Below are positions 1 through 39,898 of a stretch of 39,898 bases of DNA, piece after piece. The DNA is taken from positions 1 through 39,898 of the IMG/VR virus record IMGVR_UViG_3300027804_000105; one strand, given 5' to 3'. The position numbers were made by a program, and so were the translations under genes. The stretch is from a virus. Lineage: Duplodnaviria; Caudoviricetes. Numbering within the stretch: position 1 is the stretch's first letter; each line of letters begins with the position of its first letter. Below the pieces are notes generated by a model. It worked only from the letters and a program-made list of their open reading frames with translations, was not told where the DNA came from and did not search any database.

Positions 1-34
1 ACCGCTGCTGATGGACGCTTCCTGTGCCTTCGTG
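1..34. repeat. Terminal overlap, left copy
   Basis: accgctgctgatggacgcttcctgtgccttcgtg matches 39865-39898 at 32/34 positions. Confidence 0.9.
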
Positions 35-210
35 AAGGCTTGCAGTTCGCCTATGGCGATGTCGCGTTCCTTAATCGCCGTCAGCTCGGCGATGCGGCGC
101 TTGCTCGCCGACCATTCCTTGGCTTCAGAGGCAAACGTGCCTAGAAGTTGGGTAATACCACCCAACACCGTGCCACCCGCAGCGGATGCAAGAAAAGAAA
201 GTAGGCCCAT
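1..210 (-). CDS. Holin-like membrane protein, 5' part (continues across the junction into 39864..39646; about 142 aa in total)
   Basis: ATG at 210 gives MGLLSFLASAAGGTVLGGITQLLGTFASEAKEW...KAQEASISSG, open to position 1 and in frame with the 3' part. Confidence 0.7.
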   Translation of the reverse strand, partial: MGLLSFLASAAGGTVLGGITQLLGTFASEAKEWSASKRRIAELTAIKERDIAIGELQAFTKAQEASISSG

Positions 211-211
211 A

Positions 212-1684
212 TCATGCGAGAGTCAGCGCAACGCTTCGCGTAGTGCCATCCGTGCCGCGAACTTTAATCGTAAGCGACGTGTTGCTCGTAAGCTCAAACG
301 TCATCGTGCTGTTGGTTCCAAGCGCGTCGGCGGACGAGGGCACCGCCAGCACATTCTGACTTCCGTTGACTTGGAGGTTGCCGGACAGCGTAGTTTTGGG
401 CGTGCGGAAATACGTGTTGTTTGACGGCGAATACAACACCGTCTCGTAAGCGCCCGCACCGGTGAAGAATCCCCCGCCGACGGAACTTTCCGAACCAAGA
501 TACAACGAGCCGCCCGTTGATCCAAGTCGAACGTATTTTGCAGACGTTCCGTTTGCCGTAGCCGTAAGAACGGCAGATGTGGAATTGGAGACAAGCGACC
601 CGCCGGTAATCGTTGCGTTGCCGCTGGAGGTAATCGAGCCAGCAACGCTAAGATAGCCACCGCCGGTGATGTTGCCAGCCGCACCAACGCCGCCACTGGC
701 AACAATAGAGCCCGTAGTGGTGCTGCTGGAAGCCGTGGTGTCCGTAGTGGAAATTACCCCGCCAAAAGTCCCGGTAGTTGCTGCGCGCACTCCGCCACGA
801 AAAGAGGCCCCGCCTTTGCAGACCAATGCCCCGATTCCGGTTCCCGTGGTTTCAGTAGTGTCAGCAACCGTAAACTGCGCGTCGGTCCAGAGATGATTTG
901 TTCCGGCCCGCGTAATGACGTTCTTCGTTTCGTCTCCGTATCGAACGAACGAAGACGCATCCTCAATTGCCGTAAGAGTGCCAAGTGCAGTAGCGATGGC
1001 GTCTCCGACCACGTTGTAACCAGCCGTGCTTAGGTGAAGGTGGTCCCCGCTGTCATACGCCGCGAGCAAGGTATCGGCGGCACCCGGGTCTTCCAGCGCC
1101 GTGTAAGCATCGACAATGTAGTCAATACCAGTGGCGGTAGAGGAAATCCACGTATTGACAGTATCCAGCACCGTCTGCCTGCCGGCGCTCCAGTCGGCAT
1201 TGGTCTTGAACGGCGTCATATTCACCGCAACAACCTTTATTCCGGCGCCCGAAGCAGCCGTATACATGGCCTGCAAGGCATTCTGAATCGTAGCCGCAGA
1301 AGCGTCCTGAACGACGTCGTTAATACCAGCCCAGATAATGACATAGTTCACGTCACCACGGGAAACAACGCAGGCATCAAACCGCGTATTCATCACCACC
1401 GCCGTCTGCCCCGTGATGCCGTGATTGCGAATCTGCCATCCGGTAAACGCAGGCTTGGAAAGCAAGCGATCAATGTAAGCGCCGCCCATCGTAAGGCTAT
1501 CGCCCATAGCCGCAATCGTGTATGCGCTGTCAAGATGAACGCCGTTTGCGTCAACCGTGGTAAACGCACCCGTGCCCGGCGTTGTAGCACCGATGTTCGT
1601 GCCGTTGATGCTGCCCCCGGTGATGGCAACCGAACTGCCAATTGCGCCCGGCGTGCTAAGAAGCAGTGTTTTGAAAACGTCCAT
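212..1684 (-). CDS. Tail fibre/spike with SGNH (GDSL) esterase domain
   Basis: Blocks GDSLT, GITGQT, AGIND and DHLH, flanked by G/T/S-rich fibre-like segments. Confidence 0.85.
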   Translation of the reverse strand: MDVFKTLLLSTPGAIGSSVAITGGSINGTNIGATTPGTGAFTTVDANGVHLDSAYTIAAMGDSLTMGGAYIDRLLSKPAFTGWQIRNHGITGQTAVVMNTRFDACVVSRGDVNYVIIWAGINDVVQDASAATIQNALQAMYTAASGAGIKVVAVNMTPFKTNADWSAGRQTVLDTVNTWISSTATGIDYIVDAYTALEDPGAADTLLAAYDSGDHLHLSTAGYNVVGDAIATALGTLTAIEDASSFVRYGDETKNVITRAGTNHLWTDAQFTVADTTETTGTGIGALVCKGGASFRGGVRAATTGTFGGVISTTDTTASSSTTTGSIVASGGVGAAGNITGGGYLSVAGSITSSGNATITGGSLVSNSTSAVLTATANGTSAKYVRLGSTGGSLYLGSESSVGGGFFTGAGAYETVLYSPSNNTYFRTPKTTLSGNLQVNGSQNVLAVPSSADALGTNSTMTFELTSNTSLTIKVRGTDGTTRSVALTLA

Positions 1685-1686
1685 GC

Positions 1687-2016
1687 TTAGAGGAAATTGA
1701 GTTGCTGAACCTCAACTACGACATCCGTGCTCGCCGTGCGAATGGCACGCGCCGAATTGAACATTTGCCGGGTCCAGTAGGCTGGCGTTCCGTCAACGTA
1801 AAGGAAGCCGCGCGTGCTGGTCGCAGCGGTGGAGCCGTCGAACGTCACGCGAGCGTTGGCGTTATTGAACTGAACCAGAACGTGCGTCGTGTCCGCAGCC
1901 AGCGTGAGACTGGCACTAAGGGCGGCGGACGAAGAACCCACCGTGATTTGAGCGTGGGTGGTCCCGCTCTGCGGGATAGCCTGCGAAGGCGTGTTGACAA
2001 TGCGAGCGTTAGCCAT
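1687..2016 (-). CDS. Small virion structural protein (beta-rich)
   Basis: 109 aa, tightly packed in the structural operon. Confidence 0.6.
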   Translation of the reverse strand: MANARIVNTPSQAIPQSGTTHAQITVGSSSAALSASLTLAADTTHVLVQFNNANARVTFDGSTAATSTRGFLYVDGTPAYWTRQMFNSARAIRTASTDVVVEVQQLNFL

Positions 2017-2018
2017 GT

Positions 2019-2627
2019 TCAGCGGGATTGGGCGGTGTGGTGGCTACGAATACGCATCCCCGCATTGCGGTTGTTGCTCTGCGCCATAGCCGAGCGCAAT
2101 TCTAGCAGAAGGACTTGCTCCGCATTGGCGTCTTCAACCTGCGCCTTGGCGTGCTGTTCGTCGTAGCGAAGGAAGTCCGCATATGCCCCGTAGGACGCAT
2201 ACTTGCTGAATTCAATCGGGATGGACGTGTTGGTCGTGCTGTTGAACGGGCCGTCTAGCCGCTTCTTGTAATCAACGTAGAAGGTAGTGGCGCTCTCGTA
2301 GTCGCCGATAACCTTCGCACCGTCCACCGTCACCGTAAAATCGTATTCCTGAACCGAGTTTACCGAGTAAGGAGCCTCGGCATACACCCGAAGGAACGTA
2401 TCAATGCTGCTGAGGGTTTCCTGCGTGAACGGAATAACCCCATCCGTAGCGGCACGGGCCTCCCCGAGCTTGAGGTAGCGCGGCCAACGCTCGAACCGAC
2501 GGTAAGCATCGTAAATGCGCCGGTTGATGAAGCTGTTTACCAGCGTATCCTCTTCCGAGGTAAACGCCGTGTTGCCCGACAGGGCCTTGACCAGCGTGTA
2601 GACGTTTGTGTATGTCTCGGTTTCCAT
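2019..2627 (-). CDS. Putative head-tail adaptor / tail tubular protein A-like
   Basis: 202 aa downstream of the capsid genes; size, position and the IPIEF..YASYGAYAD segment fit podovirus adaptors. Confidence 0.55.
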   Translation of the reverse strand: METETYTNVYTLVKALSGNTAFTSEEDTLVNSFINRRIYDAYRRFERWPRYLKLGEARAATDGVIPFTQETLSSIDTFLRVYAEAPYSVNSVQEYDFTVTVDGAKVIGDYESATTFYVDYKKRLDGPFNSTTNTSIPIEFSKYASYGAYADFLRYDEQHAKAQVEDANAEQVLLLELRSAMAQSNNRNAGMRIRSHHTAQSR

Positions 2628-2628
2628 G

Positions 2629-2937
2629 TCAGACCCGATTGGGGCTCAATTGCGGGTAGAGCTTCTGGAACGTGCGCAGGAAGTCCTTACTGTTCACTTC
2701 CTCGTGTCCGTATTTCTTCACCATGCGCAGGTAGTCGCCCTGGTCCCAAACCGCCACGCATTTGCCCAACCCCTTGACCGACTTGTGCCCCTTGAACGTC
2801 TGCGCCTCAAGCGCGGCATGATTGTCACGAAACTCCTCACGCGCCTTGAGCAACTGATGCCCCGTTTTGAGTTCCTTGAAAATGGCTCGGTCAATCTCGC
2901 CGTCGCTGTAACGCGGCAATGCGGTGATGATTTGCAT
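2629..2937 (-). CDS. Hypothetical phage protein
   Basis: 102 aa ORF, operon spacing of 1 nt to the next gene. Confidence 0.65.
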   Translation of the reverse strand: MQIITALPRYSDGEIDRAIFKELKTGHQLLKAREEFRDNHAALEAQTFKGHKSVKGLGKCVAVWDQGDYLRMVKKYGHEEVNSKDFLRTFQKLYPQLSPNRV

Positions 2938-2975
2938 GAAAAAAGAAAAGGGGAGGAGCTTTCGCTCCTCCCCTT
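2938..2975 (-). terminator. Rho-independent terminator after the capsid/decoration genes
   Basis: Perfect 12-bp stem AAGGGGAGGAGC / GCTCCTCCCCTT (2948-2975), followed on the minus strand by TTCTTTTTT. Confidence 0.85.
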
Positions 2976-2999
2976 CATACTAGCACAACGGGTTGCTAG

Positions 3000-3473
3000 T
3001 TAGGCGGCGGAACCAAGATCGGCAATGCGAAGGCCGATAATCCACTCACCGGCCGTAAGGTTCGCCACGGTGCCGTTAAGCTCCATGTAAACCGACTTGG
3101 CGGTGCTGGCGTTGTTGATGTAGCCGTTCACGACGTTCACGGTAGTCGCCGAACCGGAATCGGTGCCGACAAACGCATCACCCGTGTTAAACGATGCGTA
3201 GGTCAGGGCATCCAAATCGAGGTTGTCAATGAACTCGTCAGGGTCGGCAGCGGTGACACCAACGTCAAGCGTCAGGTCAGACGTTCCGGCTTCGGCGGTC
3301 AGGTTGATGACTACGCAGCGATCAACGATGCCGCCAGGGGGGACGGAGGCGATGATCTTCTGGTTGGCAGCGCCGAGGGTGGAAAGGAAACCCGTGGTTT
3401 GAAGATCGACGTAATCGAACTTAAAGACGTGGGTGAACCCCTTGGCGACTTCGGGATTGGTAAGAGCGGGCAT
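3000..3473 (-). CDS. Putative capsid decoration/cement protein
   Basis: 157 aa beta-rich protein directly after the major capsid gene and before a terminator. Confidence 0.6.
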   Translation of the reverse strand: MPALTNPEVAKGFTHVFKFDYVDLQTTGFLSTLGAANQKIIASVPPGGIVDRCVVINLTAEAGTSDLTLDVGVTAADPDEFIDNLDLDALTYASFNTGDAFVGTDSGSATTVNVVNGYINNASTAKSVYMELNGTVANLTAGEWIIGLRIADLGSAA

Positions 3474-3496
3474 GTTGGTTAGTCCTTGGTTAAGGT

Positions 3497-4477
3497 TTAG
3501 CTGAGGACCGTGATCTTGCCGTGGGCGGCCGGATGGGCAACGCGGAGCGTGCCGGTCCAGTCAACCCAACCGCGAGGACCACCACCCTGATTGATGCCGG
3601 CGGTGACACCAATCGGAATCAGCTCCGCAACCGAGTATTTGCTCGGATTGATGATGTAACCGGTGTCCTTGTTGGTGGTATCCGGCGCGCAATCCGGGTT
3701 CATGTTGACGATGGACACAATGCCGTGGTCCGAATCATACTGCGACACCTTGAGGGTAATCGTAGCGTCCGAACTGGAGGCATTGAAGGTGCGGTAAGCA
3801 CCCGAGGTCGTGTCCGCACGGGCGAAGTCGGAGATAACCCGACGAAGCGCCGTATCCGCAAGCAGGGTGAGGTTCTGCGCCTCGCCAGACGTGCGATAAA
3901 TCGACGTGATGAGGTTGTTGAGAACCGTCTCGCTGAACGTGCCGGAAGCGTGGATGCTGCCAGCGGGCGTGCGATAGGCCGCAGGAACGTCGGACGGGCC
4001 GGCGCTGTCAATCCAGTCGCCGAGGCCACGCAGGGTGGACGCGGTGCCGGCGCCGTCGGGAGCCGCACGGTCTTGGGTGCCAAGCAGGGTGGCCTCGATG
4101 TCGCGTTTCAGCTCCATCGTCGCCTTCATCTGCGCACGAGCAATGTCCTGCGGACCAACCGAGGTGACGGCTTCCTGAATGTCCGAAACCATGTAGTTCC
4201 GGCGGAGCTTGTGGACGTAGTTGCCAACGCGGGCGACGTTCTCGAACGCGTCCGTGAAGTCCTGCACGTCCGAACCCTCGGCAACGGCGGTGGTGGACGG
4301 GCTAGAGAGCTTGTCAAGGCCCCACTCAACGAAGGTGGCGGTCGCCTTGATCTTGGTGGCGGTGGAATAGCACGGGGTCTGCTCAGGAGCCAGCATCTCG
4401 ACGGAATCGAGAAGCTGCTCGCGGTTCAGCGCGGCGGAGCCGGGCGAAGTGGTATCGTAACTGTTACTGAAGGCCAT
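3497..4477 (-). CDS. Major capsid protein (DUF5309-like)
   Basis: 326 aa with NRE.L.D...P..TP, EW..D, EG.D, RVGNY, ELKRDIE and RGL motifs; follows the scaffold gene. Confidence 0.88.
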   Translation of the reverse strand: MAFSNSYDTTSPGSAALNREQLLDSVEMLAPEQTPCYSTATKIKATATFVEWGLDKLSSPSTTAVAEGSDVQDFTDAFENVARVGNYVHKLRRNYMVSDIQEAVTSVGPQDIARAQMKATMELKRDIEATLLGTQDRAAPDGAGTASTLRGLGDWIDSAGPSDVPAAYRTPAGSIHASGTFSETVLNNLITSIYRTSGEAQNLTLLADTALRRVISDFARADTTSGAYRTFNASSSDATITLKVSQYDSDHGIVSIVNMNPDCAPDTTNKDTGYIINPSKYSVAELIPIGVTAGINQGGGPRGWVDWTGTLRVAHPAAHGKITVLS

Positions 4478-4483
4478 GTTGGC

Positions 4484-5590
4484 TTATTTTCGTGATGCTA
4501 GCTTTGCTGCTTGGAGCTTTACCCAAACCTCGGGGTCACCTGTCTTCCTAAAACGACTATCCAAGTCTTTGAGGAACGCTTCCGACTTGGCATCCACGCG
4601 GGCGGAGGGAGCCGCTTGCGTGCGCGCCGGAGACGGGGGCGTAATCTTCATGGACGGGGACTCTTGCGGAAGCACCTTACGAACGCCATACATGCTGTTC
4701 GCCGCGTGGGCGAAAAGGTAGTCCAGCGCCGCCTCGGCCTCGGGAACCAGCTTGCGGATTTTCTCCACTACCGGCCCCGAACGAAGCGTTTCAAACTGCT
4801 TCCGCGTGTCATTGTCCGTGCCTTCGAGCCAAGCCAGCTCTTTGCGCATCTGCTCGTCCAATTGAGCCTTGAGGGCCTTGCGGCCATCACGCTCTTTCAG
4901 CTCCTGCATCTGGGCAGGGATAAACGAATCACGCGCCTTCTTGGCCTCCAAAAGAGCCTTACGCAGTTCGACCTTGGTGTAATCTCTGCCGTTGATATTG
5001 GCAGCAATGTCATTTACCGACAGGTCGGAAGCCTCGAAAAGTTTCTCTTCCAAAACCTCCACGGCTTGTGCCGCTTCCCGCTGCTTGGAACTGAGTTCCT
5101 CCAGCGTGGTAACGTCCGCGTAGGGGTTGTTTTCAACTTTTGGCGTAGCTTGCGTTTTCTCCGCACGCATCCGCTCAACCTCGGCAGCAAGTGCAGCGGC
5201 TTTTTCCTCTGCCTGCTTTCGTTTAGCAGTCAGTTCCCCATAACGGGCAACCGCGCCACTACCGAGTTTCTTGGCCAACTCGTCCAGCTCTTGCTCGGAC
5301 AAATTCCCCAAATCCAACTTGGAAAGAACGTCTTTCCGTGTGTCCTTGGGCTGTTCCGGCGAGGCTTGCTCCAATTCGGGCGTGTTTTCGGCCTCGGGAA
5401 CCGTCGGGACTTCGGGGGCTGTCTCAGCCGGTTGCTCGCTCGTTGCAGGCTGCGTTTGTGGCGCTTCCTCCTTCTTGCCAGTCAGGCTGGCTACGCGACG
5501 CTGGAGAAAGAACTTCTCAGCATCCATAGGCTTCGTTTCCACCGTATTTGTAGAGCCCCCGGCGTCGGGCATAGGTTTGGTATCGGTCAT
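4484..5590 (-). CDS. Capsid scaffolding protein
   Basis: Acidic/Pro-rich N-terminus, coiled coil (RYGELTAKRKQAEEK), located between portal and capsid. Confidence 0.8.
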   Translation of the reverse strand: MTDTKPMPDAGGSTNTVETKPMDAEKFFLQRRVASLTGKKEEAPQTQPATSEQPAETAPEVPTVPEAENTPELEQASPEQPKDTRKDVLSKLDLGNLSEQELDELAKKLGSGAVARYGELTAKRKQAEEKAAALAAEVERMRAEKTQATPKVENNPYADVTTLEELSSKQREAAQAVEVLEEKLFEASDLSVNDIAANINGRDYTKVELRKALLEAKKARDSFIPAQMQELKERDGRKALKAQLDEQMRKELAWLEGTDNDTRKQFETLRSGPVVEKIRKLVPEAEAALDYLFAHAANSMYGVRKVLPQESPSMKITPPSPARTQAAPSARVDAKSEAFLKDLDSRFRKTGDPEVWVKLQAAKLASRK

Positions 5591-5645
5591 TGAATCACCG
5601 GATTAACGCCCCGGAGAAAGCTGACCGCATACTAACACGCCCTGT

Positions 5646-5846
5646 TTACATAACGGAACGAAACACCTTCAGAATGCGATCCGAGGCAATAAGCTCACCA
5701 GAAATCTGCTGAACCTGATCGGTGTTGGCCCGATAGAGTTCGGACAGCGAAGCCTCCTTCTGCTGTTCGACAAACTCAACTATGACTTGGAAGTTCTCGT
5801 TGTGCTCCAACGCCTTTACAGCCTGCTCAAGTGTCGGTTTCTTCAT
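5646..5846 (-). CDS. Small conserved-position protein downstream of portal
   Basis: 66 aa, 4-nt overlap with the portal stop. Confidence 0.65.
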   Translation of the reverse strand: MKKPTLEQAVKALEHNENFQVIVEFVEQQKEASLSELYRANTDQVQQISGELIASDRILKVFRSVM

Positions 5847-7924
5847 TGCTGGATTCCTTGGGTTTGCATACCGCCAACCTGCGCCGGAGCCGTGCCTAGT
5901 TTGCCAATTTGGGCATTCTGCGCCTGCTGTATCTGGAACTGATACTGCTCCTGGTATTTGACCAGCCGCTTGTAAAACGCCTCGTCGGCGCTAAGACGCT
6001 GCGACACGTCGGGCTGCTGGACATACTGTTGAATAACTTGCATGGCTATTTGTGCTCCGTTCGGGCGTGCGCCCATTTCCATGCCCGCGTAAATCTTGCT
6101 GAGATCGTCCATCACATCGCGCGTAACCTCTTCCGTAGCGGTCTTGGCGGGGCGAAGGACGGCATCGGCAACCGTCGGGCTAATCATGGAGGCAATGCTG
6201 CCAAGCAACAGGTCCATGTCAATACGCCCGTTAGCGTCCAACTGCCGCAGGCTGACGAACTGCTGGAGAATCTTCTCCATGTTCTCTGGGTCGTTCATCA
6301 GCACGTCGAACTCAATGGCGATGTCGTAGTTCTCGTCGGCACTACCCTTGGTCATGGTCTGACCTTCACCCTTGCCGGTGACGCGGAAGAACACGGACTC
6401 GGGGCCGAACCGCTGATAGCACTTGAACGCGAGCTTGATGACATCGCGAACGTGCTCCAGAAACTTGTTCACGAAGAACTGCTGGCGCTGCGGAGCCAGC
6501 GGATTCTCGTGATCGAGGCCCATCACCTTGTTGGCCTCCATCAGCATCGTATTCTCAATTTCGATGGAGCCCGGATTGAACGGCGGAGTCGGGGCGAAGC
6601 TGATTTCGTTCTGCCGGCGATAGGGAATGATGGAACGCGGACCCCACTCTTTCGGCTCGGAGCCAACCGGGCAAAGCAGCGGAGGCACCGTAGAAAGGCT
6701 GTTCCGGTCAATTCGGCTGTCACGCTCGGCCTTGACCGTCATTTGCAGCCCGCGTAGCCGCTCGGGCACGGAAGCGCCCTCGTAGAGCCGCTGGGACTCT
6801 TCCCCGAGCTTTGTAACCACCACGGGGTAGTCATCAAAGCCGTTCATCAGGGAATGCTTGGCAAACACCTCCCGCCCCTCGTATTCAACCGCCAGCGGGC
6901 AGAAAATGGTTTCGTAGATGCCCTCGGCGCCGTCCTCGTCAATGAGCCGCTGATAGGCGTAAACCACGTCAACCAGCTTGTTTGTCAGTCCGCCCTCACG
7001 AATGAGGTTGCGGTTGTTGATGGCGTCGCCCGTGCGGTAATCCTTGCCGAGCGCCATTTCCAGAACCGCCTCGGCCCACTCTTCGTCCCACCCCAGCGTA
7101 GCCACCGCGTTCTCAATTGCCTGCGGCGTCATCTTGCGCAGCCGGAAGCAATGCGGGGCCGACTGCGGATCGCGCGTGTAATTCGGGAAAATGAGGTCTT
7201 GGTCCGGCGACATGCTCTCCACGCAGGGGCAGTCCACGGAGTTGCGGCTAACCGGAATGCGGGCTTTGCCGGTCTTGCGAAGGTCTTTGAGCGCAACCTT
7301 CATGCGCTTGGCAAACTTCTTGTCGTCAATCTTGCCGAAGAACTGGCTGAAGATGGCGAGGATTTCCTCCTCCTTGTCCTTCTCCATGATGGCGCGGGCA
7401 AGGTCGGGGCTGGCAGCCGCAATTTGCTCCAGCGTCACGTCTTGCAAGTAGGTGCGCTTCTCTTGAAGCCATCCCACATGCGTAATCATGATGCCCTTGG
7501 TGAGAAGGTCGTTTGCACCAAGCTCCATCTGCCGGCGGAACTCGGGGATGTAACTCGCCACCATCCACCGCAGAAACGCCGACACCGTAGCCGAACGCTC
7601 AATGTCGTCAAAGCCTACCGGATTCGCCCGAATGTTCGCCCGCTGGAGGGCGTTCATAAACAGGGCGATGTAGGTGTTAATCGCGTTATCCGAAAGGAAA
7701 ACCTCCGTATCCGACGCATCCGTCCACGGGAAGGCATCGGCACCTTTCTTGCGCAAGTCCTCCGACTTGCCGGCCCAAATGTTGTGTCGGGTGTCGAAGC
7801 TGGTCTTGGCTGCCTGCTGATACGTCGCAAGCCCCGTTACCGTGTCGTCATACGCCTTCTTCAAAAGCGCAACGCTCGGCGTTTCGCTCGTGTAAAGAAG
7901 TTCCACGTCGTTCTTGTCGTCCAT
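5843..7924 (-). CDS. Portal protein
   Basis: 693 aa, downstream of TerL and upstream of scaffold, Q-rich C-terminus as in P22-like portals. Confidence 0.85.
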   Translation of the reverse strand: MDDKNDVELLYTSETPSVALLKKAYDDTVTGLATYQQAAKTSFDTRHNIWAGKSEDLRKKGADAFPWTDASDTEVFLSDNAINTYIALFMNALQRANIRANPVGFDDIERSATVSAFLRWMVASYIPEFRRQMELGANDLLTKGIMITHVGWLQEKRTYLQDVTLEQIAAASPDLARAIMEKDKEEEILAIFSQFFGKIDDKKFAKRMKVALKDLRKTGKARIPVSRNSVDCPCVESMSPDQDLIFPNYTRDPQSAPHCFRLRKMTPQAIENAVATLGWDEEWAEAVLEMALGKDYRTGDAINNRNLIREGGLTNKLVDVVYAYQRLIDEDGAEGIYETIFCPLAVEYEGREVFAKHSLMNGFDDYPVVVTKLGEESQRLYEGASVPERLRGLQMTVKAERDSRIDRNSLSTVPPLLCPVGSEPKEWGPRSIIPYRRQNEISFAPTPPFNPGSIEIENTMLMEANKVMGLDHENPLAPQRQQFFVNKFLEHVRDVIKLAFKCYQRFGPESVFFRVTGKGEGQTMTKGSADENYDIAIEFDVLMNDPENMEKILQQFVSLRQLDANGRIDMDLLLGSIASMISPTVADAVLRPAKTATEEVTRDVMDDLSKIYAGMEMGARPNGAQIAMQVIQQYVQQPDVSQRLSADEAFYKRLVKYQEQYQFQIQQAQNAQIGKLGTAPAQVGGMQTQGIQQ

Positions 7925-8141
7925 ACTTAGTTTTCAGCTTGCCGATAATCAGGTGAATGGTTTTAGGCCCAAGCCCGGTCTTCTCCTGAAGCTCCGGCAA
8001 CCCCATTGGATAGTAGCACGAAGTAAGGCAACGGGTAAGGATTTCAAACGCCACAAGCCGCTCGTGATGCTCGAAAAGCTCACGATTGGTCATCTTGCCG
8101 TCAAAGCGGTCTTCAGCGGGTAAGTTTTCCGATAGCTTCAT
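7848..8141 (-). CDS. Hypothetical protein (possible HTH)
   Basis: Probable start MKLSENLP at 8141; contains LPELQEKTGLGPKTIH. Confidence 0.45.
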   Translation of the reverse strand: MKLSENLPAEDRFDGKMTNRELFEHHERLVAFEILTRCLTSCYYPMGLPELQEKTGLGPKTIHLIIGKLKTKYGRQERRGTSLHERNAERCAFEEGV

Positions 8142-8511
8142 GTCGGTAGGTGATGCCGTTGGAGTCCTGGATAACGTCTGCGTTGATGAGCTTGCCAAGC
8201 AGGCGGTCGGGGTGAAGGCGGCTGGGGATGAACACCGGAACGCGATGGCTGTTTTTGCCAAGGGTGATGCCCCAAACCCAACGCTTGTTCGGAGCCTTGC
8301 CGATAATACGCACCTTCACCCGCTCCGGCACGGCCAGCGGGATTTCGTGGGCCAGCCGCACCTTGTCCACCCCCTTTTCCGTGAACCAAGAGCCTTCCTT
8401 GTCCTTAAACCAGTCCTCGCCCTCAATGCACTTGTGCTTCCGAATTTTGGACAGCTCAAGCCGGTTGAGTCGGAGTTCCTGCCGCAAGTCCTCGAATTTG
8501 ATGTTAGCCAT
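8113..8511 (-). CDS. Hypothetical phage protein
   Basis: Probable start MANIKFEDL at 8511, 2 nt after the TerL stop. Confidence 0.6.
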   Translation of the reverse strand: MANIKFEDLRQELRLNRLELSKIRKHKCIEGEDWFKDKEGSWFTEKGVDKVRLAHEIPLAVPERVKVRIIGKAPNKRWVWGITLGKNSHRVPVFIPSRLHPDRLLGKLINADVIQDSNGITYRHEAIGKLTR

Positions 8512-8513
8512 GC

Positions 8514-10139
8514 TTAGTATCCTCGTTTGCCCGTGATGACACGGGGCTTTTGATCGCCGATGTGGTAAATGCCGGTGATGGCAGCGTAACGCAAGCAGTC
8601 GATTGGGTCTTTCCATGCCTCTTCGTAGCCGCCCTCGCCCGTGTAAAGTTGCAACGCCGAAATTGTGTTCTCGCACTCACTGCTGATGTAAAAATGCGGA
8701 TGATTCATGGAGTCCCGCCGCTTCCTCCGGTCGTAAGCCATTTTCGTCTGCAAAGCCTGCAACCCATCCTCAATGTCCAAGGCCGGCGCCGGCAGGAAAA
8801 TCAGGTCTTGGTCGGCAAGGTCTTCGATGATGGATGAGGCGCCGCTTTCCTTCATGTATTTCGTCTGCCCCAGCCGAGGGTCAATGATTCGCTCGTGAAT
8901 CACCTCGCCCGGCATGTTTTCCAGCGACCGAATCAGCGCCGCATACTCCCCGATGCCGTAACCACGTCCACGGGAGCCCGGACCGGAGATGAAGTCGCCG
9001 TTTTTCTCCACCGCCCACTCCCCAACGTCCACGCCCGGCCATTCCCGGTAAACCCAGAACGTCCCCTCTTCATCTACGGCAATCCAAACCATGAACCAGT
9101 TCTTACGCCCCGCCGGATCAAGCACCATGTAGCGGGTAACGCCCTTGGTGGGTATGTCCGACGGCTTAACCACGTTCACTTCCGTTGAAAAGCAGGGGAA
9201 AGGCGTCTCAAACATCGCCGTAGGCACCCCATAGGCTGCCGTCAGCGTGTAATCGGCGTCCCCCTTGCTTTTGCATTGCTCAACAATGGTTTCATAGCCG
9301 CTCCAAGGGTTGTCCTTGCTGTGAAAGTAGATGATGGCCGTGTTGCGGCTCTCGTTTTTCTGGATGTAGGGCACTTCGCAGTCCTTGCGGCCATGCAAAA
9401 CCCGCATCAACTCCGCATCCCGCTTCTCCACCGTTTCACAACCCTTCAGGAAATACTTCACCGTCTCCGTAATGCCGTCCTTTGGGGTAAAGGTAACGAG
9501 CAATTTAGCGTTACGGGTAGCCAAACGCAGGTAGAGGCGGTCAATTAGCTCCATACCCAGCAAATACTCGTCCAGCCATGCTCCGATGTTGATCCACTGG
9601 GCATCCCTAGCCCCCAACTGCATACCTTCAAGGATGGTTTGGTTTTGCTGGAACTGGGTGTAGAACTTGAAGACGATTCGGGAACCGTTCGGAAGCACCA
9701 GAGCATTGCCCGTAAAGCCGTTTTGGCTGCTGTAACTGATGTGAGTGACGCTCTCCGTCCTTTTGACCTTTAATTCAGCCGGAAGGGCTAGGTAAATGGC
9801 CGGCTGCTGAACCAGCAAAGACGTTTCCTCTGTCTGGCTAAAGCAGTAAATCAGGCTTCCGGGGTTTTCCGTTGCCGCCCTAACCACGGCCCTAGCTCCG
9901 TAACTCGTTTTCGCGGAGCGGTTAGCACCGAAGAGCAACAGTGTCCGATACTTATGAAACCATTCATCGGCCCGCTTCCAATGGTCTAGGACAAACCCAT
10001 ACCGATAGGGGTCGCGCTCCGCGTTGGCAATGGACTCGTGGTAAGCCTTGTGAACCGCAAGCAGCTCCTCCGGCTCCATCAACGCCACCTCCTCGTCCGT
10101 CGGAGGCTTCAACAACTCATGTCGCTTCCAAGTAAGCAT
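8514..10139 (-). CDS. terL: Terminase large subunit
   Basis: Walker A-like GANRSAKT, Walker B WLDE, coupling motif TFTP, nuclease VLDP and D..DCLRY. Probable start MLTWKRH at 10139. Confidence 0.92.
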   Translation of the reverse strand: MLTWKRHELLKPPTDEEVALMEPEELLAVHKAYHESIANAERDPYRYGFVLDHWKRADEWFHKYRTLLLFGANRSAKTSYGARAVVRAATENPGSLIYCFSQTEETSLLVQQPAIYLALPAELKVKRTESVTHISYSSQNGFTGNALVLPNGSRIVFKFYTQFQQNQTILEGMQLGARDAQWINIGAWLDEYLLGMELIDRLYLRLATRNAKLLVTFTPKDGITETVKYFLKGCETVEKRDAELMRVLHGRKDCEVPYIQKNESRNTAIIYFHSKDNPWSGYETIVEQCKSKGDADYTLTAAYGVPTAMFETPFPCFSTEVNVVKPSDIPTKGVTRYMVLDPAGRKNWFMVWIAVDEEGTFWVYREWPGVDVGEWAVEKNGDFISGPGSRGRGYGIGEYAALIRSLENMPGEVIHERIIDPRLGQTKYMKESGASSIIEDLADQDLIFLPAPALDIEDGLQALQTKMAYDRRKRRDSMNHPHFYISSECENTISALQLYTGEGGYEEAWKDPIDCLRYAAITGIYHIGDQKPRVITGKRGY

Positions 10140-10423
10140 CAAATAAGAGATTCGTAGATAACTGAAAATGCTTTGCTTTCTGTAATTTCTGTTCCGTCCC
10201 CAACCTTTACAAAAACCAAATCGCGCTCGTGGTATCCCCATTCGCCCTTTGAAAGACAATTGGTATCTTGGCTGAATGCCGTTGGCCCCCACCAAGCAAA
10301 TCCCTCGGGGTCTTTACCCATGTAAAAACCAAACGACAGTGAACCGTTCGCTCTCGCCGCATAAAGCCCGCCCTTGTCGCCCAAATCGTCATACCGATAC
10401 CACTTACCTACTTCGTTTTTCAT
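10139..10423 (-). CDS. Hypothetical protein
   Basis: 94 aa, overlaps neighbouring starts/stops, lower GC. Confidence 0.55.
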   Translation of the reverse strand: MKNEVGKWYRYDDLGDKGGLYAARANGSLSFGFYMGKDPEGFAWWGPTAFSQDTNCLSKGEWGYHERDLVFVKVGDGTEITESKAFSVIYESLI

Positions 10424-10620
10424 TTAAGCGTCTTTCCCCGGATGTAACCGGCATACCCAAGTTTCCCATCACCCCAAAGCGTCCTTACCCGCTCCCACTC
10501 ACCCTCCCTGCCGTTGGCCGTCTCCCATTCCAACGCAGCAAAGCCCTCCGCCAGCTCGGCAGCCTCTTCCCCCTGCTCATAGGAGGTTGTCCATGAAATG
10601 CGGCGTTCCTTAGCCTTCAC
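10420..10620 (-). CDS. Hypothetical protein
   Basis: 66 aa, translationally coupled. Confidence 0.5.
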   Translation of the reverse strand: MKAKERRISWTTSYEQGEEAAELAEGFAALEWETANGREGEWERVRTLWGDGKLGYAGYIRGKTLK

Positions 10621-11221
10621 TCTTCACCTCCTCAACCACAACCTCCACCGCAGCCGTTTCCTTGCGTTTACGGGCCTTTTCCTTCGCCGCCTCGATGAAC
10701 TTGTGCGCATCCTCCAACGTCGTCCCAATTACCCGCACGTCATGCGTCATCCTATTGGTCTCCCCCGTCGCATCCCGGTTCTTGTCCAGCGCCACCCCAT
10801 AAGCCACCATCAAATCCCTCAAATTCGTATTCCTCAACTGCTCCGGATCATCCGCCAACTGCTGCATCTTCTCCATCGCCAGCATCCGGCTACTCTCCGC
10901 CAACTGCAAAGCCCCCTGCGCAATTTCCCGCTTCCGCTCCGCCAACGCCTCCGGGTGCCGACTACGCAACGCTGCCAAGTCATGCAGGCTCAACCCCGTC
11001 TTCTTCTGGACGTGCTTCAAGCTCTTCCCCTCCGCCATCAAGTCCAAAGCCAAAGCCGCCTTCGCCGGACTCTTTTCCTCAACGACAGCACGCCCATCGC
11101 CCGTCCCCAAGGCCGTCATTATCGACTCCGCTACCACGGCACTCGAACGCCCACCAAAGCCCGCATTTCGCACGGAAGCCGCCTCTGCCGCCGCGTGTTG
11201 AGTCCTGTCGTCGTTTTGCAT
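10610..11221 (-). CDS. Putative terminase small subunit
   Basis: 203 aa with an HTH-like segment (GKSLKHVQKKTGLS) and a helical core, upstream of TerL. Confidence 0.65.
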   Translation of the reverse strand: MQNDDRTQHAAAEAASVRNAGFGGRSSAVVAESIMTALGTGDGRAVVEEKSPAKAALALDLMAEGKSLKHVQKKTGLSLHDLAALRSRHPEALAERKREIAQGALQLAESSRMLAMEKMQQLADDPEQLRNTNLRDLMVAYGVALDKNRDATGETNRMTHDVRVIGTTLEDAHKFIEAAKEKARKRKETAAVEVVVEEVKSEG

Positions 11222-11229
11222 AGGTTTTC

Positions 11230-11502
11230 TCAGGAATTGCTTTTTAGTCCATGCACCTCAAGCCAAAAAAGAGACGGCAACGCCCCAGCGTTAATTGCCT
11301 GCTGATGGGCGTGCCACTTTGAGACAAAGCTCCTGAGATTTACCCCATTTGGAACCGAGCACCCCGTTCCACTAAAAAACATACGACGCAGCTCACTCCT
11401 TGTCTGCCGCTTCCTGACCGACCGGCGAATCTCATCAACGTATGGCTCGTAACGAATAGCCGCGCCCTGCGCGTTGTTGCCGTTGTCGTTAGTCGTTTCC
11501 AT
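11230..11502 (-). CDS. Hypothetical protein
   Basis: 90 aa, first ORF of the leftward operon. Confidence 0.45.
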   Translation of the reverse strand: METTNDNGNNAQGAAIRYEPYVDEIRRSVRKRQTRSELRRMFFSGTGCSVPNGVNLRSFVSKWHAHQQAINAGALPSLFWLEVHGLKSNS

Positions 11503-11825
11503 GAGCTTCTAAGAAAAGACCAACAACCTACCCCGAACACGTCAACCCCCTTTTTATCTCCAATTTTAAAACCCTACCCCACCCCTATTTACATCTTTCT
11601 ACAAACTTTCTCAAAAAAAAGGCTTGCCAACTTCCCCGTAGGGCTAAATAACGCTACCATACGGTTGCACGAGACGGCAGGCACTGCCGACATCGGCAAG
11701 GCGAGGCGGGAGCCGGTAAGCCTTCCACTTACACAGTATGAGCCCTTTTTGAGACTATTTTTTACGGGGCAGTGAACTACTCACCCAAGTAACCGAGCAG
11801 GCTCGGCGTGATCCCCCCCCCGCCA

Positions 11826-11993
11826 CTACCTAGGGAAACACACTCATGGCGAACTACGGAGTGGCAATTACCTAGGCAAAACACCCTAGGTATCCCTACT
11901 CAGTGGAATCTACCCAGGGTAAACTCCCTAAGTATGGCTACCTAGTGGAACATACCTAGTGTAAACACCCTAGGTAGTAGCACCTAGGGCTGG
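11826..11993. repeat. 12 x 14-bp degenerate tandem array, consensus about CTACCTAGKGNAAN
   Basis: CCTAG at 11829, 11871, 11885, 11941, 11955, 11969 and 11983, with variants at 11843, 11857, 11899, 11913 and 11927, all in an exact 14-bp register. Confidence 0.88.
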
Positions 11994-12456
11994 GCGCTGG
12001 TGAAATAATTTGGGGGAGAGTGTAACTTTTTCGCCTGCCGTCCGTCTTGCTGAGCGGCTAAGCGAAGCACAGTCGTGTTGTGCCGTGGTTGTCGGCGTAG
12101 TGGGCCGTAACGAGCTGCGACTAGCAGCGAGAACGGCGTAAACACTGAGAGCACGCACTCTATCAGCCCAACAGTAAACACGTGCAGGCGAGCGCAGCGA
12201 GCCCACGTGCCTACCACGTGCTCCCTCACAACTCCCCGTAAGAAAAACATACCCCTTTTACTCGCATCAACACATACAAATACGTAGATGCGTTCATTCT
12301 CAGCAGGCTTGGAGGGGGTTGGTAGTCCCGGACGAAGTCAAAAGCAAACAGGGAGGGGCGGGCGGGGGGGTGGATGAGCTGGGGTGATAAGCGAGGCAGT
12401 CGGGCTGTGTGCCTGAGAATTTGTCGAAAGAGTGAGAGAATGGGTAAAACACCCTA

Positions 12457-12485
12457 TTGTGAGGAATGGCGGGTTGTGGTAGGGT
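12457..12485 (+). promoter_or_regulatory. Putative early sigma70-type promoter
   Basis: TTGTGA-17 nt-TAGGGT with an extended TG, upstream of the first rightward ORF. Confidence 0.45.
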
Positions 12486-12525
12486 AGTGGCGTAGTAGAG
12501 AGCACAAGGAACAGAAATTTATCCC

Positions 12526-12732
12526 ATGAAATTCACCCAATACCTTGCCCAATGGCATGCTGGCCGCAGGACCATCACCGTTATCAACCGAGCTGAATCG
12601 AAAGCGTGGATGATTTTTCAGGAAAGCGGTGCGAGGAGTCGGGCAAGCGAGCCGCGCGTCCTATCCCCCGAGGATATGGCGGGATTTGAGAAATTCCTGG
12701 CAGCAACCTGCGAGCGCCACGATCACGATTGA
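12526..12732 (+). CDS. Hypothetical early protein
   Basis: 68 aa, first rightward ORF. Confidence 0.55.
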   Translation: MKFTQYLAQWHAGRRTITVINRAESKAWMIFQESGARSRASEPRVLSPEDMAGFEKFLAATCERHDHD

Positions 12733-12776
12733 GAAGAGAGCAACACACACAACTAACAACAGAGGAGAAACAGATA

Positions 12777-13112
12777 ATGAAAACCAACACCGTAGAACTC
12801 GCCGTGCATCTGGCACGGCTTGCCCCGAGTCGGCCGGCGCACTTGATCGCAGAGGATGCGGACACGTTCCGCAAGCTCGCTATGCGGGCCAAGCGTAACG
12901 CGGAGAACTACTGCAACGGTTACGTTGAGCAGGTTGCGTATGACAAGCGGGTGAATTCGATTCACCGCGCCGTTGCGGGTGCTGTTGAGCCATACGCCGA
13001 TTTGTCTGCCACGATTGGCGGCGATCCGCGCGGCTGTTGCTTTTACCTCAAACACTCGAAACTGCCCGGCAATACCTGGGGCGGGGCCGGGTCTGGGTTT
13101 GGGGTTTGGTAG
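12777..13112 (+). CDS. Hypothetical early protein
   Basis: AGGAG ribosome-binding site then MKTNTVEL; contains a GDPRG motif common in phage early proteins. Confidence 0.7.
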   Translation: MKTNTVELAVHLARLAPSRPAHLIAEDADTFRKLAMRAKRNAENYCNGYVEQVAYDKRVNSIHRAVAGAVEPYADLSATIGGDPRGCCFYLKHSKLPGNTWGGAGSGFGVW

Positions 13113-13163
13113 TGTTGTGTGCCTAGCCCGGGCTTCTCTCCACGGGGAGGGCGGCCCTTTGCT

Positions 13164-13460
13164 ATGCAAACAACAAAAGACGACAGAAACGAAGAGCAGA
13201 AACGCACGCACTACCTCGCCGTTGTGGCAAAGGACAAGTGTATGAGCGGATGGGGAGGGGCGGGCGGGGGGGCTAGCCGTTGCGCCTGGGCCATAAGCCC
13301 CGAGCAAGACGCGCACGCTCTGCTTGAGTGGGTGCGGGCTCGCAGTGATATGCGGTTTGTCAACCTCGTCGATCTTAGGGCGTATCGTTGCCCGCGTGGA
13401 ACGGCGCATTTTCACGTTTACGTTGCGGGGCCGACGCATCCCGCGTTCTCCGGTCGCTAG
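13164..13460 (+). CDS. Hypothetical early protein
   Basis: Start MQTTKDD; D..MSGWGGA.GG.S..AWA motif seen in phage hypotheticals. Confidence 0.7.
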   Translation: MQTTKDDRNEEQKRTHYLAVVAKDKCMSGWGGAGGGASRCAWAISPEQDAHALLEWVRARSDMRFVNLVDLRAYRCPRGTAHFHVYVAGPTHPAFSGR

Positions 13461-13510
13461 GTTTCATCGCGCTCCCCTTGCTAGGGTGGCGCCATTGAAC
13501 CCTTGAACCT

Positions 13511-13729
13511 ATGAAAGACACCCGTTCGCTAGTCCGCTCTGCAATGCTTCGCGCATCTGATTCGCCGGAAAAACTCCGTGCGGGTGATGCGTGGCGAGTT
13601 TATGATGCGGCCCTAGGGTTTGGAGTTGTTTCCGAAGTGAAGGAATCCTTGCGCAACGCTAACCCGGCCGCGTTCGCAGCAATGTGCGAATACGAGGCTG
13701 AAGAGATCACGGCATCCCTGAACCTATGA
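13511..13729 (+). CDS. Hypothetical protein
   Basis: 72 aa ORF in the early cluster. Confidence 0.55.
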   Translation: MKDTRSLVRSAMLRASDSPEKLRAGDAWRVYDAALGFGVVSEVKESLRNANPAAFAAMCEYEAEEITASLNL

Positions 13730-13886
13730 AAACACGAATTGAAGTAACATCCTGCGAACGCCGATTCCCTTCGGGGCTTTGGTCTGTGACCGCGCTTATT
13801 GACGGATATTTCCGCACCTATCGGACCGACGTCCGGACTAAGCGCGAAGCCATTCGCGACGCCAAAGCCTACTTTGGCTCTAACCC

Positions 13887-14081
13887 ATGAACCCAACACC
13901 TGTCAAAACTTACTACGTTTTCGGCTACACGGACCGATTTCGCCAAAATGGATTCCCAGCGTGCGACGGGCCGCTTGGATTTGAGGAGGCTTGCGCCCTC
14001 CTTGAGCGTTTGCACGAGCTGGGATTTGGCTACTGCAACGAGGCCGGCCGCTTCGGGTGGATGGAGGAGGTTGCCCGATGA
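13887..14081 (+). CDS. Hypothetical protein
   Basis: 64 aa ORF in the early cluster. Confidence 0.5.
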   Translation: MNPTPVKTYYVFGYTDRFRQNGFPACDGPLGFEEACALLERLHELGFGYCNEAGRFGWMEEVAR

Positions 14082-14386
14082 GAAGCGTTTACCAGCTCAC
14101 GGACTCGGGATGGGTCCGCGTGCGGACGTGTGCCTCCTTCGATCATGCTTGCCGCGTTGCGCGCGAGCTATGGGCGGAAACCGGGGTTGAGCATTGCGTG
14201 AACACTTGAAGCCATGAATGAACCAACACCCTTTGAACTGCTAGCCGCAGAGAACGAAGACCTGCGGGCCAAACTAGAACTTGCAGAGGAGCGAGCTTTC
14301 TATCAGGCGGCACGCATTGCACGCTTGGAAGCTGAATTGCGCGCGGCCCTCTCAGCTCAAGCGACCAAGGCAAACCATTCTAACCT

Positions 14387-15022
14387 ATGAAAACAAAACA
14401 AATGACAGACCTCTGCGCGGCAGTAACCGGCCGCGCCCTTACCTTCGACTGCGGGGGGGAAATCCCGCTTGAAAGCAAAATCGGCGTCTTTCGCGAGGGA
14501 TACCCGCCTGGTGTTGCGAGGTATCCGCACTTCGTCTGGGCGACGCCGAAAGACGAGGACAACGTAATGCGCTCCTTTATCACGGCGTTTTGTTCCAAAT
14601 ACAAGGAGCCGGACCCGGAGACGTATTTCGACTACGATGGTAAGCCGTCGTTCGATCGACATGCCGCAGAGTGGAATGACCCGAAAAAGCGGCACCTCTC
14701 GAGTTGCTGGCATCACCACGCGGGGCATATGCTTTCCAAGGAAAAACTACGGTCGCAGATTGAGGCCGGGTTTGCGCGCATGACGCCGGGGCAGTTTTCG
14801 CTCTGTTTCTATCCCGCCAATTACGGCATCGGCATTTTCAGCCTCTTCGGCGGGAAGTGGATTGACGAAAGCATTGCGGCAATGGCGCAGCACCTTCGGG
14901 CAAACGCCATTCCGTTTCGGAATGAGCTTTCGGAAAAGCATTGGGTCACGCGATTCGTCATCGGGGCGACACGGGAAGCGCACGCTGCGCTTTTGTCGGG
15001 TTACAGGCCGGAGGCCGCATGA
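14387..15022 (+). CDS. Hypothetical protein
   Basis: 211 aa, coding-like composition. Confidence 0.7.
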   Translation: MKTKQMTDLCAAVTGRALTFDCGGEIPLESKIGVFREGYPPGVARYPHFVWATPKDEDNVMRSFITAFCSKYKEPDPETYFDYDGKPSFDRHAAEWNDPKKRHLSSCWHHHAGHMLSKEKLRSQIEAGFARMTPGQFSLCFYPANYGIGIFSLFGGKWIDESIAAMAQHLRANAIPFRNELSEKHWVTRFVIGATREAHAALLSGYRPEAA

Positions 15023-15155
15023 CAAACCTCGATTTGATGATCGCCATACAACGCGCACGGGAGGCCGGCTTTGTCGGCATGGCCCTTGCGCTTGAAACCA
15101 TCCTTCGGAATAGAATTAAGGCGAACAGTAACTTACAGATAGGAGATAAACAAAC

Positions 15156-15449
15156 ATGAAAACACTACTTGATCAGGAAACCGCCATTGCAAACGCGTTG
15201 GCTGAAATGGCTAGTCCCGACATGGCGCCAAGGGGAGTAAGCAACTTCGCCTTCGGCGTGTCGTGGAACAGCTCAACGCAAACCTTCCTTTGGAGCGTTT
15301 CGGGGTTTGTCGGGCCGGAAGAGGCCCCTAGCTTTCATCACGGCTCGGGGCGATGCCTTGGCCTGGCCTTTCAGGCATTCGAGGCCGACGTGGAGCGGAA
15401 GAACAACCAACTTCGGGCCGCATTTGCGGCGATGGAGGCTCGCAAATGA
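15156..15449 (+). CDS. Hypothetical protein
   Basis: AGGAG ribosome-binding site, 97 aa. Confidence 0.65.
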   Translation: MKTLLDQETAIANALAEMASPDMAPRGVSNFAFGVSWNSSTQTFLWSVSGFVGPEEAPSFHHGSGRCLGLAFQAFEADVERKNNQLRAAFAAMEARK

Positions 15450-15545
15450 GCCCCGTGCGCGCAACCCTCGGCCTCGTGTTGGCCTGCTTGGGGGCCGTCG
15501 TGTATGCCCTCCTGGATCGCAATAACCAGCACGGGGAGGGTGACG

Positions 15546-15800
15546 ATGAGTAAGACGTGCCCAACCTGCGGGCAGTTGATGCCCGGGCTTCCTTCGGCCC
15601 GCAGGGGACGCCCGCCGGTTCGCCATCCGGCTTGCGCCCGTGCCTTTGAAAACCAACGCGAGGCCGAGCGTATGCGTCGCAACCGTTCGGAAGTGAATAC
15701 GAGACGCGAAAGGCTTGACCTTTGGCATCAAATCCGGTCTTTTCTTTATCAGCCAACGGCAAGTCCGCTTGAGCTTTTGATGCTTTCGGAAGAGGAATGA
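15546..15800 (+). CDS. Small Zn-ribbon protein
   Basis: Start MSKTCPTCGQ after GGAGG; RRGRPP motif and HPAC. Confidence 0.6.
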   Translation: MSKTCPTCGQLMPGLPSARRGRPPVRHPACARAFENQREAERMRRNRSEVNTRRERLDLWHQIRSFLYQPTASPLELLMLSEEE

Positions 15801-15826
15801 AATGCAAGCCGCAGCTCAAACTACCT

Positions 15827-16096
15827 ATGAAAACACAGGAAACGAAACCGGAAATGACGGCTCCATTGGCTCTGGCGCCTTGTTCGGCCGCAGCAGCAAC
15901 AATGTTCGGCCGCACGATCTTGGTTGGAGACTACGTGCATGTGCGATTCCCGTGGGGCCGTTTTTACGGAGAAATGGAGGGCACCGTGCTGGAGCTAAAA
16001 CGGTTACGGTGCGGCAAGCACGAGGGGCGCCTTCCGTGCGGTTTGTGGTTTCAAGAATCAGATGAGCTTTTGAATCACAAGCCGAACTCCAAATGA
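15827..16096 (+). CDS. Cassette protein (SH3/KOW-like beta protein)
   Basis: Starts MKTQETKPEM upstream of half site A; ends ...KPNSK* across attC B. Confidence 0.65.
   Translation: MKTQETKPEMTAPLALAPCSAAAATMFGRTILVGDYVHVRFPWGRFYGEMEGTVLELKRLRCGKHEGRLPCGLWFQESDELLNHKPNSK
15866..15888 (-). repeat. attC half site A (R''/L'' arm only)
   Basis: TTGGCTCTGGCGCCTTGTTCGGC; no partner arm found upstream. Confidence 0.7.
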
Positions 16097-16172
16097 TGAA
16101 CCACGCCCAACCAACGCGGCTACGCTTCGCCCCGCCGGCTACGTGGGCGTTGGTTCTGGCGACTTGTTAGTC
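16081..16172 (-). repeat. attC site B
   Basis: GCCGAAC...GAACCACGCCCA / TGGGCGTTGGTTC (one extra T)...GTTAGTC. Confidence 0.85.
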
Positions 16173-16185
16173 ATTCTTCCGAACG

Positions 16186-16317
16186 ATGAAAAAAGCAAAA
16201 AACATGGATGAGGCATGGAAAATCCAAGAAACCTACGAAGGCAAGCCGCACGGCTGGGTGCAGTGGAATGGGACGGTGCTACGCCGAGGAAAAAGACTCT
16301 ATGAAACCAACCGATGA
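16186..16317 (+). pseudogene. Probably truncated cassette gene
   Basis: MKKAKNMDEAWKIQETYEGKPHGWVQWNGT... stops after 43 aa where the left arm of attC C is missing. Confidence 0.45.
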
Positions 16318-16660
16318 AAATAGCGCGGCGGCACAGGCCGTTGCCACTGGGGACTTGTTCTGCGCTTCGCTCGAATGGCACAAGGGGCCGGCCGAGGGCG
16401 GACAGGGCTCCGCAGGAAAGAACGATGACGGAGTTCCGCAGTGGTGGGACGGCGACCGCCTGCTCATCATCGTGGAGACCTGTGCCGGGCGTGAGATGGC
16501 CGTCGTGGACATCAGAGCGGACCAAGAATACTTCGACGTGCGCGATGCCAGCACTGGCGACACCTATGATGCGTGGGAGCCGGAATGCTGGTCGTGGTGG
16601 GCAAAACTCACAAAGCACAATCTTCCGCAGAACGTCAAAGATGAGCCACGCCGCAAATGA
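16301..16660 (+). CDS. Cassette protein, hypothetical
   Basis: Start MKPTDENS; ends ...PQNVKDEPRRK* inside attC D. Confidence 0.7.
   Translation: MKPTDENSAAAQAVATGDLFCASLEWHKGPAEGGQGSAGKNDDGVPQWWDGDRLLIIVETCAGREMAVVDIRADQEYFDVRDASTGDTYDAWEPECWSWWAKLTKHNLPQNVKDEPRRK
16338..16363 (-). repeat. attC half site C (R''/L'' arm only)
   Basis: CCGTTGCCACTGGGGACTTGTTCTGC; its core GTTCTGC is complementary to GCAGAAC at 16627. Confidence 0.7.
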
Positions 16661-16715
16661 GTAACGACACCACCAACCAGCAACCGTCGGCTATGGCTCT
16701 GGCGCCTTGTTCGGC
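16627..16715 (-). repeat. attC site D
   Basis: GCAGAACGTCAAAGATGAGCCA...TGGCTCTGGCGCCTTGTTCGGC. Confidence 0.85.
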
Positions 16716-16721
16716 ATTCTT

Positions 16722-16964
16722 ATGGGCAAAAGACTACCAGTAAACGCGCGCTTTATCGAGCAACCAGCCGAGCTAGTGCTGTGCCTTTCATGCGCGTGGC
16801 AAGGCGATTGGAACTCCCTCAAAACCCAACCATCGCGCCGTGCGCACGCAACCGACGGCCGCGCTAAGTGCCCCCGTTGCAAAACGCCGGGACACTTCAA
16901 AAGGATTGGGCCGAACGGTCGGAGTGAGCCAACGCCGAGGACAGAGCCATTACTTCACCCCTGA
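16722..16964 (+). CDS. Cassette protein, Zn finger (CLSC...CPRC)
   Basis: ATG at 16722; two CxxC pairs; ends ...GPNGRSEPTPRTEPLLHP* inside attC E. Confidence 0.65.
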   Translation: MGKRLPVNARFIEQPAELVLCLSCAWQGDWNSLKTQPSRRAHATDGRAKCPRCKTPGHFKRIGPNGRSEPTPRTEPLLHP

Positions 16965-16998
16965 GACTGTCGGCGTTGGCTCTAATCCGTGGTTGGCC
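16910..16998 (-). repeat. attC site E
   Basis: GCCGAAC...GAGCCAACGCCGA / TCGGCGTTGGCTC...GTTGGCC. Confidence 0.85.
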
Positions 16999-17038
16999 GG
17001 CCGTGGAATTGGTGCCCGAAAATATAATCGAAACACGC

Positions 17039-17066
17039 TTGACGGACTAGGCGCAATGCCTAGTGT
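17039..17066 (+). promoter_or_regulatory. Cassette-internal promoter with overlapping palindromic operator
   Basis: TTGACG-16 nt-TAGTGT; inverted repeat ACTAGGC-N5-GCCTAGT at 17046-17064. Confidence 0.6.
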
Positions 17067-17108
17067 GAGTGTGTCGGAGGCAATGACGCCCGAGACACCT
17101 AAACCAAA

Positions 17109-17300
17109 ATGAAAAACGAAATGATCAAAGCGAAGAGCCTCGAAGCCGCCAAAGCCAACGCCCCCGAGGGAACGCGCTTCGTGCATACCGCCTCGGTGAT
17201 GGATGATTGCGGAACGGGCGGCTTCTGCGGCTACTACTTCACCCCCGAGCAGGAGCGCGAATACAACGACGGAATGGCCCGCATGGCGGAGATGGGATGA
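17109..17300 (+). CDS. Cassette protein, hypothetical
   Basis: 63 aa, ATGA-coupled to the HTH gene. Confidence 0.6.
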   Translation: MKNEMIKAKSLEAAKANAPEGTRFVHTASVMDDCGTGGFCGYYFTPEQEREYNDGMARMAEMG

Positions 17301-17491
17301 GCTCCGACGCCTACAAAGCCGAGCGCGAACGGCGCGGCACGCAAGCGAGCGTTGCCGCGCTCTTGCGCGTCGATCCGCAAACAATCTCCCGCCGCGAGCG
17401 CGGGGAAATCCCCATCACCCACGAAGCCGGGCTTGCTCTTCTTTCGCTCCCGAAGAAACGCAAGCGCCCGCTCAGGCCGGCCAACGTCTAA
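17297..17491 (+). CDS. XRE/Cro-type HTH DNA-binding protein
   Basis: GTQASVAALLRVDPQTISRRERGEIPI matches the HTH_XRE pattern; ends ...PANV* in attC F. Confidence 0.85.
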   Translation: MSSDAYKAERERRGTQASVAALLRVDPQTISRRERGEIPITHEAGLALLSLPKKRKRPLRPANV

Positions 17492-17608
17492 TATGAGCCA
17501 CGCACCCGAATACAATTGCCCGCCCGTGTGCGGGGAATGCCGCCGAGCGCATCGCGGGCCATGCCAGCCAGACCAGCCCGGTGCGTTGGCTCTGGGGACT
17601 GGTTGGAC
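17479..17608 (-). repeat. attC site F
   Basis: GGCCAAC...GAGCCACGCACC / GGTGCGTTGGCTC (extra T)...GTTGGAC. Confidence 0.85.
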
Positions 17609-17795
17609 TGCGCCGTCCGCCATACCCCCTGACGTGGCCCGTAAGATCATTGCGGCCCGTGATGCTATCGCCAACGAAGACACGTCCGAAGCGTGGCATC
17701 AGCTCTATTCCATCGCCGATCCATCGTTTGAGAGCGTGACCCCGTGGGCGATTCTCGAAGCGAAGTCCAACGTCAAAGATGAGCCACGCCCCTAA
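17493..17795 (+). CDS. Cassette protein, hypothetical
   Basis: ATG lies in the attC F arm (MSHAPEYNC...); ends ...KSNVKDEPRP* in attC G. Confidence 0.65.
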   Translation: MSHAPEYNCPPVCGECRRAHRGPCQPDQPGALALGTGWTAPSAIPPDVARKIIAARDAIANEDTSEAWHQLYSIADPSFESVTPWAILEAKSNVKDEPRP

Positions 17796-17868
17796 AATGG
17801 ACACGAATACCACTGACTCTCCGAAAACTCAGGGCAACCCTAGCGTTGGCTCTGGCGCCTTGTTCGGC
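17765..17868 (-). repeat. attC site G
   Basis: GTCCAACGTCAAAGATGAGCCACGC...GCGTTGGCTCTGGCGCCTTGTTCGGC. Confidence 0.85.
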
Positions 17869-18133
17869 GGCTTGGATGCCTCGTCGGCCTCTGTGGCGGC
17901 GTATGCCGTGACGGTGCGTGGCGCTGCTCAACCTGCGGAAAAACTCTCAATTACCATGACGACAAACCCTGACGGGAAACCCTATATCCACAACGCCGAG
18001 CAATCGGAGGCCGCGAAGTCATCGTCGCGCTTTCGCTGGAAAAGCGCGGCCTTGGCCGGTTCGTCTCTGAGCGCGCCGAGTATCGCCTCCCCGGCGACCG
18101 CCGCATCGTCCACCATGGTGGACACTTCTACAC

Positions 18134-18355
18134 ATGAGAGCATACCACACCACAGAAAGCCTCGGCATCAAAGCCCTTGAGCGCCCCGCCTATGAGCGCG
18201 GCGACTTCCCGCGCTACCTTGTCACTGTGGACGGCAAGACCGAGACCGTCAAAACGCCCCGCGCCCTTCAAAAGCTACTAGGCTCGATCTACTCCGAACG
18301 ACCGGAGGTGTTCGTGAACGCTGGCAACGGAATCAGCATAAACTTTGACCAATGA
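18134..18355 (+). CDS. Hypothetical protein
   Basis: 73 aa, ATGA-coupled to the next gene. Confidence 0.6.
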   Translation: MRAYHTTESLGIKALERPAYERGDFPRYLVTVDGKTETVKTPRALQKLLGSIYSERPEVFVNAGNGISINFDQ

Positions 18356-18639
18356 CCAACGCCGACCTCGAAACCATACGCCGCGCCATCTCCGAGGTGT
18401 GCGCGGCCTACGATGAACCGGACAGCCCCGAGGCTCTATCCTGCGCGTTCTATCAACTGCGCCGTGTGCGCGACTACGTGCTCCCGCGCTGCGCTCCGAC
18501 CGGGCGCAAAGGCGGGCTGTCCAAGTCGCCCGCGTTGCAGGCTGCGCGGCGTGCCAATGGTGCGAAATCCAAAGGACGCCCCCGCAAGCCGGTTGACGCG
18601 GCACGCAATGGCCCTAGGATCGCGTTTAGACCAATTTGA
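18352..18639 (+). CDS. Basic putative DNA-binding protein
   Basis: C-terminal GRKGG..KS....AARRANG....GRPRK motif, frequent in phage proteins. Confidence 0.6.
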   Translation: MTNADLETIRRAISEVCAAYDEPDSPEALSCAFYQLRRVRDYVLPRCAPTGRKGGLSKSPALQAARRANGAKSKGRPRKPVDAARNGPRIAFRPI

Positions 18640-18823
18640 GGTGGTCGTTGATGGGAAGACAGGGGTTGCTCGTGGACCCCGTAGAATTGGACGGCATTTG
18701 CGTCCCGATTGGTCTTCGGGGTGGGCTTCGGAGTAGGAGGCTGGCTCAAAGTGGCTAGAATTTGAAGGAAAGTGCCATTTTGGGCTTGCAAACATGGGTG
18801 ATAGTATTCATTCCTTCAATCAA

Positions 18824-18926
18824 GCGGTATCGGAGCCGCGCAACAACCCATTTCGGTAGGCTTAATTGCCCCGACCGATGGCCCAGTGGCGTGAAACTCC
18901 GATCTCCCCACTGGGCCTTTTCTTTT
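18824..18926 (+). ncRNA. Candidate three-hairpin regulatory RNA ending in a terminator
   Basis: Three stems; ATCGGAG (18829-18835) is complementary to CTCCGAT (18897-18903) in the loop of the last stem GGCCCAGTGG/CCACTGGGCC, followed by a T-tract. Confidence 0.5.
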
Positions 18927-19262
18927 GGCCCACGCAGAACCCAAGGCTGCGTTAAGCTACAGAGCACTTGGGGGCTTTAAGCGGCTTAACAGTCAGCAGA
19001 GCTAGATTGAACCACAAATCCTAGAGTCCCTTTCACGGAGTTTCAGGCGTCTAGGTCAGGATACGAGGCGACAGCAGACGGCATACAGCGACGGGTTCAA
19101 TCGAAAGCAAGGAGAGGTCCTCTTTGCGAATCAGCTCTCGGCAAATCGAAGTTTTCCTTAGCTTTCCGGCTCAGGAAACTCCGCTATGCACCGGCACCAG
19201 CGACGGTAAGGCGGAGGGAGTGATAGGGAGTGTTAATAAATCAATGTTAAAGGCGAACAACT

Positions 19263-19829
19263 ATGAGTAGAATGAGCGAATCGGAGGCTTACAAGTTAGC
19301 CAAGGAGCTTTTTAGCTACGATCCCGAAACTGGGATTATTACTCGCATTGCAGCTCCCGTAAAGAGCAACGGCAGTAGGGATAACCGAGGGGTTGGCAAG
19401 CCAACTGGATCGCTCAGTTCGCAAGGGTATCTACAGACCTGCATTTTTAGAAAAAGGTTTTCCAACCACCGGCTCGCATGGTTGCTACAAACCGGTGCGT
19501 GGCCTAAACAAGAAATTGATCATATCAACGGGGTCAAGACCGACAACCGTTGGTGCAATCTTCGGGACGTAAGTCGGATTGAAAACATGGCCAATCGGCA
19601 TAAGAAATGGGGAAAGAATAAGGGCCTTCCCATTGGGATTACTGAACAAGTCCATAAGGGTGGGTATCGTTATTTTCTGGTGACTCATGCTCGAAACCAC
19701 GTTTGTAGGGCATCTACTCGCTCTACCCTTGACGAAGCAATAGAACTGCTGCAAGCATTCCGCGACGAACTCAGATCACTTTCTGCCACAACGGCGGATT
19801 ATCAAAACAACCAACAAGTCAGCAACTAA
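19263..19829 (+). CDS. HNH (homing-type) endonuclease
   Basis: YDPETG, HRLAW and EIDHINGVKTDNRWCNLR motifs; lower GC. Confidence 0.9.
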   Translation: MSRMSESEAYKLAKELFSYDPETGIITRIAAPVKSNGSRDNRGVGKPTGSLSSQGYLQTCIFRKRFSNHRLAWLLQTGAWPKQEIDHINGVKTDNRWCNLRDVSRIENMANRHKKWGKNKGLPIGITEQVHKGGYRYFLVTHARNHVCRASTRSTLDEAIELLQAFRDELRSLSATTADYQNNQQVSN

Positions 19830-19841
19830 CCAATACCAACT

Positions 19842-20426
19842 ATGTGTTCACTCATTTTGACCGAAACCAAGAAGAAGTCCGATCCTACGCCCAGGGGCCT
19901 GCATCAAGTGGTCTGCTACGGCGTCATTGACATCGGCACGCAGAAGTCGGCCAATCCGGCCCATCCCGACAAGCGGAAGGTGCTTCTGCTGTTCGAGCTG
20001 CCCCACGAAACCAAGGTGTTTGACGGCAAAGAGGAGCGTCGGGTTATGTCCCGCTCGCTGGCAATTTCAATGAACGAAAAGGCCACCCTGTTCAAGTTCC
20101 TGTCCGGTTGGCTGGGGGAGAAGCCCAAGACCGGCTTTGACCTCCGCAGCCTGATTGGGAAGAACGGACAGGCCAACGTGGTTCATAGCCCCAGCAAGTC
20201 CGACCCCAGCACCATCTACGCCAACCTGGACTCGGTGGTTGCGCTTGCCAAGGGTATGCAGGCCGTTGCGCCCAGCCGCGAAACCATCACCTTCACCATC
20301 CCGCCCGGCGGCCCCATCGACATCCCGAGCTACATGCCTGAGTGGATTGCCGATAAGATTCAGGAAAGCGCCGAGTTCAAGGCGCGGGTTGGGGCGGCGG
20401 CGGCGGTGAAGATGGGCGGGGAATAA
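19842..20426 (+). CDS. Phage replication/SSB-like protein (resembles NGO0469 family)
   Basis: H..VCYGVIDIGTQ, FELP, SMNEKATL and MPEWIADKI.ES.E motifs. Confidence 0.6.
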   Translation: MCSLILTETKKKSDPTPRGLHQVVCYGVIDIGTQKSANPAHPDKRKVLLLFELPHETKVFDGKEERRVMSRSLAISMNEKATLFKFLSGWLGEKPKTGFDLRSLIGKNGQANVVHSPSKSDPSTIYANLDSVVALAKGMQAVAPSRETITFTIPPGGPIDIPSYMPEWIADKIQESAEFKARVGAAAAVKMGGE

Positions 20427-20641
20427 AAGCGAACACTGACAGTTGAGGGGTGTCCCCTTCAAAAGCACAACACGGGGTCCGGGTTGAAGTCCCGGCAGGC
20501 GCCCAGCGCCGAGCTAATGCAGCACCCCGTTTCAATTTTGACATTTCCCTCCCGGCCGAAGCCTTACGCTTGACGTAGGATAGGAGACCGGCTCCGTAGG
20601 CACGGGCGGGACTAAACCAGCAAACACAGAAAGACAAACCT

Positions 20642-20953
20642 ATGATAAGCAACACGGCGGCAAAATGCCTCAACGAATCCCCGCATGAATCATTCATGCG
20701 CTGGTTCGAGACCAAAATGACCGAGCTTGAGAAGAACAACTTCTTGGTTATGCCCAAGCAAAAAACGTCTCAAGCGGTGGGCTTTGCGAAAACGGAAAGG
20801 CCGCGCACGCCGGCTACGATGGCAAAACTCGCCAAGGCCGAAGAGATTGTTGCGGCCAACCCCAACATCAGCCGCAAACGGCTTAGTAAGCTCACGGGGG
20901 TATGCGACAAGGTTCTCCGTGCCAAGTTCGGTAAAGCCGCCTATTTCCGATGA
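20642..20953 (+). CDS. Putative DNA-binding protein (C-terminal HTH)
   Basis: NPNISRKRLSKLTGVCDKVLR. Confidence 0.55.
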   Translation: MISNTAAKCLNESPHESFMRWFETKMTELEKNNFLVMPKQKTSQAVGFAKTERPRTPATMAKLAKAEEIVAANPNISRKRLSKLTGVCDKVLRAKFGKAAYFR

Positions 20954-21135
20954 ACGAGTATCTCAACGAATCTATCCGGCTGCGTAGCGAGCTGATCGCC
21001 AGCAATGCCCTTCTGCGCGACGCCGAGGCAATCATTGCCGACTTCATGCGCTATTTTCCCGGCCCCGAGTGCCAAGAGCAGGAATCGGTTTGCGACGATG
21101 CCAGGGCTTTCCTGAAGGCTCTCAATGAACGCTGA
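20950..21135 (+). CDS. Hypothetical protein
   Basis: 61 aa, ATGA-coupled. Confidence 0.55.
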   Translation: MNEYLNESIRLRSELIASNALLRDAEAIIADFMRYFPGPECQEQESVCDDARAFLKALNER

Positions 21136-21412
21136 AACAAACAAAGGTGCTTGGACGAAATGGTCCGACGCCAACCACGCTGCTGTCGAAGCAGCGGAAG
21201 CTCTGGCGCCTTGTTCGGCCCTTCGGTGGGCCGTCTTTCCGTGCGGATGGAAATGGGAAATTGCTAGTCTGACGCGCGAAAACGAAACCCCGGTCGCGCT
21301 TTTTGAGCACAAGCACCACGCAGAATCTTTCTGCCGCGAATGGTGGCCGGCCCTCGGCGAAGTGCGCCCTTTGCCGAACACCAAGAGCAGCCGCGGCACG
21401 GCGCAGCCGTGA
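21125..21412 (+). CDS. Cassette protein, hypothetical
   Basis: Reads through half site H (ALAPCSA); ends ...LPNTKSSRGTAQP* in attC I. Confidence 0.65.
   Translation: MNAETNKGAWTKWSDANHAAVEAAEALAPCSALRWAVFPCGWKWEIASLTRENETPVALFEHKHHAESFCREWWPALGEVRPLPNTKSSRGTAQP
21200..21219 (-). repeat. attC half site H
   Basis: GCTCTGGCGCCTTGTTCGGC, identical to the arms of A, D and G. Confidence 0.7.
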
Positions 21413-21437
21413 CGTTGGCTGTCTCGCTTTGTTAGGT
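21373..21437 (-). repeat. attC site I (65 bp, canonical)
   Basis: Minus strand reads ACCTAACAAAGCGAGACAGCCAACGTCACGGCTGCGCCGTGCCGCGGCTGCTCTTGGTGTTCGGC. Confidence 0.9.
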
Positions 21438-21460
21438 GCCTCTTTCTCCAACTCACGAAA

Positions 21461-21823
21461 ATGAAATTCACAGTCTCAAAACGCTTCTCCTTCGAGGCCG
21501 CTCACTCGCTGCCTCAACTCCCTGTCGGGCACAAGTGCCGCAACGTGCATGGCCACTCCTACGTCGTGGAAATCCACGTCGCCGGCCCGCTCGACTCGCG
21601 CGGCTTCGTGGTGGACTACGCCGATCTATCGCTGGCGATGGCCCCAATTATCGCGCGACTGGATCACCAGAATATCAACGATGTGCTCCCGTGCAGCACC
21701 ACCGCCGAAAACCTCGGCGCGTGGATCATGTCGCAGCTCGACAAACACTCAGGGCTGAAACCGCGCGTCTCGCGTGTGGATGTGTATGAGACGGCGAAAA
21801 CCTGCGTGCGCGTGGAAAGATGA
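21461..21823 (+). CDS. queD: 6-carboxytetrahydropterin synthase
   Basis: FEAAH, C..VHGHSY, LDH..IN, TAEN and YET motifs. Confidence 0.93.
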   Translation: MKFTVSKRFSFEAAHSLPQLPVGHKCRNVHGHSYVVEIHVAGPLDSRGFVVDYADLSLAMAPIIARLDHQNINDVLPCSTTAENLGAWIMSQLDKHSGLKPRVSRVDVYETAKTCVRVER

Positions 21824-22473
21824 TGATTCTCGCCGGACAATCCAATCCGCTCTGGCACTACGCCGCTGGCCGCTGGCCGGGTAAGGTGGGGCTACTGCTT
21901 GGACCTGCCTACTTTCGCAAGCAGGCAATCCGTCCGTGGCTGACCTACGTGCTCGACAACGACGCTTTCTCGGCTTGGAGCAACGGCACGGAATGGAATC
22001 ACGCCGCATGGACTGAGATGCTAAGGCGCGCGATGCTCAACAAGCACAAACCTGCGTGGGTGCTCGTGCCGGACGTTGTGGCGGATAAAGCGGCAACGCT
22101 TGCAAGCTGGGACCGGCACGCTCCCGAGGCCGCGAGCTACGGCTGGCCGCTCGCCTTCGCCGTGCAGGATGGAATGACACCGGACGACGTGCCGGAAAAC
22201 GCACAGGTGATCTTTGTCGGCGGCACAACCGAATGGAAATGGCGCAGCCTGCCGATGTGGTGTGCGAGATTTCGGCGGGTGCATGTGGGGCGCGTCAACA
22301 ACATCGAAAAAGTCTATCACTGCGAAGACATGGGCGTTGAGTCCGTGGACGGCACCGGATGGTTCAAAGACCCAACGCGCGAAGACAAACTTCCCGCCCT
22401 GCTTTCTTGGTTTGAAGGCGAGAGGCGCAACGAAAAACAAATGGCGTTGATTGAGGCACCTAACGTTAAATGA
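21820..22473 (+). CDS. Putative TGT/DpdA-like TIM-barrel protein
   Basis: LDNDAFS, VPDVV, AVQDG, FVGG..WK, HVGRVN and SVDGTG motifs; ATGA-coupled to queD; ends ...APNVK* in attC J. Confidence 0.6.
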   Translation: MMILAGQSNPLWHYAAGRWPGKVGLLLGPAYFRKQAIRPWLTYVLDNDAFSAWSNGTEWNHAAWTEMLRRAMLNKHKPAWVLVPDVVADKAATLASWDRHAPEAASYGWPLAFAVQDGMTPDDVPENAQVIFVGGTTEWKWRSLPMWCARFRRVHVGRVNNIEKVYHCEDMGVESVDGTGWFKDPTREDKLPALLSWFEGERRNEKQMALIEAPNVK

Positions 22474-22585
22474 TGAGCCACGGAGCGGGAAATGAAACAC
22501 CCGCCCGTAGCTCAAACTACCTATGAAAACACAGGAAACGAAACCGGAAATGACCGCTCCGTTGGACTCTGGCGATTTGTTGGGC
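22458..22585 (-). repeat. attC site J
   Basis: ACCTAAC...GAGCCACGGAGCGG / CCGCTCCGTTGGACTC...GTTGGGC. Confidence 0.85.
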
Positions 22586-22879
22586 GCGGCCAAGAATGCA
22601 ATCAAGGGGTGGGCCGAACTCACCGATACGACGCACCCGCGCGCCTTCGCTCGCATGAGCGCCGCGATTGAAAAACTCTGCGATGCAATTGAGGAGCACG
22701 AATCCGCCGAAGCCGGGCGTGTCGTGGACGCCATGACGCCCGAACAGGTGGATGCATACCTCGTGAGCATGGGCGTGAATCTCGACGAGATGCGTGCGCA
22801 CACCGAACAGATGCGGCAAAAACTGACCGCGCGCTTTTCTTCGCCCAACGTCGCGGATGACCGAGCCGCAACCAAGTAG
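22523..22879 (+). CDS. Cassette protein, hypothetical
   Basis: Starts MKTQETKPEM in the attC J loop; ends ...SPNVADDRAATK* in attC K. Confidence 0.7.
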   Translation: MKTQETKPEMTAPLDSGDLLGAAKNAIKGWAELTDTTHPRAFARMSAAIEKLCDAIEEHESAEAGRVVDAMTPEQVDAYLVSMGVNLDEMRAHTEQMRQKLTARFSSPNVADDRAATK

Positions 22880-22933
22880 GCCGCACTTCGCCCTGCGGCG
22901 AACGTGCGGCTTCGGTCTGGACGCTTGTTCGAA
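22843..22933 (-). repeat. attC site K
   Basis: GCCCAAC...GACCGAGCCGCA / TGCGGCTTCGGTC (extra T)...GTTCGAA. Confidence 0.85.
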
Positions 22934-22956
22934 AAGACCGAGCCAATGACTTCCAA

Positions 22957-23247
22957 ATGAAAACCAAAACTCAAATCTGTAAGCTCTGCGAGATATTCGG
23001 CGATGGCCCCTGCTCTCCGAAATGCCTAGAGGCTGCGCAGGAAAAGGTGGCGCGTGCGATCCACGCGGAACACAACGCGCATGAGGGGCTGGAAACTGCG
23101 TGGATCGAGCTACACCATTTCCAGCGGGAGAAATATCGCGGCAAAGCATACGCCGCCCTCGTGGCTCTGGGAGCGCCAAAGAAAAAGGCCACGCCGAGGC
23201 GGTCGAACGTCCCGGATCAGCAACGCGCAGGAGCGAAGGAGAAATAA
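22957..23247 (+). CDS. Cassette protein, Cys-rich N-terminus
   Basis: CKLC...CSPKC; ends ...RSNVPDQQRAGAKEK* in attC L. Confidence 0.65.
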   Translation: MKTKTQICKLCEIFGDGPCSPKCLEAAQEKVARAIHAEHNAHEGLETAWIELHHFQREKYRGKAYAALVALGAPKKKATPRRSNVPDQQRAGAKEK

Positions 23248-23459
23248 ACAATGCCCACGAAAAACACCATAGACGACGCCAGCCATCAAGAATGGTCCAA
23301 AGCCGGACAGATGCCGACCGAGCAACAGCGCCGCGACTGGTATGCAAAATCTGCGAAGATCGAAGGCGACGCCTGCGTGGGCGCTGGACTCCCGAGCGGA
23401 ATCGCGCCGTGCAAACCGCAGGCTCCGTCAGCGCGTTCGCTGTGGCCGGATGGTTCTCT
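23202..23459 (-). repeat. attC site L (very long loop)
   Basis: GTCGAACGTCCCGGATCAGCAACGCGC pairs with GCGCGTTCGCTGTGGCCGGATGGTTCTCT about 200 nt away. Confidence 0.7.
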
Positions 23460-23673
23460 TCCGGTCGTGGAAGCCGAAGCTCTGGAACGCAAATGGTCCG
23501 AAGACGTGCAATGGTGGCGAGACAGAGCGAAGTCCCAAATCGAAAAAGGACACCCACTACTCGCGGAACTATCGTCGCAGTCCGCAGACGTGCTATCGGG
23601 CTGTGCCGCGCAGCTTGGCCGACTGATAGCACAGTCGAAATCGCGCCAGCCGGAAGAGAACAAGGAGGTATGA
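23251..23673 (+). CDS. Cassette protein, hypothetical
   Basis: AAGGAG ribosome-binding site and ATG inside the attC L loop; ends ...PEENKEV*. Confidence 0.7.
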   Translation: MPTKNTIDDASHQEWSKAGQMPTEQQRRDWYAKSAKIEGDACVGAGLPSGIAPCKPQAPSARSLWPDGSLPVVEAEALERKWSEDVQWWRDRAKSQIEKGHPLLAELSSQSADVLSGCAAQLGRLIAQSKSRQPEENKEV

Positions 23674-23704
23674 CAACTTTCAAAGTTAAAAAACTAACTC
23701 ATTT

Positions 23705-24508
23705 ATGTCACATTGGTATTCCAAAACAGGCGACGCCTGCCACACTTACACCGACGCTTCCGGCGCTGAAAAGCCAACTGGATTGCGCGAAGCACGCAAA
23801 TGGGGGTTGCTGCCTTCTGCAAGCGGCGTTGTCCACGTTTGGGCTAACAAGGGGCTTGAACGTGCCCGCGAGCGTAAACTCATTGCCACGGCCCGCATTA
23901 CACCTTACAGCGAATGGGGCGGCACGGAGAGCTTCATCTCCGAAGTGATGAAGGCGGCGCTTGCCGACTGGGAACTGGCCTCAAGCACCGGAACTGTCTT
24001 CCACGGCCTAATTGAGTCGAAGCTCACGAAAGGCGAACACAGCAAGACCCCGATTGAGTGGGGCGGCAAAATGCTTGATCCTGAGCCGCTGGTTGATGCT
24101 GCGCTAAAGGTTGTAAGCGACATTCATATTCTCGACGTGGAAAAGCGAGTTGTGCGCTTGAAGGACGGCTACGCCGGCACAACCGACTTGCCCTACGCTC
24201 GGGAGAACGGCCATATTCTAGGCGTGGCCGACTGGAAGACCACCAAAACCACGGAAAAGAAGAAGATGGCACCGAAGCAGGGGCACGTAGCCCAAATTGC
24301 AGCCTATTGGATGGCCTACCACGGCCTGCACTTGGACGAAATCCCAAGCCATGCCGAGGGGCGTAACATTTACATTTCCACAACTGAGCCGGGCCGCATT
24401 GAGACGCTGGTTTACGACCACAAGGAGCTGCGCAAAGGCTGGGCCGCGTTCAAGGCGTGCTTGGAACTATGGAGACAATCCAATTCCTACGATCCCCGTG
24501 GCAGCTAA
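23705..24508 (+). CDS. PD-(D/E)XK exonuclease (Cas4/RecB-like)
   Basis: GT.FH..IE, E..V, YAGTTD, ADWKT and Q.AAY motifs. Confidence 0.85.
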   Translation: MSHWYSKTGDACHTYTDASGAEKPTGLREARKWGLLPSASGVVHVWANKGLERARERKLIATARITPYSEWGGTESFISEVMKAALADWELASSTGTVFHGLIESKLTKGEHSKTPIEWGGKMLDPEPLVDAALKVVSDIHILDVEKRVVRLKDGYAGTTDLPYARENGHILGVADWKTTKTTEKKKMAPKQGHVAQIAAYWMAYHGLHLDEIPSHAEGRNIYISTTEPGRIETLVYDHKELRKGWAAFKACLELWRQSNSYDPRGS

Positions 24509-24734
24509 ACGCAAACCCAAGCCAGAAGAAAAGCCGGCGGTTGTGGAACGAGCAAGGCCCGTAAGCGGACTGCCGCTGGACTTTAGCCGCTGCTGGAACG
24601 ACGAGTGCGTCAAGGGAAGCACCTGCCTGCGTCGCATTGGAGCTATGGACGTAGGCGCCACCGTTTTCTTCAAGCCCAACCTAAACAAAGATGGTGCCTG
24701 CGAGCATTTCATTCAGGACAAACGAAATAAATGA
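24498..24734 (+). CDS. Small Cys-rich hypothetical protein
   Basis: GTG start; D.SRC....C.....C.R...C pattern; ATGA-coupled to dnaB. Confidence 0.55.
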   Translation: MAAKRKPKPEEKPAVVERARPVSGLPLDFSRCWNDECVKGSTCLRRIGAMDVGATVFFKPNLNKDGACEHFIQDKRNK

Positions 24735-27319
24735 CCAAAGCCAAAACAAACCTCCCCCATTCCGAAGAGGGTGAACGGTCTCTCATAACGCACGTCCTTT
24801 TGGACGGCGCTCCCGCCCTCTGCAAATGCTTTGAGGGCAAAATTACGCCGGAGGTGTTTTACGACCCGGTTTGCCAGAAGGTATGGAAGTCGATTTGCTG
24901 GCTGCACAAGCAAGGACACCCCGTTGAGCTTGCCGTGTTAGCAGAGGAGCTTAAAAAGGCCGGCAAACTGGACGAGCTAGGGGGCTACGAAGCTCTTACC
25001 ACCGTCACAAGCGGTCAGGACATCAGCAAAAACCTCGACTACTGGGTAGCTCGGCTGCGTGAGCTTTACGTCCTCCGCGAGCTTCATGGGGCTGCCACCC
25101 GCACCGCCGAAAAGGCTCTGGCCTACTCCGGCAGCGTCGAAGACTTCGTTTCCGAGACCCACCGCATCCTCTCCATCCAGCACGCCGCCCAAAAGGCCAT
25201 GACGCTGCCCGAGGCGGCTACCTCCGCCCAAGAGCAATGCTTACGAATCCGAGGCTCTGAACCGCTTACGGAAGAGGACAAGGGACTGTCTTGGGGTTGG
25301 AAAGACTGGGACGACCGTTTCGGCTGCGCCAAGGCCGGCGAACTGCTGGTTTTGGGAGCCCGTCCAGGATGCGGAAAGAGCAGCATTGCCCGCCAAGTGG
25401 CATGGGAATGGTCAAAGGGCGGCAAAATCCTCTTATTTTCAAGGGAAATGCCCGTAGAAGGGCTTCCTGTGCTCTTTGCCCAAGCCCTTTCCGGCAAGTC
25501 ATGGAAGGAATACCGCAACCGGAGGCTTCACGACAAGGACATGGACGAGTTTGATGACGCCTTGGCTGCCGTGTCCCGCAACCCAAACATCCTCGCTTTT
25601 GACAAGGACCGGACGCTTTCGCAGCTCATGGCCCGTATTCAGGCTTGCCGTCAACTTATGCCCATCCGTGCTGTTGTCGTGGACTACCTGCAACGCTACG
25701 ATCCGCAGCAAGAGCGCGGGGAAACCCGCGACATTGCCATAGGTCGGTTTAGTATGGCGCTCAAGGATGTTGCCGTTGACCTCAAGATTCCGGTTTTGCT
25801 TCTGGTTCAGGTCAGCCGAGGGGTGGAGAAAGAGGATCGGGAGCCACGTCTTTCCGACATCCGAGAGTGTCTTTCCGTAAAGGACACCTACGTCTTCAAC
25901 AGCCAAGGCATCTGGCGCAACACCGAGGCCCCCATCGCCACCGTCGGCCTGTCTCAAGGCGGCAGCTTGGTTGCCTCCGAAAGCCGTAACGCTCCGCGAG
26001 AGGATGCGCCGGAAATGATTCGGATAACGCTCCAGAGCGGCCGAACCATCACCTGCACGCCCCGCCATGCCATCAAAACCGACAACGGGTGGACGATTGC
26101 CGAAGCCATCACCAAGGAAAGCGCCATTGCCTGCGCCCGCCGCATCCCTGCCCCCCGCAACTGCGAATACTTCCACGTAAGCCGCTGGATGGGGTGGATG
26201 CTTGGCAACGGCTCCGGCGTCGGCAGCCAGTCGCCATCCTTCATCACGTCATGCGAGGTTGTGGCCCAAGAGTTCTGCAAACAGAATAATGCGCTGTTTG
26301 GCTTCTACCCGAAGCCTCATCGCCACAAGTGCCAGAAGGTGTTTCAATACGACATCACGAAGCATACCGTTCGGACGCCCGAGGGCAATCCGGCTACCAA
26401 CTGGATGCGGAAGCATGACATGTGGGGACGCCGCTCATGGGAGAAGCGCATCCCCCAATGGTTTTGCGAGACAGCCGACAACCAGAGCCTTGCCGAGCTT
26501 ATCGCCGGCCTTTGGGAGACGGACGGGCGTGTCATGCTCAAGCCCCGCCCCTCCCTGTCCTACTCCACCACTTCCGAGCACATGGCTTGGCAGGTTGTTT
26601 GGGCGCTCCTTCGCCTCGGCATCTACGCCGCAATTGAGCCCGGATACATGGGAAAGAAGGCAAAGCATCCTTGTTTCAAGGTTTGTATCCGCGTAGCCGA
26701 AGAAATAGCGCGGTTTGCCGCCAAAATCCCGCTCATTGGCCGCAAGGGCGACTTGCTACGTCAGGTTGATTCAACCCGAACCAGCAACATCGCAGGCTCC
26801 CGTTTCAGCGTAGGCGTTGGCAAACTCGTTGAGTCCATCAGGAAACGCTACGGCCTTACCCATGCCCAAATCGGCTATCGCTTTCAGGGCAAGCGTATCT
26901 CCTACGATGATTTGATGCGAGTTTGGGCGAACCTCATGGACAGAGGCATGATGAATGAACACATCCAAAGTCTTGTCGGAGAGGACGTGTTTTGGGACAA
27001 GCCGCGTAAGATTGAGCGCGTGGCCGGCGGACCGGTGTTTGATCGGGTTGTCCCCGAGCACCACAACTTCGTAGCCAACGGGGTCATAGTTCACAACTCG
27101 GGCAACGTGGAGCAGGATGCAGATCGCGTCATATTCATCCACGCACCTACCGCCCTTCCAGACGGCAGCACTCAAGACCTAAACGATGGCGACTTGCGAC
27201 GAATCCACACCAACCTTATCCAAGCCAAAGGCCGTGGAGAGGGAAGAGACAAGTTGACAATGTTCTTCAATCGCCCAATAACCGCTTTTGAAGAGGAACG
27301 AAAGGGATTGAAACTATGA
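24731..27319 (+). CDS. dnaB: Replicative DNA helicase DnaB with intein
   Basis: LPHS.E.E N-domain, GARPGCGKS, VVDYLQ, Q.SR, P.LSDIRE|intein|SGNVEQDAD, K.R. Confidence 0.95.
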   Translation: MTKAKTNLPHSEEGERSLITHVLLDGAPALCKCFEGKITPEVFYDPVCQKVWKSICWLHKQGHPVELAVLAEELKKAGKLDELGGYEALTTVTSGQDISKNLDYWVARLRELYVLRELHGAATRTAEKALAYSGSVEDFVSETHRILSIQHAAQKAMTLPEAATSAQEQCLRIRGSEPLTEEDKGLSWGWKDWDDRFGCAKAGELLVLGARPGCGKSSIARQVAWEWSKGGKILLFSREMPVEGLPVLFAQALSGKSWKEYRNRRLHDKDMDEFDDALAAVSRNPNILAFDKDRTLSQLMARIQACRQLMPIRAVVVDYLQRYDPQQERGETRDIAIGRFSMALKDVAVDLKIPVLLLVQVSRGVEKEDREPRLSDIRECLSVKDTYVFNSQGIWRNTEAPIATVGLSQGGSLVASESRNAPREDAPEMIRITLQSGRTITCTPRHAIKTDNGWTIAEAITKESAIACARRIPAPRNCEYFHVSRWMGWMLGNGSGVGSQSPSFITSCEVVAQEFCKQNNALFGFYPKPHRHKCQKVFQYDITKHTVRTPEGNPATNWMRKHDMWGRRSWEKRIPQWFCETADNQSLAELIAGLWETDGRVMLKPRPSLSYSTTSEHMAWQVVWALLRLGIYAAIEPGYMGKKAKHPCFKVCIRVAEEIARFAAKIPLIGRKGDLLRQVDSTRTSNIAGSRFSVGVGKLVESIRKRYGLTHAQIGYRFQGKRISYDDLMRVWANLMDRGMMNEHIQSLVGEDVFWDKPRKIERVAGGPVFDRVVPEHHNFVANGVIVHNSGNVEQDADRVIFIHAPTALPDGSTQDLNDGDLRRIHTNLIQAKGRGEGRDKLTMFFNRPITAFEEERKGLKL
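25868..27097 (+). mobile_element. Intein (410 aa) with LAGLIDADG homing endonuclease
   Basis: Begins CLSVKDT, block B TCTPRH, LAGLIDADG-like GWMLGNGS and LIAGLWETDG, ends HNFVANGVIVHN followed by Ser. Confidence 0.95.
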
Positions 27320-27477
27320 AAAAAGACATCGCTGAAATCGGCGCCTACCTCGCCGCTGACATCAACAACCACCTTGAGGAGCAGCAACCCGACATGGTTG
27401 TGCTTTTCAAGCAGCTTGAACGCCTGAAGGTTTTTTCCGAAAGCGCGGCCAACCTGAAAGCCGCCGGCCTTATCTGA
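27316..27477 (+). CDS. Small hypothetical protein (53 aa, not in ORF track)
   Basis: ATGA overlap with the dnaB stop; MKKDIAEIGAYLAADIN...AAGLI*. Confidence 0.55.
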   Translation: MKKDIAEIGAYLAADINNHLEEQQPDMVVLFKQLERLKVFSESAANLKAAGLI

Positions 27478-27481
27478 GCCA

Positions 27482-27871
27482 ATGCCTCGCGTTAAGCCCC
27501 CTACCCCGCACAATGACGGCAAATGGACGGACAGCCGAAAAAAATCCTTCATCACCTCGGCGCTTCGCGGCGCCTCCCATCGTTGGGGTCCAAAACACAC
27601 TGCCATGCGACGTTCCCGCATCGGCTACGGCCGTTATCGCTGCGAAATCTGCGGGGCGGTTAGCGGACCAAAGGGAATACACTTGGACCACATTGTTCCA
27701 GTCGTCGATCCGGCACTCGGATTTCAGGGCTGGGACACATTCATTGCCCGGCTTTTCGTCGAAGCCGACGGCTATCGAGCCATTTGCAAAGCCAAGTGCC
27801 ATAAAGCCATCACCGAACAACAACGCCTGATTCGTCAGGAAGCCAAGAAACAGAAACAATGCGTTTCATAA
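27482..27871 (+). CDS. HNH endonuclease-like protein (Zn-binding)
   Basis: YRCEICG, LDHIVPV and ICKAKCH..IT motifs. Confidence 0.85.
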   Translation: MPRVKPPTPHNDGKWTDSRKKSFITSALRGASHRWGPKHTAMRRSRIGYGRYRCEICGAVSGPKGIHLDHIVPVVDPALGFQGWDTFIARLFVEADGYRAICKAKCHKAITEQQRLIRQEAKKQKQCVS

Positions 27872-28587
27872 TCGCCAGCGACCTTCACGGACAGCACGCC
27901 GATTCGAGAGCGGCCCAAGCGGTCCTTGCCTGCATCAAGGACTTCAAGCCCCAAATCCGCGTCTTTGCTGGCGATCTTTGGGACTTTGCCGCCATCCGCC
28001 GCGGAGCTTCCGAGGACGAGCGTGCGCTATCCATGCGTGACGACTTCGACGCGGGCCGTGAGTTTGCCGGCAAGTTCTTCAAAGGCGGAACCAGCAACCA
28101 CCTGTTGCTCGGCAACCACGACATTCGCCCCCACATGCTGCGCGAGTCGCCCGATGCGGTTAGACGCGATTTGGGTGAGCGGATGGTTAAGGACATAGCC
28201 AAGACGGCTTACGAGAACAAGGCCCGCATTTACGACTACGACGCCCGCCTTGGGGTTCTGAAACTAGGCCATCTGTGCGTGGTTCACGGTTTCCACACGG
28301 GCGTCAGCTCCGCAGCGCAACATGCCCGCGTCTACGGCAACGTCGTCTACGGCCATACCCACAGCATTGACGTTTACCAGACTCCAGGGCTAGAACAACG
28401 GGAGGCTCGCGGAATCGGCTGCCTTTGCAGCCTCGACATGGACTACGCCAGTAGCAAGACGGGCAAGCTACGCTGGGCTCATGGCTGGGCGGTTGGAGAC
28501 ACCTATGCCGACGGCAGCTACACCATTTTCCAGGTCCGTTCCATTGACGGGCGGTTCTGCTATCCGACAGAGTTCAGGCACTACTAA
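27859..28587 (+). CDS. Calcineurin-like metallophosphoesterase
   Basis: SDLH, GDLWD, GNHD, HG and GHTH motifs. Confidence 0.92.
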   Translation: MRFIIASDLHGQHADSRAAQAVLACIKDFKPQIRVFAGDLWDFAAIRRGASEDERALSMRDDFDAGREFAGKFFKGGTSNHLLLGNHDIRPHMLRESPDAVRRDLGERMVKDIAKTAYENKARIYDYDARLGVLKLGHLCVVHGFHTGVSSAAQHARVYGNVVYGHTHSIDVYQTPGLEQREARGIGCLCSLDMDYASSKTGKLRWAHGWAVGDTYADGSYTIFQVRSIDGRFCYPTEFRHY

Positions 28588-28590
28588 GAC

Positions 28591-28851
28591 ATGAAAAACA
28601 ACGATCCGTGGTCAGCGGTAGACAATATGTGCAAGCAGCCTTCCAAGCCGCCTGCTGGCTGGCTTAGCATGGCCCAATTGGCAAGTCGATGGAACTGCGC
28701 CCTGCAACGTGCTCGAACGGAGGCAAAGATGCTGCTGGATGACGGCACCCTTGAGTGTGGATACTTCCGCGTAACCAACGGCAATCGCGCCCTGTTTTAC
28801 CGGCCAACCAAAGCCTTTTACAAGCGTGTCAAAGCCACGAAGCACAAGTGA
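28591..28851 (+). CDS. Hypothetical protein (possible winged HTH)
   Basis: 86 aa; PAGWLSMAQLASRW. Confidence 0.6.
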   Translation: MKNNDPWSAVDNMCKQPSKPPAGWLSMAQLASRWNCALQRARTEAKMLLDDGTLECGYFRVTNGNRALFYRPTKAFYKRVKATKHK

Positions 28852-29195
28852 GCTTGGCCCCGAGTGGTTCACAAATGAAGACTGGCGCCGCAAGCGTGGG
28901 GGCATATTCCGCTCCCTTGCCTCCCGTGAGCTACGCTACCTCCATGCCACCGGACAGGCCGACCGCTGGCGCGGAGCCGGCCCGGACGGCAGGGGGTGCT
29001 TCCGCTGGCGGCTTACGCCCGAATACGTGGGCGTTGGCCGCGCAAACCTCTACAAGCACTACGCAAGACGCATGGCAGCCATACGATCAGAGAAAGGGCA
29101 AGATTCACCCGACGCCGGAGCCTGCGGTTTACGGGGCAGCAATGGCTATCCTATGCTTGACTCTGTTGTGGTTAAGGCGAAAGACCCGAAGGTAA
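28848..29195 (+). CDS. Possible PEP-CTERM-tailed protein
   Basis: GTGA-coupled start; C-terminus TPEPAVYG + hydrophobic helix + RRKTRR*. A competing open frame runs 28826..29227. Confidence 0.5.
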   Translation: MSLAPSGSQMKTGAASVGAYSAPLPPVSYATSMPPDRPTAGAEPARTAGGASAGGLRPNTWALAAQTSTSTTQDAWQPYDQRKGKIHPTPEPAVYGAAMAILCLTLLWLRRKTRR

Positions 29196-29210
29196 TCGGT
29201 AGTCCCAAGC

Positions 29211-32162
29211 CTACTGCCGGCCCGTAAGGTAGTTGTTTATGGCAAGCTGCTGGTCTTCGTTAAGACCTTCCATCATATCCACGTAGTCGCCCCAAAGCTG
29301 GTTGCGGGCAACAGTCTGAGCGGCAATGCCAAGGCCCTTGGTGAAAAGCTCGGCCTTTAGCGGATTGCGACCACGCATTTCCTCCCAGCGCGTAACAAAC
29401 GCCACCGCGTCCTGCGGATTGGCGTTCTTCATGAAGGAAATGGCGGACGCTTTTTGCATGGCCGTAGCTGCAACCTGCGCCATGAACAGATTGGGGAAGT
29501 AAGCCTTGGAAACGAGCTTTTGGAAGTCCTGCGTGTTCTTGCTGGAGATAGCCATTTCCACCGCAAGGGCGTGCTGGTAGCGGACAAGTGCCTCGGCGGT
29601 TTGGTAGCGCCGATCCCCTAGGACGGCACGGATAGCCTCGCGTTGCTCTTTTGAGCCAGCGTCTTTGCTGGAACCAAGCAGAGAGCGGGCAATCTTATCG
29701 TATTCGTATTGCGTGGATGCCTTCGCCAGCTTGGACGCAACGTGATCCATCACCTTCGGCCGCGCGTCCTCAAACAGACGCTCCCATGCGGCATTGGCAA
29801 CCACTTCACGCTCTTGCGGAGCCAGCTTGCCCATCAACTGCTGAACGCGCTTAGGGGAGTAGTTGCCCGAATAAACCACGCTGTCAAAGAAAGCGGCGGG
29901 ATTCTCAACTACGTTCTTGGTGTTGCCCGTAAGGAGCTGCGACACCATAGAGTCGGACAGCACATCCCGACGCTTGTTGGCAAGCGACAGGGCTTGGGTA
30001 AGCGCGCTTTTGCCCTTGGTGTAACCCTCAAGCTGGGCAATGCGGGCAGCCTCTCCGATTTCGGCCTTGGTCGGGAAGGCGGCGGAAGAGAAGATGCCCT
30101 TGCGCTCTTTCAGAAACTTGAAGGCTTTGCCCGTCTCCTCAATGGCCTTCCACGCAGCAGAACCGCCAAACAAGCTGTCTTTGATTTCCGTGGGTATGCC
30201 GGCAAGGTTGTCGGAGAGGCGGGAAACGTCCTGAACCTCGCGGGCGCCGATGCGGACGGTGGCGCTATCGGATAGCGAATTGATGACGGACTTGCGGATG
30301 CCGGCGAAGGTTTGCGGACCAACGGCGTCCTGAAGCAGCTTCCATTCAGTCGGGCCGGCAACCTTGGGATTGCTCAGGTCGGAGATCAGGTTGAAAGGGT
30401 TGTCGTAGCCGCCCGTAAGCAGCTTGGACATGAACGGTGAGTCATCAACCGATTCAACCAACGCCTTGTAGTTGGCGTTAGCCGCCTTTAGCATGGCGCC
30501 GCCCTGGCCTCCGATGCTGTCAATGGCTTGGTCAATGTCCTTGGTAAGTGCCCCGTAAAGCCGTTTTGCGGCCTGCTGGGTCATTCCGGGGAAAACCTCG
30601 TCCGAACCAGACCTCAGACGCTCGCCCACATACGACTTGAATCCCCTTACGGCCTTGAGCTTCTGCCCAAGCGTAACCGATCCCTCAAGCTCATTGAGCG
30701 TTGAGAGAAGCGGAGCGTAGAGCTTGCTCGTCTCCGGCGGCGGGGTTATGCCGGGGACCATAAGACGCTCCCCACTAATACCCAAAACACCGGAAAAAAC
30801 GGGTTCAGGCGGCTCGGCCGATGAGAGCTTTTTTAGCAAGGATGACTTAACTTCCTGAATCAGCTTTGCTGAGTTGGGAAGTTTTACAAAGTCCTCCGCA
30901 ACACCGCTCGCGGAAAGTTCAGAGTCAACTTGGGCAAGGGCATCCTCAAACATTTTACCCGCAGCCGCCTTTCTGCTTTCAATAACCTGCTTGGCGGACG
31001 CCACAACATGCGCTCCGGCCTGAGAGGGAAGCACGACGTTGGGTGTCGTAGAACGATCAATGAAGCCGGAAACGCGGTCCTTAAGCTGACGAGCCGCAAG
31101 CTCAGCCTGCTGTTCGGCCTCAAGCGCAACCTTGCGCTCCTGAGCCGTAAGCACCTTAGCCATGATTTCGCCAGCCTCCGCAGCATCGCCGGTCCCGCGA
31201 ATGGCGTTGCGAGTAGCCTCGCCAACCTGTCCAGCCGTCTCCGGCGCTACGCCCATGCCACGCAGGAAACGTTTGGCTGCATCGCCCTCTTTACGCAGGG
31301 CCTTCTCCGCCGCCTTGGACGGGCTATCAGCAAGGAACGGGATGCCGCGCTTCTGAATCTCGTTTACGGCAACGGGGGCCAGCTTATTGCCAAACCAGCC
31401 AAGCCCCGTCTCCACGGCAAGGTTGATGCCGCGCCGCTTGGCAATTTCCTCGGCATCCACCGGCAGGTTGTTGAGCTTTAGGAACGCAACGTCTGTCAAC
31501 GCCCCAACCGCGTTGGAAGCAGCCGCGCCAGCCGCAGCGTTAGCCATAGGCAGCTTCGTGGCAAAGTTGGCTGCAATGCCGGCCCCAATCTCGGGGATTT
31601 TGGCCGCAAACGCGGCTAGGTCGCCCAAGTCAAAGCCCTGCGGGTTCTGAACCACCCATTCCATGCCGCCCTTGCCGTCTGGAACCCGAATAAGGGCGTT
31701 CTTAGCCGAAACGGGGATAAAACCACCGCCCGGGCGCTGCTCCATAGCCGCCTGCGTAGCCTCCGGCGACGGGGATATGGAAAGCATGGCCCTATCCGCC
31801 ATTCCTAGGCCGTTTCCTTGCGAATTAACGGGCTCGGACAGGCCTAGCTGGGCTTGGAGGTTGGCTGCCCTGATTTGGGCTTCTTTTTGGGCGGAAACGT
31901 CTGCCTGCTGGGTTTGGGCGGGGGAAGGAGCCCTTACCGTCATACCGCCCAAGCCCATGCCGACGCTGGGAACCGGACGCGGAGCGGCCATAGGCACCAT
32001 TTCAGGCACCGGAGGCGGCTCGGACGGCTGAACGTCTTGCGGGGCAGCCTGCGGGGCCGTCTGCGCAAAAAGCTGTTCAATCTCCGCCTCGCTCGGAGGC
32101 GAATCGCCATCAATCTTGAGCGTCCGTCCGGTCTGCGGATCGGTAATGGTGTAGCGAGGCAT
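29211..32162 (-). CDS. Large internal virion / DNA ejection protein
   Basis: 983 aa, Ala-rich and helical, last gene of the tail operon; N-terminal YTITDP.TGR.L.IDGD.PP motif. Confidence 0.7.
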   Translation of the reverse strand: MPRYTITDPQTGRTLKIDGDSPPSEAEIEQLFAQTAPQAAPQDVQPSEPPPVPEMVPMAAPRPVPSVGMGLGGMTVRAPSPAQTQQADVSAQKEAQIRAANLQAQLGLSEPVNSQGNGLGMADRAMLSISPSPEATQAAMEQRPGGGFIPVSAKNALIRVPDGKGGMEWVVQNPQGFDLGDLAAFAAKIPEIGAGIAANFATKLPMANAAAGAAASNAVGALTDVAFLKLNNLPVDAEEIAKRRGINLAVETGLGWFGNKLAPVAVNEIQKRGIPFLADSPSKAAEKALRKEGDAAKRFLRGMGVAPETAGQVGEATRNAIRGTGDAAEAGEIMAKVLTAQERKVALEAEQQAELAARQLKDRVSGFIDRSTTPNVVLPSQAGAHVVASAKQVIESRKAAAGKMFEDALAQVDSELSASGVAEDFVKLPNSAKLIQEVKSSLLKKLSSAEPPEPVFSGVLGISGERLMVPGITPPPETSKLYAPLLSTLNELEGSVTLGQKLKAVRGFKSYVGERLRSGSDEVFPGMTQQAAKRLYGALTKDIDQAIDSIGGQGGAMLKAANANYKALVESVDDSPFMSKLLTGGYDNPFNLISDLSNPKVAGPTEWKLLQDAVGPQTFAGIRKSVINSLSDSATVRIGAREVQDVSRLSDNLAGIPTEIKDSLFGGSAAWKAIEETGKAFKFLKERKGIFSSAAFPTKAEIGEAARIAQLEGYTKGKSALTQALSLANKRRDVLSDSMVSQLLTGNTKNVVENPAAFFDSVVYSGNYSPKRVQQLMGKLAPQEREVVANAAWERLFEDARPKVMDHVASKLAKASTQYEYDKIARSLLGSSKDAGSKEQREAIRAVLGDRRYQTAEALVRYQHALAVEMAISSKNTQDFQKLVSKAYFPNLFMAQVAATAMQKASAISFMKNANPQDAVAFVTRWEEMRGRNPLKAELFTKGLGIAAQTVARNQLWGDYVDMMEGLNEDQQLAINNYLTGRQ

Positions 32163-32166
32163 TATT

Positions 32167-33408
32167 TTACTCGGGAACTACCGTAAACCGACCAATCTTC
32201 ATGGAACCAGACGACGGACCCTTGAGTGTCTTGGGCGCGTTGCGCTCCTTGGTGGTCGTCTTCAACGGCTCAACACCAAGCGTTTTCGATAGAACCCTGT
32301 CAATCTCAAGGAGGTTTTCCCGCTGGGTCTTTTCCGGCAACTGAACGTCCAGCTCGGCAATGGACGAACCAAGAAGCTGCCCCTCTTGGTTGGACAAAGA
32401 ACCGAAGCCAGACGCGCCGGAGGCCGAAAGGGCCTTAAGCTCCGCCAGCTTGTCAATGGTGAGCCTCGCCTTAATCGTCTTGTAACGACTATCAAGCGTA
32501 GGAACCTTGTCGTCAAATATGCCGCTGACACGCGGGGCAAAGCCAGCAATCGGACCACCCACGTTTGCACCGGGCGTCTGAATGGCGAGGGCGGAGCGGA
32601 TGGTTGCAAGGGTTTGCTCAAGGTCGGACTTGGCCGCCAAGGCACGCGCTTTAATCTCGTCCTCCTTGGCCTTAGTCTCCGCCGCCTTCTCTTGCTGCTT
32701 AATGTCAGCCGGACCGCCCGGAATAACCTCAAGACTACCCGTAGCCGTCGGGCGAAAGCCCTCGGGAGCCTTGGGAGCGGCCGGGGTCGCCTCCTGTTGC
32801 AACTTAGCCAGCTTGGCCGCGCGCTCTCGACCGGCAAGCGTAGCCTCGTTTGCCATTTCGTTCGTGTAATAGGACGGCACGTTACCGCCCATCGCAACAG
32901 CATTGGCTCCGGCGCCGATCATTTGCTGACGCTGCGCAGCCGCCGCGTCCGTAGCCGCCTTTTGCTGCGCCGCCCGCATCTGTTGAGCCAAAAGCTCCTG
33001 CTGTTGGCGTTGCTGTTCCTCGGCCTGCTGCTGCTGTTGAACAGCCAAGCCGAGTTTCACCGCCTGCGCAGGTCCACCCGCCCCCTTGATTGCCGCTTTG
33101 ATTGCGGCGGGGTCAAACTCGCCATTTTGCCCCGGAGCCAAGCCGATAGCCTGCGCCGTAGCCGGATTCTTGGTAGCGATGCCCTCAAGGAACGTAACCG
33201 CAGCCTGTTCCTCTTCCTTCTTCTTCTTGTTGTCGTAATACGACCGCACGCCCTGCGCCGCACCTTGCGCCAGCGCACCAATTCCCTGCCCCATAGCCGC
33301 AGCTCCTTGCGCCGCCATTTGGCTACCCGCAAGGCTGCCCTGAAGGAAGGGCGTGAAGTCCGTCCGGCCAAGCGCCGGGTTTACCGAAGAACCGCGTTGA
33401 AATGCCAT
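32167..33408 (-). CDS. Internal virion / ejection protein
   Basis: 413 aa, A/Q-rich, C-terminal SG.G.LSN.EG..L motif of P22 gp20-like proteins. Confidence 0.65.
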   Translation of the reverse strand: MAFQRGSSVNPALGRTDFTPFLQGSLAGSQMAAQGAAAMGQGIGALAQGAAQGVRSYYDNKKKKEEEQAAVTFLEGIATKNPATAQAIGLAPGQNGEFDPAAIKAAIKGAGGPAQAVKLGLAVQQQQQAEEQQRQQQELLAQQMRAAQQKAATDAAAAQRQQMIGAGANAVAMGGNVPSYYTNEMANEATLAGRERAAKLAKLQQEATPAAPKAPEGFRPTATGSLEVIPGGPADIKQQEKAAETKAKEDEIKARALAAKSDLEQTLATIRSALAIQTPGANVGGPIAGFAPRVSGIFDDKVPTLDSRYKTIKARLTIDKLAELKALSASGASGFGSLSNQEGQLLGSSIAELDVQLPEKTQRENLLEIDRVLSKTLGVEPLKTTTKERNAPKTLKGPSSGSMKIGRFTVVPE

Positions 33409-33411
33409 ACG

Positions 33412-35109
33412 TTAGCCCCTCCCACCGATTGCCGAGCCGATACCTTGGAAGATGCCGCCATAGAACTGCCCACGGGCCTGCGCCTGCGCACCCGCCGCAC
33501 CGGCCTGCGCTCCGTAGATGGAGGCATTGTAGTTGGCGAGGTTGGCGTTGTTCTGGAGGGCAAGGTTGATGCCGGCGTTGGGATCGAAGAGCTGCGGACC
33601 AATACCCGTAGCCGCTTGCTGGGCATTACCCAAGAACTGCGAACCGTAGGCCATAGCCGAAGCCGGCTGATTGAGATAGCCCAAAGCCTGCCCCGTAGCG
33701 CCCTGTTGCAAGCCGCCAAGGCCAAGCGCATAGCTCCGGTCGGCCCCGAGCATGGCCTGTTCCTGTCCGGTTACGCCAAGTAGGTTGCCAAACCGCTGCT
33801 GTGCTTGGTTGGCGTTGAACTGCGTATTGAACTGGTTGGCGTTCAGGCCCGCCTGCTGGTTGGCAAGCTGTGCCTGCATGTTTTGCCCCGCCCCGAACTG
33901 GTAGTTCTGAGCAAAAGCACCTTGGTTCGCAAGGGAGGCTTGGAGGTTCGCTTGCTGGTTGAGCCCTTGAACTTCTTGCGCATTGGTGATGTTGAATTGC
34001 TGCGCGTTGAAGCCGGTTTGCTGGTTGGCCAAAGCCGCCTGCAAAGCCGACTGTTGGTTGGCCTGACCAGCTTGCAAGCCCGCCCCCTGGTTGGCAAGCG
34101 CAGCCTGCAAAGCCGTGCCCACGTTGCCTTGCTGACGCTGAATGTCCGTCTGGAGAACCTGCGTGGCAAGTTGCTGACCGGCCTGTTGCGCCCCGAGAAG
34201 CTGCTGGTTGATGCCCTGCGCACCTGCCAAGTCCTGCATCTGGCGTTCGCGGGAGGCCCCGATTCTGGCGGAGGCTTCGCCAAAGAGCGACGCATTATCG
34301 CCGAGGCGACCGGCCTGCGCAAACTGTTCGCGGCTGCCCTGCGTAGCCGCCCGAAGCTCATCGGGCGTAAGCTGTCCGGGCGCCTGCGCCATCCGCAAGC
34401 CCTGCCCCTGCAACGCCTGCGAAAGCGGGCTCATAGCCTGATTCTGGATGGCCTGCTGATAAAGCTGGCTGCCCAAATCCCCCGCACCAACCTGACCGGC
34501 CGCAACCTGCTGCGCAGCGATTTGCTGGGCCGCAATCCGCTCGGGCGTAAGCGTGCCGCCCGACTGAACCTGATTGGCTCCCACCTGCATGTAGCCGCTG
34601 CCACCCTGCGCCTGAACTTGGTTAGGCTGGATGTTGGAAAACTGCGGAGCCGCCATCGCCGCATCACCCGCCGCGTTCAGGTAGCCGCTGAACTGCCGAC
34701 CGCCAAGCCCCTGCGCCTGCCCGAGCGCCTGCGCCAGCATGGGGTTGGCCCCCGCAAACGCCTGAAACGCCGCTCCGCCCTGCGTCCCGAGCGTATCAAT
34801 GTTGAACTGATTCTGCTGGGTTTGGAGCGACTGGTTGAGCGCAGCCGAGCGCCGCGCCGCCATGTCCTGAAGGTCCAGCGTGCCGTAAAAGCCGCCCTCC
34901 GTGCCAGGAGCAATGCCAAGCAGGGCGTTCTGGATGTTCCGCTGCTGGTTGGCCTGATACTGCGGGGAATACGTGCCTTCCGCACCGATAATCAGGTTTT
35001 GGAGCGCAGGGTTGGCGATACCCTGCATGTAGCTGGAAATAGCACCCCCAGCGTCAACCGCATTGGGGGCAGCCGGAGTAGCCGGCAAATTGACTTTAGG
35101 ACTGTTCAT
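33412..35109 (-). CDS. Q/A/G/N-rich DNA pilot / ejection protein
   Basis: 565 aa with repeated LQA.LANQ units and an amphipathic Gly-rich C-terminus. Confidence 0.65.
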   Translation of the reverse strand: MNSPKVNLPATPAAPNAVDAGGAISSYMQGIANPALQNLIIGAEGTYSPQYQANQQRNIQNALLGIAPGTEGGFYGTLDLQDMAARRSAALNQSLQTQQNQFNIDTLGTQGGAAFQAFAGANPMLAQALGQAQGLGGRQFSGYLNAAGDAAMAAPQFSNIQPNQVQAQGGSGYMQVGANQVQSGGTLTPERIAAQQIAAQQVAAGQVGAGDLGSQLYQQAIQNQAMSPLSQALQGQGLRMAQAPGQLTPDELRAATQGSREQFAQAGRLGDNASLFGEASARIGASRERQMQDLAGAQGINQQLLGAQQAGQQLATQVLQTDIQRQQGNVGTALQAALANQGAGLQAGQANQQSALQAALANQQTGFNAQQFNITNAQEVQGLNQQANLQASLANQGAFAQNYQFGAGQNMQAQLANQQAGLNANQFNTQFNANQAQQRFGNLLGVTGQEQAMLGADRSYALGLGGLQQGATGQALGYLNQPASAMAYGSQFLGNAQQAATGIGPQLFDPNAGINLALQNNANLANYNASIYGAQAGAAGAQAQARGQFYGGIFQGIGSAIGGRG

Positions 35110-35540
35110 TATTCCTTATCGTTAGCATCCATAAGCGCAAGGCACAGCGCCCGAACCTCTGGCATGTAGCGAGAATGCAGGGAGTGACCGCCCTTCAAGA
35201 AGGCCACCGCGCCTATCAATTCAGAGCCCACGTCGTAGGCACGCTGCCTCGCCCGCTTTTCAGCATCAGAAAACTTCCATGCCGACACGGCGTTTGCCAT
35301 TGCCGGCAAAAGTGTGGCAATGTTTGCCCTAAAGAAGCTGTTATTCGGCCACTCAAGCAAAAGCGCAGTAAACACCTCGTCAACCTGACCGGCATGTGGT
35401 TTGTCTCCGCTATCGACGAAGTTGTCCCAAACTTGGGCAACCGTCATCAATTGACAAAGCCAACGCTTCGCCTGCCAGTCGTCTCCGCAGATTTCTCCAA
35501 CAATGTCATAAATCCGCGTAAGTGCCTCTTTTTGCGTCAT
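35109..35540 (-). CDS. Helical protein with isoprenoid-synthase-like Asp motif
   Basis: QVWDNFVDSGD (DDxxD-like) and P.N.FF motif. Confidence 0.5.
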   Translation of the reverse strand: MTQKEALTRIYDIVGEICGDDWQAKRWLCQLMTVAQVWDNFVDSGDKPHAGQVDEVFTALLLEWPNNSFFRANIATLLPAMANAVSAWKFSDAEKRARQRAYDVGSELIGAVAFLKGGHSLHSRYMPEVRALCLALMDANDKE

Positions 35541-36226
35541 CAGGCGTAGCGAGTTTGGCTGCCAAGCACGGTGTAGGTAGCGGAAGCGGTTTTGATGATG
35601 GTGAAGGTGTAGGCATCGATGGACGATGCGTTACCGGCGGACGGAGCCGTGCCGCCGGTCCACTTAACCGTCTGCGCCGATCCATCCACCCAGAGCTCAG
35701 TCTGGTAGTAGGCCGTGCTTCCTTGCGTAGCCAGAAGGACAATGGTAATGCTGTCGTTTACGCCAAGGACTGCGTTTAGCGTCGTGCTTCCATCGCCGCG
35801 CACGTTCAGTGTCCAATTAGCCGCCGCATTTGACGTGTAAAGCCGGATTGCCGACGTTAAGGCGTTGAATGTGACGCTGCCGGTCAGGGCGCTTGCGTCT
35901 ACCGATAGGTTTTCAACCACCTCAAAAAGAGAGACGGTTGAGGTGGCGTTGATCGCTTGAAAGTTTCCGATGGCCCCAGTCACGGTAGACGAGGCGGTCA
36001 GGTTAGTAGTAGTCGTTGTTCCGCTTGACCATGAGGGACCACCGGAAGATAGCTTGGCGGGCGTAATCCCAGCATCCTTTACGATGATGGCGCCGCCTGA
36101 AAGCTGCGTTGTGCTGTCGTCAACCGCACCCGACGCAAACGTAGCCAAATTCACCTGATTGTTCAGGGTTGTAGGCGTAGGCTCGTCGCCGATGGCAAAA
36201 GTGTTGCCTGTTACTAGGATTGCCAT
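35540..36226 (-). CDS. Tail fibre / tail needle-like protein
   Basis: T/S/G-rich; C-terminal VKW.GGTAPS....SIDAYTF domain common in phage tail proteins. Confidence 0.65.
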   Translation of the reverse strand: MAILVTGNTFAIGDEPTPTTLNNQVNLATFASGAVDDSTTQLSGGAIIVKDAGITPAKLSSGGPSWSSGTTTTTNLTASSTVTGAIGNFQAINATSTVSLFEVVENLSVDASALTGSVTFNALTSAIRLYTSNAAANWTLNVRGDGSTTLNAVLGVNDSITIVLLATQGSTAYYQTELWVDGSAQTVKWTGGTAPSAGNASSIDAYTFTIIKTASATYTVLGSQTRYA

Positions 36227-36227
36227 G

Positions 36228-38723
36228 TTATGATGCCGAAACTACCGAAGGATTTGTTACGGTTGCGTTTAGTTTTACTGCACGCAATTTGGGCCGCCCA
36301 TTGGTAGGCGTAAAAACAATTTGGGCACCGTAACCGCGCTTGTTTCCTATTCTACCACGCAAGCTTGCGTCCTCGGATGCGCTGAGATTGCCGGACATCA
36401 AATCACTGATCGTAGTAAGGTCGGATGAGTAATCCGGGTTTTCTACGTTAATGCCTATGGTAGCGTTTGAGCTTTCCGACGAAGAGGACTCCGTGTGAAT
36501 CTCAAAGGATGAGAACTTTTTACGGTCAATCGTCCCCATCGTGTAAAGACGACTGGTTACCGACGAGGAAATCGGGTAGGAAACCGCACTTACTCCCGCG
36601 AAAATAGAAAGCAAATCAACTGCATCTTCTCTGGCGTCAATTTGATGTATGGCCCCGCTGGCACTCACTGCATACAAATTGTTGAGACCTCCGCTGGATG
36701 CTGTAACGAACCCAAGAATGTCCCAGCCAACCTCACTGATTGTATCAATGCTTTCCCAGCCTTGGTTTAGGAAGTTGTAGACTAGGATAGTGCTGTTGGA
36801 CGTGTTTGCATCCAAACAAACCGCAAGGTAATAGCGGTTGTTGTAGTAGGCGCCAACGGCCTTGTAAGCGTAGTCGCGGTTGATCCTGTTGATGGTGGCC
36901 TGTATGGGCTCCGAAAGCGGAACACCGGCACCGCGAAGGTTGTAAAGGTCGCCGAAGTTGGCCGAGTAGACGCCGTTGTCCGAAAGGAACAGCACTTGGT
37001 TACCGACCTGAACGATGGACTTGCGGGCAACGCAACCAACCTCAGACGTAATGAGCCTTACAGTGACATCAGCAATCGACCCGCTGACGCCAGACAGAAG
37101 GTGAATCGAGTTCCGATTGAACGCCAAAAGGTTGTCCTCAGCGAAAGGCTCAAGAGCCACAACGTAGTCCGCAGTTCCAGCGGTGATACGGAATTGATTT
37201 TGAAGCCGATCATAGGTGTCGCTATCGAGAATGTCGGAGGCGATGATTTCGTCCGAGACGTTGCGTGCCGTGATGGTTGGTGACGCGCCCGAGCTGCCGG
37301 CCATCGTGTAGGCATACGGCACCCACAAGCGACGTTGATGGTAGGTGCCCCAAGCGGGAGCGGGCATGTGAGTGTAGCCCGTGCCTACGCTGACCTTCTT
37401 GGAGTAGACAACGGCATGGCTGCTCATGTCGGCAACCTGCGCGTAGAACGTAAACGTGCCCGACGTTGGCACCGTGGCAATCGTGTAACCACCATCGTTC
37501 TCCGTAAGCGTAGACGAGCCGTTCTCAACCACGTAAATCTTGTCGCCAACCGAAAGGCCATGCGCAGCTTCGGTGACAGTGACAACACCGTCGGCAATAA
37601 CCGTGTTGCTTGAGGAGTTGTAGTAGGTCGGCTGGGTGTATGCGCCGTTGGCTACGCGAGTAAAAGCGGGCGAACCGGAAAGATCGCCACCCCACTCAAG
37701 CGCCGTGCTACCGCCGATGAACATAATCACACGGTCAAAGCACTGAAGAAGCTCAACGTCGGACGTAATTGTTACGCCAGAAGGGTATTCAATCGTAGTT
37801 GATGTGCCGTCCAAAATGCTGAACGCTATGGCGTTAAAGTTTGTAGCCCTGATGATGTATTCTTTGTTCTCGTCCGAGGGGTCCGAGAAGCGGCAGTAGC
37901 CATAGACTCCGTTTGTCTGAGTCCCACTTAGCTTCGCACCCTGAACCGTCCCGGTCCCTCCGTAGGTTTCGCTTCCGCTCGCACCTGCGATTTGAAACGT
38001 AAACGTGTCAATGTCGGTTACGGTTACAACGCGGTTGCCGTTGGGGTCCACGCTTCCAGTAAGGCCGGAAATGCAGGCAAGCGTGTTGCTGGTAAGGCAA
38101 TGCGGTGTAAGCGTGTTTACGGTAACGGTCGTGGTGGAACGAGTGGCGCTATCAATCGAAACCGGATAGGACACGGTAATCGTCCCGCCCTCCCACTGAA
38201 ATTCGGTTTCGGCCGGAGCACCCGACGCCGAGCCCGGCATTGTCGTTGATATGACCAAAGAGCCCGAAGTTGTTCCCGAGTGGGCGGTGTAAGCCCCGTT
38301 TATGTCCCAAGGATAAGTTCCCGCAGATGCGCCAGTCTGAGTGAATCCACTAAGCGTTACTGACTGCGACGCTTCAATGTCAAGGTCGGCATCAAGCGTA
38401 AAGGTTACATCCGCAAAAGCATCGACGCCATCGTGGAAGTAAAAACCGGTGACGCCAACGGCCCTATCGCCAACAAGGCGCCATGTCGCCGGAGATGTCA
38501 GGCGAATTGCAAGCGTGTTGGCCGTAAGCGTTCCACCCTTGGCGCTGATTCCCTTTCTGGTCTGCCAAGAGCCGTCTATGTCCATTCGGCCATTTACCGA
38601 CTCGCTCACTTCGCCCGGCTTGAGCTGATCCCCGCGAAGTCGGTTGTTTACGCGATAGAAACCGTTGTCCCCGGTCGTTACAACGGAGCTATCAAGCGGA
38701 CCAACTGGATTGGTAGAAGGCAT
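36228..38723 (-). CDS. Tail nozzle / DNA stabilisation protein (P22 gp10-like)
   Basis: 831 aa, beta-propeller-like motifs VGCVARKSI, LFLSDNGVY, PLSEPI and YYLAV, with inserted AHGL..GD domains. Confidence 0.75.
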   Translation of the reverse strand: MPSTNPVGPLDSSVVTTGDNGFYRVNNRLRGDQLKPGEVSESVNGRMDIDGSWQTRKGISAKGGTLTANTLAIRLTSPATWRLVGDRAVGVTGFYFHDGVDAFADVTFTLDADLDIEASQSVTLSGFTQTGASAGTYPWDINGAYTAHSGTTSGSLVISTTMPGSASGAPAETEFQWEGGTITVSYPVSIDSATRSTTTVTVNTLTPHCLTSNTLACISGLTGSVDPNGNRVVTVTDIDTFTFQIAGASGSETYGGTGTVQGAKLSGTQTNGVYGYCRFSDPSDENKEYIIRATNFNAIAFSILDGTSTTIEYPSGVTITSDVELLQCFDRVIMFIGGSTALEWGGDLSGSPAFTRVANGAYTQPTYYNSSSNTVIADGVVTVTEAAHGLSVGDKIYVVENGSSTLTENDGGYTIATVPTSGTFTFYAQVADMSSHAVVYSKKVSVGTGYTHMPAPAWGTYHQRRLWVPYAYTMAGSSGASPTITARNVSDEIIASDILDSDTYDRLQNQFRITAGTADYVVALEPFAEDNLLAFNRNSIHLLSGVSGSIADVTVRLITSEVGCVARKSIVQVGNQVLFLSDNGVYSANFGDLYNLRGAGVPLSEPIQATINRINRDYAYKAVGAYYNNRYYLAVCLDANTSNSTILVYNFLNQGWESIDTISEVGWDILGFVTASSGGLNNLYAVSASGAIHQIDAREDAVDLLSIFAGVSAVSYPISSSVTSRLYTMGTIDRKKFSSFEIHTESSSSESSNATIGINVENPDYSSDLTTISDLMSGNLSASEDASLRGRIGNKRGYGAQIVFTPTNGRPKLRAVKLNATVTNPSVVSAS

Positions 38724-38908
38724 CAGTCCTTGAACTTACCGAACTTCTTCACGATTTTGGAATCCATCCGCCACTTCCAAATGACGTAGGCGGCACCGAT
38801 GAGCGCGCCGGCAATGCCCGCAAGCTGGTGAACTTCCGACAGGGTGATGGTTGCGAACGCCGGGAAACACCCGGTTAAAACGTCCTCAATGCGCGTTTTA
38901 AGGCTCAT
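38723..38908 (-). CDS. Small membrane protein (holin/antiholin-like)
   Basis: 61 aa, TM segment LAGIAGALIGAAYVIW followed by a basic tail. Confidence 0.55.
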   Translation of the reverse strand: MSLKTRIEDVLTGCFPAFATITLSEVHQLAGIAGALIGAAYVIWKWRMDSKIVKKFGKFKD

Positions 38909-38910
38909 GG

Positions 38911-39642
38911 TTACTGATAAACGTAGCGGATTCTAACAATGCCACTGCCTCCGGCTCCGCCATAGCCAGAAGTCCCGCCGGCACCGCCATTGCCCGTGTT
39001 TGCAGTTCCAGCCGTGCCAGCGCCGGTTCCGCCTGAAATGCCGTTGCCACCCACAGCAAAGGTGCCCGTTCCAATGTCAGCCGCACGCCCTGCCCCACCC
39101 GTGCCTCCGCTGCCAGCCGCCCCCGCACCGCCGCCACCACCGTCGTTACCGGCAGAAAGCCAGTTTCCGCCCGCAAACCCGTAGCCGCCGCTTGCGCTCG
39201 TCGGCTGAAGCCCAGTAGCCCCGACCGTATCTCGTCCGCCGCCGCCGCAACCACCCGCTGCGTTCTCAGCTCCGCCACCAAGGGCCACAAGCGTCGAGAA
39301 AACCGAATTGGAGCCGTTTTGACCGGGACTTGATCCGCCGGCACCCACCGTGACAGAAAACGAGCCTTTTGCGACGGAAAGGGCAGAGGAATAGACGTAG
39401 CCACCACCGCCACCGCCCGCATACGAGCCGGCGCCACCACCACCCACCACCATAACCTGAGCGGTAGCGCCGGAAGGGGCGTTCGTTATCGTAAACGTGC
39501 CCGAGGTCGTAAACTCATGGGTCTTGTAGTTGCCGGACGTGCTCGTAGTGCCTCCGGTAGCGATAATGAACTGGCTAGCCGCCCCTGACGAGGAGCTGAA
39601 CCCACGGGCTGAAGCCGCTGCGAACGTGCAAAGAACGGGCAT
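38911..39642 (-). CDS. Glycine-rich tail-associated protein
   Basis: ATGGT..., H.FT.SGTF, VVGGGGAG and GGSGIVRIRY motifs. Confidence 0.75.
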   Translation of the reverse strand: MPVLCTFAAASARGFSSSSGAASQFIIATGGTTSTSGNYKTHEFTTSGTFTITNAPSGATAQVMVVGGGGAGSYAGGGGGGYVYSSALSVAKGSFSVTVGAGGSSPGQNGSNSVFSTLVALGGGAENAAGGCGGGGRDTVGATGLQPTSASGGYGFAGGNWLSAGNDGGGGGAGAAGSGGTGGAGRAADIGTGTFAVGGNGISGGTGAGTAGTANTGNGGAGGTSGYGGAGGSGIVRIRYVYQ

Positions 39643-39645
39643 GGC

Positions 39646-39864
39646 TTACTTCTTGCCCTGATGGCGGACGCCAAGCCAAAAATAGATGCAGGCAAACGCA
39701 ACCGCCACGATTTCAGGCTGCAACGGACCCGCCACCGACGCCGGCAGGTTGAAGATGTAGAAGGCCGCCCAAATGACCAGCGCGGGACGGATAATGCGGG
39801 TCAGTGCCTCAACAATGGTAAAAAGACCGTGCATCCATGCCGAAGCCGTTTCCGGCGGGGTGTA
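39646..39864 (-). CDS. Holin-like membrane protein, 3' part
   Basis: YTPPETASAWMHGLF...IIRPALVIWAAFYIF...IVAVAFACIYFWLGVRHQGKK: two hydrophobic segments with IRP and FWLG-R motifs typical of 3-TM holins. Confidence 0.7.
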   Translation of the reverse strand, partial: YTPPETASAWMHGLFTIVEALTRIIRPALVIWAAFYIFNLPASVAGPLQPEIVAVAFACIYFWLGVRHQGKK

Positions 39865-39898
39865 ACCGCTGCTGATGGAGGCTTCCTGTGCCTTGGTG
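39865..39898. repeat. Terminal overlap, right copy
   Basis: accgctgctgatggaggcttcctgtgccttggtg matches 1-34 at 32/34 positions. Confidence 0.9.

Follow-up and report, generated by a model that had tools for sequence, protein, structure and literature searches.

Two arrays of attC sites in a phage genome

The window, meaning the whole stretch of 39,898 nt that was analysed (IMG/VR record IMGVR_UViG_3300027804_000105), is a linear phage record whose 34-nt ends match at 32 positions, and its CheckV completeness of 100% agrees with an earlier note that had called the genome apparently complete. Two clusters of small genes on the + strand are punctuated by imperfect inverted repeats, the arms of which are 20-nt near-identical repeats (Table 1). 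The nine complete sites (S1 to S9), the three half sites consisting of a right arm alone (H1 to H3) and the one terminal core listed in the earlier note were all recovered where it had placed them. A weight matrix trained on the phage arms placed right arms in the two clusters and on the + strand only, and gave left-arm scores of 9-12.5 also at positions scattered outside the clusters.

Table 1 Sites, cassette genes and acceptor of the two arrays
Array	Feature	Position	Strand	Remarks
1	H1, distal half site	15809..15888	-	Right arm at 15865-15888 and an S7 loop copy (95% over 61 nt) fused to backbone; no left arm
1	Cassette gene	15827..16096	+	Starts in H1 loop; reads AAC of S1 in frame
1	attC S1	16081..16172	-	92 nt; body appears to be truncated by a deletion that also took the left arm of H2
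1	Half site H2	16340..16363	-	Right arm; flank pairs with S2 left flank
1	Cassette gene	16301..16660	+	Runs through H2 arm; stops in S2 left arm
1	attC S2	16627..16715	-	89 nt; left arm identical to a Horticoccus chromosomal attC
1	Small Cys-rich cassette gene	16722..16964	+	Weak Zn-ribbon match; stops in S3 loop
1	attC S3	16910..16998	-	89 nt; covariance-model match
1	Two-gene body	17109..17491	+	63-aa unknown protein and 64-aa XRE-type HTH protein stopping in S4
1	attC S4	17479..17608	-	130 nt; covariance-model match
1	Cassette gene	17493..17795	+	Starts in S4, stops in S5
1	attC S5	17765..17868	-	104 nt; L121 and L201 have ~90% identical sites on different bodies; own body lacks a closing AAC, apparently truncated near 18020
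2	Cassette gene	21125..21412	+	Runs through H3; stops in S6
2	H3, distal half site	21196..21219	-	Decayed right arm
2	attC S6	21373..21437	-	65 nt; resembles short host class
2	Two-gene body	21461..22473	+	QueD-like synthase 21461-21823; phrog_15826 protein 21820-22473 stopping in S7; end pairing 9 nt
2	attC S7	22458..22585	-	128 nt; hybrid in which a widespread loop is joined to its own body's right arm
2	Cassette gene	22523..22879	+	Starts in S7 loop; homologues switch tail past the Asn coded by the core AAC
2	attC S8	22843..22933	-	91 nt; covariance-model match
2	Cassette gene	22957..23247	+	Stops in S9 left arm; body ends like an L205 cassette with different cargo
2	attC-like S9	23202..23459	-	258 nt; loop codes ~60 N-terminal residues
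2	Last cassette gene	23251..23673	+	Reads terminal AAC in frame
2	Fixed acceptor	23655..23680	-	Core AAC 23659-23661; upstream of exonuclease gene; unlike host attI by sequence

The attC assignment, for which the earlier note had proposed a covariance-model check, was examined with our own model rather than IntegronFinder. Built from 27 host sites and zero phage sites, it matched eight of the nine sites, all on the + strand (E 6.8e-15 to 2.4e-5), and its best match outside the clusters had an E value of 0.32. The site that it did not pick up, S9, has a right arm scoring just 9.3 and was added manually; 9 nt of its flank are paired with the terminal core. When no family information was used, a generic AAC..GTT hairpin scan separated the sites poorly from shuffles, and S2 had no real match among 50,697 cultured-phage records.

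Inverted R boxes with the AAC/GTT triad are present in all nine sites; beyond the triad, the phage flanks often deviate from the RYYYAAC/GTTRRRY consensus, as do the IntI-linked host sites. According to PMC5027507, attC sites measure 57-141 nt and their central spacer of 5-6 nt is unpaired; on the bottom strand, opposite the AAC, extrahelical bases stand at positions 16 (usually G) and 23/24 (T), separated by 6 bp. The phage sites are 65-130 nt long, except S9, which lies above that range, and an unpaired T was found at position 16 in 8/9 and at position 23 in 8/9. The consensus arm has six paired bases between the unpaired Ts, the same spacing as published, and base 16 is T instead of G in the phage and likewise in all 27 host sites. 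Folding of the + strand, as the earlier note had suggested, gave an attC-like minimum-energy structure in about five of the nine sites, with several sites folding poorly; in the predicted folds the + strand was clearly stabler than the minus strand in one site only, with no general bottom-strand advantage.

The earlier note was right to take the minus strand as the attC top strand, as the gene orientation in host arrays shows. Two facts ruled out the plus strand as top strand: host genes occupy the opposite strand, and no site follows the last cassette downstream. At least two attC sites in the same orientation, with no intI nearby, make these arrays CALINs; the phage lacks the intI gene of a complete integron. 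These sequence comparisons confirm that the phage carries integron-type attC sites of the Opitutaceae family, arranged in two arrays.

The statement that the phage has no recognisable tyrosine recombinase also held. Profile searches with PF00589 and PF00239 and a tblastn search with IntI gave zero matches in the phage genome, and no recombinase was found in Pfam and PHROG scans of 66 ORFs or an NCBIfam scan of 27, many of the ORFs being unannotated. A phage-encoded recombinase was dropped as a candidate on these searches.

Inverted cassettes with paired ends

The ends of the segments between sites are mutually complementary at 39/40 bases, as is characteristic of cassette ends. All four end bases pair in nine of the ten segments and three of four in the remaining one, whereas across the same site one to three of four pair, and none of 200,000 permutations equalled the observed pairing. 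In the host arrays the four bases pair in 89 of 90 segments. As judged from sequence, the paired segment ends are the signature of cassettes that were once circular.

The phage cassettes have their genes on the strand opposite to that used in host cassettes. In a classical cassette the gene is on the attC top strand, upstream of and outside its attC, and 82 of the 90 host bodies have a top-strand ORF spanning more than 70% of the body; the phage cassettes depart from this arrangement, since all ten segments finish with a bottom-strand ORF that enters the next site. Many cassette genes start inside an attC loop, and all ten get their stop codon from the neighbouring site. The junction AAC is in frame with an ORF of at least 60 aa that stops within 48 nt in 10/10 cases, compared with 16/332 other AACs, both thresholds having been chosen after the data were seen. 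For the protein of the S2 cassette, no homologue was detected.

Promoter-like sites were no commoner than chance in a consensus scan, and the genes point towards the acceptor, which would make an integron Pc dispensable. Pieces turned up in two RNA runs, as contigs that carry no strand or level. As a separate, post hoc observation, end-pairing runs of at least 7 occur in 3/38 phage and 0/239 host segments, all three of them in this window.

Turnover at a fixed acceptor and a probable role of the host integrase

The last cassette is a different one in each of six related loci, and all six are joined at one AAC. In the four loci with the window's backbone allele, identity resumes at AAC+0 or -1, the sequences upstream being non-homologous, and the acceptor junctions have just AAC or AACA in common. 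The S7 body is followed by S8 in the window and by the acceptor in the related locus L200, both flanks having changed in a compensatory manner, and the body common to L201 and L205 likewise has different followers and compensatory changes in both flanks. In 16 of 31 homologues of the S7 protein, and in the window copy, the body ends at one and the same Asn and is followed by 17 different tails (4/17 are of 1-3 residues and may be contig ends), and 15/31 have one loop-coded leader in common; in homologues of the S9 protein the tail switches after the Asn in 7/7. Content changes between relatives thus fall at the AAC core, in the acceptor loci as in the S7 and S9 homologues, as the earlier note had predicted. 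The excised circles that it had also suggested looking for did not appear, with no exact circle joint in 8 runs, all of them contigs, which lose rare forms.

Such turnover speaks against the arrays being a frozen relic of a captured host integron, with hairpins kept as regulatory RNA or terminators. The decay seen in half sites and truncated bodies and the start codons in loops would suit a relic, but close relatives whose backbones are ~95% identical have hardly any cassettes in common, which largely refutes it; moreover, the cargo is phage-type and on the strand opposite to host cassettes, and the sites have no Rfam match. We consider a relic extremely improbable.

The phage arms match chromosomal attC sites of Opitutaceae integrons that adjoin true IntI. 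In Horticoccus sp. 23ND18S-11, same-arm arrays adjoin an IntI above the TIGR02249 cut-off (371 bits), and in six further Verrucomicrobiota genomes they adjoin full-length IntI relatives; 84 of 201 Opitutaceae genomes have an IntI over the cut-off. The host sites were first located by a phage-derived pattern, so the similarity test is partly circular, while the link to IntI is not. We infer from the attC sequence alone that the likely host belongs to the Opitutaceae group, where, in line with the earlier note's proposal of a host IntI, IntI of the same family is present. No prophage or spacer link to a host was found; the host-link search gave capsid matches of 23-30% in 5/301 Opitutales genomes and, in 17/301 family genomes, short DNA matches only.

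Taken together, the phage likely uses the host IntI to insert, excise and reorder accessory cassettes that are built opposite to bacterial ones. The + strand would fold as the attC bottom strand and be cut at AA/C of the left arm, so that a cassette unit would comprise left arm, loop, right arm and gene body. Each cassette would bring a start codon of its own, placed in the loop or directly past the arm, and borrow its stop 6-48 nt into the next site; whatever the order of the cassettes, the proteins would then stay intact and only their short tails would change. Incoming cassettes would be inserted at the fixed double-stranded acceptor with its AAC at 23659, which may be attG-like rather than attI, whereas distal sites would decay into half sites joined to backbone DNA. 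The genes would be expressed by early phage transcription on the + strand rather than from an integron Pc.

Six host attI sites have one common spacer consensus, which the phage acceptor does not match, and its identity as a host attI was therefore rejected. This mismatch could mean that another tyrosine recombinase of a host or helper element, not the chromosomal IntI, acts on the sites and the non-attI acceptor, and IntI-like genes (45-47% to Horticoccus IntI) adjoin such a site on two viral contigs. We nevertheless regard this as very unlikely: the arms are identical or near-identical to arrays beside bona fide IntI, IntI is common in Opitutaceae, and IntI1 accepts GWT secondary sites according to bioRxiv 10.1101/2022.09.11.507474.

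The earlier note had also suggested that cassettes may be exchanged with host integrons, for which there is one example, in the relative L121. A pair of cassettes in L121 have host orientation: a chromosomal cassette of an Opitutales genome contains a 62% homologue of one, and the other has zero homologues in 301 genomes. Comparison of 46 phage bodies with the cassettes of 118 host loci gave no match except one generic methylase.

A second route of exchange and possible cassette formation

In both bodies shared at the DNA level the upstream loop differs, and one loop occurs on several bodies, so bottom-strand crossover alone is insufficient. Loops are swapped with crossovers inside the right arm (S7 vs L200), and there is a loose end at 17595. 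Loops and cargo also swap by a second route. It probably relies on homology or microhomology, in the conserved right arm and within bodies, and less probably on IntI top-strand recombination, and it would allow ordinary phage genes to be packed into existing cassette shells.

These swaps, the near-identity of the 20-nt arms, the PD-(D/E)XK exonuclease gene that adjoins array 2 and the poor folding of several sites are also what would be seen if the host-derived sites were now mere short repeats for homologous recombination by phage exonuclease and single-strand proteins, like boundary repeats driving mosaicism, with no present part for IntI. We think this unlikely, because the acceptor junctions offer just the AAC or AACA as common sequence, compensatory end pairing would be purposeless without a circular or folded intermediate, and the unpaired Ts are retained at the positions read by IntI.

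Of 40 other phage loci that carry homologues of one cassette gene, 39 have none of these sites, hinting that cassettes may be created from phage genes. P0022, P0024 and P0025 were dropped as unpackaged ancestors of the S7 gene, since P0023 has the same C-terminus and an arm-coded N-terminus.

Integrons are regarded as bacterial tools and, lately, as stores of anti-phage genes. The earlier note, which set them on chromosomes, plasmids and transposons, understated the prior art: phage CALINs, e.g. in Tetrasphaera phage TJE1, have been published with host IntI proposed as the integrase, and IntI1 recombined 5/6 tested phage attC sites (Qi et al. 2023, PMC9892861). As described there, those CALINs are likewise attC clusters without intI, with 2-4 sites each compared with nine in two arrays here; the genes at TJE1 attC1 have the bacterial arrangement, on the top strand, whereas those of this phage lie on the bottom strand and are coded through the sites; and a fixed acceptor and turnover among relatives are added here. 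The sedentary chromosomal integrons of Opitutaceae (Horticoccus sp. 23ND18S-11) have the same arms, unpaired Ts and end pairing as the phage, but they also possess intI together with an attI that is conserved, their genes are located between sites on the top strand, and their loops are long stems, whereas phage loops are often coding. IntI also inserts at double-stranded GWT-core sites (attG) and excises at nearby sites, moving flanking DNA, as in SALINs (Loot et al., bioRxiv 10.1101/2022.09.11.507474); the double-stranded insertion proposed for the phage is similar, but the phage reuses one site repeatedly in its lineage, with antisense phage cargo. We found no published description of an inverted-gene cassette design, and what appears new relative to published phage CALINs is this inverted, read-through design. 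The earlier note, otherwise supported, had missed the inverted genes coded through sites, the acceptor of non-host type and the second exchange route at the right arm.

The phage thus appears to apply integron recombination chemistry to variable early genes of its own, in an arrangement that leaves each gene translatable after reshuffling. This also explains why small phage proteins that are unrelated in other respects repeatedly have N- and C-terminal peptides in common. The formation of new cassettes is listed as an open question in PMC8618304; the family provides short cloneable substrates, a defined acceptor, the matching IntI of a named Opitutaceae isolate and a natural series from free gene to cassette, which makes this question directly testable. 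We hold it evenly balanced whether Verrucomicrobiota phages run their own cassette economy on the host integrase, with inverted, self-starting and frame-locked cassettes that are newly made from ordinary phage genes in attC shells, enter at a dedicated phage acceptor and mingle with cassettes of host type. If so, they would be the first natural setting for observing integron cassette formation, and a two-way gene channel would connect lytic phages and chromosomal integrons.

attC sites of the window and their host family

All nine complete sites (S1–S5 in array 1 and S6–S9 in array 2), the three right-arm half sites and the terminal AAC were found where the earlier note had placed them, and their orientation was uniform. 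A family-blind hairpin scan of the window discriminated poorly, so the case for attC is carried by the other tests. When one-genome-per-species contigs were searched with an 18-nt arm pattern, 119 stretches were retrieved, and about 97 of 118 loci with the pattern were from Verrucomicrobiota, mainly Opitutaceae, as counted from record titles. Integrons in Verrucomicrobia are reported in the available text of Cury et al. (10.1101/030866). The same arms were observed in arrays of dozens of sites in Horticoccus sp. 23ND18S-11, beginning about 1.1 kb from an IntI that exceeds the TIGR02249 cut-off. Full-length IntI relatives (53–72% identity) adjoin such sites in six further genomes, and 84 of the 201 genomes of the host family carried an IntI over the cut-off. 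The similarity of phage and host sites is partly built in, because a phage-derived pattern served to locate the host sites; the link of the arms to IntI is independent of that pattern.

A covariance-model search of the kind proposed in the earlier note was positive: a model built from 27 host sites, whose stem pairs covary, matched eight of the nine phage sites (E ≤ 2.4e-5), with the + strand as bottom strand in all, while S9 was missed and the half sites scored E 0.13–2.4. With positions numbered according to Nivina et al. (PMC5027507), whose available text gives G as the usual base at position 16, an unpaired T was present at position 16 in 8/9 phage sites and at position 23 in 8/9, and the host sites also carry T at position 16. 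Folding of the + strand, proposed in the earlier note, gave a less clear picture: the minimum-energy fold was attC-like in about five of the nine sites, and a clear preference for + over minus was seen in S6 only. Judged by sequence, the phage sites are attC sites of this host family, mostly Opitutaceae. A dense array of the same attC family, with 42 arms, was also found on a contig labelled Paceibacterota (L004), which may reflect misbinning or transfer.

Cassettes with inverted, frame-locked genes

The inter-site segments of the window are cassettes. The four bases after the right-arm GTT paired with the four that precede the next AAC at 4/4 positions in nine of ten segments and at 3/4 in one (the S9 right arm and the terminal AAC being entered by hand), compared with 1–3 of 4 in control pairing across the same site. 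None of 200,000 permutations reached 39/40 (mean 21.8), and the same end pairing was found in 89/90 cases in host arrays. The ends of three window bodies pair further, over 8–9 nt, more than in any of 239 host bodies, and may record cassette making, e.g., hairpin correction. Unrelated bodies also end in an identical 10–12 nt coding S-S-P-N, as if a single shell end had been reused.

In three Horticoccus loci, a top-strand ORF spanned over 70% of the body in 82 of 90 bodies. Phage cassette genes, including QueD, lie on the bottom strand, contrary to the classical cassette orientation and unlike TJE1 attC1 (Qi et al.), whose bottom strand is opposite the genes as in bacteria. At all ten junctions, the AAC is an Asn codon of an ORF that is at least 60 aa long and stops 6–48 nt into the next site (thresholds set after data inspection), against a background of 16 of 332 other AACs of the early region. 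The ORF started upstream of the right arm in 6/10, and the frame of the GTT varied; an AAC in frame at every junction together with a variable GTT frame is what crossover at AA|C in the left arm requires. Bodies were also curated by hand from 11 phage loci, 44 in all after two whose closing AAC was unclear had been set aside. Thirty of the 44 end in frame through the AAC, one of these being a shadow of a top-strand gene; eight stop at a TAA that overlaps the core, and six show neither ending. A literature search, mostly outside subscription journals, turned up no paper describing phage cassettes that are inverted and coded through the sites.

Some two-gene cassettes start with a short inverted repeat, ahead of the first gene, and close with a small regulator-like gene; they may be modules that regulate themselves from a promoter of their own. 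An inverted cassette of the relative L205 probably encodes a DNA methyltransferase, as read from the sequence with a generic match, recalling the methylase cassettes described by Qi et al.

Coordinates of features in the window and in other loci
Feature	Record	Position
Leading inverted repeat of cassette	window	17040-17075
Leading inverted repeat of cassette	L200 (relative)	1270-1310
Leading inverted repeat of cassette	L201 (relative)	1920-1960
Leading inverted repeat of cassette	L205 (relative)	3210-3250
Body with 8–9 nt end pairing	window	16992-17483
Body with 8–9 nt end pairing	window	21431-22462
Body with 8–9 nt end pairing	window	23453-23659
S-S-P-N body end	window	22838-22849
S-S-P-N body end	L121 (relative)	6288
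S-S-P-N body end	L200	2678
S-S-P-N body end	L205	4019
Methyltransferase cassette (probable)	L205	2362-3135
Broken S5 body	window	17870-18020
S4-loop joint at distal end	other strains, window numbering	15804-17509
Acceptor	window	23659-23680
Chromosomal insertion site	L210 (genome G207)	1863
DnaB with LAGLIDADG intein	window	24731-27319
DnaB stretch absent in L203 (relative)	window	25866-27098
Conserved stretch without long ORF	window	18744-19260
IntI-like gene	L135	3483-5031
IntI-like gene, split	L145	6896-8440

Turnover of cassettes and the array ends

Relatives at 77–95% backbone identity carried different cassettes at both loci. The last cassette differed in all six loci (window, L121, L200, L201, L203 and L205), and these changes of content mapped to the AAC core, as the earlier note had anticipated for such comparisons. 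Identity resumed at AAC+0 or -1 in the four loci having the window's backbone allele. After the S7 body comes S8 in the window and the acceptor in L200, with identity stopping at AAC+2; both flanks of the body are altered in a compensatory manner, and a body common to L201 and L205 behaves likewise. The acceptor junctions share only 3–4 nt, and homology therefore cannot account for them. In 16 of 31 homologues of the S7 protein and in the window copy, the body finishes at one shared Asn and is followed by different tails, 17 in all (four of 1–3 residues, possibly contig ends, and two nearly alike), and one loop-coded leader is common to 15/31. The tail of the S9 protein changes after the Asn in 7/7 homologues. 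As supportive evidence only, based on matches at likeness under 95, contig depth was several-fold lower on cassettes than on the backbone in two runs, and assembly joints and loose ends were located at arm ends. Runs holding the phage came from freshwater metagenomes, and no exact circle joint was found in eight runs.

A second route of exchange was also indicated. One and the same site, from AAC to GTT+6, can sit on different bodies: the S5 type does so in three phages and the S7 type in four. Both shared bodies have differing upstream loops, and the window S7 is a hybrid site. Four of seven S9 homologues had the same leader and end with other cargo, and three had the same body with another leader. 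Homologous exchange in the arms would be the simplest cause of these loop and cargo swaps, and top-strand IntI crossover could be the source of some.

The attI sites of six host integrons have a common spacer consensus, and the mismatch of the phage acceptor to it ruled out a host attI. The acceptor fits the GWT-only attG class in the available text of Loot et al. (bioRxiv 10.1101/2022.09.11.507474), and unlike the attG sites described there, it is reused. Its beginning resembles the top-strand beginning of an attC arm, as does that of a chromosomal insertion site in the genome G207, and it may be what remains of an attC arm in the opposite orientation. At the distal ends, half sites are fused to the backbone, and in other strains the distal position is held by an S4 loop; new cassettes would enter at the acceptor, with old ones at the far end. 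The S5 body encodes the N-terminal portion of a longer S7-protein relative (P0017, P0023) before it breaks off, and this would account for array 1 lacking an acceptor.

Proposed origin of the cassettes and possible exchange with hosts

The record is of the linear class and 100% complete by CheckV, its 34-nt ends match at 32 positions, and it encodes an SU10-type capsid, terminase, intein-bearing DnaB, exonuclease and HNH proteins. About 1.2 kb of the DnaB region is absent in L203. A stretch of some 500 nt that lacks a long ORF contains inverted repeats, is 90% conserved in L121 and has no Rfam match. The claim that no tyrosine recombinase is recognisable was confirmed by a scan of 66 window ORFs, which found no recombinase, and by PF00589, PF00239 and IntI tblastn searches of the window, all without a match.

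Cassette formation is described as an open question in the available text of PMC8618304. Forty viral loci, many of them near-duplicate, carry homologues of the 21820-22473 gene, which follows the QueD-like gene between S6 and S7. An arm-matrix scan found sites at gene ends in 0/40 of them, and the covariance model, covering sites of the window's attC family, found one, L186. There, a separate inverted cassette combines the homologue, another gene and QueD in an order different from the window, and QueD reads the AAC in frame. A weak match in L177 (E 0.07) lay away from the homologue gene. The QueD-first pair of the window recurs in L163 (QueD 90% identical); upstream of it lies an ordinary gene, and an arm is absent. 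These comparisons suggest, but do not prove, that the packaging of phage genes into cassettes took place twice.

L121 carries two cassettes in host orientation. For one of them, a homologue at 62% lies on the chromosome of an Opitutales genome, in a cluster of two cassettes; that genome showed no IntI over the cut-off. The other matched nothing in 301 genomes, and no match to a window cassette was found in the fetched host loci. Two records filed as viral, L135 and L145, contain IntI-like genes (45–47% to Horticoccus IntI) 550 nt from attC of the window's family, and could be phage-borne integrons or host DNA.

Qi et al. (2023) reported 17 CALINs among 10,705 phage genomes, and IntI1 recombined 5/6 of the phage attC sites they tested. 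The observation made in the window is real: with cassettes that lack the classical orientation, and with intI and attI both absent, its arrays work like an integron cassette array and qualify as CALINs. The phage cassettes are probably moved by the IntI of the host.

What the first reader, a model, noticed from the sequence alone, without database searches (positions are those of the whole stretch)
15813..22585. The same attC leader is reused in front of two unrelated genes
Seen: a 46-bp identical repeat at 15813-15858 and 22509-22554 (AGCTCAAACTACCTATGAAAACACAGGAAACGAAACCGGAAATGAC). Both ORFs begin MKTQETKPEMTAPL. A 1-nt difference (TTGGCTCTGG vs TTGGACTCTGG) then shifts the frame, and similarity ends at about the GTT core. 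Inference: an existing attC plus start module was grafted onto new coding DNA, with an indel setting the frame. This may be a snapshot of cassette genesis, which remains an unexplained process. The repeat could also allow deletion of the intervening 6.7 kb.
Basis: partly seen in the sequence, partly recalled or inferred. Interest (0 to 1): 0.72.

Follow-up and report, generated by a model that had tools for sequence, protein, structure and literature searches.

The report
Start-codon hairpin swapped between phage cassettes
In a freshwater phage, the reading frames of two unrelated small genes begin with the same 14 amino acids inside the same kind of integron DNA hairpin, and one gene likely got this hairpin by exchanging the different one it carries in close relatives, so for that gene this is likely reshuffling of existing cassettes, not the birth of a new one.

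Summary
The 46-bp repeat is real, the two gene bodies are unrelated, and contigs from three studies bridge the 22523 junction. The repeat lies in the loop of a Verrucomicrobiota-type attC that faces backwards to the phage genes, so hairpin and start codon belong to the downstream gene's cassette.

For the 22523 gene the genesis reading fails. The same body (96 of 96 residues) occurs behind a different loop. Of 18 relatives with the extra base, 17 carry that other loop, so the indel predates the graft. The join lies within 6 bp (22560-22565), 5' of the indel, not at the GTT core. A sister phage holds both parent cassettes 1157 bp apart.

Best reading: a loop swap between existing cassettes by short-homology recombination or slippage (0.65). 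The 15827 body has no known parent cassette, so its origin is open.

The scan found backwards, start-bearing phage attC sites before on other DNA (30 notes); my seven paper searches did not find them. New here is a swap mapped to the base. Interest 0.5.

The parts
15813..15858 (+). 46-bp repeat, copy 1: attC loop with start motif ACCTATG (15823-15829) and the first codons of the leader
22509..22554 (+). 46-bp repeat, copy 2: loop of attC J with the same start motif (22519-22525)
15792..15888 (-). site A: attC remnant; loop and R''-side arm present, R'-side (upstream) arm missing; first position of array 1
   Evidence: model built from chromosomal sites: 16.8 bits, E 0.012; sequence
15827..16096 (+). 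ORF A, 89 aa (99 aa from an in-frame ATG at 15797); has a second ATG at 15902, past the GTT; ends in the next site's arm
   Evidence: one distant relative over residues 24-87, E 4e-4
22458..22585 (-). site J: complete attC, inverted relative to the gene; AAC at 22462-22464, GTT at 22579-22581
   Evidence: 49 bits, E 1e-11; 8-bp inner stem
22523..22879 (+). ORF J, 118 aa; no ATG between the hairpin and residue 45, so it would depend on a start in the loop
   Evidence: exact protein on 3 JGI contigs
22560..22565 (+). interval (CGTTGG) in which loop-derived sequence gives way to body-derived sequence
   Evidence: comparison with L033, L034 and L077
22566..22566 (+). extra A in the R''-side arm; inherited marker of the J body lineage; sets the frame
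   Evidence: in L033, L034 and the window only among stored right arms; 18 proteins with LDS
22464..22848 (+). inferred mobile unit, cassette J: from the C of its own AAC to the AA of the next site
   Evidence: flanking tetramers complementary; relatives diverge right after the AAC codon; joints at 22460-22462
16081..17868 (-). rest of array 1: attC sites at 16081-16172, 16627-16715, 16910-16998, 17479-17608, 17765-17868, and an arm-only site with GTT at 16357
21136..23661 (-). array 2: arm-only site 21136-21219, sites 21373-21437, J, 22843-22933, a long site about 23202-23459 (missed by the model) and a lone AAC at 23659 that closes the last cassette

Best explanation
The repeat is the start-codon-bearing loop of a backwards-facing integron attC hairpin, and the 22523 gene likely acquired it by a swap between two already existing cassettes, with the join inside the hairpin's gene-side arm. 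Shown: the hairpins match chromosomal Verrucomicrobiota attC sites on the minus strand while the phage genes run on the plus strand. The J body ends at an AAC where its neighbours change. The same body with the same extra base usually carries another loop. The change of parentage lies within 6 bp just 5' of the extra base. Inferred: a host IntI moves whole units (hairpin, start and gene) at AA|C. A second, rarer process, likely homologous annealing or replication slippage between the near-identical 25-27-bp arms, exchanges loops between cassettes. A crossover 3' of the extra base would put leader and body out of frame, so selection would keep only joins 5' of it. The loop would supply a phage-type translation start, fused in frame in 3 of 5 known copies and as a short upstream ORF in 2.
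For: Orientation: in genome loci 29 of 32 scorable bodies (37 sites) carry the gene on the strand opposite to the phage arrangement. One such array lies beside a divergent integron integrase (368.7 bits, cut-off 265). A model built from 34 of those sites hits 8 window sites at E under 1e-7, all on the minus strand. Cassette status: the tetramers flanking the bodies are complementary in 9 of 10 cassettes (0 of 100,000 permutations) and in 0 of 9 across one hairpin. Unit of movement: 19 J-like proteins that end in the SSPN-type tail change sequence right after that AAC codon, while 17 of 18 with the extra base keep one loop. L033 and L034 share hairpin and body but differ upstream and downstream. 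J's upstream arm follows other sequences in lake contigs (joints into 22460-22462). Swap: P0001 matches the J body at 96 of 96 residues behind another loop. The extra base occurs only in J-lineage arms. Sister phage L033 (95% in flanking genes) holds the leader hairpin and the other-loop J cassette 1157 bp apart in the same array. Other bodies in the window also occur behind different loops (12 same-body, different-loop pairs in three body families). Start signal: ACCTATG precedes 5 ordinary genes I had picked and both leaders, 7 of its 12 occurrences.
Against: No enzyme is identified and no recombination was assayed. A 6-bp interval is short for homologous recombination, and it contains an internal GTT that an integrase might use. 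In lake contigs other arms fork at or just after the outer GTT (16170, 17604, 15887-15889, 17867-17868), as crossover at R'' would give; with 30-nt overlaps I cannot tell which loop lies upstream. The spacer test is weak: the spacer is identical in 6 of 12 same-body pairs, 1 of 7 same-loop pairs and 78 of 2600 unrelated pairs, but the pairs are not independent, 5 of the 6 are one family, and the spacer is coding. The longest-ORF strand call was noisy for phage loci (15 same, 14 ties, 7 opposite; window 3 ties, 1 opposite), so gene strand in the window rests on homologues. L033's leader copy is a variant, so L033 is not the direct parent. Translation from the loop ATG is untested. Chromosomal arrays also put similar loops on unrelated genes (91 pairs), so sharing alone proves no swap.
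Confidence: 0.65

Rival explanations
1. The integrase itself made the swap by an illegitimate cut at the internal GTT (22561-22563) of the gene-side arm.
For: The mapped interval contains GTT, and with the extra base it reads GTTGGAC, a full GTTRRRY (sequence; consensus in PMC5027507). IntI uses GWT sites outside att sites (10.1101/2022.09.11.507474). A review names illegitimate integrase events at internal attC regions as a route to fused cassettes (PMC8876359).
Against: Both partners would have to be cut at that GTT. J's upstream arm has no AAC facing it. The leader copy in L033 joins further upstream, in the inner stem, so the joins are not at one point.
Confidence: 0.15
2. Top-strand attC recombination at R'' (the outer G|TT) exchanges bodies behind a fixed hairpin.
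For: Top-strand recombination exists at about 1,000-10,000-fold lower frequency (PMC5027507). Several arms fork at or just past the GTT in lake contigs. Site A shares its whole arm to GTT with other continuations.
Against: For J it predicts that the arm, including position 22566, comes from the loop donor. None of the 4 other leader copies has the extra base, and the body's relatives do. It may still hold for other cassettes, including A.
Confidence: 0.08
3. Cassette genesis: an attC plus start module grafted onto fresh coding DNA, with an indel made to set the frame.
For: The A body has no known cassette form behind another loop (1 hit, its own sequence, among 5 candidates; one distant relative without the leader). 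Similar attC on unrelated genes is the pattern usually tied to genesis (PMC8352920). J's family has attC-free relatives.
Against: The J body already exists as a cassette at 96 of 96 residues behind another loop, with the indel in place. A's tetramers are complementary like those of any mature cassette.
Confidence: 0.08
4. Ordinary shuffling with canonical orientation: the hairpin belongs to the upstream cassette and bodies change at G|TT.
For: Similarity between the two copies ends near the GTT. Tetramer complementarity fits either orientation.
Against: Sites score on the minus strand, chromosomal genes run the other way, array 2 ends in a lone AAC, and neighbours change at the AAC.
Confidence: 0.02
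5. Assembly chimera at the repeat.
For: Contigs break at the 46-bp repeat, so the pairing of upstream and downstream flanks across it is not bridged. The leader is far deeper than the J body in run X3.
Against: In 3 of 4 runs (three studies, one of which may be the window's source) a contig runs from 22525 across the join into the body without a difference. Both exact proteins are on other contigs. J's two arms pair over 8 inner bases.
Confidence: 0.02

Closest known systems
CALINs in phage genomes (Qi et al. 2023, PMC9892861; read: part 1 of 7 and term passages; supplements not seen)
   Same: Clusters of attC sites with small genes in a phage without an integrase gene; a host integrase is presumed.
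   Different: The passages read describe typical or divergent layouts; 'start codon' does not occur in the main text. Here all sites face backwards, hold gene starts, and exchange loops.
attC sites of sedentary chromosomal integrons (PMC5027507, PMC8352920; read: passages), here those of Verrucomicrobiota
   Same: AAC/GTT triplets, 5- and 6-nt spacers, two extrahelical bases on the R'' arm, variable loop; similar sites on unrelated genes.
   Different: In the chromosomes the gene lies upstream of its attC on the same strand. In the phage it lies on the other strand and starts in the loop. Site J has one further unpaired base and a spacer one base longer.
ORF-11, ORF-17 and ORF-18 in attI1, and short ORFs in attC (review PMC8876359; read: passages and section 17)
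   Same: A recombination site supplies translation signals to cassettes that lack them.
   Different: Those act by coupling from attI or the upstream attC on the sense strand. Here the start is in the cassette's own inverted attC and is fused in frame in 3 of 5 copies.
Fused cassettes formed by slippage or illegitimate recombination (PMC8876359, section 17)
   Same: Rearrangement inside attC sites that is not normal integrase shuffling.
   Different: Fusions lose an attC and keep two coding regions. Here a hybrid attC is rebuilt and the protein's N-terminus is replaced.

Membership tests
integron attC (site J) | Conserved AAC and GTT triplets closing an imperfect hairpin | tested here: met
   AAC 22462-22464, GTT 22579-22581; 49 bits with a model from 34 chromosomal sites
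integron attC (site J) | Extrahelical bases on the R'' arm and asymmetric spacers that define the strand | tested here: met
   Consensus layout; covarying stem (relatedness not controlled); J scores on the minus strand. J has one extra bulge and a longer R'-side spacer.
integron attC (site A) | Both arms present | tested here: not met
   Upstream arm absent; 16.8 bits, E 0.012. A remnant.
integron gene cassette | Core-site bases at the two ends of a cassette are complementary | tested here: met
   9 of 10 perfect, 0 of 100,000 permutations
integron gene cassette | Gene upstream of its attC, same orientation | tested here: not met
   Sites on the minus strand, genes on the plus strand
integron gene cassette | Recombined by IntI at the bottom-strand AAC | not testable with these tools
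   Indirect only: neighbours change at the AAC
complete integron | intI and attI beside the array | tested here: not met
   No PF00589 match in the phage record at E up to 1
CALIN | Two or more attC sites close together without an integrase gene | tested here: met
   8 strong sites in two clusters; no integrase. IntegronFinder and HattCI were not run.
fused cassette | attC partly or wholly lost, two coding regions kept in one cassette | tested here: not met
   J keeps a full attC and one body
ORF-11-like translation enhancer | Start signals in the att site raise translation of the cassette gene | not testable with these tools
   Sequence only: shared start motif; two copies give 28- and 37-aa ORFs ending near the next start

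The most novel reading that the evidence does not exclude
These phages make new cassettes by installing attC arms around and inside their own genes, then swap start-bearing loops among them as a combinatorial library of N-termini. The J lineage would record both steps. Its usual loop encodes the N-terminus of the attC-free phage gene of the same family (14 of the first 18 residues), as if the gene-side arm had been inserted into the coding sequence. The window then shows that loop being replaced. This would give traceable before-and-after pairs for cassette genesis.
Probability: 0.2. Interest if true: 0.82.

Novelty: new variant of a known kind. Interest (0 to 1): 0.5.

Why it matters
It shows that an attC is not always a fixed part of its cassette. 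In these phages the loop, and with it the start codon and N-terminus, can move between cassettes. Shared attC sites on unrelated genes, often read as a sign of cassette genesis, can therefore arise by exchange among existing cassettes. The extra base is a natural marker that tells homology-driven from integrase-driven joins, so the mechanism can be tested with long reads from lake samples. The attC-free relatives of the J family are a concrete lead for the genesis question.

Tried and rejected
An exact 24-nt leader pattern found 0 viral loci. A left-arm-plus-loop pattern found 2 loci from one contig. A degenerate leader pattern found 7 loci, of which the 2 from that contig are the leader; the one other printed (L079) has no hairpin, and I took the remaining four as chance too.

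My first reading, that the hairpin belongs to the upstream cassette, was dropped. Paralogy of the two bodies was rejected. Pfam and PHROGs gave no family for either protein. The blind fold scan was too noisy and missed long sites. The site finder missed several window sites, so I used the covariance model. For that model I left out 3 of 37 genome sites (L054, L066) whose gene strand was not canonical.

No joint for the 6.7-kb deletion was listed, but it would be invisible there, so this is no evidence. RNA run X6 is contigs only and shows no transcription. An Atlas search of the 19842 protein, looked at as a possible annealing protein, gave only an automatic name under the bar, so no recombinase is assigned. 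A look-up of earlier notes by sequence found nothing.

Paper searches listed nothing on inverted start-bearing phage attC sites or loop swaps. Subscription papers are mostly not covered, and the supplements of PMC9892861 were not read.
Full report
SETTING. The window is a whole 39.9-kb virus record with capsid, terminase, DnaB and exonuclease genes, held by freshwater runs. It has no tyrosine recombinase match. Two clusters of small plus-strand genes (about 15.8-18.3 kb and 21.1-23.7 kb) are separated by attC-like hairpins.

OBSERVATION. The 46-bp repeat, both ORF starts and the extra base are as reported. The proteins share only the 14-residue leader. The 22523 junction is bridged without differences by contigs in 3 of 4 runs laid. 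Both exact proteins exist on other contigs. Contigs cannot phase the flanks across the repeat itself.

THE SITES ARE attC, AND INVERTED. A two-arm pattern from the window found 21 genome loci, 20 titled as Verrucomicrobiota or its members (placement of four taxon names recalled). In these loci 29 of 32 scorable bodies carry their gene on the strand opposite to the phage arrangement. In G003 the array lies beside a divergent integron integrase above the family cut-off; 3 of 5 genomes tested had one. A covariance model from 34 of the 37 genome sites finds 8 window sites at E under 1e-7, all on the minus strand, including J (49 bits). A scores 16.8 bits because its upstream arm is gone. Tetramers flanking the bodies are complementary in 9 of 10 cassettes. 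By the established rule that IntI cuts the bottom strand in R' (PMC5027507, passages), the unit on the plus strand is hairpin, start, gene, up to the next AA|C. The data agree. Array 2 ends in a lone AAC. L033 and L034 share hairpin and body with different neighbours. J-like proteins change right after the AAC codon. J's upstream arm follows other sequences in lake contigs. The lead for inversion came from earlier scan notes; the tests are my own. The crude strand call was noisy for phage bodies, so their strand rests on homologues.

THE LOOP IS A START MODULE. ACCTATG precedes both leaders and 5 ordinary phage genes (7 of 12 occurrences). The J body has no ATG until residue 45. The A body has one at 15902. 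The same loop family occurs in L077 twice and in L033: 5 copies, 5 bodies. Three are in-frame fusions (89, 118, 90 aa) and two are short ORFs (28, 37 aa) ending 1 and about 25 nt before the next gene's start. The L033 copy shares a 38-nt exact run with J, so a long exact match is normal for this family. A and J are still closer to each other than to the three other copies. In run X3 the leader continues into at least 4 separate contigs.

HOW J WAS MADE. A search with J gave 31 relatives among 45 candidates, and its cluster gave two more forms. Eighteen proteins carry the LDS reading that marks the extra base: 17 begin with another loop (MNEDQ type) and only J has the leader. P0001 is identical to J over the 96-residue body. 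At DNA level L033 and L034 have the extra base behind the other loop. No other stored right arm has it; the two further string hits are a true GTT core. J's inner stem matches the leader family and pairs with J's own upstream arm. Parentage therefore changes within CGTTGG, 22560-22565, 14-19 nt upstream of the outer GTT. A crossover at R'' would have brought the donor's arm without the extra base. Sister phage L033 is 95% identical on both sides of array 2 and carries the leader hairpin and the other-loop J cassette 1157 bp apart. One deletion or annealing event between the two near-identical arms would give the window's form, though L033's leader is a variant and not the direct parent. Same-body, different-loop pairs also occur for two other window bodies. 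Inference: loops are exchanged by short-homology recombination or slippage, and frame selection keeps joins 5' of the extra base. Against this: no enzyme is identified, the interval contains an internal GTT, other arms fork at the outer GTT in lake contigs, and the spacer test is weak.

SITE A AND THE DELETION. A has lost its upstream arm. A population variant places another loop at the same point (joint 15804 to 17509). A's body has one distant relative without the leader and no parent cassette, so its origin is open. Recombination between the two repeats would remove 6.7 kb, including genes conserved in the sister phage. It was not seen and could not be seen with these contigs.

A LEAD ON GENESIS. 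The J family includes phage genes with no attC nearby (13 loci: L008, L038-L049; one weak hit, E 0.46). Their N-terminus matches the coding part of the usual J loop. Either the arms were installed into a resident gene, or the loop picked up that N-terminus later. I could not separate these.

COMPARISON AND VERDICT. The arrays work like phage CALINs (PMC9892861, part 1 of 7 and passages; supplements not seen), but fail the cassette feature of gene-before-attC orientation. Att-borne translation signals and attC-internal rearrangements have precedents (PMC8876359, passages and section 17). Similar attC on unrelated genes is normal in chromosomal integrons (PMC8352920, passages; 91 such pairs here). 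Seven searches listed no paper on inverted start-bearing sites or loop swaps, while the scan's own notes report the design in at least 29 genomes and swaps at the arm once. Verdict: real, a new variant of a known kind, not a genesis snapshot for J; interest 0.5.

Noticed in passing
L033:2226-2416 against L038-L049 and L008: The usual loop of the J cassette encodes the N-terminus of attC-free phage genes of the same family, with the attC arm lying inside the coding sequence.
   Followed up: partly
window 16186-16363: The gene after site B appears cut short and joined to the loop and arm of a site that has no upstream arm; likely a deletion inside the array.
   Followed up: no
window 15792-15888 and 21136-21219: The first site of each array lacks its upstream arm, which would fix that cassette. 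A variant swaps in another loop at the start of array 1.
   Followed up: partly
window 23202-23459: A very long attC (about 255 nt) whose loop holds a start and over 60 codons of the next gene.
   Followed up: no
window 21461-22473: Two-gene cassette with a QueD-like protein (PF01242) and a PHROG 15826 protein; possibly a DNA-modification module.
   Followed up: no
window 16993-17483: Cassette with a promoter-like TTGACG-N17-TAGTGT and two small genes, seen by eye.
   Followed up: no
L094 near 6592-7200; rows: Some chromosomal Verrucomicrobiota sites have an ATG just upstream of R'' on the canonical strand, which may open a short ORF through the attC.
   Followed up: no
L009 and L019: Records from the viral collection with near-identical attC repeats whose genes mostly look canonical in orientation, perhaps bacterial arrays.
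   Followed up: no
window 24731-27319: DnaB helicase with an intein and LAGLIDADG domain; the sister phage L033 has an HNH-like stretch just upstream of this gene.
   Followed up: no
window 11854-11976: Three 42-bp-spaced repeats in the non-coding region between the two transcription directions.
   Followed up: no
window 1-34 and 39865-39898: The two ends share 34 nt at 94% identity.
   Followed up: no

Follow-up and report, generated by a model that had tools for sequence, protein, structure and literature searches.

Two cassette arrays in an integrase-less phage

The window, i.e. the whole stretch of 39,898 nucleotides that was analyzed, is a complete 40-kb phage (IMG/VR record IMGVR_UViG_3300027804_000105) with two cassette arrays. 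Nine complete attC hairpins are formed by R″ (AAC) and R′ (GTT) boxes that enclose L″/L′ repeats, and three half sites consist only of an R″-L″ arm (GTT arms at 15882, 16357, and 21213, with no other hairpin arm). A PF00589 search of the complete record returned no integrase. Nine complete sites in two clusters with no intI nearby correspond to a CALIN (at least two attC, no nearby intI; Cury 2016, PMC4889954) and not to a complete integron, which has intI beside the array. Rfam gave no match and the INPHARED phages a single one of 29 nt (E 0.09). The features are as follows (coordinates, strand, description).

Array 1
15864..15888, minus: half attC (R″-L″ arm), ragged far end; host-only matrix scores R″-L″
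15882..16087, plus: payload 1, 206 bp; 7-bp complementary ends (cores 15882/16081), gene on plus
16081..16172, minus: complete attC, 92 nt; arm matrices
16166..16340, plus: truncated payload; opening core unpartnered (best 5/7), right boundary approximate
16339..16363, minus: half attC (R″-L″ arm only); host-only matrix
16357..16633, plus: payload, 277 bp; 8-bp ends (cores 16357/16627)
16627..16715, minus: complete attC, 89 nt; near Opitutaceae chromosomal type
16709..16916, plus: payload, 208 bp; 7-bp ends (cores 16709/16910)
16910..16998, minus: complete attC, 89 nt; host-only matrix
16992..17485, plus: payload, 494 bp; 11-bp ends, small ORF and HTH gene (17297-17491)
17479..17608, minus: complete attC, 130 nt; host-only matrix
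17602..17771, plus: payload, 170 bp; 8-bp ends (cores 17602/17765)
17765..17868, minus: complete attC, 104 nt; host-only matrix
17862..18017, plus: truncated payload; core 17862 without perfect partner (best 6/7)
Array 2
21195..21219, minus: half attC (R″-L″ arm only), ragged far end; host-only matrix
21213..21379, plus: payload, 167 bp; 7-bp ends (cores 21213/21373)
21373..21437, minus: complete attC, 65 nt; host-only matrix
21431..22464, plus: payload, 1034 bp; 12-bp ends, QueD and 217-aa gene
22458..22585, minus: complete attC, 128 nt; start codon of next gene in loop
22579..22849, plus: payload, 271 bp; 8-bp ends (cores 22579/22843)
22843..22933, minus: complete but weak attC, 91 nt; host-only matrix, folds
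22927..23208, plus: payload, 282 bp; ends match 6/7
23202..23459, minus: complete attC, 258 nt; loop holds start and about 67 codons of next gene
23453..23661, plus: payload, 209 bp, first cassette at the docking site; 12-bp ends
23659..23700, minus: attI-like docking site; putative crossover between 23660 and 23661

The left ends of both arrays are ragged. In array 1, the loop of the first half site is joined directly to a start codon of the phage near 15797, and the segment 15796-15888 matches complete attC sites in another locus (L004). A deletion probably connected payload 16166..16340 with the loop of the following site. Payload 17862..18017 is homologous, as far as 18017 and no further, to cassettes that are complete in L227 and L257; its far end was not found. 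At the opposite extremity of array 2, the AAC at 23659-23661 is not followed by a hairpin.

All ten payload genes are on plus, none showing the typical (but not obligatory) arrangement of a gene on the attC top strand that ends before its own attC. The AAC of the junction is an in-frame codon in 10/10 genes, each of which crosses its junction in one frame. In site 17479..17608, a reading frame that starts at an ATG in the L′ box extends across the entire site into the next payload. Their location on plus would let the genes be expressed from transcripts of the phage itself. The largest cassette (21431..22464) encodes QueD (21461-21823) and a 217-aa protein (21820-22473) with a predicted TIM barrel, which has no sequence match in Pfam, NCBIfam, or PDB. 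Its predicted fold matches transaldolases and TGT alike, and the protein is likely to be a TGT/DpdA-like base-exchange enzyme. Elsewhere, this gene pair is an ordinary phage module with non-cassette homologues.

The two ends of ten cassettes are complementary

An earlier note on this DNA listed ten pairs of complementary cores at the cassette ends. All ten were located at the positions given, with contiguous complementarity of, in order, 7, 8, 7, 11, 8, 7, 12, 8, 6, and 12 bp; three pairs listed as 7 bp thus reach 8 bp. The ends are perfect over 7 bp in 9/10 units. Two further cores absent from that list, 16166 and 17862, are unpartnered (best 5/7 and 6/7), so that 10 of the 12 cores are paired. 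As the note had also claimed, the opening core generally pairs better with the closing core of its unit than with its own hairpin partner, which matches at only 4-6 of 7 positions in 9/9 complete hairpins. In an exact permutation test, core positions 4-7 match at 39/40 against a mean of 21.8 (P 1.7e-6; 6 of 3,628,800 orderings reach 39/40), and positions 8-12 at 23/50 against 13.6 (P 0.003). A perfect 7-mer inverted partner lies 150-1100 nt downstream of 60/605 GTT triplets, the real ones included. A single pair would therefore mean little, but ten consecutive arm-anchored pairs are not due to chance.

Paired ends could also be the terminal inverted repeats of small transposon-like elements, and the stems of 11-12 bp in 3/10 units look the part. 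Yet every stem is private to its own unit, unlike the shared repeat by which MITE or IS elements are recognized, the 10-nt flanks contain no target duplication, and no transposase family is present among the 53 ORFs. Since the flanks are attC arms and the permutations exclude coincidence, we give inverted repeats or chance almost no credence.

The earlier note took the complementarity as the signature of circular cassettes. It is indeed a general feature of integron cassettes, but its value was over-rated, as it is already in print (PMC2674596, PMC5371416, PMC2727003). We found 7-bp end complementarity in 141/142 cassettes of an Opitutaceae chromosomal integron. Stems of at least 9 bp occur in 11/42 inverted cassettes versus 2/308 of Opitutaceae type. 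Stems of at least 10 bp are found on 7/32 non-host cores versus 0/40 (P 0.002; P 0.15 in a rank test without the window), a tally that leaves out the host-type loci L235, L259, L260, and L327. Long stems are no novelty: 10 of 15 scored class 1 plasmid cassettes (19 tried; some related) have them, and PMC2727003 gives a pairing of 9-11 nt for the majority of cassettes. Nor do they compensate for weak or long hairpins, there being no correlation in 60 sites.

The arrays are inverted and their hairpins are predicted to fold better in circles

As the first arm matrices were partly seeded with sites from the window, orientation was taken from a matrix built on host sites only. It places the attC top strand on minus in 9/9 hairpins. 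Crossover would hence fall at AA|C on plus, with each gene owning the hairpin on its left. A crossover at the plus-strand G|TT, as previously proposed, is not borne out: the opening GTT is an R″ box read on the bottom strand. The AA|C cut suggested in the same note for circularization in silico agrees with the corrected geometry, although the G|TT reasoning behind it is that of the canonical layout. In alignments, extra bases are mostly on the right-hand arm on plus, as expected for an R″-L″ arm. Where attC sites have a conserved extrahelical G in L″, the unpaired L″ base of this family, in an ambiguous register, is best read as a T on the bottom strand, as in host sites.

This R″-L″/L′-R′ hairpin is that of known integron attC sites (Bouvier 2009, PMC2727003; Nivina 2016, PMC5027507; ACID definition, PMC2674596). 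Those sites likewise carry extrahelical bases on the R″-L″ arm (PMC2727003) and cross over in the AAC of the bottom-strand R′, and a cassette's own R′ and R″ are complementary in the circle, frequently over as many as 9-11 nt. Eight of nine sites are within the 57-142 nt given in PMC2727003; the other is 258 nt. Unlike in known integron cassettes, besides this long site, the phage genes are on the bottom strand, often start inside their own hairpin, and lack a stop codon of their own.

When units were circularized at AA|C, the ensemble energy was lower than in the integrated form in 7/7 hairpins. R-box pairing rose from 0.00-0.42 to 0.95-0.99 in six of these, the remaining site reaching only 0.21, and in 2/7 the energy was lower with the end of a foreign payload than with the site's own. 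The fold of the plus (bottom) strand is more stable than that of minus in just 3/7 sites, unlike the bottom-strand bias that PMC5027507 reports for mobile attC sites.

The attC family is shared with Opitutaceae, with no shared cargo found

Horticoccus sp. 23ND18S-11 has a complete integron, with an IntI (TIGR02249, 370 bits), an attI, and the same arm sequence in reverse complement. This and related Opitutaceae chromosomal integrons (L022 and kin) share the attC arm family of the phage, a likeness that makes such bacteria the putative hosts. Their attI consists of an L box, a 6-nt spacer, and GTT. Their genes are on the top strand, four cores dominate, and end pairing does not extend past 7 bp (2/308 reach 9). 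The common attC family would fit arrays that are pieces of a bacterial chromosomal integron, transduced once with canonical layout and plus-strand G|TT crossover, and Qi 2023 (PMC9892861) describes such captures in Vibrio phages. But all nine attC are on minus, the phage genes are on the strand opposite to that of host cassettes (in canonical loci, the ORF is on top in 261/349 cassettes and on the bottom in 2), 0/12 window payloads match 409 host-type payloads at E 1e-4, and cassette content differs between sister phages. Transduction of a canonical integron is thus largely refuted, and we consider it very improbable.

Our literature search retrieved only plain phage CALINs, those of Qi 2023. 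Of six of their sites, five were recombined by IntI1. They likewise are attC clusters without an integrase that carry modification enzymes. The main text of that paper describes typical array orientation or mixed directions, and CALINs of virulent phages with no attI-like site; unlike what is seen in this phage, it mentions no inversion, frame lock, or comparison of sisters.

Sister phages differ in cassettes at a fixed, probable docking site

In sister phage L146, homology resumes exactly at AAC 23659 and continues at 84% identity over 4994 nt, and both arrays contain other cassettes. Sister L229 has a 95% identical backbone and a different array 2. On the far side of array 2, the backbone remains homologous to both sisters up to 21137. 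Site 17765..17868 is 89% identical to an L146 site flanked by other payloads. In homologous cassettes, both ends change together: cassette 22579 (271 bp) recurs in L229 and L257 with its left arm and a compensatory core change, its homology to L229 ending at 22849, and payload 16992..17485 has a distant homologue in L138 with a different 11-bp stem. Payload 23453..23661 has distant homologues in L146 and L263. Freshwater contigs depart from the window just after cores, and many contig joints are inside arms. RNA runs yielded patchy contigs only.

The segment 23659..23700 has the best entry-motif score in the window (leave-one-out P 0.001); under the host attI matrix, it is a weak match, ranking only in the top 25%. 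The entry motif at 23661 is common to unrelated phages. Two other phages share this layout and encode an intact IntI, co-oriented with the cassette genes, whose start is 33 nt past the array's entry AAC in one and 40 nt past it in the other. The fixed junction, the shared motif, and the adjoining IntI suggest that the site at 23659 is attI-like. Entry-motif and attI scans found no docking site for array 1. Of 80 exonuclease-relative loci, 11 carry at least one arm at score 11. These comprise the sister phage, two copies of one locus with a single paired site, and otherwise lone arms, so that no empty docking site was found. A Pc consensus scan gave 3 sites versus 3.8 expected, none at the docking site; as the genes point toward that site, a Pc reading from it could not drive them.

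Only 2/28 phage records searched pass the TIGR02249 cut-off. A recombinase in the L007 record was rejected as IntI, being below the integron cut-off and not IntI-like. The integrase that moves the cassettes is likely to be supplied by the host or by another phage. In attG insertion and SALINs (bioRxiv 10.1101/2022.09.11.507474), IntI similarly acts in trans, placing cassettes in integrase-less DNA. The difference is that the phage entry site is reused by sisters and, with a motif common to unrelated phages, would act as a dedicated attI and not as an attG hit at random.

These cassettes could instead be old ones, now moved mainly by homologous or microhomology recombination between attC arms with no integrase, the paired ends being fossils. 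The genome encodes no integrase, left ends were fused to phage start codons by deletions, and many contig joints lie within arms. Compared with its counterparts in L229 and L257, cassette 22579 has an identical R″-L″ arm in its attC but a different loop and L′ arm, indicating that exchange inside the hairpin occurred. However, sisters diverge exactly at the AA|C of the docking site, where such recombination would have no hairpin to act on, adjacent hairpins are often dissimilar, and 9/10 ends are still perfect over 7 bp. We therefore judge this account improbable; arm recombination is likely to be a second route beside IntI and not its replacement.

A model for the inverted arrays and its implications

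Very probably, then, this is an integrase-less phage with two inverted integron arrays, whose matching ends arise from entry as AA|C-cut circles by the action of an outside IntI. In brief, the circle would consist of a hairpin plus a gene, and its bottom strand (plus here) would fold with R′ and R″ fully paired. An IntI provided by the host or by a phage co-infecting it would cut at AA|C and insert the circle at the attI-like site, pushing older cassettes to the left, where deletions would erode them. On integration, the fully paired R box would be divided, with one half ending up at each end of the payload, which would be the pattern originally noticed. Genes on plus would be expressed as part of the phage transcript; they would often begin within the loop of their own hairpin and end at a stop codon supplied by the neighboring cassette. 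No circle junction was listed in the contigs of eight runs. Even so, the claim that the units were inserted as real circular cassettes is most likely correct, considering the fold gain, the content of the sisters, and the compensatory core.

It is conceivable, though we regard it as rather doubtful, that phages operate an integron system of their own and turn phage genes into new cassettes: an ordinary phage module would acquire an attC in front, and within the folded circle one cassette end would be overwritten with a copy of the other. If so, concerted end changes and long stems confined to non-host cores would be the footprint of this end-copying, which would offer a handle on how cassettes are made. 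Cassette genesis is stated to be unknown (PMC4889954, PMC5371416). The gene pair with non-cassette homologues and the pairs with jointly changed ends make both genesis and end-copying testable. End complementarity itself is ordinary; less so is an inverted array with its own docking site in an integrase-less phage. Such an array, differing between sisters, would generate phage mosaicism site-specifically by means of a borrowed enzyme.

Genome and setting of the arrays

The record has a completeness rating of 100%, and a near-identical terminal repeat of 34 nt (94%) at 1-34 and 39865-39898 fits a complete genome. Its sequence occurs in freshwater metagenomes, its genes include those for a terminase, a major head protein, DnaB, an exonuclease, and HNH nucleases, and no match to a tyrosine recombinase was found anywhere in it. 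Two cassette arrays lie among the early and replication genes of the plus strand.

11854-11976: three direct repeats of 39 nt, recurring every 42 nt where structural genes give way to early ones; they may be an origin or a promoter array
15864-18017, payloads on plus: array 1
18744-19260, between the arrays: 500 nt, mostly non-coding, 90% identical to the sister phage L146, without a match in an Rfam search
21195-23661, payloads on plus: array 2
24731-27319: DnaB helicase (862 aa), of which DnaB profiles match the first 380 residues only; the insert looks intein-like by eye

The hairpins as inverted attC sites

Searched against species genomes, a 21-nt arm pattern gave 119 matching loci, many in Opitutaceae. 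In Horticoccus sp. 23ND18S-11, such sites come after an integron integrase (TIGR02249, 370 bits, cut-off 265) and an attI, and the phage plus strand matches the attC top strand in reverse complement. An orientation matrix trained on intI-anchored host arrays only placed the top strand on minus in 9/9 complete hairpins of the window and scored three half sites as R''-L'' arms. Judged by their arms, the window hairpins are attC sites in inverted orientation. In Horticoccus attC loops (chromosomal integron L022, 7990-8140, and others) there is a top-strand start codon, whose frame seems by eye to end at the L' box TGA; a leader peptide coupled to the next cassette is possible.

According to PMC2727003, IntI cuts the R' of the bottom strand between its C and its A. 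With the top strand on minus, the crossover therefore falls within the closing AAC on plus (AA/C), so that the hairpin to the left belongs to each payload, and because payloads own their left-hand hairpin the last AAC (23659-23661) has none after it. The earlier note had proposed that the units were inserted as circular cassettes; this was right in kind, although the register is that of the closing AAC and the signature invoked is ordinary. Its expectation that circularised sites fold better was borne out for a unit's own end. Upon circularisation at AA/C, ensemble energy fell by 2.5-10.7 kcal/mol in 7/7 hairpins, and R-box pairing reached 0.95-0.99 in 6/7, against averages of 0.00-0.34 for foreign ends. 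Counting against it, two foreign payload ends gave energies slightly below those of the own end, and plus folds more stably than minus in no more than 3/7 hairpins.

Complementary ends

Every one of the ten core pairs claimed is present where it had been placed, with 7, 8, 7, 11, 8, 7, 12, 8, 6, and 12 contiguous complementary bases, in order. Permuting the pairings, as few as 6 of 3,628,800 orderings were as good as the actual one (39/40 matches at the four variable positions; P = 1.7e-6), and positions 8-12 show 23/50 matches when 13.6 are expected by chance (P = 0.003). Opening cores indeed match the closing core of their own unit better than their hairpin partner, which agrees at only 4-6 of 7 positions in the nine complete hairpins. 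Two cores omitted from that list, 16166 and 17862, are partnerless, the latter being a truncated copy of cassettes that are whole at loci L227 and L257.

Using comparison arms selected blind to the cores, perfect 7-bp end complementarity was found in 141/142 Horticoccus cassettes, and complementarity was perfect over 7 bp in 308/349 canonical and 42/55 inverted cassettes. The signature is thus very ordinary. PMC2674596 contains the circular-form definition, and PMC5371416 and PMC4889954 describe attC sites within arrays as hybrid. Stems of at least 9 bp occur in 11/42 inverted versus 2/308 Opitutaceae-type cassettes (within-core permutation, P = 0.00065). Long stems as a novelty were ruled out by the range in PMC2727003, a passage of which gives 9-11 nt of complementarity for most cassettes, and by class 1 cassettes, where stems of at least 9 bp occur in 10 of 15 scored (19 tried). 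Opitutaceae-type host cassettes have A at R' end position 8 in 233/308 cases and, unlike class 1 and phage cassettes, pair past 7 bp at or under chance. Stem length showed no relation to hairpin length or stability (60 sites).

In 6 of 10 homologous cassette pairs, which were hand-picked and partly interdependent, both ends had changed in step: at position 4, at positions 4, 8, and 9, at five positions of an 11-bp stem, or by a common one-base indel. Such changes could come from one end being copied to the other in the folded circle, but equally from stepwise selection or separate captures. One cassette family includes an intermediate with a change at one end only.

Cassette mobility and cargo

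L146 has a backbone in common with the window and other cassettes in both arrays, its homology resuming exactly at 23659 (84% over 4994 nt). The sister phage L229 is ~95% identical either side of array 2 and carries a different cassette set inside, with one cassette in common. The 271-bp cassette at 22579 was found again in L229 and L257, left arm included, and its homology to L229 (22560-22849) ends at the junction. These comparisons indicate that the units move. Contigs of sequencing run X3 diverge from the window directly after cores, and their summed depth, a hint only, drops from about 430-790 across much of the backbone to 110-150 at several cassettes. No circle junction was found among the contigs of eight runs. 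In runs X4, X6, and X8, contigs link the phage gene end at 15804 directly to the loop of attC 17479 (window 15804 to 17509), a variant missing 1.7 kb of array 1.

In viral contigs, 40 loci are homologous to a 217-aa gene adjoining QueD; two attC arms were seen at none of them (0/40), and simple motif filters found a QueC-like neighbour at 13 and a QueD-like one at 9. Locus L151 carries the same QueD pair (75% nucleotide identity), attC being absent, and none of 409 host-type payloads matched any of 12 window payloads at E 1e-4. From the attC-free homologues and the lack of host-payload matches, we infer that at least the QueD/217-aa cargo would be a former phage module made into a cassette. 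The 217-aa protein is a predicted TIM barrel (pLDDT 90), with transaldolases and TGT as structural matches; given the adjacent QueD and the 7-deazaguanine pathway, it likely has a DpdA-like DNA-modifying role.

Docking site, integrases, and reading frames

Array heads were chosen by core complementarity, ignoring upstream sequence. Leave-one-out ranking against 4411 GTT sites put 11 of 14 phage heads, several of them related and one (L337) found through the motif itself, within the top 2.5%, and the window head at 0.1%. A motif scan gave four matches; an array opens at the GTT of each, and L337 alone was independent of the pattern. Compared with host attI, the phage head set was enriched (P = 3.5e-4), the window site lying in the top 25% only. 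No comparable docking site was found for array 1. An entry motif of ~40 nt with a small inverted repeat is seen at window 23662-23700 and in L001, L146, L240, and L337, in phages of 40 kb, 144 kb, and 190 kb; a host-type attI (L212) has a comparable inverted repeat.

An integron integrase scored above cut-off in 2/28 phage records searched (66 kb and 38 kb), intact and directly past the entry site of an inverted array:

L134, 4243-5235: integron integrase (G006)
L131/L431: integron integrase (G013)

They start 33 and 40 nt past the entry AAC, in the same direction as the cassette genes, which settles the polarity within phages and points to that position as an attI. Both are about 35-47% identical to other IntIs compared. 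Some ORFs in L134 cassettes look by eye like methyltransferases.

In 10/10 window units, a frame that begins with ATG and spans 63-215 codons runs up to the junction, reads AAC there as one of its codons, and ends 1-15 codons inside the neighbour; it starts left of the payload, within the hairpin region, in 6/10. Among other phage payloads, 22/28 unambiguous cases agree.

The window units are cassettes of a CALIN (an attC cluster without nearby intI), not of a complete integron. PMC9892861 reports 17 CALINs, tabulated in its supplements. The literature searched, which covers subscription journals poorly, yielded no description of phage arrays that are inverted, locked in frame, and equipped with an attI. 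What distinguishes the window arrays as a variant of the known kind is their inversion, their docking site, the frame lock, and cargo specific to phages.

Follow-up and report, generated by a model that had tools for sequence, protein, structure and literature searches.

Comparison with described integrons

An integron cassette is usually described as a promoterless gene followed by a non-coding attC site, with the strand bias of recombination fixing the direction of the gene; in the canonical cassette the gene is on the top strand and attC lies at its 3′-end. A complete integron consists of an intI gene and an attI site adjoining the array, and a CALIN is a cluster of at least two attC sites, spanning no more than a few kb on the same strand, with no intI nearby.

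The 39.9 kb (39,898 nucleotide) freshwater phage genome analysed here in its entirety, referred to below as the window, contains two arrays of attC-like sites, all on one strand, and no PF00589 match was found in the record. The arrays are therefore CALINs; there is no intI and attI beside an array in this genome as there would be in a complete integron. The closest described systems are the phage CALINs and integrons of Qi et al. 2023 (PMC9892861), which share with this genome the presence of attC clusters in phages without an integrase; section 3.4 of that paper reports that phage attC sites recombined with IntI1. Its abstract, introduction, early methods and section 3.4, together with the results of a term search, contain no reversed genes, in-site start codons or leader-body swaps, and our literature search found no paper describing a reversed layout in which genes start in the hairpin.

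The sedentary chromosomal integrons of Opitutales (e.g. L226–L228), whose arrays lie upstream of intI, resemble the phage arrays in arm consensus, unpaired T and median site length (98 vs 108 bp). They differ in that their genes are antisense to the site motif, their loops are G-rich and they show no excess of in-frame starts, whereas the phage sites have sense genes and A-rich coding loops and have lost the bottom-strand stability bias. Short ORFs in attC or attI have been described as relieving translation barriers (ORF-11, Jacquier 2009, as covered in the review PMC8876359). Short ORFs also cross hairpins B, D and J here, but in this phage the main protein itself would start in the site and keep a site-encoded peptide. 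Synthetic protein-embedded attC sites have been proposed for shuffling protein modules (Nivina et al. 2020, PMC7439510). Those sites also code for protein but are engineered; the phage sites would be a natural counterpart in which re-paired halves are evident. Unlike the cassette as it is taught, the same sites are used here the other way round and appear to be translated.

Sites and arrays in the phage genome

Nine full attC-like hairpins and three lone right arms (A, C and H) were identified, all on the + strand. Each full site has complementary R boxes, conserved AAC/GTT and paired L boxes. A detector trained on other loci, with the window excluded, recovered 7/9 full sites and the lone right arms A and H; site K was missed and site E was found as a right arm only. 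No full site was detected in 20 dinucleotide shuffles of the window. L210 and L211, which are identical to the window, were excluded from every count.

The first array begins with half site A (15862–15888), a lone right arm (the R″/L″ side) whose left arm was lost where there is short homology to the end of a backbone gene, near 15795–15804. The reversed site B (16081–16172) contains a 25-amino acid ORF (16093–16170) that overlaps the upstream stop and terminates in the right box, and the gene downstream has its own ATG (16186). Half site C (16338–16363) is a lone, atypical right arm with its GTT at 16357. Site D (16627–16715) holds the start of a 28-amino acid ORF (16657–16743) that overlaps the upstream stop (ATGA), and an 80-amino acid gene starts at 16722. 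In site E (16910–16998) the stop of the upstream ORF is in the loop; downstream come a promoter-like stretch and two small genes, one of them encoding an HTH. Site F (17479–17608) has an ATG (17493) at the base of the stem, 1 nt past the upstream stop, and site G (17765–17868) has one (17797) likewise 1 nt past the upstream stop, with a further in-frame ATG at 17779.

The second array has half site H (21193–21219) at its left end. Site I (21374–21438) is the shortest, at about 65 bp, and is followed by a QueD-like gene with its own ATG (21461–21823) and a gene at 21820–22473. Site J (22458–22585) contains an 18-amino acid relay ORF (22470–22526) that overlaps both the upstream stop and the ATG at 22523, with ATGA at both ends. 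Site K (22843–22933) has the stop of the upstream ORF in its loop and precedes a gene with its own ATG (22957–23247). The loop of site L (23202–23459) contains the upstream stop (23245–23247), an AAGGAG, an ATG (23251) and most of a 67-amino acid leader. At the right border of the array is an AAC (23659–23661) where backbone identity with the closest relative resumes, and which is the likely insertion point. A PD-(D/E)XK exonuclease gene lies downstream of this array. A gene at 19842 was considered as a possible recombination protein; it had no Pfam match, and the Atlas placed it in unnamed phage clusters with a DUF669 lead (23% of members).

The initial annotation had noted the wide size range of the sites, and this was confirmed, from about 65 bp for I to 258 bp for L. 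Eight of the nine lie within the 56–141 bp reported for mobile integrons (PMC5371416); L lies outside this range and exceeds all 83 related viral sites (maximum 188 bp) and all 230 bacterial sites (maximum 156 bp). An assembly error at L was ruled out, as contigs from three DNA runs cross it with 0 differences. For the lone right arms A, C and H, the joint 15804–17509 was present in 6/8 runs. Two RNA runs also gave contigs over parts of the arrays; these carry no strand, start or level and are not evidence of expression. Rfam gave no match at the gathering score and three weak matches, all outside the arrays. The exact 23-nt right-arm pattern was found in 0 viral contigs, no GenBank phage matched 22440–23700, and a scan for consensus promoters and terminators was at chance level.

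Orientation of the sites and expected position of the crossover

The same family of sites adjoins IntI in Opitutales integrons (TIGR02249 over the cut-off in 4/5 genomes), where the motif is on the intI strand and upstream of intI at 15/15, 20/20 and 6/6 sites. The ORFs between these sites are antisense to the motif, both beside IntI (35/36) and in other bacterial loci (115/126). In the viral loci 34/46 inter-site ORFs are sense to the motif; 10/46 intervals looked antisense, five of them in one homogeneous bacterial-looking array. An unpaired T is present on the arm opposite AAC in 70/83 viral and 218/230 bacterial sites, and it is on the + strand right arm in 5/7 of the sites detected in the window. 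Sections of PMC5027507 place the extrahelical base of attC bottom strands on the arm that does not carry the cleaved AAC, which is the case here only if the + strand is the bottom strand. Since phage genes run with the motif and bacterial genes against it, the coding strand corresponds to the attC bottom strand. By these comparisons the sites face backwards with respect to the phage genes: the genes are on the bottom strand and have the site at their 5′-end, opposite to the canonical cassette. The ordinary orientation assumed in the initial annotation is thus not supported: with the coding strand as bottom strand, integrase would be expected to cross over at AA↓C of the left arm, and the in-site start is part of the gene's own cassette. 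Assuming the bacterial layout in such phages would lead to cassette boundaries and start codons being mis-called.

The junctions agree with this position. In the related contig L003 a duplicated 368-nt cassette begins and ends at AAC, and the match of the C and L bodies to their relatives ends at AAC. IntI recombination is accordingly expected at the bottom-strand AA↓C and not at the right-arm GTT. The predicted probability of the recombinogenic single-stranded fold was 0.15–0.81 for D, E, F, I and L and 0.06 for K (J was not properly constrained), and it was poor for B (0.002) and G (0.008).

Open reading frames that begin within the sites

Seven ORFs (A, C, F, G, H, J and L) begin ahead of a right arm and stay open across it in frame, such that the hairpin likely supplies their start codon and first 18–67 amino acids. 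Five of the ATGs (15827, 16301, 17493, 22523 and 23251) had been pointed out in the initial annotation, along with four N-terminal peptides. Each was found to precede the right-arm GTT and to be in frame through it, with leaders of 18, 18, 36, 18 and 67 amino acids before the GTT; the ORFs of G and H were additional to that list. The peptides encoded at the right arms are ALAPCSA (A), ATGDLF (C), ALGTGW (F), SGDLLG (J) and ARSLWPDGS (L).

All seven ORFs are on the + strand. ORF A (15827–16096, 89 amino acids) has a leader in common with J (61-nt repeat) and other in-frame ATGs at 15797 and 15902. ORF C (16301–16660, 119 amino acids) ends in site D and has 38 codons past the GTT without an in-frame start. 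ORF F (17493–17795, 100 amino acids) joins a Cys-rich, hairpin-encoded leader to a widespread body and ends in site G. ORF G (17797–18180, 127 amino acids; alternatively from 17779) has a 21-amino acid leader. ORF H (21125–21412, 95 amino acids) has a 29-amino acid leader, matches PHROG 12692 from residue 32 and has 49 codons past the GTT without an in-frame start. ORFs J (22523–22879) and L (23251–23673) encode 118 and 140 amino acids, respectively. The remaining 5/9 full sites give no start to a long downstream ORF: at B, D, I and K the next gene has its own ATG and at E there is the promoter-like stretch.

Among related viral sites, 50/82 have an in-frame ATG whose frame stays open for 40 codons or more beyond the foot, compared to 32.7 ± 3.3 when permuted (0/5000), whereas bacterial sites showed no excess (42/224 vs 39.5 ± 4.5). 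In the window alone the frame match was 4/7 against 3.6 expected, which is not significant. As the sites are related to each other, these counts are not independent. The frame matching, and the occurrence of Met-less bodies with varied leaders, support the proposal in the initial annotation that sites of the attC family serve both as coding sequence and as start modules, although the orientation of the sites was missed there.

Re-pairing of leaders and bodies

The body pattern of ORF C was matched in 11/13 homologues, all 11 with different leaders and with no Met from there to the end; the N-termini of homologues are gene-caller predictions. The leaders and bodies of F, J and L each occur with other partners in homologues. 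The body of J is 100% identical to that of P0022, which has a different leader, and in ORF G the match to homologues that run on into a J-type body covers the first part, after which the sequence diverges. These homologues show that hairpin leaders and Met-less bodies have been re-paired among related phages. At C and J the loop swaps lie within the stem, on the upstream side of atypical right-arm bases, where no IntI cleavage would be expected. One body occurs with more than ten different hairpins, an observation relevant to how cassettes are formed.

Integrase and proposed mechanism

No tyrosine recombinase was found in this genome (PF00589 search of the record) or in 8/10 related records. 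IntI over the cut-off is encoded directly downstream of same-strand sites in four related viral contigs (L003, L242, L262 and L267).

We think it probable that these are Verrucomicrobiota-type attC sites in reverse, within which genes start and from which they read through the right arm, with IntI acting at AA↓C and arm swaps re-pairing leaders with bodies. Each mobile cassette would then be a hairpin followed by a gene body, and many genes would begin translation within their own site and continue through its right arm. The integron integrase of the host or of a co-infecting phage would likely insert and excise cassettes at the left-arm AA↓C, an incoming hairpin supplying the last codons and stop of the upstream gene. 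Because this stop is usually close to the hairpin's own start codon, a new cassette would likely arrive translationally coupled. In a rarer step, exchanges in the 27-nt right arm would re-pair leaders with bodies, probably by short-homology recombination or slippage and possibly also by top-strand integrase events, and selection would keep the in-frame products. Gene mosaicism in phages, and the birth of small chimeric phage proteins, would thereby gain a concrete mechanism that can be tested.

A wider reading, which we put forward tentatively as it is less likely than not to hold in full, is that Verrucomicrobiota phages run a reversed-cassette integron of their own, in which attC is a connector carrying a stop, a restart and an N-terminal module, and recombination at both feet builds proteins. 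The phage-borne IntI genes directly behind the arrays would serve this system, the lost strand bias would permit top-strand integrase events, proteins would be built by drawing on one common pool of leaders and bodies, and site L, with its 200-nt coding loop, would be a functional attC.

The sites could instead be attC relics on which the integrase is inactive in this lineage, the shuffling being short-homology recombination between conserved arms by phage functions. We regard this as unlikely, though it is the better of the alternatives. It would account for the paucity of tyrosine recombinases, the loop swaps inside the stems of C and J, the origin of half site A at a short homology and the exonuclease gene after array 2, as well as for the loss in viral sites (34/83) of the stability bias towards the bottom strand, which is present in 186/223 bacterial sites. 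Against it, both arms, the unpaired T and AAC/GTT are retained, even over a 200-nt loop, and array ends fall at a bare AAC without hairpin homology; IntI adjoins such cassettes in related phages, and attC sites from other phages have been recombined by IntI1 (PMC9892861, section 3.4).

Predicted translation from within the sites

At 50/90 sites the upstream ORF reads through the AAC as an Asn codon, and at 13/90 it stops in TAAC. The upstream stop lay within −8 to +12 nt of the loop start in 27/39 cases, against a fraction of 0.37 ± 0.12 in shuffled loops, although the coupled fraction was inside the range of 200 loop shuffles (maximum 0.75). Coupling between an upstream stop and a loop start, as suggested in the initial annotation, is moderately supported by this clustering. 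An enrichment of ATGA overlaps (8 vs 0.6 by permutation) was gone under a fairer loop shuffle (0.28 vs 0.27). Shine-Dalgarno motifs preceded 7/43 loop starts and 10/44 ordinary genes. The claim that ribosome-binding sites sit in the hairpin holds for one site, as only L has an AAGGAG at good spacing; there was no clear Shine-Dalgarno sequence at the others, with a weaker GAGG 12–15 nt before 16301. Start-context scores of frame-matched and unmatched loop ATGs were alike (p = 0.19), and those of G (17797) and H were low.

The initial annotation had gone further, proposing that in ordinary orientation the mRNA hairpin gates the next start until the upstream ribosome melts it. The proximity of stops to starts and the mostly paired start region of F (predicted unpaired 0.28) would fit such a gate. 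So would the short ORFs that overlap adjacent stops or starts and run through hairpins B, D and J, as the termination-reinitiation model describes (PMC8876359, section 3.2). Nevertheless, it appears improbable as a general account: the orientation is reversed, the start region of L is predicted to be mostly open without any melting (0.78), leaders are also present at A, C and H where there is no left arm or hairpin, and most class 1 cassettes kept their downstream expression when attC was deleted (10.1101/2024.03.26.586746). The reversed, gene-starting sites favoured above would be compatible with a gate restricted to F or J.

That the in-site starts are annotation artefacts, with the real starts past the GTT and the arms open by chance, is very improbable: alternative ATG, GTG or TTG codons do lie within 10 codons past the GTT in A, F, G, J and L, and the L-box consensus itself contains an ATG, but C and H have no such start although their conserved sequence begins at the junction, the excess of in-frame starts persists in loop shuffles with the L-box ATG left out (40/78 vs 18.6 ± 2.9), and the leader of L is conserved as protein in 4/7 homologues.

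Array architecture and probably translated sites

Reversed cassettes, in which the gene is sense to the motif with the site at its 5′-end, forming a cluster of attC sites without a nearby integrase (CALIN) and having probably translated attC sites with predicted N-termini, are a well-supported architecture for the two small-gene arrays of the phage record (~15800–18350 and 21140–23660). The arrays qualify as a CALIN but, by the direction of their genes, not as canonical cassettes, and they probably work like an integron cassette array. Nine of their hairpins were complete (B, D, E, F, G, I, J, K and L), and at A, C and H a right arm stood alone. A position-weight detector whose 184 training sites all came from loci other than the window recovered 7 of the 9 full sites and lone arms A and H; on 20 shuffles of the window it returned 0 full sites. 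Benchmarks for attC length and folding were taken from sections of PMC5371416. Site L (258 bp) was spanned without differences in three of the four runs examined, and its constrained fold on the + strand had a predicted probability of ~0.5.

The initial annotation had placed ATGs at 15827 (A), 16301 (C), 17493 (F), 22523 (J) and 23251 (L) ahead of the right arm; all five were present and each read through a right arm. The G and H ORFs likewise started ahead of this arm and read through it. The site-encoded leaders were 18–67 aa long, and the genes after B, D, I and K started at their own ATG.

Orientation of the sites

A degenerate right-arm pattern matched mostly Verrucomicrobiota, Opitutales foremost, among at least 169 genome loci; this likeness of the sites suggests a host within the Opitutales. 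IntI above the NCBIfam cut-off was encoded by four of five pattern-bearing genomes. In three of these the array lay upstream of intI, with the motif on the intI strand at 15/15, 20/20 and 6/6 sites; of 36 intervals there, 35 had genes running antisense to it. Genes were also antisense in 115/126 intervals of the other bacterial loci, whereas sense genes occupied 34 of 46 viral intervals (10 antisense, 2 ties) and 4/5 in the window. It follows from these orientations that the motif read on the window + strand is the attC bottom strand. In agreement with this, the unpaired T lay across from AAC, on the other arm, a position that the portion of PMC5027507 concerned treats as a bottom-strand trait. 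Two viral-labelled contigs (L236 and L252) carried a homogeneous 88-bp attC array in which the genes ran as in bacteria; this may be a chromosomal integron that was captured or mislabelled.

Cassette boundaries

The crossover is expected at AA|C of the left arm. A 368-nt duplicate in viral contig L003 started at AAC and finished at the next AAC, and the matches of the C body to L212–L214 and of the L body to L215 ended at AAC. L229, the closest relative, had the backbone in common with the window and different array contents; its backbone identity resumed at the AAC behind the last body (23659), a point with no hairpin downstream. With junctions at the left-arm AAC, a cassette thus comprises a hairpin and its downstream body, so the loop start codon belongs to the gene's own cassette. 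An incoming hairpin would be read into by the upstream gene. Across AAC at 90 viral and window sites, the upstream gene had an Asn codon in 50 and a TAAC stop in 13; 8 were in another frame and 19 had no long frame.

Probable start codons within the sites

An in-frame ATG with at least 40 open codons past the foot was found in 50 of 82 distinct viral sites; permuting hairpins and flanks gave 32.7 ± 3.3 (50 was reached in 0/5000). With the L-box consensus ATG excluded, 40/78 sites (32 loci) had an in-frame start compared to 18.6 ± 2.9 for shuffled loops. Bacterial sites showed no excess of in-frame ATGs (42/224 vs 39.5 ± 4.5 permuted), nor did the window by itself (4/7 sites vs 3.6 expected).

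No start codon followed GTT over 38 codons in C and 49 in H; alternative starts lay within 10 codons past GTT in A, F, G, J and L. Among C homologues, 11/13 fitted the body pattern, and 11/11 had different leaders and a Met-less body, their N-termini being predictions. The start context was A/C-rich rather than Shine-Dalgarno, SD-like words preceding 10/44 ordinary genes and 7/43 loop starts. Among all window ATGs, start context ranked L at the 99th percentile, J and A at the 97th, C at the 90th, F at the 75th, H at the 31st and G (17797) at the 20th. Context scores did not differ between matched and unmatched loop ATGs (p = 0.19).

Probable coupling of stop and start

The gap from upstream stop to start was 1 nt at F and G and 3 nt at L; at J, an 18-aa ORF overlapped the upstream stop as well as the start at 22523, and B and D were likewise crossed by short ORFs. 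A stop lay within −8 to +12 nt of the start in 27/39 viral sites, against a fraction of 0.37 ± 0.12 for shuffled loops (reaching at most 0.75 among 200 shuffles); direct stop/start overlaps at viral sites were not enriched over shuffled loops. Translational coupling through this proximity is likely. The start region of L had a predicted accessibility of 0.78; the values were 0.45–0.52 for J, A and G, and 0.28 for F. The hairpin melting that the initial annotation had proposed could plausibly act as a gate at F; cases with a lone arm can do without it.

Exchange of leaders and bodies

The F body was joined to more than 10 different leaders, and its leader also occurred on three other bodies (P0072, P0117 and P0137). 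The L leader was retained in 4/7 homologues with diverging bodies, three others having the L body with a different leader. Across the window and L207, the A/J leader preceded four different bodies. Contigs from natural populations departed from the window sequence just past the right foot at A, D and F. In 6/8 runs the F leader directly abutted the end of the backbone gene, the left arm being absent (joint 15804–17509). The J body was 100% identical to that of P0022, which had a different loop and the same right-arm peptide, so this swap fell within the stem; C and L212 showed the same pattern.

In-stem swaps point to short-homology recombination or slippage; the GTT swaps at L and F fit either these processes or an integrase acting on the top strand. 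Folding was more stable for the bottom strand in 186/223 bacterial sites but only 34/83 viral sites and, extending what parts of PMC5027507 describe, loss of this bias could weaken strand choice. In homologues of ORF G (17797–18180) the match ran to about residue 75 before diverging, and the matched part continued into a J-type body.

Integrase source

No tyrosine recombinase was found in the whole 39,898-bp record, and PF00589 had no match in 8 of 10 related records, several being fragments. IntI above the cut-off lay directly downstream of same-strand sites in 4 of ~55 viral contigs, a hand count within retrieved stretches that included many chance pattern matches. These were L003 (282 bits), L242 (330 bits), L262 (266.5 bits, with one ambiguous base and a short alignment gap) and L267 (271.5 bits, without the N-terminal part). 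In L003, L242 and L262 the last gene finished at an AAC ~35–45 nt ahead of the intI start, likely a compact attI. The L003 record also had matches to portal, tail-fibre and replication-initiator proteins.

At L003:1222-5020 (G011), reversed cassettes were followed directly by IntI in the same direction, as in L242, L262 and L267; the first L003 cassette duplicated a distal one. An ORF at L267:2174-3076 began in an attC hairpin, passed through a short segment that, as read from its sequence, resembles the start of a methyltransferase, and ended with the C-terminal two thirds of the integrase, apparently as a fusion.

Relation to known systems

Phage attC clusters and integrons whose sites recombine with IntI1 are described in excerpts of PMC9892861, and part of a review (PMC8876359) covers short ORFs within attC that help downstream translation. 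The portion of 10.1101/2024.03.26.586746 concerned reports that attC deletion mostly affected downstream expression little, and according to passages of PMC7439510, attC sites have been embedded in proteins by engineering. In the literature searched, largely open-access, no paper described phage cassettes of reversed orientation whose genes start within attC.

Other features of the record

The record had a 34-nt end repeat and encoded a major head protein, terminase, DnaB helicase and exonuclease. Its sequence was found in freshwater runs, and pieces from three DNA runs differed at 0 positions over the arrays. Three 39-nt repeats at 42-nt spacing (11854–11976), rich in CCTAGG-like palindromes, lay between divergent gene blocks, a possible operator or origin region. 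Within cassette E, a promoter-like stretch (17015–17110), with TTGACG and then the inverted repeat CTAGG-N6-CCTAG, preceded two genes, a small one and one of HTH type (17297–17491). Two genes of cassette I (21461–22473), one QueD-like and one assigned to PHROG 15826, may belong to a 7-deazaguanine pathway. The 862-aa DnaB helicase (24731–27319) had a long insertion at about residues 380–790, with C...HN ends and an intein-like appearance. In several related populations, a diverged or different sequence of similar length occupied the place of the HNH endonuclease gene (19263–19829).
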